This document shows positions 1-41,110 of a DNA stretch of 41,110 nt, piece after piece. Source of the DNA: Escherichia coli. Lineage in GTDB: Bacteria > Pseudomonadota > Gammaproteobacteria > Enterobacterales > Enterobacteriaceae. The translations under genes were made by a program, and so were the position numbers. Each line of letters starts with the position of its first letter. The stretch's first letter is position 1. The stretch lies in assembly GCF_003334315.1 (NCBI RefSeq), contig NZ_QOWR01000045.1; one strand, given 5' to 3'. The notes beneath the pieces are model-generated. The model saw nothing but the letters and a program-made list of their open reading frames with translations, had not been told where the DNA came from and ran no database searches.

Positions 1-18689: not shown

Positions 18690-20042
18690 TTAACGCATTG
18701 TCACGAACTCTTCTGCCGCCGTTGGGTGAATGGCGACGGTATTGTCGAAGTCTTTTTTGGTTGCACCCATCTTCAGCGCCACCGCGAAGCCCTGCAACAT
18801 TTCGTCCATACCAAAGCCAATGCCGTGAATACCGACAATCTTCTCTTCCGATCCAACGCACACCAGCTTCATGCGGCACGGCTGGCGGTGAGTGGTGACG
18901 GCGGTATACATCGCGGTGAAAGAGGATTTATACACTTTCACCTGATCGTCGCCATACTGCTCGCGCGCCTGCGGTTCCGTTAAACCAACAGTACCAATCG
19001 GCGGATGGCTGAAGACCACGGTCGGAATGTTGCTGTAATCCAGATGCTCATCCGGCTTGTTATTAAACAGGCGTTCAGAGAGACGGCGACCCGCTGCAAC
19101 TGCTACCGGTGTCAGTTCTACTGCACCCGTGTTATCACCCACCGCGTAAATACCTTCAACGTTGGTGTTTTGATATTTATCGACGACGATATAGCCTTTT
19201 TCGTTGGTTTTAACGCCAGCTGCTTCCAGGTTGATGTTGTCATTGGCAGGCTCACGACCAATCGCCCAAATCAGGCAATCCACCGTTTCACTGCGACCAT
19301 CTTCCAGCTCCAGCGTCAGGCTGCCATCGGCATTTTTCACTACCGCTTTCGGGATGGCGTTGGTGTGCAACTGCGGACCTTCGGCATTCATCACTTCAAC
19401 CAGCGTTTCAGAGATCATCGGGTCGAAGCTGCGCAGCGGCGCATGTTTACGCACAAACAGATGCGTTTTCGCGCCGAGGCCGTTAATCACGCCAGCCAGC
19501 TCAACGGCGATGTAACCCGCGCCAACAACCGCCACGCGCTCTGGCAAAGCAGGAAGGGCGAAGAAGCCATCAGAATCAATACCGTATTCCACGCCCGGAA
19601 TATCCGGGTGGCTCGGACGACCGCCGGTGGCGATCAGAATATGATCGGCCGTGATGGTTTCGCCGTTTACCTCCAGCGTTTTGGCATCAACGAAGCGGGC
19701 AAAGCCTTTGATTACATCAACGTTATTTTTACCGAGCACGTTTTCATAGGAAGTATGAATACGGTCGATATAGGCGGTACGGCTGGCGATCAACGTTTCC
19801 CAGTTGAATTTATTGATAGTGGTATCAAAACCATAATCCGGGCCGTACATATGGATCGCTTCACGGATTTGCGCCGCGTGCCACATCACTTTCTTCGGTA
19901 CGCAGCCGACGTTCACGCAGGTGCCGCCCAGCTCTTTGGCTTCAATCAGCGCGCATTTCTGACCGTACATAGCCGCGCGGTTGATGGAGGCGATACCGCC
20001 GCTGCCGCCGCCGATGGCGATGTAATCATAGTGTTTAGTCAT
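18690..20042 (-). CDS. gor: Glutathione-disulfide reductase
   Basis: 450-aa ORF starting [51 protein letters not shown], with the FAD-binding motif and redox-active CVNVGC. Confidence 0.97.
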
Positions 20043-20113
20043 GACAAAGTGTCCTTATCGTTGATTACCGCGATTGTAGCGCGAGACGTAATAGGTGCCA
20101 GCAATGGCTGCAA

Positions 20114-20956
20114 TTACTCCGGCACGATCCAGCTTACGGTGGCGTGCCCGGTGCCAGCTGGAACCAGTTTGCTGTGCAGCCACGGCAGCACGTTATTCAT
20201 CTGCTGTTCCAGCTTCCACGGCGGGTTAATCACAATCATGCCGGAAGCGGTCATGCCACGGCGATCGCTGTCTGGCAGCACCGCCAGTTCAATTTGCAGA
20301 ATTTTGCGAATGCCGGTTGCTTCCAGGTCGTGGATCATGCGCTTAATTTGCTGGCGCAGCACCACTGGATACCACAATGCGTAAGTGCCAGTGGCGAAAC
20401 GTTTGTAACCTTCTGCTATCCCGCTGACCACCGCCTGATAGTCGGTTTTCATTTCATACGGCGGGTCGATAAGGATTAAACCACGGCGGGAAACCGGCGG
20501 CAGTTTGGCCTTAAGCTGCTGGAAACCGTCGGCTTTTTCCACGCGCGCACGGCTGTCTTTCTGAAATTCAGAACGCAGCAACGGGTAATCGCTCGGGTGC
20601 AGTTCGGTCAGTTGCAGGCTGTCTTGTTCGCGCAGTAGCTGGTGAGCAATCAACGGCGAACCGGGGTAGTAACGCAACTGACCGCTACGGTTGAAGTGTT
20701 TTACCACATTGATGTACGCCTCCAGTTCTGCGGGCAAATCGTCCTGCTGCCAGATACGGGCGATACCTTCGAGATATTCGCCGGTACGCTCGGCATGTTC
20801 GCTGCCTAACTGATAACGCCCGGCCCCTGCGTGGGTATCGAGATAGAGAAACGGTTTATCTTTCTCTTTCAGCGACTCGATGATCAGGCTCTGAACGGTA
20901 TGTTTAAGGACGTCGGCGTGGTTGCCAGCGTGAAAGCTGTGGCGATAACTGAGCAT
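20114..20956 (-). CDS. rlmJ: 23S rRNA m6A2030 methyltransferase RlmJ (YhiR)
   Basis: Internal Met of the 297-aa track ORF gives a 280-aa protein starting MLSYRHSFHAGNHADVLKH; position between gor and prlC. Confidence 0.9.
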   Translation of the reverse strand: MLSYRHSFHAGNHADVLKHTVQSLIIESLKEKDKPFLYLDTHAGAGRYQLGSEHAERTGEYLEGIARIWQQDDLPAELEAYINVVKHFNRSGQLRYYPGSPLIAHQLLREQDSLQLTELHPSDYPLLRSEFQKDSRARVEKADGFQQLKAKLPPVSRRGLILIDPPYEMKTDYQAVVSGIAEGYKRFATGTYALWYPVVLRQQIKRMIHDLEATGIRKILQIELAVLPDSDRRGMTASGMIVINPPWKLEQQMNNVLPWLHSKLVPAGTGHATVSWIVPE

Positions 20957-21158
20957 GGGTAAAGGTGTTCCGGTAAGTAAAAATCGGCCCGTATTCGGGG
21001 CGCACAAAAGCCTATCAGAACAGTATACCGAAAAGAGGCCGCCGCCGCGAAAGCGTAACGTTTCTCATTGAAATTCACTACACTTAACCCCATGCTACAC
21101 ACATTATGTAAAGCGCCTGTTGAGCGCTTCCTTAACCTCTTTAACCAGGACTGCGCTA

Positions 21159-23201
21159 ATGACGAATCCGTTACTGACTCCCTTTGAATTGCCTCCGTTT
21201 TCTAAAATTCTCCCGGAACATGTCGTTCCAGCCGTGACGAAGGCATTGAACGACTGCCGCGAAAATGTGGAGCGCGTAGTAGCGCAAGGGGCACCGTACA
21301 CCTGGGAAAATCTCTGCCAGCCGTTGGCAGAAGTAGACGATGTGCTGGGGCGTATCTTCTCCCCGGTCAGCCACCTGAACTCGGTGAAAAATAGCCCGGA
21401 ACTGCGTGAAGCCTACGAGCAAACCCTGCCGCTGCTGTCGGAATACAGCACCTGGGTAGGGCAACATGAAGGGCTGTATAAAGCGTATCGCGACCTGCGC
21501 GATGGCGATCATTACGCCACGCTGAACACGGCGCAGAAGAAAGCGGTTGATAACGCACTGCGCGACTTCGAACTCTCTGGCATCGGTCTGCCGAAAGAGA
21601 AACAGCAGCGTTACGGCGAAATTGCTACCCGTCTTTCTGAACTGGGCAATCAGTACAGCAACAACGTTCTCGATGCGACGATGGGCTGGACCAAACTCGT
21701 TACCGACGAAGCGGAGCTGGCGGGGATGCCAGAAAGCGCGCTGGCTGCGGCAAAAGCCCAGGCCGAAGCGAAAGAGCTGGAAGGTTATTTGCTGACGCTG
21801 GATATCCCAAGCTACCTGCCGGTAATGACCTACTGCGACAACCAGGCTCTGCGCGAAGAGATGTATCGTGCTTACAGCACCCGCGCCTCCGATCAAGGCC
21901 CGAACGCCGGTAAGTGGGACAACAGCAAGGTGATGGAAGAGATCCTCGCTCTGCGTCACGAACTGGCGCAACTGCTGGGTTTTGAAAACTACGCCTTTAA
22001 ATCCCTTGCCACTAAAATGGCAGAAAACCCGCAGCAGGTGCTGGATTTCTTAACCGATCTGGCAAAACGCGCGCGTCCGCAAGGCGAAAAAGAGCTGGCG
22101 CAACTGCGTGCCTTCGCCAAAGCCGAATTTGGCGTCGATGAGTTGCAGCCGTGGGATATCGCTTACTACAGCGAAAAACAAAAACAGCATCTCTACAGCA
22201 TCAGTGACGAACAGCTGCGTCCGTACTTCCCGGAAAACAAAGCGGTTAACGGCCTGTTTGAAGTGGTAAAACGTATTTACGGCATCACCGCTAAAGAGCG
22301 TAAAGATGTTGATGTCTGGCATCCGGATGTACGTTTCTTCGAACTGTATGACGAGAACAACGAACTGCGCGGCAGCTTCTACCTCGACCTGTATGCCCGT
22401 GAAAACAAGCGCGGCGGGGCGTGGATGGATGACTGCGTAGGCCAGATGCGTAAAGCCGACGGTTCGCTGCAAAAACCGGTCGCGTATCTGACCTGTAACT
22501 TCAACCGCCCGGTGAATGGTAAACCGGCGCTGTTTACCCATGACGAAGTTATCACCCTGTTCCATGAGTTCGGTCACGGCCTGCATCATATGCTGACCCG
22601 CATTGAAACTGCCGGTGTGTCTGGTATCAGCGGGGTGCCGTGGGATGCGGTCGAACTGCCGAGCCAGTTTATGGAAAACTGGTGCTGGGAGCCGGAGGCG
22701 CTGGCGTTTATCTCCGGTCACTATGAAACCGGCGAACCGCTGCCGAAAGAGTTGCTGGATAAAATGCTGGCAGCGAAAAACTACCAGGCGGCGCTGTTTA
22801 TTCTGCGCCAGCTGGAGTTCGGCCTGTTCGATTTCCGCCTCCATGCTGAGTTCCGCCCGGATCAGGGTGCGAAAATCCTCGAAACTCTGGCAGAAATCAA
22901 GAAACTGGTTGCCGTAGTACCGTCTCCATCCTGGGGCCGTTTCCCGCACGCTTTCAGCCATATTTTCGCCGGTGGTTATGCCGCAGGTTACTACAGCTAC
23001 CTGTGGGCTGACGTACTGGCGGCAGATGCTTTCTCGCGCTTTGAGGAAGAGGGCATTTTCAACCGTGAAACCGGGCAGTCGTTCCTCGACAACATTCTGA
23101 GCCGTGGCGGTTCAGAAGAGCCGATGGATCTGTTCAAACGCTTCCGTGGTCGTGAACCGCAGCTGGATGCGATGCTGGAGCATTACGGCATTAAGGGCTG
23201 A
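21159..23201 (+). CDS. prlC: Oligopeptidase A (M3 zinc metallopeptidase)
   Basis: Internal Met of the 693-aa track ORF gives a 680-aa protein starting [17 protein letters not shown], containing the HEFGH zinc-binding motif ([13 protein letters not shown]). Confidence 0.95.
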
Positions 23202-23208
23202 TCATTCA

Positions 23209-23961
23209 GTGAAAATCTGCTTAATTGATGAAACAGGCACCGGAGACGGTGCCTTATCTGTTCTGGCGGCCCGCTGGGGGCTGGAGCACGATGAAGACAA
23301 CCTGATGGCGCTGGTGTTAACGCCGGAACATCTGGAATTGCGCAAGCGTGATGAGCCAAAACTTGGCGGCATCTTTGTTGATTTTGTTGGCGGAGCGATG
23401 GCGCACCGACGCAAATTCGGCGGTGGTCGCGGTGAGGCGGTGGCGAAAGCGGTGGGCATTAAAGGCGATTATTTGCCGGATGTGGTGGATGCCACTGCAG
23501 GACTTGGGCGCGATGCCTTTGTACTGGCTTCAGTCGGCTGCCGCGTGCGGATGCTGGAGCGTAATCCAGTGGTTGCCGCGCTACTCGACGACGGCCTGGC
23601 GCGTGGTTATGCGGATGCGGAAATCGGCGGCTGGTTGCAGGAGCGGTTGCAGTTAATTCACGCCTCCAGCCTGACGGCGCTAACCGATATTACCCCACGC
23701 CCGCAGGTGGTCTATCTCGATCCGATGTTCCCGCATAAGCAGAAAAGCGCGCTGGTGAAAAAAGAGATGCGTGTCTTTCAGTCGCTGGTGGGGCCGGATC
23801 TTGATGCCGATGGATTACTGGAGCCTGCACGCTTGCTGGCGACCAAACGCGTGGTGGTAAAGCGCCCGGACTACGCGCCACCGCTAGCGAATGTCGCCAC
23901 GCCAAACGCGGTTGTGACTAAAGGGCATCGCTTTGATATTTATGCAGGTACGCCAGTGTAA
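23209..23961 (+). CDS. rsmJ: 16S rRNA m2G1516 methyltransferase RsmJ (YhiQ), GTG start
   Basis: A GTG at 23209, eight nt after the prlC stop, gives a 250-aa protein [29 protein letters not shown]...; the frame is continuous in the track ORF 23104..23961. Confidence 0.88.
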
Positions 23962-23965
23962 AAGT

Positions 23966-23997
23966 AAAGCAGGGTAGCGATAACGCTACCCTGCTTT
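23966..23997. terminator. Bidirectional terminator hairpin between convergent rsmJ and dtpB
   Basis: AAAGCAGGGTAGCG-ATAA-CGCTACCCTGCTTT, a 14-bp perfect stem read directly. Confidence 0.55.
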
Positions 23998-24009
23998 CTG
24001 CAAGAATAA

Positions 24010-25479
24010 TTAATGGCTTTCCGGCGTCGCAATCATGCGTTTCAGCCACGGCACCATTAACAGCATCACTACTGCAACGCCCAGCGTGACCAGACCAATC
24101 TTACCAAACACGTTGGTATAGACGGGCAACGTCTCAAGCGGATCGGTAATGTTGTCCGGCACCGCGGTAAATGTTGCCACATAGCCGCCCAGCAAGAACG
24201 CGGCAGCCTGCGTCAGGAACCACATCCCGAGAATAAAGCCCATCAAATGCTGCGGCACCAGGGCAGCAATCATCGCCAGGCCAAGGGCGCTAATAAACAA
24301 TTCACCCAGGCTCTGGAATAAATACACCAGCACGATAAACCATGGCGATGTCAGCCCCTGGGCATCCGCAAACCACATTCCCGCAGCTGCCGCCGTCAAA
24401 AAGCCCAGTGAGCACATAAACATGCCGAGAGTAAATTTCATCGGCATCGAGAGGTCTTTGCCTTTGTTACCCAGATGCGTGTAAATGCCTGCCAGTATTG
24501 GGCTGGCGAGTACCACCCAGAACGGGTTAAGCGCCTGGAAGCTGACCGGGTTGATGGAAAAGCCGAGAATTTCATGATGCACGTTGTTGATGGCAAAGAA
24601 GTTCAGCGACGTTGGCATCTGGGCGTAGAGAATGTAAAACACCACCGCTTCGAGCATCAGGACAAAGGCGACAAACATTTTATTGCGCCCGGTTTTATCC
24701 AGCTTGAATGCCTGACGAAAGAAGATGATGGTGACGACGATGGAGAGAACAATCAGCACCAGATTGGCGACTTCTACGTTGTGCATCAGCCATGCACAGA
24801 CGAAGATCATCACCACGCTGCCAAGTAACACGTACAACAGTTTGCTGAAGCTCATTGGCCGGAAGTCGGGTTCAGAACCAATGTCTTTCACCATTCCACG
24901 ACAGGCGATGTAAACCAGTAATGCGATAATTAACCCCGCCCCGCACAGGTTGTAGGTGACTGAATAACCGAATCTATCAGCGATCACAGGGGCCAGCGAT
25001 AACGCTATCAACGAGCCGATGTTGATCGACATATAGAACAGGGTGAATGCGCCATCAAGCCGCGGATCTTTCGGCGGATAGCACTTCGAAAGCAAGCTGG
25101 CTGGGTTAGCTTTAAACAGGCCGTTACCTACAGCGATAGTCCCCAGGGCGATGAAAATCAGGTCAGGCTTAAGTAGCGACATGCCGGTCATGAAGTAGCC
25201 AATCGCCAGCACAAGTGCTCCGAGAACAATGGTGCGTTTGGTCCCCAGCAGGTGGTCGCCGACATAGCCGCCAATGGAAATGAGGCCATAGACCAGCGCA
25301 GCAAAAGCACCAAAAGTGACAAAAGCCTGCTCTTGCGAGAATCCAAGCTGTTTAACGAAGAAAACCGCCAGTACGCCCTGCACGCCGTAGTAGCCGAATC
25401 GCTCCCATAACTCGACAAAAAAGATCATGAAAAATGGGCGAGGTTGCTGCAGCATCCCCATGGGTGTTGTTGTATTCAT
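24010..25479 (-). CDS. dtpB: Proton-dependent di/tripeptide transporter DtpB (YhiP), POT family
   Basis: 489-aa polytopic ORF starting [41 protein letters not shown], which carries the POT/PTR2 signature. Confidence 0.95.
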
Positions 25480-25684
25480 ATTTATTAACCTTCCAATACC
25501 ATCCTGAAAAGTATGAACGCGTAAGGGATAACGCGCGAAAAAGTTTACATCTGTCAGAGATTCTTAATATTGATGCGGTGAATAGATTAATACACTATTA
25601 CAACAGAAAATAACCAGCTGATCACACTAATGATGGAAAATATGATGGTGTTAAATATTGTATTGGCTGGGGATTTTGATTGCG

Positions 25685-25735
25685 TACGCAGACCGTAGGC
25701 CAGATAAGGTGTTTACGCTGCATCAGGTAACAAGG
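25685..25735. repeat. REP-like palindromic unit
   Basis: GTAGGCCAGATAAGGTGTTTACGCTGCATCAGGTA resembles the REP consensus seen in the BIMEs elsewhere in the window. Confidence 0.4.
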
Positions 25736-25740
25736 CGCGC

Positions 25741-25770
25741 CAAAAAGCAAAACGCCCGCATATGCGGGCG
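25741..25770 (-). terminator. Rho-independent terminator of uspA
   Basis: Minus strand: CGCCCGCA-TA-TGCGGGCG stem followed by TTTTGCTTTTT, directly downstream of the uspA stop. Confidence 0.55.
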
Positions 25771-25796
25771 TTCAGGAACACGTCGTGGAGGGAAGA

Positions 25797-26231
25797 TTAT
25801 TCTTCTTCGTCGCGCAGCGGAACAATCAGCATATCAACGTGAACGGTGTTGATCAGCTGACGTGCGGAAGACATCAGTTTGCTCCAGAAGTCCTGGTGGT
25901 GACCACAAACCACCAGATCCATATCGTATTTCTTGATTGCATCGACCAGAACCTGGCCCAGGTCGCCGCTGCCGCTCAGGGTTTCAGTGATTGGGTAGCC
26001 TGCATTAGTGGAAAGCTCGGTCAGCGCATGATGTGTCTCTTCAGAGATGCGTTTCTGCATATCACCCAGATTCACATCAATAAGCCCGGTGTATAGGTCA
26101 GAGTAGTTTACATCTACGTGGATCAGAGAAACTTTCGCATTGTAGGGGCGAGCCATAGAGACTGCTTTCTCTACCAGAACTTTGCTTTCCGGGGAGAGAT
26201 CGACCGCGATGAGAATGTGTTTATAAGCCAT
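25797..26231 (-). CDS. uspA: Universal stress protein A
   Basis: 144-aa ORF starting [47 protein letters not shown]. Confidence 0.97.
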
Positions 26232-26621
26232 AGTGTTACTCCTTCCATAAAGTTGTCGATGACTGGCCAGCTAGCGTTTCTTGTGCCGTTACGTCACCCG
26301 CGTCCTGCGAACTACGTGCGCGGGGCTAACCCAGCCGTAAAGATTCAGTGTTAAGACCATCCTTACCTTATAGCGACCCGGATGATCCGTCAATCCGCCT
26401 TGCTTACCCGTTAGATAAACAAATTTTCGACATGAATATATTGATAGTGGTTAACCTTCTGGAAAAAAAACAACCTGATCTCCTACACTATCTATAGAGC
26501 CGCTCGGATGTTGGTCACCACAAAAGCGGTTTCTCCAGGACCTGGTGTTAACTGATTGGCAGCGTATCGGGAGCGGTAGCCCCGGGGTGGAACTCCGCGG
26601 GCAGGTCGCCGGGGAGGAGGT

Positions 26622-26957
26622 ATGATAAGCACCGTCGCATTATTTTGGGCTTTATGTGTCGTTTGCATTGTTAACATGGCGCGCTATTTCTCATCACTAC
26701 GCGCGTTGTTAGTGGTACTGCGTAACTGCGATCCATTGCTCTATCAATATGTTGATGGAGGGGGCTTTTTTACCTCACATGGCCAACCCAACAAACAGGT
26801 GCGTCTCGTTTGGTATATCTATGCCCAACGTTATCGCGATCATCACGATGATGAATTTATTCGCCGCTGTGAGCGGGTGCGTCGGCAGTTTATTCTGACC
26901 AGCGCATTGTGTGGTCTGGTGGTGGTCAGCCTGATTGCATTGATGATTTGGCATTAA
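26622..26957 (+). CDS. uspB: Universal stress protein B (small inner membrane protein)
   Basis: 111-aa ORF starting [47 protein letters not shown]; divergent from uspA. Confidence 0.93.
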
Positions 26958-27027
26958 GCACTTCAGCAATAATAACGCATAAAAAAAGCGGGTCAGTAAA
27001 CTGACCCGCTCGAGACTGATTACAAAC

Positions 27028-27148
27028 GCAAAATTGCCTGATGCGCTACGCTTATCAGGCCTACATAATCTCTGCAATCTATTGAATTTGCATGTTTTTG
27101 TAGGCCGGATAAGGCGTTCACGCCGCATCCGGCATGAACAAAGCGCAC
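27028..27148. repeat. BIME/REP-type palindromic repeat element
   Basis: GCAAAATTGCCTGATGCGCTACGCTTATCAGGCCTAC...TTGAATTTGCA...GTAGGCCGGATAAGGCGTTCACGCCGCATCCGGCA...AAAGCGCAC: two inverted REP units with a linker. Confidence 0.6.
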
Positions 27149-27200
27149 TATGTCACAATCTGAAGCGGGCCAGCTGACCCGCTCGTTTTGGTGCGTACGA

Positions 27201-28700
27201 TTACAGGAACTGCAAGGAGAGCCAGTACAGCCCGCCGGAAAGCAGTACCGCAGCCGGAAGGGTAAACACCCAGGCCATCAGAATGCTGGTCACGGTTTTA
27301 CGCTGTAAGCCGCCACCATCTACCACCATCGTCCCCGCGACAGAAGAGGAGAGTACGTGAGTAGTGGAAACCGGCATCCCGGTATAACTCGCCAGGCCGA
27401 TAGACACTGCCGCCGTCATCTGGGCAGACATCCCCTGAGCGTAGGTCATGCCTTTCTTACCGATTTTCTCACCGATAGTCGTTGCCACACGGCGCCAGCC
27501 AATCATCGTACCGATACCTAACGCCAGCGCGACCGCCATGATGATCCACACCGGTGCATACTCGATGGTGCTAAGCATGTCGGACTTCAGTTTCTTCAAC
27601 AGGCGCTGATCGTCAGCACTCACGCCAGGCATCTTCACCACTTTGTCGATAGTGTCAGAAACGCACAGCATAATGCGGCGCATCTGGCTACGTTGATCAA
27701 GCGACAGCTTGTCGTAGCTTTCCACATCGGTGGTCAACATACCTTTCAGGCGGTTGAGCGCGTTAATGGTATTCGACGGATGGCAGTGGAACTCCGCAGG
27801 TTGCGTTGCGCCAGCTTCCGGAGCCGGTACTAACTGATCAGCACCGGTAGCCTGTTTGAGCAGCGCAGGATGCTGCTCAAAGTAAGCTTCGACGTTGTTG
27901 ATGGCATCACGGGTACGGGTGATTTCGTAGCCAGTGGCATTCATGTTCACCACGAAGCCTGCTGGCGCGACGCCAATCAATACCAACATAACCAGACCAA
28001 TGCCTTTCTGACCATCGTTCGCGCCGTGCGAAAACGCCACGCCGATAGCGGAAAGGATCAGCGCGATACGCGTCCAGAATGGCGGCTTTTTCTTGCCGTC
28101 TTTCTTTTCACGCTCCGCTGGGGTCAGGTGGATACGGGCGCGTTTCTTGGTGCCGCTCCAGTAGCGACGCAGCAAGAAAATCAGACCGCCAGCAAACACC
28201 AGGCCGACAATAGGGGAAACGATCAGAGAACCGAAAATACTTAATACTTTCGGGATATTGAGTGCATCCACCACTGACGTCCCGGTCATCAACGCATTGG
28301 TTAAACCAATCCCGATGATCGCGCCAATCAGCGTATGAGAGCTGGATGCAGGTAAACCAAAGTACCAGGTACCCAGGTTCCAGATAATCGCCGCCAGCAA
28401 CATAGAGAACACCATGGCAAGGCCATGAGACGATCCCATATTAAGCAGCAGATCCGTCGGCAGCATATGCACAATGGCATAGGCAACACTCAGACCACCC
28501 AGCAAAACACCCAAAAAGTTGAACACCGCCGCCATAACCACGGCGAGCTGAGAACGCATCGCGCGGGTATAGATAACGGTTGCCACGGCGTTGGCTGTGT
28601 CATGGAAACCATTGATGGCTTCGTAGAACAGCACAAAAGCCAGTGCAAGCAATAATAACAGCCCGGTATGCAAATCCAGGCCAGCAAACAAATGTAGCAT
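27201..28700 (-). CDS. pitA: Low-affinity inorganic phosphate (metal-phosphate:H+) transporter PitA
   Basis: 499-aa ORF starting [45 protein letters not shown], which carries the PiT family signature. Confidence 0.95.
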
Positions 28701-28931
28701 AGGACGTTACGCCATTTTGAGGACATGAACGCGGCGCATTATCAGTGACTTTCGCGGCGCGGGCAAAGTGAAATATAGACTTTTTTTGATTTGCCTCCTG
28801 TATGGATTTCACTCAAAAAATAATTATCTTATATAATTCAGGCAAATACTTCCTTTTAGTAATATTGATGCTGGTGCGACCACTGAGGAATCTTTACAAT
28901 TCACGCCCGTTTTTTCTAAGAGGAGCGCAAC

Positions 28932-30134
28932 GTGGAAAGGTTTGATGCCATTATTATAGGCGCTGGTGCGGCGGGTATGTTCTGTTCTGCGCTGGCAGGT
29001 CAGGCAGGACGCCGGGTTCTGCTGATCGATAATGGTAAAAAACCAGGGCGCAAAATCCTTATGTCTGGCGGTGGGCGCTGCAACTTTACCAACCTTTATG
29101 TCGAACCAGGCGCTTATCTGAGCCAGAATCCGCATTTTTGTAAGTCTGCACTCGCACGTTTTACCCAGTGGGATTTCATTGATCTGGTCAATAAACACGG
29201 CATCGCCTGGCACGAGAAAACGTTAGGGCAACTCTTCTGCGATGACTCCGCGCAGCAGATTGTCGACATGCTGGTGGATGAGTGCGAGAAGGGCAATGTG
29301 ACCTTCAGATTGCGTAGCGAAGTGCTGAGTGTGGCGAAGGATGAAACAGGCTTCACGCTTGATCTGAACGGCATGACTGTCGGTTGCGAAAAGCTGGTCA
29401 TCGCGACTGGTGGGCTGTCAATGCCGGGGCTGGGCGCGTCGCCGTTTGGTTATAAGATTGCCGAACAATTTGGCCTCAACGTGCTGCCGACCCGTGCGGG
29501 TCTGGTGCCATTCACTCTGCATAAACCGTTGCTCGAAGAGTTACAGGTGCTGGCGGGCGTGGCGGTGCCTTCCGTGATTACCGCTGAAAACGGCACCGTT
29601 TTCCGTGAGAACTTACTCTTCACCCACCGCGGCTTATCTGGACCGGCGGTGTTGCAGATTTCCAGCTACTGGCAACCGGGTGAATTTGTCAGTATCAATC
29701 TGCTACCGGATGTGGACCTCGAAACCTTCCTGAATGAGCAGCGTAACGCACATCCGAATCAGAGCCTGAAAAACACACTGGCGGTTCATCTACCGAAGCG
29801 GTTGGTTGAACGCTTACAGCAACTCGGGCAAATCCCGGATGTTTCGCTAAAACAGCTCAACGTGCGTGACCAACAGGCACTGATTAGCACATTGACCGAC
29901 TGGCGCGTACAACCCAACGGCACTGAAGGCTATCGCACTGCCGAAGTGACGCTCGGCGGCGTGGACACCAACGAACTCTCTTCACGGACGATGGAAGCGC
30001 GCAAAGTGCCTGGGCTGTACTTCATCGGCGAAGTGATGGACGTCACCGGCTGGCTGGGGGGCTATAACTTCCAGTGGGCGTGGTCGAGTGCGTGGGCTTG
30101 TGCGCAGGATTTGATTGCAGCAAAGTCGTCCTGA
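28932..30134 (+). CDS. yhiN: FAD-dependent (HI0933/BaiN-like) oxidoreductase YhiN, GTG start
   Basis: 400-aa ORF starting (V)ERFDAIIIGAGAAGMFCSALAGQAGRRVLLIDNGKKPGRKILMSGGGRCNFTN with an N-terminal Rossmann FAD-binding motif and an AAGAGGAG RBS upstream. Confidence 0.9.
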   Translation: MERFDAIIIGAGAAGMFCSALAGQAGRRVLLIDNGKKPGRKILMSGGGRCNFTNLYVEPGAYLSQNPHFCKSALARFTQWDFIDLVNKHGIAWHEKTLGQLFCDDSAQQIVDMLVDECEKGNVTFRLRSEVLSVAKDETGFTLDLNGMTVGCEKLVIATGGLSMPGLGASPFGYKIAEQFGLNVLPTRAGLVPFTLHKPLLEELQVLAGVAVPSVITAENGTVFRENLLFTHRGLSGPAVLQISSYWQPGEFVSINLLPDVDLETFLNEQRNAHPNQSLKNTLAVHLPKRLVERLQQLGQIPDVSLKQLNVRDQQALISTLTDWRVQPNGTEGYRTAEVTLGGVDTNELSSRTMEARKVPGLYFIGEVMDVTGWLGGYNFQWAWSSAWACAQDLIAAKSS

Positions 30135-30448
30135 CCTATTTCCTAAAGATGAAAATTATTAGAGTCGCATTAAAAATGAGCTAATTTTGATAGTGGTTAT
30201 CTTGTGATTATTTTCTAATGAGCCCGTGAACTGAAACCCTCCATGCTTAATATAAGGTGGATGGAAAGGTGATTGAAAACTCACCCAGTGGCCAGATCTT
30301 TATGAAATATGAACAGGTTGAAAAAAACAGTAACTTTGCTGTTTTTTATACTTAACCACTATGCATTAATGCTGCGTTATTTCATGATGCCTAAGAAAAA
30401 CCAGCGTTACGCAAATGGTCAACGCTGGTTTTATCCGGTACGTTGCAA

Positions 30449-41110: not shown

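Follow-up and report, generated by a model that had tools for sequence, protein, structure and literature searches.

A BIME-1 element between uspB and pitA of Escherichia coli is flanked by two copies of a terminator hairpin, a likely insertion scar that recurs across the element family

The convergent genes uspB and pitA of Escherichia coli are separated by a 243-nt spacer in which a BIME lies between two similar hairpins. This arrangement raises the question of whether the hairpin pair records the insertion of the repeat, as a terminator hairpin duplicated on either side of it, or provides a terminator for each of the two genes, possibilities that the original prediction for this DNA had set side by side. 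Knowledge of REP/BIME (REPIN) repeats goes back about forty years, and their route to new sites was still described as unknown in 2012 and 2021. Taken alone, uspB-pitA offers a known element that left a clear insertion scar; what gives the finding its value is that the scar is a family-wide rule bearing on this open question. We analysed a window of 41,110 nt (the whole stretch of DNA under study, from contig NZ_QOWR01000045.1), to which all coordinates refer unless K-12 is named. The following features were located in the spacer and at its borders:

26622-26957, + strand: uspB coding sequence (ORF listing; uspB annotation in matching E. coli records)
26981-26987: A7 tract, read on the - strand as the U7 tail of a predicted terminator for pitA (sequence and terminator scan)
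26987-27010, then CG: left hairpin AGCGGGTCAG-TAAA-CTGACCCGCT (inverted-repeat listing)
26987-27011: left hairpin copy, with its stem at 26987-26996/27001-27010 and its TAAA loop at 26997-27000, plus C 27011
27164-27183, then CG: right hairpin AGCGGGCCAG-CTGACCCGCT (direct- and inverted-repeat listings)
27164-27184: right hairpin copy, with the 4-nt loop absent and a C/A mismatch on the + strand
27185-27189, + strand: GTTTT tail of the uspB-strand terminator (terminator scan; RNA 3' end at 27188)
27201-28700, - strand: pitA coding sequence (ORF listing), its stop codon being TTA at 27201-27203, inside the right 'GATTACA'

Both hairpins are present where they had been predicted, as near-identical sequences AGCGGG(T/C)CAG[TAAA]CTGACCCGCTCG at 26987-27012 and 27164-27185 that abut the BIME on both sides. 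A direct-repeat alignment of the two copies matched 22 of 23 bases, with one 4-nt gap corresponding to the loop, and its score of 13.0 was reached in 0 of 1,000 shuffles of the 243-nt spacer (mean 7.45, maximum 12.5). The copies are direct and not inverted repeats, because the C/A stem mismatch has identical polarity in the left and right copies (K-12 and strain 08_4358). In the window, position 26993 is a T, which turns the C/A mismatch of the left stem into a T-A pair; this is the sole difference between this spacer and that of K-12 MG1655, which has a C there. The GATTACA that had been taken as part of each module does not belong to it. The left GATTACA (27018-27024) lies within a conserved terminus of the repeat element, GAGACTGAT(G/T)ACAAACGC, which recurs at other loci, and GATTACAG also comes directly after the unrelated hairpin of yjbR-uvrA. 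The right one, at 27199-27205, includes the stop codon of pitA and is present in BIME-less alleles too. Since the two have these separate origins, their similarity is a coincidence.

The boundaries of the repeat also needed revision. The BIME had been placed at 27028-27148, whereas the actual element spans 27012-27163 and directly abuts both hairpins:

27012-27163, + strand: complete BIME-1 (RIP/RIB-type), with 5' end GAGACTGATTACAAACGC and 3' end GCGCACTATGTCACAATCTG(A), absent from the short allele
27036-27064, + strand: z1-type REP of 29 nt in iREP orientation, ending in CTAC (sequence)
27065-27099: L linker of 35 nt, with an IHF-like site (sequence)
27100-27134, + strand: y-type REP of 35 nt, starting with GTAG (sequence)

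The final A of the 3' end may be a target base. Both REPs match the published descriptions of z1 (29 nt, CTAC tag) and y (35 nt, GTAG tag) (PMC8266576, PMC3333891), and a further ~24 and ~29 nt on either side of them also belong to BIME-1. The composition (y REP, L linker, inverse z1 REP), the single copy and the location at a transcription-unit 3' end are those of the BIME-1/RIP/RIB elements of E. coli, and the element agrees with published BIME-1 in being ~150 bp long and polymorphic for presence or absence among strains. It forms one unit between the uspB and pitA stop codons and not a tandem array. The element itself is thus ordinary, but the duplicated local hairpin borders and the defined termini GAGACTGATGACAAA...TTTGTCAACAATCTG are absent from the descriptions that we found. 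Across 78 full-length copies the termini read 5' G-AGACTGATGACAAA and TTTGTCAACAATCTG-(A) 3', and they form an imperfect inverted repeat with 12 of 15 positions matching. A search with the insert only retrieved full-length paralogs at entD-fepA and yjbR-uvrA, with 89-93% identity, the same ends and unrelated flanks; genomes without the uspB-pitA BIME-1 carry full-length paralogs at these loci as well. This insert-only search found no donor locus supplying the BIME together with the hairpin, the paralogs differing in their flanks.

Several minor observations concern the repeat sequences of the window. The best IHF-like match in the linker, ATTCAATAGATTG on the - strand at 27075-27087, differs by one mismatch from the consensus WATCAANNNNTTR and is a putative site. 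The Rfam family ES036 (CssrF sRNA) matches 27057-27097 on the - strand with 42.0 bits against a gathering score of 37.6; because this match falls inside the BIME-1 L linker, the 'sRNA' family seems to have been modelled on a repeat-element linker. Matches to the Rfam models of the L20 leader, naRNA4 and the rnk leader lay far under their gathering scores over REP sequence, and were set aside as chance or REP cross-matches. Three more REP-like sequences (GTAGG(C/T)C(G/A)GATAAG...) occur in the window at 15827-15843, 25695-25711 and 40732-40748; the one at 25695 closely follows the uspA stop codon, at a place where an indel distinguishes the window from K-12.

If the hairpins arose by duplication around an inserted repeat, orthologous spacers without the BIME should carry a single hairpin. 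The allele found in the window, hereafter the long allele, is present in 1,941 of 5,426 complete E. coli genomes. All sampled E. coli records outside these 1,941 were exactly 173 bp shorter and had one hairpin; in this short allele, of which 11 examples were inspected in sequence, the spacer reads ...GCATAAAAAAAGCGGGCCAGTAAACTGACCCGCTCGTTTTGG..., with the single hairpin set between A7 and T4 tracts. The long allele equals the short one plus a 151-152-nt BIME-1 and a second hairpin copy (173 bp in total), and its left copy is the single hairpin of the BIME-less allele except for C/T at 26993. The outgroups compared at this locus were Salmonella enterica and Citrobacter koseri. Each has one homologous hairpin beside the uspB stop codon, of the form A6-7-AGCGGG(C/T)CAG-TTTC-CTGACCCGCT, with no BIME-1 at that position and with different REP sequences further on. 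The A7 tract is likewise found in the short allele, Salmonella and C. koseri. Because BIME-less regions have one hairpin and the long allele is the short allele plus BIME-1 and a second hairpin, the arrangement records an insertion, and the comparison favours duplication over independent terminators, in agreement with the first half of the original prediction. These sequence comparisons support an origin of the two hairpins as a target-site duplication, generated by the insertion of BIME-1.

We therefore favour, with a probability of roughly 85%, a history in which a bidirectional terminator shared by uspB and pitA was hit by a BIME-1 insertion that duplicated the whole hairpin and split it into two one-directional terminators. 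In the ancestral state, both genes would have used one intrinsic terminator consisting of A7, a 24-nt GC hairpin and CGTTTT. A 152-bp BIME-1 would then have inserted just 3' of the stem, duplicating the entire hairpin as a 25-26 nt target-site duplication. The right copy would subsequently have lost its 4-nt loop and, in this window, the left copy would have gained the C-to-T change that perfects its stem. The left copy, which retained the A tract, would have become the pitA-strand terminator, and the right copy, which retained the T tract, the uspB-strand terminator. Against the insertion account, the 4-nt deletion in the right copy requires a second event.

The distribution of the alleles allows an opposite polarity, in which the long allele is ancestral in E. 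coli and the short one arose by deletion through the 22-26 nt direct repeats, by slippage or recombination, so that the locus records an excision. Direct repeats of this length promote precise deletion, and the abstract of one earlier paper is said to have described such events as excisions. Moreover, the long allele occurs on both 99.8% and 97.2% identical pitA haplotypes: it was found in the divergent Escherichia sp. MOD1-EC7003, whose pitA is 97.2% identical and which shows the same loop loss, and some short alleles have a pitA haplotype that shares 99.8% identity with that of long alleles. We nevertheless consider an ancestral long allele unlikely. In Salmonella and C. koseri there is a single hairpin at this position, without BIME-1, and the TAAA loop, absent from the right copy of the long allele, is kept in all 11 short alleles inspected, whereas repeated deletions should often have lost it. 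Even under this polarity the origin of the duplication would be unchanged, as an insertion would still be implied by hairpins that abut a mobile element on both sides. Since MOD1-EC7003 carries the long allele together with the loop loss, the insertion favoured here is possibly old, and some short alleles are possibly precise losses; both spread by recombination and later precise loss through the repeats are possible sources of the long/short distribution within Escherichia.

The two hairpins also differ in their capacity for termination. The short allele, with its A tract, GC hairpin and T tract between two stop codons, has the look of a bidirectional intrinsic terminator and is a textbook case of one; the long allele differs in that the two directions are divided between hairpin copies separated by 177 nt. 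For the pitA strand, the left copy offers an 11-pair stem and then U7 (hairpin energy -18.3 kcal/mol). For the uspB (+) strand, the right copy offers a weaker 6-pair stem and then CGUUUU (-9.6 kcal/mol); on the - strand the same copy reaches -13.9 kcal/mol. The Term-seq data of Adams et al. 2021 (supplementary file 1) contain a strong 3' end at K-12 3639154(-), given in both tables listing it, which by coordinate conversion is window position 27188, the third T after the right copy. As this 3' end maps to 27188, uspB transcripts pass the left hairpin and BIME-1 and end at the right copy. For the opposite direction, the left copy with U7 is the predicted pitA terminator, with a 3' end expected at 26981-26986, equivalent to K-12 3639356-3639361 on the + strand; the Term-seq table of Adams et al. 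2021 lists no pitA-strand 3' end at the left hairpin. The idea of one terminator per convergent gene therefore holds in outline, on the uspB side through the mapped end and the geometry of hairpin and U tract, and on the pitA side as a prediction.

The first hairpin met by each polymerase has lost its U tract to the element. Because the left copy kept only the A tract and the right copy only the T tract, each transcript would read through the first hairpin and BIME-1. If the pitA terminator prediction holds, the uspB and pitA mRNAs share about 200 nt of complementary 3' UTR including BIME-1, so that both neighbouring messages would have gained a REP-containing, mutually complementary 3' UTR. 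A selfish insertion can thus leave gene ends working, with a bidirectional terminator split into two one-directional ones. The same Term-seq data list another strong 3' end at K-12 3639733(-), equivalent to window position 26609 (+), 13 nt upstream of the uspB start codon. It sits in the GC-rich uspB leader (GGAGCGGTAGCCCCGGGG...GGTCGCCGGGGAGGAG) and may be a 5'-UTR attenuator or a processing site.

The same signature was then sought across the BIME-1 family. A pattern scan of one genome per species detected 111 BIME-1 copies, in Escherichia albertii, E. coli, E. whittamii, two further Escherichia species and Pseudocitrobacter. Removal of internal array units and orthologous duplicates left 43 independent loci with both ends recognisable, of which 21 show a local 15-29 nt direct repeat that abuts the element on both sides, with one conserved G in between on the left and 0 nt on the right. 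The scores of these 21 repeats are at least 12.5, whereas a null built by pairing left and right flanks from different loci averages 5.4, its 99th percentile being 9.0. All 21 are GC-rich hairpins, with a different sequence at each locus, and regardless of hairpin length the first stem base opens the repeat, which extends 0-3 nt beyond the last stem base (once 10 nt). An A run precedes the left copy in 19 of the 21, and a T run follows the right copy in 14. The remaining 22 loci have no clean long duplication and show decayed hairpin pairs, a one-sided hairpin or flush 4-6 nt repeats; repeats of at least 4 nt occur at 4 of these 22 loci, vs 1.7% of null pairs.

Empty alleles confirm the duplication at loci other than uspB-pitA. 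At rutG-ymdF, a single hairpin in the empty allele contrasts with two in the filled one. The empty allele downstream of zapB has one hairpin, the filled allele being found only in strain SCPM-O-B-8794. At yjbR-uvrA, 88 genomes are filled and the others are 174 bp shorter with a single hairpin. Thus, at four loci (uspB-pitA, rutG-ymdF, zapB-downstream and yjbR-uvrA) a repeat that is flush with both element ends is single in the empty site. A natural filled/empty polymorphism with a clean and unusual signature at many loci gives the question of BIME spread a definite target and cut position. Whole-hairpin duplication is general in the BIME-1 family, and a hairpin-wide scar at about half of the loci examined is a concrete clue to how the repeat spreads.

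The rutG-ymdF hairpin carries BIME-1 in opposite orientations in two E. coli strains (L053 in SCPM-O-B-8794 vs L143 in LH10-b-1). The two elements are only 85.6% identical, about as distant as copies at different loci, which indicates two independent hits on one hairpin. Inversion of one element between its palindromic flanks was considered as a source of the two orientations and ruled out by this low identity. Furthermore, MOD1-EC7003 contains tandem [hairpin-BIME-1]n arrays, the longest having 7 or more units (L116, L098/L099, L105, L106-L108 and L120). In the L116 array the outer hairpins are local, and the inner spacers consist of the hairpin ggcagggttcggtct, which is also found within arrays at other loci.

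These arrays, with their 'foreign' hairpins between BIME-1 units, might suggest that the hairpins are outer inverted repeats of the mobile element and travel with it; a directly repeated palindrome is also an inverted repeat, and the whole uspB-pitA region folds as one long hairpin. We regard this as very improbable, given that the flanking hairpins vary by locus and at four loci agree with the hairpin of the local empty site, that the uspB-pitA hairpin is conserved in genera without BIME-1 here, and that even in arrays the outermost hairpins are the local one (L116). An internal hairpin is possibly co-transferred on occasion inside multi-unit blocks. Still less credible is a two-step origin in which slippage first duplicated the hairpin in tandem and BIME-1 later inserted between the copies. 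Tandem duplication of a palindrome can happen, and nothing more specific speaks for this order; among the sampled records there was no allele with two adjacent hairpins and no BIME, and the same two-step coincidence with exact abutment would be needed at more than 20 loci. Finally, the notion that the hairpins are independent look-alike terminators, which draws on each copy having a U tract for one direction only, can be dismissed in view of the 22 of 23 matching bases, among them a stem mismatch common to both copies and alike in polarity, the one hairpin that serves both directions in BIME-less alleles and outgroups, and the flush duplication of unrelated hairpin sequences at 21 of the 43 loci.

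How a duplication of this kind could arise is a more speculative matter than the insertion at uspB-pitA. Because the duplication spans the palindrome and its length follows that of the palindrome, the cuts appear to be placed by structure and not by a fixed ruler. From the family-wide pattern we infer a geometry in which the target would be cut 0-2 nt outside the palindrome on each strand, at positions set by structure; the element would be joined between the cuts, and gap repair of the single-stranded hairpins would yield the hairpin-element-hairpin order. A symmetric target of this type fits the orientation independence seen at rutG-ymdF. On this basis we suggest tentatively, at somewhat less than even odds, that BIME-1 spreads by an undescribed structure-guided integration in which GC-rich palindromes are cut 0-2 nt outside the stem on both strands and the hairpin is duplicated by gap repair. 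The target, typically an intrinsic terminator, would probably be cut as a cruciform or as paired hairpins, with the 5' ends of the element joined to 3' ends of the target; an HUH enzyme, for example TnpA_REP, would be compatible with this polarity. The flanking hairpins would then be both new targets and direct repeats, which would account for arrays and for precise loss. If true, structure-guided integration would explain BIMEs at operon 3' ends, [hairpin-BIME]n arrays and precise loss.

TnpA_REP is the obvious candidate enzyme because it recognises hairpins; its gene lies outside the window. REPINs and their RAYT (TnpA_REP) resemble the present case in a REP doublet that forms a long hairpin, in being non-autonomous, in low copy-number turnover and in the central role of hairpin recognition. 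Against this candidate, the BIME-1 ends do not lie at the mapped cleavage sites beside REPs. Single-strand transposition of the IS200/IS605 type (Y1), on which the TnpA_REP system is modelled, does not duplicate its target, whereas BIME-1 is flanked by duplications of 15-29 nt and ends ~24-29 nt outside its REPs and not at the mapped CT cleavage sites; both the lack of target duplication and the cleavage adjoining a REP that characterise RAYT/IS200-like elements are thus missing from BIME-1. The duplications made by DDE transposons and MITEs are alike in that a flush direct repeat is present once in the empty site and that the terminal inverted repeats are imperfect, but they have a fixed, enzyme-set length of 2-14 bp, whereas those of BIME-1 (15-29 nt) scale with the target palindrome. 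In CRISPR spacer acquisition, Cas1-Cas2 attaches new DNA to the two edges of a palindromic repeat, one on each strand, after which the whole repeat is duplicated by gap repair; in E. coli, IHF takes part in the reaction. This likeness may serve as an analogy only, since the insert is 152 bp instead of 33 bp and the targets are terminators, and nothing indicates that Cas1-Cas2 acts at BIME-1.

In the NAR 2012 and 2021 papers on TnpA_REP, how the repeats disseminate is given as not known, and integration beside existing REPs is proposed; the REPIN papers and a 2024 mobilome preprint likewise describe the mechanism of spread as not known. One survey reports REP dimers inside palindromes in other phyla, as split halves, which is a different arrangement. 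The literature searched contains no description of a hairpin-wide duplication at a BIME or REPIN, the older BIME papers (Bachellier 1997, Boccard & Prentki 1993, Gilson 1991) lying outside that scope. The number of termini varies widely among E. coli genomes, with 3 to 30 left-end matches to BIME-1 per genome (median 14) and 4 to 40 right-end matches (median 19), a spread that suggests lineage-specific expansion or loss of the element.
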